This document shows, piece by piece, positions 1 to 20,000 of a stretch of 20,000 nt of DNA. Both the position numbers and the translations under genes were made by a program. Each line of letters starts with the position of its first letter. Within the stretch, counting starts at the first letter, position 1. Below the pieces are notes generated by a model. The model was given only the letters and a program-made list of their open reading frames with translations, was not told the origin of the DNA and did not search any database. Source of the DNA: Atractiella rhizophila (Eukaryota); NCBI GenBank assembly GCA_021432655.1, contig MU271438.1:46027-66026 (forward strand), read 5' to 3'.

Positions 1-2564
1 TCTCCTCCATCCCATCCGAAGTCCGCATCCTCAACACCTCTGGGATCTTCTCCAACACACTCCCAATCTCATTGACCTGATTCCGTAAGAACGGCCGTAT
101 GGCATCCTCTTCTGCCCCGGTACTTCTCGACAGATGGATGTAAACTGCTTCATCGAAAATGGTCGTTTCCGCTTCGTTCGACCTATCCAGAAGTCAAGAT
201 ATGAGCGGCGGATGCTGCAAGGCTTACATCAAGCGCTCATTCTGTTTCTCCCACAAAGCCTGCGCTGCGATGAGCTTTTCCTCATTGAAGGACAATTGTC
301 TCCTGCATGTTTGAGAGAGCTGAAACACCATCAGTCGGAAAAAAAACCATGACTTGCAGACGGACCTTGCCCAGCAGACCGTTGGCGTTGATGTACTGGA
401 TCAGGTTGTCGAGTTTCTGTATCCGATCCGCTAGCTGAGTTCGCAAATCTATGACTTTCAACAATTTGGGAGAAGCTGCAGCATCTTTTAGTAGGAGCAT
501 TCGAAGAAACAATGAAGCGTACTATTCATCAGAACGTCTTTGCTCAACTGCCTTGCCGGGCCTTCTATCTCCTCGTCGAAATTTGACAAGACGGAGAAAT
601 CCAGAGGGTTCTACACCCACACAACTCAGCCAAATTCAGCGTCACGACCAAGAAAAGTACATACTTCAGGTCTATCACCGTAGAACATAGCATGCTCCAA
701 TTTAGTCTTCATCTTCCCCGACCTCCGTCCAGTCCTCGCCGCCTTTTCTTCCATCTTCACACTCAACACTCCGTATTCAGCTGTAACTACAGCAAGCTCA
801 TAAGCGTCATCCTTTTGGTGGAATCCAGCTGAAGACCCGAGGATCCCTCTCTGTGGCTTTTTGAGAGATATGATCTCCTCATAATCGGCCCCTTGCGATA
901 AAGAGACGAGGATGAGAATTGTAGGGAAGATTATACAGCCTGCTTGCCCATTGACATGCAGTTTAGGAGAAATGGTGGTTACGGAAGAAGCGTGATGAGA
1001 GAGGAGGATTAGACGGTCAATATGGATTGGTTCGTTAGAGTGTGTCGGGGTCTTGGCGAGCAGAAGACAGTAAGACAGAAGGTTTGTTTCTCCGGGGGAA
1101 GGACGGTATTCTAAAAGAAGGACCATTTGCTTCGCGCTTCAAATAGTCACAGTAGGCATCTTCGAAAATCAATTGAAAGGTGGAAGACGCACGTAACAAA
1201 AGCAATGTCCACGACCTGCGAATTCTGCGCCTCTGCCTCTGCCAGTCCAATATTCCTCATCAAATACTCCGCCAACGCTTTCTTGAGCACATGACCAGTT
1301 TGCATACTCTCCCTTCCGTCCTTCCCCACCACCCAGCCCTCCAAGTAGGTCTCATTGACAATCAACATCTTCCCCTCCGCCCTCCAGACAGCCACGGCCT
1401 TCACACCTCCTCTAGGGTCAGTCCCTCGTCCGAAGAAGCTCCCAAATACAGCCCCAAACATGCCGCTCGATACACCTTTCATCTCCCTCACATGTAAATC
1501 AAACCGCTCTCCATGCGCCGCTCCAAAGGCTAGATCGAGGCGGAAGAGGCGCGAATGACTGGTATACATGACCCAGGCAAGTTCGTCGAGACGCGTGATG
1601 CCCTTGAGCACTTCGCCCTCTTGAGAACGGAAGGTGGGGATTTGAAGGATGACGGGTGGAGTAGAGGTGAGCGAATGGGTGAGGGAGGCGTAGAAGTGTA
1701 TTGTCCCTGTAGTGCTCGAAGCGAGAATTAGCGATGGAGGTGACGAACGCGAGAGCGGAATGAGTGTGACAAGCGGCAGATTTGGGTACAGTGAGGTTGT
1801 TGAAGGTGGAGCGGCGAAAACATATAGTGTTGTGCCTGCATGCTATCATCCGACAATTAGCTCTGGGTTAGAGTAGCCAGCATTTATGAGATCGGGTGTT
1901 TCGATACTGCTGTTTGTCTGGCATTACATTTCCTCATTCCCAAAGAGAAGGTCCTAGACATACGTTCTCGCTGGCAAAAATGCAGCATCTCTGAAGCAAT
2001 GCTTGTAATAGCTACGAGAATCAACCAGTAAGCTCCTTCAACGGCACGTCCTTCTGCTTAAGCTCGCGTGCCATACCTTGCCACTCCAAACAAGAGAACA
2101 GAAGCAGGAAAACTCACCTGTGAAGTATTCCAAATCCAAACCGCCTCCATGCTTACCAAATAGGTCCATCCGTCTCTGTATCCCCCAGCAAAAGCGTCCG
2201 CATAGGGATCGCTCCTCTCCAACATCCGCTGAAGCTCCAACGGCAGTCGTGCAATCTCCCAAACCGCATAATTCTCATCCTTCACCCAAGCCGACTTCTC
2301 GTCCACATCCTTCTCCCCATCCTCCTGTCCCTGTCTAAATGAAGTTCCTGTGCTCGACCTTCGCAGCCTGTTTGAGGAGCGAGAAAACGACCTCGAGAGC
2401 GAGGGAGCGAGCGCGAGCTGTGGTGCTGCTGCTGAGACGGGTGCTGGCGCAGGAGTAGCTGATGGTGCGCGTACTCCACGTCGTACGGTAGATGGGCGCG
2501 CGGTACGGGACTGTGATGAGCTCCACGAGCTGTTTTGAGAGGCGTTCAAAGATGGATTGAACAT
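1..2564 (-). CDS. NUP133: Nucleoporin Nup133 (Y-complex/Nup84 complex), 5' portion; runs off the left edge. Exons 2564-2118, 1842-1193, 1136-665, 610-523, 475(or 484)-366, 319-228, 182-<1; optional in-frame cassette 2011-1964
   Basis: Manual GT-AG splicing gives one open frame: S/R/P-rich disordered N-terminus, then beta-propeller-like segments (LPLELQRML...DGWTYLVSMEAVWIW, SHSRLFRL), then KTKLEHAMFYGDRPENPLDF, IDLRTQLADRIQKLDNLIQYINANGLLGKLSQTCRRQL and EKLIAAQALW, which I recognise as typical of fungal Nup133. AAAA-ATG start context. Confidence 0.85.
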
Positions 2565-3719
2565 TTTTCGTGGTTTGTTGTTTCTGCCTTGGACTAAGAG
2601 TCATTTGAGTTGCGGATGTTTGCTAGAAGGGGTCCAGCAAGGAACAAGCAACACCACAAGGAAGGGTAGGATTCACAGAGGTTAACGTGAGCTTGGATTG
2701 GACAGCGATTACGAGAAGTTTCAGGTATTTCAGTGAGAGTAGAAGGTGTGTGATTGCTCAAGGATTTATCATTCTCTTGCGCTGTTGCATAAGTCATCGA
2801 GACGAGAGCAACTATTGACGCGACATGTTGACAAGGACGTGAAGAACACCAAGTAATGTCTGTGAAGTGACATCTGAAGTAATTTGGTGCCTTGACTTGA
2901 ACTTATCTTCCTTTCTTTCTATAGACCTGCATTTAGGGCCGACTTCATGGTTAACCAACCTCCATGCTCTCTTGTACTCTGTGATTCGACAGTTTTATGG
3001 CGTTATATGATCAGGCTGACTCAAAAGTATGAGACATTCGTATAGTTTTGTCAGCTGCTTTCGATTGCCAGCATGATCTTTGATTGCTCGTTGACTTCAA
3101 TATCACCTGAATATGTCTTCAAGTGTGTCCCCTCCAAGGCCGCAAAGAATCGTACATGATGTTCTGATTATCGAAGCCCCTCACAGCCAATTCAACGCCT
3201 TCCTACCCAAGGTGGATCGTCTCAGTCCAGGTCATGGATTATGTTCTATATTCCATCTTGAGGAGATTTGCCTGGCACAGCATACCGAATGACAGATTCG
3301 TAGACAACGAAGCTGCAATTTTGAATGACTTAACGTCCGTACCTTAGCATTGCAAGCCTCTTGATTTGCTCCAATCTGATCCACGATACACAGCCTGTAA
3401 TCGATGAACATCGTTAACTTGTGAATAAACAAGGCTTCCGAGTTCTATCTTCATGTCGATCGCTCTCAACATTGGGTCCCTCAACGGTACCCAGCCCTTA
3501 CATACTTTTTGTTGGTGAACCTTGAGGCTATGAGGAGCTGGAACAGCCAAGCCCGACTTGGACAGGGGAGAAGGAATTGATACGGCCAATTTACAAAGGG
3601 ACAGAGCTGGAGGATGTCCATTCCGTTCTCTTCATATTATCCGTGCCAAGAAATATTCCTCCTCATAAAAACAGGATCCCTTTTCAGCGCTTTCGTCAGA
3701 CTTCCCATTTCTAGGAAAC

Positions 3720-4446
3720 ATGGGGTCGAGCTCATCTAAACTGCACTACGAACCACAACCAGCACTGTTGGGGAAAATCACACTCGACGATGATACCGAC
3801 GAAGTCCTGCTTGCGACCTTTCGTTTTGAGCCATGCGAATGGACTAGCCTTCCGTTCAGCTCTACTTACAATCCCTGTGGAGTTGGGATGACGGAAGGAG
3901 TCGGGCACTTGACGACCCAACGCCTCCTCTTGTTCTGAGATGTCGAGCGCGCTCTCAGTGCTGAGACTGCTGAGCATGTGGGAGAACTTGTTGGTGCGCT
4001 TTTCATCCCTGTCCCGATAATCTTTGTTTGACGATCCATTGTGCTTCTCTTGGATTCTAGGCGCGGCAGCTGAGGCAGTCTTCAACAAAGCGGCTGAAAA
4101 AGTGGTTGAAGGGCTTAGCCATATTGGCAGTCGCTCTAGAAAGGTCATGACCGCCAATGCGAGCCATTATCCGAAAGGAATCGCGACTTGGCACATCCCC
4201 GAAGAAATGGATGATGAAGAGTTCCTCGCCCGCGACTCTTTTGGTTGTTTCTTCGTCGTTGCTTCGAAAGACCTCGGACCTGTAAATCGCCTCACGTTTA
4301 GACCCGTCTTTTGGGATAATGATTGGGGAGGGGATGACATTAAGGAGTTTGAGAAAATTTTGAGTGAGAAGTTGAAGATCAAAGCGAGAAGAATTGAGAA
4401 AGTTGTGAGAGGAAAGGATGGACTTGTTAAACAATATAAGACCTGA
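3720..4446 (+). CDS. Hypothetical ~219-aa protein with N-myristoylation-type N-terminus; exons 3720-3993 and 4061-4446; contains in-frame TGA at 3936-3938 (possibly a pseudogene or an extra intron)
   Basis: AAAC-ATG then MGSSSSK (G2, S6, K7 myristoylation consensus). The frame continues past the TGA as DVERALSAETAEHVGELV into a phase-1 intron 3994-4060 (GTGCGC...TTGAC...TTCTAG), which joins in frame to the 128-codon downstream exon (FFVVASKDLGPVNRLTFRPVFWDNDWGG). No family recognised. Confidence 0.55.
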
Positions 4447-4648
4447 TTCTTCCTTTCGCATTTCTTTATATCTGTTGTACTCCCATCTGTGCTGGCAAAT
4501 TCTGATTTGTTAAAAATGCAAGCGATTTTTTTGAATTGTGTTGTGTATGTCCTTCGTGAATGATCCGACTGAATGTGAATGTCATACAATCTTTCTGTGA
4601 AGACGGAAGCTAATATGTTCCTCTCTACAGGGCGAGACTCGCATTTGT

Positions 4649-5709
4649 ATGCGCCGTTTCACTTTGTTACGACGCGTGCCATTGAAAAAATTAACCTCGT
4701 CACCTCCTCACAGCTTCCCCAGGCTTCCCACTTTTGGGACAAACAAGACACTGTCCAACCTTCGTCCCTGCCCAATCAGAAGAATGCCGAAGTCCAAATC
4801 GAAGGCTGGCTTTTATGCTGTCGCGAAAGGACGCAACCCCGGAGTATTCGAGAGTTGGGATGAAGCGAAGGCGCAGGTGGATGGCTTCACTGGAGCTCGG
4901 CACAAGAAATTTTCAACGCGGATTGAAGCGGAGCAATTCATTGCCATCCACAACGGCACGTCAACTATCCTTTCTGTTCCCTCTGTGGACACCCAACCTT
5001 CCACTTCCGCCTCAGTGAAAACCAACCGTCTCCAACCTTATCCTCGATCTAAACCGTCAGTGAAAAAGGTCATAGAGGCAGTCAAAAACGCGGTTCCTTC
5101 TTCAGGACGGCAGGTTTGGTGCGATGGGAGTGCCAGAGGGAACGGACAAGTTGGAAGTAGGGCCGGTATTGGGATCTATTGGGATGACGGTGACGAGATT
5201 TCCGAGCGGTTGCCTGGCAAGGTCCAGACAAACAATCGTGCTGAGTTATATGTGAGCTTTTAACCCATTCGATTGCCATTCCCTCACGAAACATGGAATG
5301 GAAGGCGATTATCCGCGTTCTCGAATCAGATCCTACACCTGACAAACCGTTAACAATCCTGACGGACTCGAAATACAGCATCCAATGTCTCCAAGATTGG
5401 TTTCCGGCCTGGCAGCGGAATGGTTGGCGGACTGCATCAAAGAAACCTGTCGAAAACCTCGATCTCATTCTGCTTTGCCTGATGCTTCTACGAGGAAGAA
5501 AGAAGGCTCCAAAATTTGTACACGTCAGAGGACATGAGGGGATCGAAGGAAACGAGAACGCTGACAAATTGGCTAATAACGGCGCTGCATTGGAAGAAAA
5601 GGCGGAAGAGGTATTGGAAATCCGAGGAAAGACTGTTGAAGGACTGAAGGCGGAATGGGAAAATGGAGATTCTGGAGTGTCAATTCAGGCAGAGGAAACA
5701 GCACTATGA
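4649..5709 (+). CDS. RNH1: Ribonuclease H1 (N-terminal hybrid-binding/caulimovirus-VI-like domain plus RNase H domain); exons 4649(or 4784)-5251 and 5305-5709
   Basis: HBD motif FYAVAKGRNPGVFESWDEAKAQVDGFTGARHKKF. Catalytic motifs WCDGSARGNG, QTNNRAELYA, TDSKYSI and HVRGHEGIEGNENADKLA with all DEDD residues and the His present. Phase-0 intron 5252-5304 (GTGAGC...CTCAC...AAG). Confidence 0.96.
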
Positions 5710-5876
5710 CCTTGGCGACTTTCGTCTCAGTTCTAGCTTGCCAGTTTGGGCGATAACTTGTTGGGAACAAGGCTATTGTAGAATGCATTGATTAACGGCT
5801 TTATTTACTTGCAGATTTGAGCAGCGATGACATGCGAGTACGGAATGAGAAGAGAGCACCAAATTAATAATGTTAG

Positions 5877-7955
5877 TTAGTGATTGCGAGGCCGACAACG
5901 CCCAACCTTCCTCCCCCACATGATCCTCTTCACCACTTCATCTATACTCGCCTCTTCAACAGGAAGAATATCCTTCAGACATTGTTCGACTTTTCCGTGC
6001 CACTCCTCACCAGTCGGTGCGGGGTCGCAATACCTAAGAAACCTCGCAAGTAACTCCCTCCCTTTCGAACCCTCCAGCAAGCTTTTTGCCCGAGGACGCA
6101 GCTTCTGTATCTCGACGTATCCGTGCTCTCTGCCTAAGGTCACGAATGCTTCGAACACAATTCCCATCTCGCTGTTGGGATCAATGGAGCCGAAATTGTC
6201 GAGGAGGGCGGGGACCATTCCTTCGGTCCACCGTTCAGTGAGGTTTGCTAGGATCCGATGGACAGAAAAATCGTCTGTGAACCTCAGATCGACAGGTGCA
6301 CCCCAGCGAAAGCGATTTCTAACGTGCTGAGCGACGAGCCACGCAGCCACCCAATCCTCTTCGTGAATAAAGAACTTGATGGCTAGTTCAGCTATTCCTG
6401 CATTCCAAACATCCTTCGATTGGTTCTTCATCCTTGCTTGCCAGGACCGAAACGAATGACTGGAACATCGCACGCGTAACATTTCTCGCAAAATAGCTCG
6501 AGGTTTTGGGACACGAATCTGGAAAGGGGGAGGGAGAGAAAGGACGTTCAAAATTTCAGGCGCTTCAACCTCTGGTGACCGAGGGATGAAATCAGGTGCT
6601 GAAGGACCGATTCCATAGTCTTCGATCATGTTCCGGACTCTGAATCGGGAGGTAAGGACATGCTTGAACGTCTGACCGTTGGGGACGAGCTTGTCCTTCA
6701 GCATCAACTGAAAGATGGCGAAAGTAGGGGCGTGTCGTTGCAAGAGTGCAGTTGCCGCGATGTAAGACTTAGGCTCCCTCTCCGGATGAGCAATTTTCCA
6801 AGGTGGGCGATAGATCCATGTTAACTCCTGCTCCGCGGATAAGATGCTGTTGATGAGGACCGTCGAAGACAATGGATCGAAACCATCATCTAGCATGTAG
6901 CGAATGATATCGGCTGGTCGAACTTTCCGAACCATGTTTAATTTGAGCGGCCTTTGTCGAGGAAAGCGAGAAAGAGCGTAGAGCATCTCAACGTAAGGGC
7001 GAGCGTACTCATTGTTCGGTTTCGCCCCGCTCGCACCATCCCGTAAATGCCGAGGATGAACTACAAAGCGTAAACGGTAGATTACGAACCAGTGATAGGC
7101 GAGGTTGAGATCCGGATCCTCACCCTTGACGGAGTTTTTGATCAGGATCGAAAAAAATCGAGGAAGGTATAAATGGTCGGTATTTGTGAGTTGGGTATTA
7201 CTCGGATCGTAACCAATGCGGTCAAGAACTTGGGAAATGCTCTTTCTTCCCCGAGCAGAGGACAAAGTCTGTTTAAGACGTAAAGGAAAGCTGAGCCCTC
7301 TGGTACTCCCCCAATCTCTGAACAGCTTTTCAGCTACCTCCTCCTTCCCCGCCGATGACAGGCTAGTCATGAGAACGTAGAGAATGGCCGCGTTGTATCT
7401 GTCCGCCGCGATAGCATTGAGCGAGTTGGCAACAAACTTATTGAGGTTATCTTCACTTCGTGACACCTCGGATTGAGACTGAAGCACGATTCGATCTGAC
7501 AGCCGTACTGAAACACCGATACCCTGATTGGATAAAGCGACTACGGCCTTGAATGCTTCGTTGCGATGGCGATCGTCTGGTGCAACAAGAAACTTCCAAA
7601 TCAGTCGCTCGTAAAGCGTATGGCTAAGCATCTTAGGGCGCGGGATCCAGAACGTAGGGAATCGAACAAGGGAGCGGAAGATCTTGATCGTCAGGCTCTC
7701 TTCGCCTTGGAGCGGTTCGCGAAGGACATTATTGAAAAAGGCATGGATGTATTGGGTGGGTATGGAGAGCTTCACTGACGTTTTCGCGTGGGGAATAAGG
7801 TATGGATTCCCATGGTCGAGCGCATGCAGAAAGGGGGACGAGATGGTTTTGACAGGCTGAAAACCGAGCTGGACTCGAGGTGAAACACAGAGAGGCGTGC
7901 GGCGGGAGATAGGCGTGATGGGAGGGGCTCCCCGAAGGAGACGATGTCGAGGCAT
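5877..7955 (-). CDS. Intronless 692-aa helical protein, probably a mitochondrial PPR-like RNA-binding protein
   Basis: Long uninterrupted ORF. Arg-rich, acid-free N-terminus (MPRHRLLRGAPPITPISRR) resembling a mitochondrial presequence. Degenerate PPR-like segments AIFQLMLKDKLVPNGQTFKHVL and IIRYMLDDGFDPLSSTVLINSILSA. The CDS is fairly secure; the function is inference. Confidence 0.65.
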   Translation of the reverse strand: MPRHRLLRGAPPITPISRRTPLCVSPRVQLGFQPVKTISSPFLHALDHGNPYLIPHAKTSVKLSIPTQYIHAFFNNVLREPLQGEESLTIKIFRSLVRFPTFWIPRPKMLSHTLYERLIWKFLVAPDDRHRNEAFKAVVALSNQGIGVSVRLSDRIVLQSQSEVSRSEDNLNKFVANSLNAIAADRYNAAILYVLMTSLSSAGKEEVAEKLFRDWGSTRGLSFPLRLKQTLSSARGRKSISQVLDRIGYDPSNTQLTNTDHLYLPRFFSILIKNSVKGEDPDLNLAYHWFVIYRLRFVVHPRHLRDGASGAKPNNEYARPYVEMLYALSRFPRQRPLKLNMVRKVRPADIIRYMLDDGFDPLSSTVLINSILSAEQELTWIYRPPWKIAHPEREPKSYIAATALLQRHAPTFAIFQLMLKDKLVPNGQTFKHVLTSRFRVRNMIEDYGIGPSAPDFIPRSPEVEAPEILNVLSLPPPFQIRVPKPRAILREMLRVRCSSHSFRSWQARMKNQSKDVWNAGIAELAIKFFIHEEDWVAAWLVAQHVRNRFRWGAPVDLRFTDDFSVHRILANLTERWTEGMVPALLDNFGSIDPNSEMGIVFEAFVTLGREHGYVEIQKLRPRAKSLLEGSKGRELLARFLRYCDPAPTGEEWHGKVEQCLKDILPVEEASIDEVVKRIMWGRKVGRCRPRNH

Positions 7956-8662
7956 ACATGAGTGGATGCGCCTTTATACAATGCTAAAGACGATGTGTAG
8001 ACAGCGAAGGGAACATAGCCTGCCAAAATAGTGAGCACAGGGTACATTCAGTACATCAAGTCAGCATGGGAGAACCAATACGTGTCATAGATGGGAAGTT
8101 TTCAGCTCATCCATCAACAAAGAGAGTCTGCTAAGCAGAGCTGAATCCAAACATATGTATGGAGGAAGACTCTGAACGAAATGAAACAGCAAGTAGGCGT
8201 GGAAAGAGAAACATCTTTGTAAATTGCAGAAAGCAGCGCCAGCCTGCAAAGGTAGAATCGATGAAGGATGAAAGACAACCTAGACCGGAAGCTAAAACAG
8301 AGGGAGAGCTCTCAAAGAATATTGACTTTCTGAAGCAGAAACCACCTCGACCTTGATGAAGCAGAGTGCGCACCTTGACGAAAATTGATTTATTCTTCCT
8401 CTCACACCTCCAAAGACAACCTAATATCTCGTCTTAAAGCTCCTTCTGTTGGTTTTTCTCCTTCTATCCCTCTTTATGGCCAATCTGGCCGTCCTCACAA
8501 AATTTTGGCACTTTTCGAGGGGCTTCGACTGGATACCTTTGGGGCCTGCACAGGTTTGAGTCATTTCTTCCAACTCAACTTCTACGCGACAAAGGCGTTG
8601 AGCATTAGCGGTTCCATTTCTTGCCTCTTCCTAGACAACATACTTGCATATTCGTCCTCCTG

Positions 8663-8683
8663 ATGCCACCATGTCCACTATGA
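8663..8683 (+). promoter_or_regulatory. Out-of-frame upstream ORF (MPPCPL*) overlapping the REV1 start codon
   Basis: ATG at 8663 lies 8 nt before the REV1 ATG (8671). Its TGA (8681-8683) overlaps the second in-frame REV1 ATG (8680-8682) as ATGA. Confidence 0.45.
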
Positions 8684-11600
8684 GGGCAGATTACAGAAAT
8701 CCTGTTACGCCGACTCGAAAGCGCAAAGCGGCTGAAGCATTCAATCCCTCGACTTCGTCAGACGCGGACGAGTATACCTCCCTTCCGCAATATGGAGCGA
8801 TCAAGTTTGGGGAGTTTGGAAAGTACATGGATAACAAGAAAGCGAAGCTACGCGTGCAGCTTTCAGATCTGCAAGCAGAGGTGGATCAAGGGCTGGAAGG
8901 TGAGGTCGAAGATGAGTTTCTGGAGTTGTTGAAGGGAACGAGTCAGAGTGAGATTCTGCGAGGGTGCAAGATCTGGATTGATGGAGCTGTATTTTCTCCT
9001 CCCCAGATTGTCTTGAGGAAGATAATCGCGCTCCACGGAGGCGAATACGTCGCATATCTCGATGCAAAAAGGAGTGTTACGCATATCATCGCTACGACTC
9101 TCACTCCAAGTAAAGTCAAGGAATATGCAACCTTCAAGGTGGTGACCAGTGATTGGATTATTGACTCCGTCAGGGAAGGGAAGAGATTGGACTGAAGGAA
9201 TTTCAGGCTGAAGAATGGAGGGAGAGGAGTGGACAGGGTATTGGGGTCTGCTATCGGACTGGATACAGAAGGTTGGGGACGAGAAACGAGTCAACAAACG
9301 CTTTCATTCGCTTCAACTTCCGCACCACCCAAAGGAATTCCACCTATGAGCAAGCTACGAATCCACCTTTCTCCCGATCCAGACTTCCCTGCTCCAAATT
9401 CCAGCTCTGACCATATCACCCCTATTCCTTTGCAAAAAGGAACGAATGATGAAGCAAGCACGAGCAACTCCTCACCCTCTGACCAGTTCCCACGCCAGTC
9501 CAAGCTCCCTCCGAATCGACCACCACCTCGCTTCGCACTCGATGTGGCAGGAGATAGTGATCCTGGTGTCAGTGCGAGAACACTCGGTGCCATCGAGGAG
9601 GAGACTGAAGAAGAAGCGTCGGATATCCCTCCGGCGGCACAGCCAGTTCGAGCTCTCCAAGAAATCGAGCAGTCCAGCGATACGTCCTTTGTTCTTCCGC
9701 CGCATGTCCTAGACCAGGTTCCTTTAACCTCTTCCCCACTGCCTTCTCCCCCCAAGCCTCCTCCTGCACCTCCTATCTCACCTATCAAATCCATTTCTCC
9801 TCGAAAGCGTGGACAAGTTGGACCTGAGGGGAATAACGACGGATGGGAGCCGCCGCAAAGAGTTGGGAAAGGGAGAGAAGGGGTATTGTTGGAGAGCGAA
9901 GAGTGGCGTAAAACTCACACGTCCGCCAACGCCGGTGGATATGTGGAGCAGTTCTTAAACCAAAGTAGACTCCACTTGATCAGCACTTTAAAACTGGAAC
10001 TCCAAGATTATGTCGCAAAGAAGTTGAAGGAGAAAGAAAGGGACGGTGTGAAGACGAAAGAGAAGGAAAAGGAGAAGAAGAAGTGGAGGGGGACGGAAGG
10101 AGAGGGGAGATGGTTTGCCCATGTGGACTTGGATTGCTTCTTCGTCAGTGCTGTATGTCTCTCTTTCCTCTCTTGATCCACAATCCTTAAACTATGTATA
10201 GGGTTTAACTAAGCGTCCTGAATTGAAAGGAAAGCCCGTCGCAGTTTGTCATGTCAAGGGTCAAGGAAAAGGTGGGAAAGACGATCCGAGCACGAGTGAA
10301 ATTGCAAGCTGTAGCTATGAAGCAAGAAAGTTCGGGGTGCGCAACGGGATGTTGTGCGTCATTCCCTAATTTCTGAGTCTCGATCTCCTAACCACAGTAC
10401 TTGTAGCCTTGGTCGTGCGCGGGAGCTCTGTCCTGATATCCAAACAATCCCTTACGATTTCGAGTTGTACAAGCGAATTTCTTACACATTCTATGATCTC
10501 CTCCTTGAAAGGAGCGTACCGATCCAAGCTCAATCCCTCGATGAAGCATACATAGACATTTCTACACTTATCGACATGGATCCTCGTACACTCTCCCAAA
10601 CTTCCGCCATCGAGGCACGTCTGCAGGACTTTGGCAACTCTCTACGCCAGAACATATTTGAGGCGACTGGGTGCACCGCTTCTCTTGGATTAGGAGAGAA
10701 CATGCTCCTCAGTCGTCTAGCGACAAAGAAAGCAAAACCGGATGGAGTGTATTGGCTGCGCGTCGGTGCTGGAAGGGAGGTCTCAGCGTTGGGAGAGAAA
10801 GAAATTGAGGGAAAGGAGTGGCTGGATGGTCTGGACGTCAGAGACCTCCCTGGAGTTGGGCGGGAAAGTGAGAAGAAGTTGGAGGCCATCGGGGTGGAGA
10901 AAGTTCGCGATTTGAAGGCTGTGGACAGGCAGAAGCTGGTCGGAAACCTAGGTCAGGCTTTGGCCAGTAAACTGTTGGATTACGCGAAAGGAGTCGATAA
11001 CAAGGAACTGGAAGATCCTGGGAAGATGAGAAAGAGCGTCAGCACCGAAATCAACTATGGTATTCGATTCAAGACGGAACAGGAAACAAAGGTGTGCTAA
11101 TTCGCTCTCGTGCATTTCAAACTCCCTTAAATTAAGCTCGTAGACCTTTGTTGAGAATGTTGCTGCCGACACTGCAAAACGCCTTCAAGACGCGTCACTC
11201 AAAGGACGACATCTCACCATCAAAGTAATGGTGCGCGCCCCAGATGCTCCTATAGAGCCAACGAAGTTCATGGGACATGGTGTCTGCGATGCGTTCTCAA
11301 AGTCAATGCCCATATCGGATGGCAAAGGAGGGCCAACAGACGAAGCCACCGTCCTCGGAGAAGGTGCATGGAAGATGTTGAAGGCGTCGTCAGTACCATG
11401 GGAAGATCTCAGAGGTTTTAGCATCATGGTCACAAAATTGGAAGGCACAACTGAAGGAAATTCAAGTCAGAAAAAGCTAGATTTTGGCAGCATGGTCACC
11501 AAGCCCGGTGCAGAGAAGAAGGGAAAGGAGAAGGAGAAAGGATTGCGACGGGTTTCAGAGCTGATACCAGCGGACGAAGATTGGAGAAACCTAGACACTG

Positions 11601-12643
11601 CGGCATCATCATCAAAGGCGACCCTTGTTGGCCCACCACCTGGATGCCAACCCACTCAGCTTGATTTTCCGGATAGGGAGATGATTGAAGATGACGATTT
11701 TCTCGCCCTACCTTCGGAGTATCAGCGAGCCATAATGTCTAAAGGTGTCACACTTCCACGTTCCAAGAGTCCTTCTTTCATCGACCTACCTGGTTATGGA
11801 AAAATTGCTCAAGACGATTTTGATGCTTTGCCCAAGGACATCCAGAGGGAGTTGAAAAGAACCTACAGAGAGAGGACTCCTGCAGCTATTCCATCGAAAC
11901 GAGGACGGTCCGCTACTAATTCGGATGCGGAAGATGATGGGAAAGTGGCCAAGAAGAAGCAGAAGGTCGTGAAGCTTGAGCCAGGTCAACTCAAGCTCAT
12001 CGATCAGAGGGTGAAGAAAAACGACAAGCACAAGTATACAAAAGGGATTACGAGGGAAGTTGTCCTGGGAGGGACTACGTCAAAGGTCTCCCCTGCGCCG
12101 TCCCCCTCGGCCATTACCGACGAAGAGTTACGCGTGCTTGGTCTCGACGCAGATTACTTTCGATGCATACCGCGAGCCGACCAGATCGATACACTCCGCT
12201 ATCAAAAAGCAAGTCTCAGACGGGAATGGAAGGTTTTCAAGGAACAGAAGGAGCAACGTAACAAGGCTGCGGCGAAGGAGAGACGCAAGTTTTTGGATTT
12301 TGAGAAACCTGACGGTCCGAAACTGCAAGGGAAGGAAACGATTGAAGAGCTTCGAGACTTGCTGGAGAGCTGGTTTGATAATGCTAGAGAGAAACCTGCT
12401 AGAGATGATGTCAGGGATGTGAGAGAGTTTCTTCTAGCATCCTTAAACCCACAGACAGGAAGAGGAAGAGATTGGGAGAAAGTCGCGCAAGTGTTGAAGT
12501 GGTGGAAGCTCCTTTTAGGCGATGCGAGCAAGGATGAAACAAATGAGGAAAATATCCGCGCTTGGGAGAAGGCGTATGATAGGACCAAGAGGCACGTTGA
12601 ATTGGTTAGCAAGGAGGTGTTTGATTGTGTATTGAAGATTTGA
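8671..12643 (+). CDS. REV1: Y-family translesion DNA polymerase / deoxycytidyl transferase REV1 (~1272 aa); exons 8671-10152, 10202-10353, 10407-11091, 11144-12643; in-frame TGA at codon 175 (9193-9195)
   Basis: FGEFGKYMDNKKAKL pre-BRCT helix; BRCT (LRKIIALHGGEYVAYLD..VTHIIA..LTPSK..KVVTSDWIIDSV); N-digit SRLH; palm HVDLDCFFVSA, EIASCSYEARKFGVRNGM and SLDEAYID; ASLGLGENMLLSRLATKKAKPDG; RKSVSTEINYGIRF; KFMGHGVCD; UBM-like repeats (FLALPSEYQRAI, FDALPKDIQREL); C-terminal Rev1 domain (ELRDLLESWF). GCCACC-ATG start. Confidence 0.95.
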
Positions 12644-12816
12644 GAATTGTCTGAGTCTTGAGCCTCCTTTTCTGCCTGAGTGTCGTGTTTGTTTTGTTGT
12701 TTACTTTTGATATCCATGTTCTTGTTCTTGTGCCTTTTACATGCATGTGCTCTTGCTCGCGCAGTCGTTAGGTGTGCAAACTGCTTAAATTATTATAGGA
12801 CGGATAACATATACTT

Positions 12817-14224
12817 TTAAGTGGAGACAGGTTTCGGCTTTGGAAGCGCCATAATCTCTGGCGGCAGCCCCAATGCCTTATCCATCTGCAGGGTTCCAGC
12901 GGGAAAGGGAAGTGTTATGACTCCTTCAATAACCTCCTTCTCACCAGTGGCAGGGTTGACGTCTGTGCCCTCCTTAACTCGCTTCCGCGCAATCGATCTC
13001 GTCCGCTTCTTCGCGTCTGTCAGCCTCACATAGTTGTTTGGAGCGCCAGGCACGGATCCTTTGACGTAGATAATTTGTTTGGCGATGTCCAGTCGCACAA
13101 CATAAAGATTTGACATCGTGGCGTTCTTGCCTCCCATTCGTCCAGGCATCTTCTTCCCTGGAAAGACGCGTCCGGGATCCTACACTCTCACACATTTAGG
13201 TGCAAATTGGATGACACGAGAAGAGGAGTCGCACCTGATGTTGTCCAGTTGCTCCTAAACTTCGATGCGCAAGAGAGGTACCATGTGATGCTGACTGTCC
13301 ATGGAAGCCCCATCGTTTCATACCACCTTGAAAACCTTTGCCAATTCTTTTATTTGTGGTTAGCGCAACACTTGTCATAAATTTACAAAGGGAACGCACG
13401 TTATGGCTTGACAGTCAACGTACTGCCCTGGGACGAAATGTGAAGCTGAGAGTTCCGTGCCTATGCACATCATTCCGTCAATTGGACCACACCTGAGGCC
13501 TTTACAGCAAACGCACCAATCTCAAGGAGAGCGTCTTTGGTAACTTGAAACTGAGCGACCTTCATCCTAGGTTCTAAGCCCTCCTTATCATACTGTCCCC
13601 TCACTCCTGGCTTCACATTCTTTCGTTTGCGAATGGGTCCAGCAGCTATCTGTACAGCATGGTATTCTTTCCGCCGTGCGAGATGTGGTGACCGCCGCAC
13701 GAGCGTGGCGGATGGAGAGGGACCAGATTTGGAGATGGTGGAGAGGACGACATTGGGTTCCACCTGGCACGCATAGAAATTTGTGAGCGCGATCCTTCAA
13801 CCTGGTCAAGAGGGCCAGTAATTTCTCAATACTCAAACAAATCCCTGGCATAATAAATAGATACTGAGGTAATATTCAAACTGGCTTCCCTGTGACTTAG
13901 GAATTCAACATACAGATGCTACTATCCCGAAAGTGAATGGTAGGATACAAGAAAACGTAGAAAAACGTCCGAACAATCTCACCTCCCTCTCTGGCACCCA
14001 ATAAGCTAAGAAAAACTCACATGCAACACCGTTACGGGTATCTTATTCCCAGCAGCATCCCAGACGGCGGTCATTCCCAACTTCTTTACCAAAAGTCCAG
14101 TCCGCTGAGAATTTGGGTTCCATCGAGCAAAATCAACCGCCTTTGGCGCCTCTGATGCTGCCGTAGCATAGGAACGAGCAAACCGGAGGAAATTAGAGAG
14201 GGGACGTGGCTTCAAGGCGTTCAT
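12817..14224 (-). CDS. MRPL3: Mitochondrial large-subunit ribosomal protein uL3m (~328 aa); exons 14224-14021, 13763-13517, 13460-13400, 13346-13235, 13179-12817
   Basis: Bacterial-type L3 motifs [76 protein letters not shown] and [26 protein letters not shown]-terminal presequence [20 protein letters not shown]. The yeast orthologue is named MRPL9. Confidence 0.96.
13801..13901 (-). other. ~100-nt imperfect RNA hairpin inside uL3m intron 1
   Basis: On the minus strand, CCT-aa-GTCA-c-AGGG-aa-GCCAGT...CTCAGTAT pairs with GTATTGAG...ACTGGC-CCT-c-TTGAC-c-AGG. G-U pairs in the inner stem favour folding on the transcribed strand. Confidence 0.55.
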
Positions 14225-14507
14225 GGTTTCTTTTTGTGGTTTCTCCTACACTCCGCTCGGATCTGTGGTCAACATGTTATGCTGCGCAACGGGACTAATT
14301 AGTCTCAATTCTTCTCTTGACACCCACATAATTCGCAGGGATTAACAGTTATCGCTTGATGCAGAGTTGCCATGCAGCTAGGAGACTTTTGCTTTTGGGG
14401 CAAAACCGTGCGTACCGATGGCCATTCCGAAACTCTGTAATCTTTCGATTAGCTCCTCATGATGCTTCCTCCCAACAGGAAGAGACCAAGAGTCTGTGTA
14501 ATTTGTG

Positions 14508-14524
14508 TCGGTAATTATTACCGA
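14508..14524. promoter_or_regulatory. Perfect 8-bp inverted repeat TCGGTAAT-T-ATTACCGA (CGG-N9-CCG), candidate Zn2Cys6 transcription-factor site
   Basis: Palindrome seen directly ~285 bp upstream of the uL3m ATG. Inverted CGG triplets are the known binding format of fungal Zn2Cys6 factors. Confidence 0.3.
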
Positions 14525-14869
14525 GCCTCGTCTCAACTTCTGGGGGCGCCCTTTTTTTGGTGACTGCGATTTTTGATTTCACACTTTTGTTGTCAACCTC
14601 GCTCTTCGGATACTTTTCGTTACAGTTTCCCCACCGGCATTGTCAATGAAGAGCAGGAAGGACACAAGCGGGGGACTCATCAAGATTCATCTTAGAGATC
14701 CCGGTTCATCACGGCCGGTTATTCCAAAGTTATGCGCCGTCCCCCATTGCTTCACGTCTTTTCTTCGTCTTCAGTTTTTCTCATGCCTGGCTTTGAGCAA
14801 TTAAGGGCTGACATTTTCATCCTCTGGCTACTTCCGCTTTGCCTGCTCTGCTTCAGTTGGAGCGGGAAT

Positions 14870-15400
14870 TTACGCACATATGTATTCCGTTGTTTCGTTT
14901 GTGGCAAGGAGTTCCCTGCTCACGGGATTCCCGCGAACGCACAAGATAAGGGAAACGTTGCCTAATGTTTCACTCTTCCAGAGCTCACAGAACAATATCC
15001 GAGCCCTGCATGAGGTCCTCCACTTTGCAGGATTCTTTATTTCGGTGTTCAGGACATTCTTTGACAAGTTTAATGCCCTCAAATGAGACTCTGTACAATC
15101 GGGAACGCGGTTACTACCTCGCGACATCCTCGTGATGGCGGGAGTGTACTTCTCCAGCTTTCTGGACGCAAAGTTCGCTGAGATTTGCTGCCTTTCATCG
15201 GGAGCTCCACAGAGCAGAATTGCTCCAACAGTTTCCGGCTTTTCTGGCCATTTCTCCAAAGCCTGTCCACCTGTCATCCCACGAACCCTTTCATGCTCTT
15301 GCCACCAATTCACTCCACGGAAGAACTTGGCAGATCCTTCAAATTCGCCATCGATGACAGACAAGATTGAGAGCGTTGGCACTCATTCCGCAGCCTTCAT
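14870..15400 (-). other. Weak orphan ORF (~170 codons), possibly a degenerate gene
   Basis: Open frame 15382-14870 in the 1.6-kb gap between uL3m and the 7-TM gene. The nearest upstream in-frame ATG (15400, CAAAA-ATG context) is separated from it by a TGA at 15385-15383. No family recognised. Confidence 0.2.
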
Positions 15401-15849
15401 TTTTGGCCATGCCTTGTGTTTGCGCAAATAAATGAATTTGAGAGCAAAGCCTTATTTCCGGGACGGCCATAACCAATTTTTCAAAGGCAACGCGTCGTCA
15501 TAAAAGGACAGAGGGGAGCAAAGCGCGATTCGACTCACGCCTCACCTGCTCCGCCACAGCTTTATCTTTTCTCAATTCGCTTTATCGCAGTTGGAGAAGT
15601 TTGTAAAGCCACAGGACTGGTCGCTAAGATCGGCAGGAGTCGCGATTGGTCCCCTCGTGCACACGTGAGATCATCAACCTTGCACTTAACATCGAGGCTC
15701 AGCAAGGCGACGATTCCGAGCGACTTCATAAAGCAGGATCCGCGCTTCCGTCAGCTTGCCTCCAAATACCACGGAACACGACATTCAACTTTTGTTCCCT
15801 CTCCTCATTTTTCTTTCTTTCGCGCCCTTTGGTCGTTTCGCTTCGCAAG

Positions 15850-17973
15850 ATGGCAGACATCGCGAACTTGGATCCTTCGACCCAACAGTACCTTCTCGAC
15901 CTCTACAAGATACTGAAACCGGGTCAAAATCCTTTTGTCGTCACAGCTACCAGTAGGCACCTTCTTCTCATCAATAATTAGTCGCTCATGGTTACTTCCA
16001 GTTTTGAAAGCTGAGCTGAATCCTGAACTCCCAGAGAGTTTCGTTATTCAGTTGTACATTTTATCGGGTGGGTGTGATGATGATGAGGGATGGTGGGAAC
16101 GAGGCTGATGGCACGAGTTCAGGGGTATTTGCCTTCGCTTTGTTGTGTGCGGTCATTACGATGATTTTACGATTTCGACGCGACGGTGCGTGTATTTCGT
16201 CTTGCCAAGTGTTCTCGAAGCCTCAATATTTCTGCAGCTTCAATGTCGCTCTTCCGACTTATTCCAACATCAAAAGGCAACTTTTGGTGTCCCCAAACAT
16301 CGAACTCATTCTCCCTCTTAACTGGGTTCTTTCTCATAGGTACGTCGCGTTTTAGCTTTGGTCAGGGAAGTACTAATGTCTGTGCATAGTCGCCCAGGGG
16401 TACGTTAGATGGTCTTAGGGCCTCAGACCGATTTGCTCATGTTACTTCTAGGAACATTTGGGTCACAGTTAGGGTGAACCGGGATCATGCATCTCAAATC
16501 AACTTTGGTTTGTTGCATCATATTTTATACAGGCATGTAACTGATTGTTGGATGAAGTTCTTTGGAAGTCGATAGTCTGGATCCCACTATTCCTCACTCT
16601 GGTTCTCGAAACCTGGGGAACCCTCATAACGACACTAATGTCTTCTCGGAGGTATAAGCGAGATGGCAGTTCTTTCGTTCCACCAATCGCGCCAATCTAC
16701 ATCAATATCTTTTGGCTCTTTCCCACCTTCCTCTGGCCTGCATCGATAGTAACGGTCTTCGTTCTGGCAAATGAGAAGTTCAACACTGCCTTTCGACAAT
16801 ACGAAAACTTATTGAAGGTCCTCGCTGTCGCTGCTCCTAAGTATGACGGCAACCTGGCCAACGTTTCGCAGTTCGAAGATATCTTTCCTCTCATTGGCCC
16901 TTTCCTCCGAAATATCGAGGACTTCTTGAAACTATTTCGAATCGGGTATATTCTCTGGGCAGCTGCTGCGATATCGATGCTTATCGTACGTCTCCATCCT
17001 TCTTCCATAACCTCGCTCTGAGGCGAGATCTTAGATCTACCTTCCCATCGCGGTTCTTTACGTCCGGACGTTGAGAGCCCAAATTAAGATTCTCAAATCG
17101 AGAACAAAAGTGGGAAAATCGAGTTTCTTCAGCTATGGAGGTGCGACCCATGCTCTCGAGGCTTCGGCAGTTTTCTCAAAATGATTTGATAGATCCTCAA
17201 GCACTGAATGGGCCGGGGAAACCGAAATTGACGAAAGAAGATCAGCGACTCCACGACTCATTAACGACAGCTTACAACAACTTGATTGTCTCATGCATAG
17301 CCATCCTTCTGTGTTCGCTTTCATATGCAGGCATCGCTCGTGCGTCGAATTTTTGTGTCTGCGCCCGAATAAGAACTTACTGACAGTCGTGACCTTGACA
17401 TAGTTTGGATTGCGGTAGACACGAGATCAGTCGTGCGAGACTCAATACCGCTGCAGATCGAACAACTCGGCTCGCTATACGTATATGGTGGTCTTGGGTT
17501 AGCAGCAAATGTGAGTCTTTACGAGATATACCTTTGCGAATCTGCTAAACTCACGGCTGTGTAGATTCTAACAATGATTCGGGCTTTCGACCAAACCACG
17601 AACCACAAGATCTCCTCTCGTTCCGGACCTTCAGCGGAGGAGGCAACACGTCCACGGTCTGGAACGGTGCACATGTCCGCTATCCATTCGCAGATCCATG
17701 ATCATTATCCTACACGGTCGGATGCTCGTGCTGATTTCGACTACCCTGGTGGCGGCGTTTATATGCCAGGCCCCAGTGTTGTGCCTATCAAGACATCGGA
17801 TGGGTGAGTTGGTTCATTCATGCACTTGAGGAATGGACTTTGACCTGTTTACAAGGCAAATGTGGGACGTCGTGGACTATTACAGCACCGAGGACGAGCT
17901 AAAGTCTGAGCGGTCGAATAGTTTGCGAACCAGCAACAAGCATCAGCATCATGATTATTATCAGTCAAATTAA
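15850..17973 (+). CDS. Orphan seven-transmembrane (GPCR-like topology) protein, ~514 aa; exons 15850-15952, 16002-16067, 16123-16185, 16238-16339, 16390-16399, 16452-16507, 16558-16985, 17035-17140, 17193-17339, 17404-17510, 17565-17803, 17856-17973
   Basis: Eleven ~48-64 nt GT-AG introns restore one open frame with consistent phases. Seven hydrophobic segments (FVIQLYILSGVFAFALLCAVITMIL; FSLLTGFFLIVAQGNIWV; IVWIPLFLTLVLETWGTLI; IYINIFWLFPTFLWPASIVTVFVLA; IGYILWAAAAISMLIIYLPIAVLYV; LIVSCIAILLCSLSYAGIALWIAV; LGSLYVYGGLGLAANILTMI) and a polar C-terminal tail. Confidence 0.8.
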
Positions 17974-18439
17974 TGCAAGCCGATACCCGTCTCAAATTCA
18001 CTCAGCGATGCGATGCGATTCTTGGGCCGATTCGGATATGTTAATACCCCTCCTCTGTGAACAGTTCAAGTTGCATGTTGTTGGAAGTAGATCCAAACTA
18101 AAACCAGGATCAGATAGGATGTATACCGGTCTCCTTCTCAGTCTCATTTCGTTTTTATTTCGGGAGTCACTCACATTGATCAGTTACTTTATTGTCGTTC
18201 TTTTCCACTGGCACTTTTGGCTTCGATTTCTTGGATCGATTGCGATTGTTTATCCGTTTCTATACCGTCTCATCGAGAATGGAATGCATAGATGTTACGC
18301 AACTGAGGAACACTATCTAGAATGGTCGTGCGGTGAGAAAAGGTAAGTACTCCCAGATTGCTTGATGTGTCACAGTGGCAGGAGATGAAATAGTGTTACA
18401 ACACTGCACAACGGAAAATAATAACAAGATTTACAACCC

Positions 18440-19043
18440 TCAATCATCGCCTATATTATGCTTCTTTTTAAGAGCCTTTAAGTCCTCTTCCCGCTTCGCA
18501 AGCTCAGCAGCATTCGCCACTTTGAGCGCCTGTTTGGCAGGTTGGTGATAAAGCACTATCGACGGACCATCAATTAGCAAGCAATGCACTGTAAGGGAAG
18601 TACCACAGGTAACGCACCCACGAGATAGCGCTCTTGCAGATGGAAACCATTTAAGTGATCGAACGCGTTCTTTGCCTTCAGGTAGATAACATCAACACAG
18701 AACTCTCCCAACATGACCAGGAAGAAAGAGCGTACATCCATCACATCTTCGTAAACCACAAAAGCAGTGCCTCTCGTCTTCGCCTCGTTGCCCAACCGTA
18801 TCTGCCTGATAGCTCCATACTTCCCAAAGAGGTCATACAAGTCCTAGCCCCAAAGTGAATTGGCGCGGCGCTCCTTTTCGACAGAGCAAACAAACCTCTC
18901 CACGGATCTTATAATTCAGGTTTTTGACGAATAATATGCGGTTTACATCCGGTGGAAGTTTCACCTGCTCTCAGTGTCAGTTGTGCGGTTGTGCGAAAAG
19001 GTGAAGGAACAGTGCGAACTTGAGGTTTTGCAGCCATCGCCAT
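18440..19043 (-). CDS. SF3B6: Pre-mRNA branch-site protein p14 (SF3b14a/SF3B6), U2 snRNP RRM protein, ~124 aa; exons 19043-19020, 18964-18896, 18843-18736, 18675-18618, 18555-18440
   Basis: Spliced product [84 protein letters not shown] matches the highly conserved p14 sequence. Confidence 0.97.
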
Positions 19044-19696
19044 TTTGATATTATAGAAACTTAGCCGACTGGTAACGCTGGAGAAAAGATACAGAGATGA
19101 ACTAAAAAGAAGAGCCTCTCCTTGGTTGGTGTTGTGCTCCGTTCAGCAGCTGGTGGCAAATAAGGTGCTCTTTTTTTGGCAAGAAGGTTGCTGCTCAAGT
19201 CGTAATCCCTAAATAATGGAATGGAGGCTTCCACATCGTATCTAATTCTTGGCCTGACCAACGTAGAAGGAAGTTACGTCTAAGCAGCAACTGTGTCAGG
19301 CATCACTAGTGCATCACTCATGATCCTCACAATTTTTAAGCTCCAACAAAGCCCGATAATGTTGCTCGGCTCAGTACACCAACACAGTATGTCTTAACGC
19401 CATAAGATTCAGAGAATAACAAGGAGCCAACTTGACTTCTACCTGAGTTATAAACATGCGGCCAACATTACATTAAGCTATAGCGACTTGGAAAGGAAAC
19501 GACAGGAGATAATGTCGTCAAGGTGCATGTGAACTCTCGAGCTGAAGGCAGTAGTTATTTTGATGCGACGCTGGAGTTTACGCAGGATCGATTGAGTGGT
19601 GAGATGTTCTCCGTCGTTATCAGCCGAATATTTTGTGAGATGGCAATGAGGGTGAAAACAAACTCACAGTCTGCACGAGCAGACCTGATTGTATCG

Positions 19697-19972
19697 TTAA
19701 GCCTTGGACGACCCCTCTGAAATTTGTTGCATCGCCTCTTGTTGCATTCCTTCTTTCTTCCCATCAATCCAGTTCCTCATCCTCCTTCCATATTTCAATA
19801 CAAGTACAACAAGGCCACATCCGATCCATCCCATTCCGGCAGACATTGCGTTCGCCGGACCTACGCCCACAGCTTTGACGAGAGGGAGAATAGCGGCGCT
19901 GGCCACCGCTGAGAAGAGGTATCGAATGCCGTTGTTCAGTGCTATGACCTCCGCACTATTTTGTTGGGAAAC
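19697..19972 (-). CDS. Last exon of an MFS transporter (DHA1/drug:H+ antiporter-like C-terminus); the rest of the gene lies beyond the right edge
   Basis: After a TTACAG acceptor (19975-19973): VSQQNSAEVIALNNGIRYLFSAVASAAILPLVKAVGVGPANAMSAGMGWIGCGLVVLVLKYGRRMRNWID, resembling TM11-TM12 plus the YG..R tail of fungal MFS drug transporters. Confidence 0.75.
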   Translation of the reverse strand, partial: VSQQNSAEVIALNNGIRYLFSAVASAAILPLVKAVGVGPANAMSAGMGWIGCGLVVLVLKYGRRMRNWIDGKKEGMQQEAMQQISEGSSKA

Positions 19973-20000
19973 CTGTAAGAACCCATCTGTAAGAATGCCT

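Follow-up and report, generated by a model that had tools for sequence, protein, structure and literature searches.

The in-frame TGA in REV1 of Atractiella rhizophila: a probable matter of alleles or consensus in an assembly of several haplotypes

REV1, a deoxycytidyl transferase of the Y family, acts in translesion synthesis and carries a BRCT domain at its N-terminus. In fungal REV1 proteins the BRCT domain is followed by the IMS catalytic core, the thumb and little finger, and then by REV1_C. Reference stops at conserved Trp codons that read G in the RNA are known from the restorative A-to-I editing of filamentous ascomycetes (Fusarium, Neurospora). As far as the cited account goes, fungal mRNA editing belongs to filamentous ascomycetes and shows a strong preference for U at position -1 and for hairpin loops, and its restorative form concerns UAG and UAA (PMC11156358). 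Haploid-consensus artefacts of heterozygous or heterokaryotic fungi come with haplotypes seen as paired contigs, a reference that switches between both, biased letters and gene models bent round a stop. The ALLPATHS-LG assembler writes ambiguities as lists of alternatives, which are flattened later to plain FASTA, according to the part of the literature cited here (PMC6434015).

The REV1 gene of Atractiella rhizophila lies in the window analysed here, a stretch of 20,000 nucleotides, and carries an in-frame TGA in its first exon. With ascomycete restorative editing it shares a reference stop at a conserved Trp codon and a G in RNA; it differs in that the DNA contigs of the gene also read G, in having a UGA stop preceded by G at -1 and not UAG or UAA with U at -1 in a hairpin loop, in having no stable local hairpin, and in lineage. 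With haploid-consensus artefacts it shares paired-contig haplotypes, a window sequence that switches between both, biased letters and a gene model bent round the stop; the differences are that the assembler and its rule are undocumented for this genome and that the alphabetical letter rule described below has a few exceptions. The features to which the text refers are as follows.

8671..12643, + strand: REV1 gene; exons 8671-10152, 10202-10353, 10407-11091 and 11144-12643; 1272 codons plus the terminal TGA
8953..9204, + strand: BRCT domain of REV1, residues 95-178; Pfam PF16589 BRCT_2, E 5.5e-09, profile positions 2-85 of 86
9142..9213, + strand: 72-nt GT..AG "intron" of the deposited protein model, which removes VTSDWIIDSVREGKRLD*RNFRLK (asterisk, stop); unsupported
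9169..9213, + strand: 45-nt candidate intron of the sequence-only reading; GT..AG letters exist; unsupported
9193..9195, + strand: in-frame TGA, REV1 codon 175; the window has A at 9195, where every contig covering the base has G
10153..10201, + strand: REV1 intron 1, 49 nt, GTATGT..TAG; placed according to the deposited model and the frame, no RNA joint listed
10354..10406, + strand: REV1 intron 2, 53 nt, GT..AG; joint 10353/10407 in run X3, depth 54.1
11092..11143, + strand: REV1 intron 3, 52 nt, GT..AG; joint 11089/11142 in run X3 ("cut +2"), frame checked against the deposited protein

The exon limits were read off the sequence and its frames and checked against the deposited protein and two RNA joints. 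The resulting coding sequence of 3819 nt contains stops at codon 175 and at the terminus only, as counted in frame over the four exons. Its domain order matches that of fungal REV1. Besides BRCT_2, a second BRCT profile matched the N-terminus (PF00533, E 6.1e-06), and the Y-family polymerase core is represented by IMS (PF00817, E 2e-19), IMS_HHH_1 (PF21999, E 4.8e-11) and IMS_C (PF11799, E 3.1e-07). REV1_C (PF16727, E 6.5e-14) lies at the C-terminal end and exceeds its cut-off. Judged from its domains and frame, the gene is a complete REV1, a predicted deoxycytidyl transferase. The sequence-only reading had described a single TGA in an otherwise intact REV1, with the polymerase and C-terminal domains undamaged downstream; both points were confirmed, codon 175 being the only internal stop in 1272 codons and the four Pfam families IMS, IMS_HHH_1, IMS_C and REV1_C all following it. 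Divergent from REV1 lies a 698-codon open frame (5877-7973, - strand) for which Pfam gave no family at E <= 0.001, and no family was matched by any of the three open reading frames neighbouring REV1.

The letters at 9190-9198 are GAC TGA AGG, in frame with the ATG at 8671, and because the BRCT_2 match covers residues 95-178, codon 175 falls inside the domain. The conservation of this position was assessed with phmmer, using exon 1 with the stop read through (table 4) as the query against 1.84 billion representative sequences. The search returned 841 proteins at E <= 0.001, of which the best 150 were taken for comparison; with the window's own model left out, 149 remained for a column count by BLASTP against residues 85-200 with X at the stop. 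Each of these homologues matched the BRCT stretch, and the alignments of 148 reached across the stop column, where, among these best of the 841 matches, W was found in 140, T in three, Y in two, and E, C and H in one each. The residues flanking codon 175 align gap-free across the homologues and follow the pattern V-V-x-x-x-W-I-x-D/E-S ... G-K/R-x-x-D/P-W-x-x-F/Y-R. The earlier claim that the TGA stands at the conserved Trp ending the BRCT domain is thus borne out by the alignment of homologues (W in 140 of 148 homologues from the best 150 of 841), and the BRCT tail motif of the window gene ends in Trp as that of fungal REV1 does.

Further copies or alleles of the gene were sought in protein and metagenome collections. 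Protein word searches gave one match, the deposited model itself, among 423 candidates for longer proteins, none among 1148 candidates of similar length and none among 50 for shorter proteins; no fragment from another assembly that ended in ...KRLD or read ...KRLDW... was found in these searches. In metagenome contigs, no match was found for an exact pattern of 29 nt that had R at 9195, and a protein-guided scan of such contigs produced 591 pattern matches, none of which was confirmed.

The word search with the window translation identified a deposited hypothetical protein of Atractiella rhizophila (NCBI; here P0002) of 1248 aa. The window translation is 100% identical to it outside a gap of 24 residues, in which the stretch VTSDWIIDSVREGKRLD*RNFRLK is missing from P0002. 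The position of this gap around the stop indicates that the annotated assembly already carried the TGA and that the gene caller skirted it. Compared with fungal REV1, the deposited model therefore lacks 24 BRCT residues, and the segment 9142-9213 that was removed encodes residues that are conserved in the homologues and aligned without gaps.

Five public sequencing runs contain part of the window, and four of them (X1-X4) were compared over 8400-12800. The data are Logan contigs, not raw reads, and such contigs drop minor variants. X1 and X2 come from one sample, whose kind is guessed as "DNA?", and the kind of X3 is given as "?"; the assignment to DNA or RNA was made here from intron cover and joints. 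The contigs of X1 and X2 run unspliced over intron 1 (records 2 and 10; 10141-10323) and over intron 3 (records 3, 12 and 13), they have an even depth of about 200-330, and the list of joints has no entry for them. Record 1 of these DNA-like contigs continues for 858 nt on the upstream side of 8400, into intergenic sequence. X1 and X2 behave like genomic DNA. One contig of X3, by comparison, skips 10354-10406 and 11090/2-11141/3, with GT..AG ends at both, and X3 behaves like RNA; it bears an organism code different from that of X1 and X2 and has no cover at 8547-8693. The fourth run, X4, is a soil metatranscriptome (2024) with a word share of 0.07 that covers only 9470-9727, 10050-10093 and 11967-12117, the stop site lying outside. 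Its low-depth contigs carry three other letters in 258 bases (9470-9727) and one in 151 bases (11967-12117), and this near-identity to the window points to a close relative of Atractiella rhizophila in that soil sample.

The contigs of X1, X2 and X3 all have G at 9195 and hence a TGG codon, in runs that are not recorded as coming from the assembled isolate. In each run a single contig takes all the depth at this base (233.9 in X1, 327.2 in X2 and 59.7 in X3). The allele of codon 175 kept in DNA-like and RNA-like contigs alike is TGG. With TGG at this codon, the window gene shows no substantial difference from fungal REV1. Genomic evidence for TGG, which the sequence-only reading had named beforehand as refuting recoding, is what the contigs of both DNA-like runs contain. 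The same reading had proposed to look in RNA-seq for A>G at 9195 or for a junction at 9169-9213; the G of the RNA-like run matches the G of the DNA-like ones, and no such junction is listed. The sole RNA-like contig that spans 9195 reads UGG, while a minor UGA transcript would escape the contigs. Since TGG stands in DNA-like and RNA-like contigs, neither editing nor readthrough is needed to account for the gene, and the same applies to a split into a BRCT-only peptide and a separate polymerase starting at the ATG at 9346. Of the earlier proposals, a nonsense allele or an assembly matter survives, in the form that the assembly holds one of two alleles and every contig the intact other.

The RNA-like data bear equally on the two introns that were proposed across the stop. 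Record 17 of X3 is unbroken over 8737-10137, including 9142-9213, and has neither gap nor joint there; its depth over the stop site (59.7) is near that of the spliced contig in the same run (54.1). Joints at 9142-9213 or 9169-9213 are listed in none of the four runs, while X3 shows two other introns spliced. The assembled transcript thus retains both of the proposed introns, and the correct REV1 model should comprise 1272 aa, as opposed to the 1248 aa deposited. For the 45-nt intron of the sequence-only reading, the GT..AG letters are present as it stated, but splicing is contradicted by an RNA-like contig that is continuous at 9142-9213 in a run with joints at two real introns.

The window differs from the runs at many more positions than 9195, namely at 73 (X1), 70 (X2) and 54 (X3) places in 4.4 kb. 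Individual places are listed for 40 of the 82 differing places, and 37 of these 40 lie within the coding sequence, where 19 are synonymous and 18 non-synonymous. This synonymous share is far above the expectation for random errors, so the differences look like real alleles under selection. They lean strongly to one side: of the two letters at a place, the window has the one that comes first in the alphabet in 58 cases against 15 in X1, 55 against 15 in X2 and 47 against 7 in X3, and this direction is true of all six letter pairs in X1 and X2. Of the marks of a flattened heterozygous site, the other allele (G) is present at 9195 in X1-X3, and the choice of letter in the window follows a systematic, non-biological rule (binomial p-values 4e-7, 2e-6 and 2e-8 for X1, X2 and X3, respectively). 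Among the 40 of 82 places listed, the differences covered by a sole contig are alphabetical in 22 of 22 cases in X1, 22 of 22 in X2 and 19 of 21 in X3; the exceptions to the rule among the listed places are 9093 T>A and 10776 G>A in X3 and 11110 G>A in X2. In blocks with several variants the later sites also follow the rule (6/6), for which the chance is 1/64 if the first site alone decides, and a lexicographic choice made once per block does not fully account for this.

Divergence of two lineages cannot be directional and a rule for writing the consensus can, so the bias points to a choice made by the assembler; it probably arises from the flattening of allele alternatives during assembly. 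The commonest class of difference is A>G (19-24 places per run), which includes the intergenic site 8510 in the DNA-like runs. A transcription-linked mutation asymmetry was considered for the excess of A>G and C>T and was rejected, because haplotype divergence lacks direction and all four transversion classes are alphabetical too. No description of the assembler was found in the literature consulted on the Atractiella rhizophila genome, whose data are called "unpublished" in an acknowledgement thanking a colleague, in the part of that article available to us (PMC13347111).

Both alleles of a site can also be seen side by side. Among the listed places, X1 and X2 have a contig for either allele at 10 to 11 and X3 at nine, and at 9195 the G contig stands alone. 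At 11338-11489 and 12226-12245 both alleles persist as contigs in X1, X2 and X3, with the window allele at a share of 0.29-0.57 of the depth; window alleles seen in this way as second contigs must exist in the samples beside the others. The paired contigs thus indicate that the samples hold at least two haplotypes and that the window is a mosaic of these. The depths of paired contigs are near 2:1 and not 1:1 (for example 167.9 vs 74; 230.6 vs 132.9; 44.5 vs 16.9), in DNA and RNA alike, which speaks for nuclei in unequal numbers, for three copies of the genome or for a mixed culture. Two divergent versions each were noted for the blocks 11046-11226, 11308-11520, 11989-12158 and 12226-12245 in DNA-like and RNA-like runs, with up to 13-15 differences per 170-181 nt.

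Taken together, REV1 of Atractiella rhizophila is very probably an ordinary, intact gene transcribed with TGG at codon 175 and without an additional intron, the A of the reference being the assembler's pick at an A/G site in material with at least two haplotypes and the TGA at most a minor heterozygous allele that is sheltered. By this account the culture would hold both TGG and TGA at codon 175; the assembler would have written A, and the Logan contigs would have kept the better-covered G. The TGG allele would be the major, transcribed one and the TGA at most a minor nonsense allele sheltered by it, and the A at 9195 would belong with the isolated, directional differences in which the window has the alphabetically first letter. 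Because contigs drop minor variants, heterozygosity at 9195 is argued by analogy with the other sites, which make it probable that the A allele is truly present in the sequenced culture. We regard it as likely, with a lesser degree of confidence than the account as a whole, that this nonsense allele of REV1 is real and goes unrescued, sheltered in a culture whose haplotypes have shares of about 2:1. By our estimate, what chance remains falls in part to a plain error of the consensus and in part to a difference between strains.

A strain difference would mean that the assembled isolate is homozygous for TGA through a fixed recent nonsense mutation and that X1-X3 represent other isolates with TGG. 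A contig with A at 9195 is indeed seen in no run, between the window and the runs 54-73 differing places are counted in 4.4 kb, and the organism code of X3 is unlike that of X1 and X2. Differences between isolates should, however, go equally in both directions, contrary to the 58:15, 55:15 and 47:7 observed; moreover, window alleles occur in the runs as a second contig in several blocks, at a share of 0.29-0.57, and the 1272 codons are free of other lesions. We therefore consider a homozygous stop unlikely. A plain consensus error, with the A allele absent from the culture, would agree with the G read in every contig, and seems to us slightly less probable still: 9195 resembles the other 21 listed sole-contig differences of X1, which are directional and jointly half synonymous and so behave as real alleles, and a random consensus error is improbable at depths of about 230-330.

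The remaining rivals keep the TGA and ask the cell to deal with it. Conditional recoding, by A-to-I editing of UGA to UGG or by ribosomal readthrough, could draw on the G of the RNA-like run where the window has A and on A>G being the commonest class (19-24 places per run), but the DNA-like runs show the same G and share the A>G difference at the intergenic site 8510. The base at -1 is G and not U, the local fold of -12.1 kcal/mol is unexceptional (z 0.65; equalled or bettered by 149 of 200 shuffles), fungal mRNA editing has been described for filamentous ascomycetes, and Atractiella rhizophila is a basidiomycete. Readthrough is further opposed by the UGG of the sole RNA-like contig at the site, and no tRNA gene is present within the 20,000-nt window. 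Recoding is accordingly given almost no weight. The same minimal probability is assigned to a stop that is spliced out (with the 45-nt segment 9169-9213 or the 72-nt segment 9142-9213) or to a split gene with the polymerase starting at the ATG at 9346: GT..AG letters do occur at both candidate introns and the 72-nt one is used in the deposited model, but X3 record 17 is continuous at a depth close to that of the spliced contig, no joint is listed there in any of the four runs, and the residues that would be removed, among them the Trp of DWIIDS in the BRCT domain and the segment G-K/R-x-x-D/P-W, are gap-free in the homologues. The gene's real introns measure 49-53 nt. A combined possibility, a real TGA haplotype with allele-specific rescue of its transcripts through editing or readthrough, masked by contigs of the major allele, appears very improbable, and an unrescued, sheltered TGA allele is much more likely.

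An intact, transcribed REV1 allele is present whether the TGA is a sheltered allele, a consensus error or a strain difference, and no recoding mechanism is called for. The TGA at codon 175 comes down to ordinary alleles or to the consensus of an assembly with several haplotypes, accompanied by a bent gene model, and is not a case of recoding. As the fungus has and transcribes an intact REV1, the finding carries little biological weight; it is of some practical use, since 24 conserved BRCT residues are missing from the deposited model through an intron called to dodge the stop. The reference seems to be pieced together from at least two haplotypes, with its letters picked directionally, and other apparent nonsense codons or odd micro-introns of this assembly therefore need to be checked against reads before they are read biologically. 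The A>G excess of the reference against RNA resembles editing, yet the DNA contigs share it. If true genome-wide, such a directional choice of alleles would mimic A-to-G and C-to-T "editing" wherever RNA of this fungus is compared with its reference.
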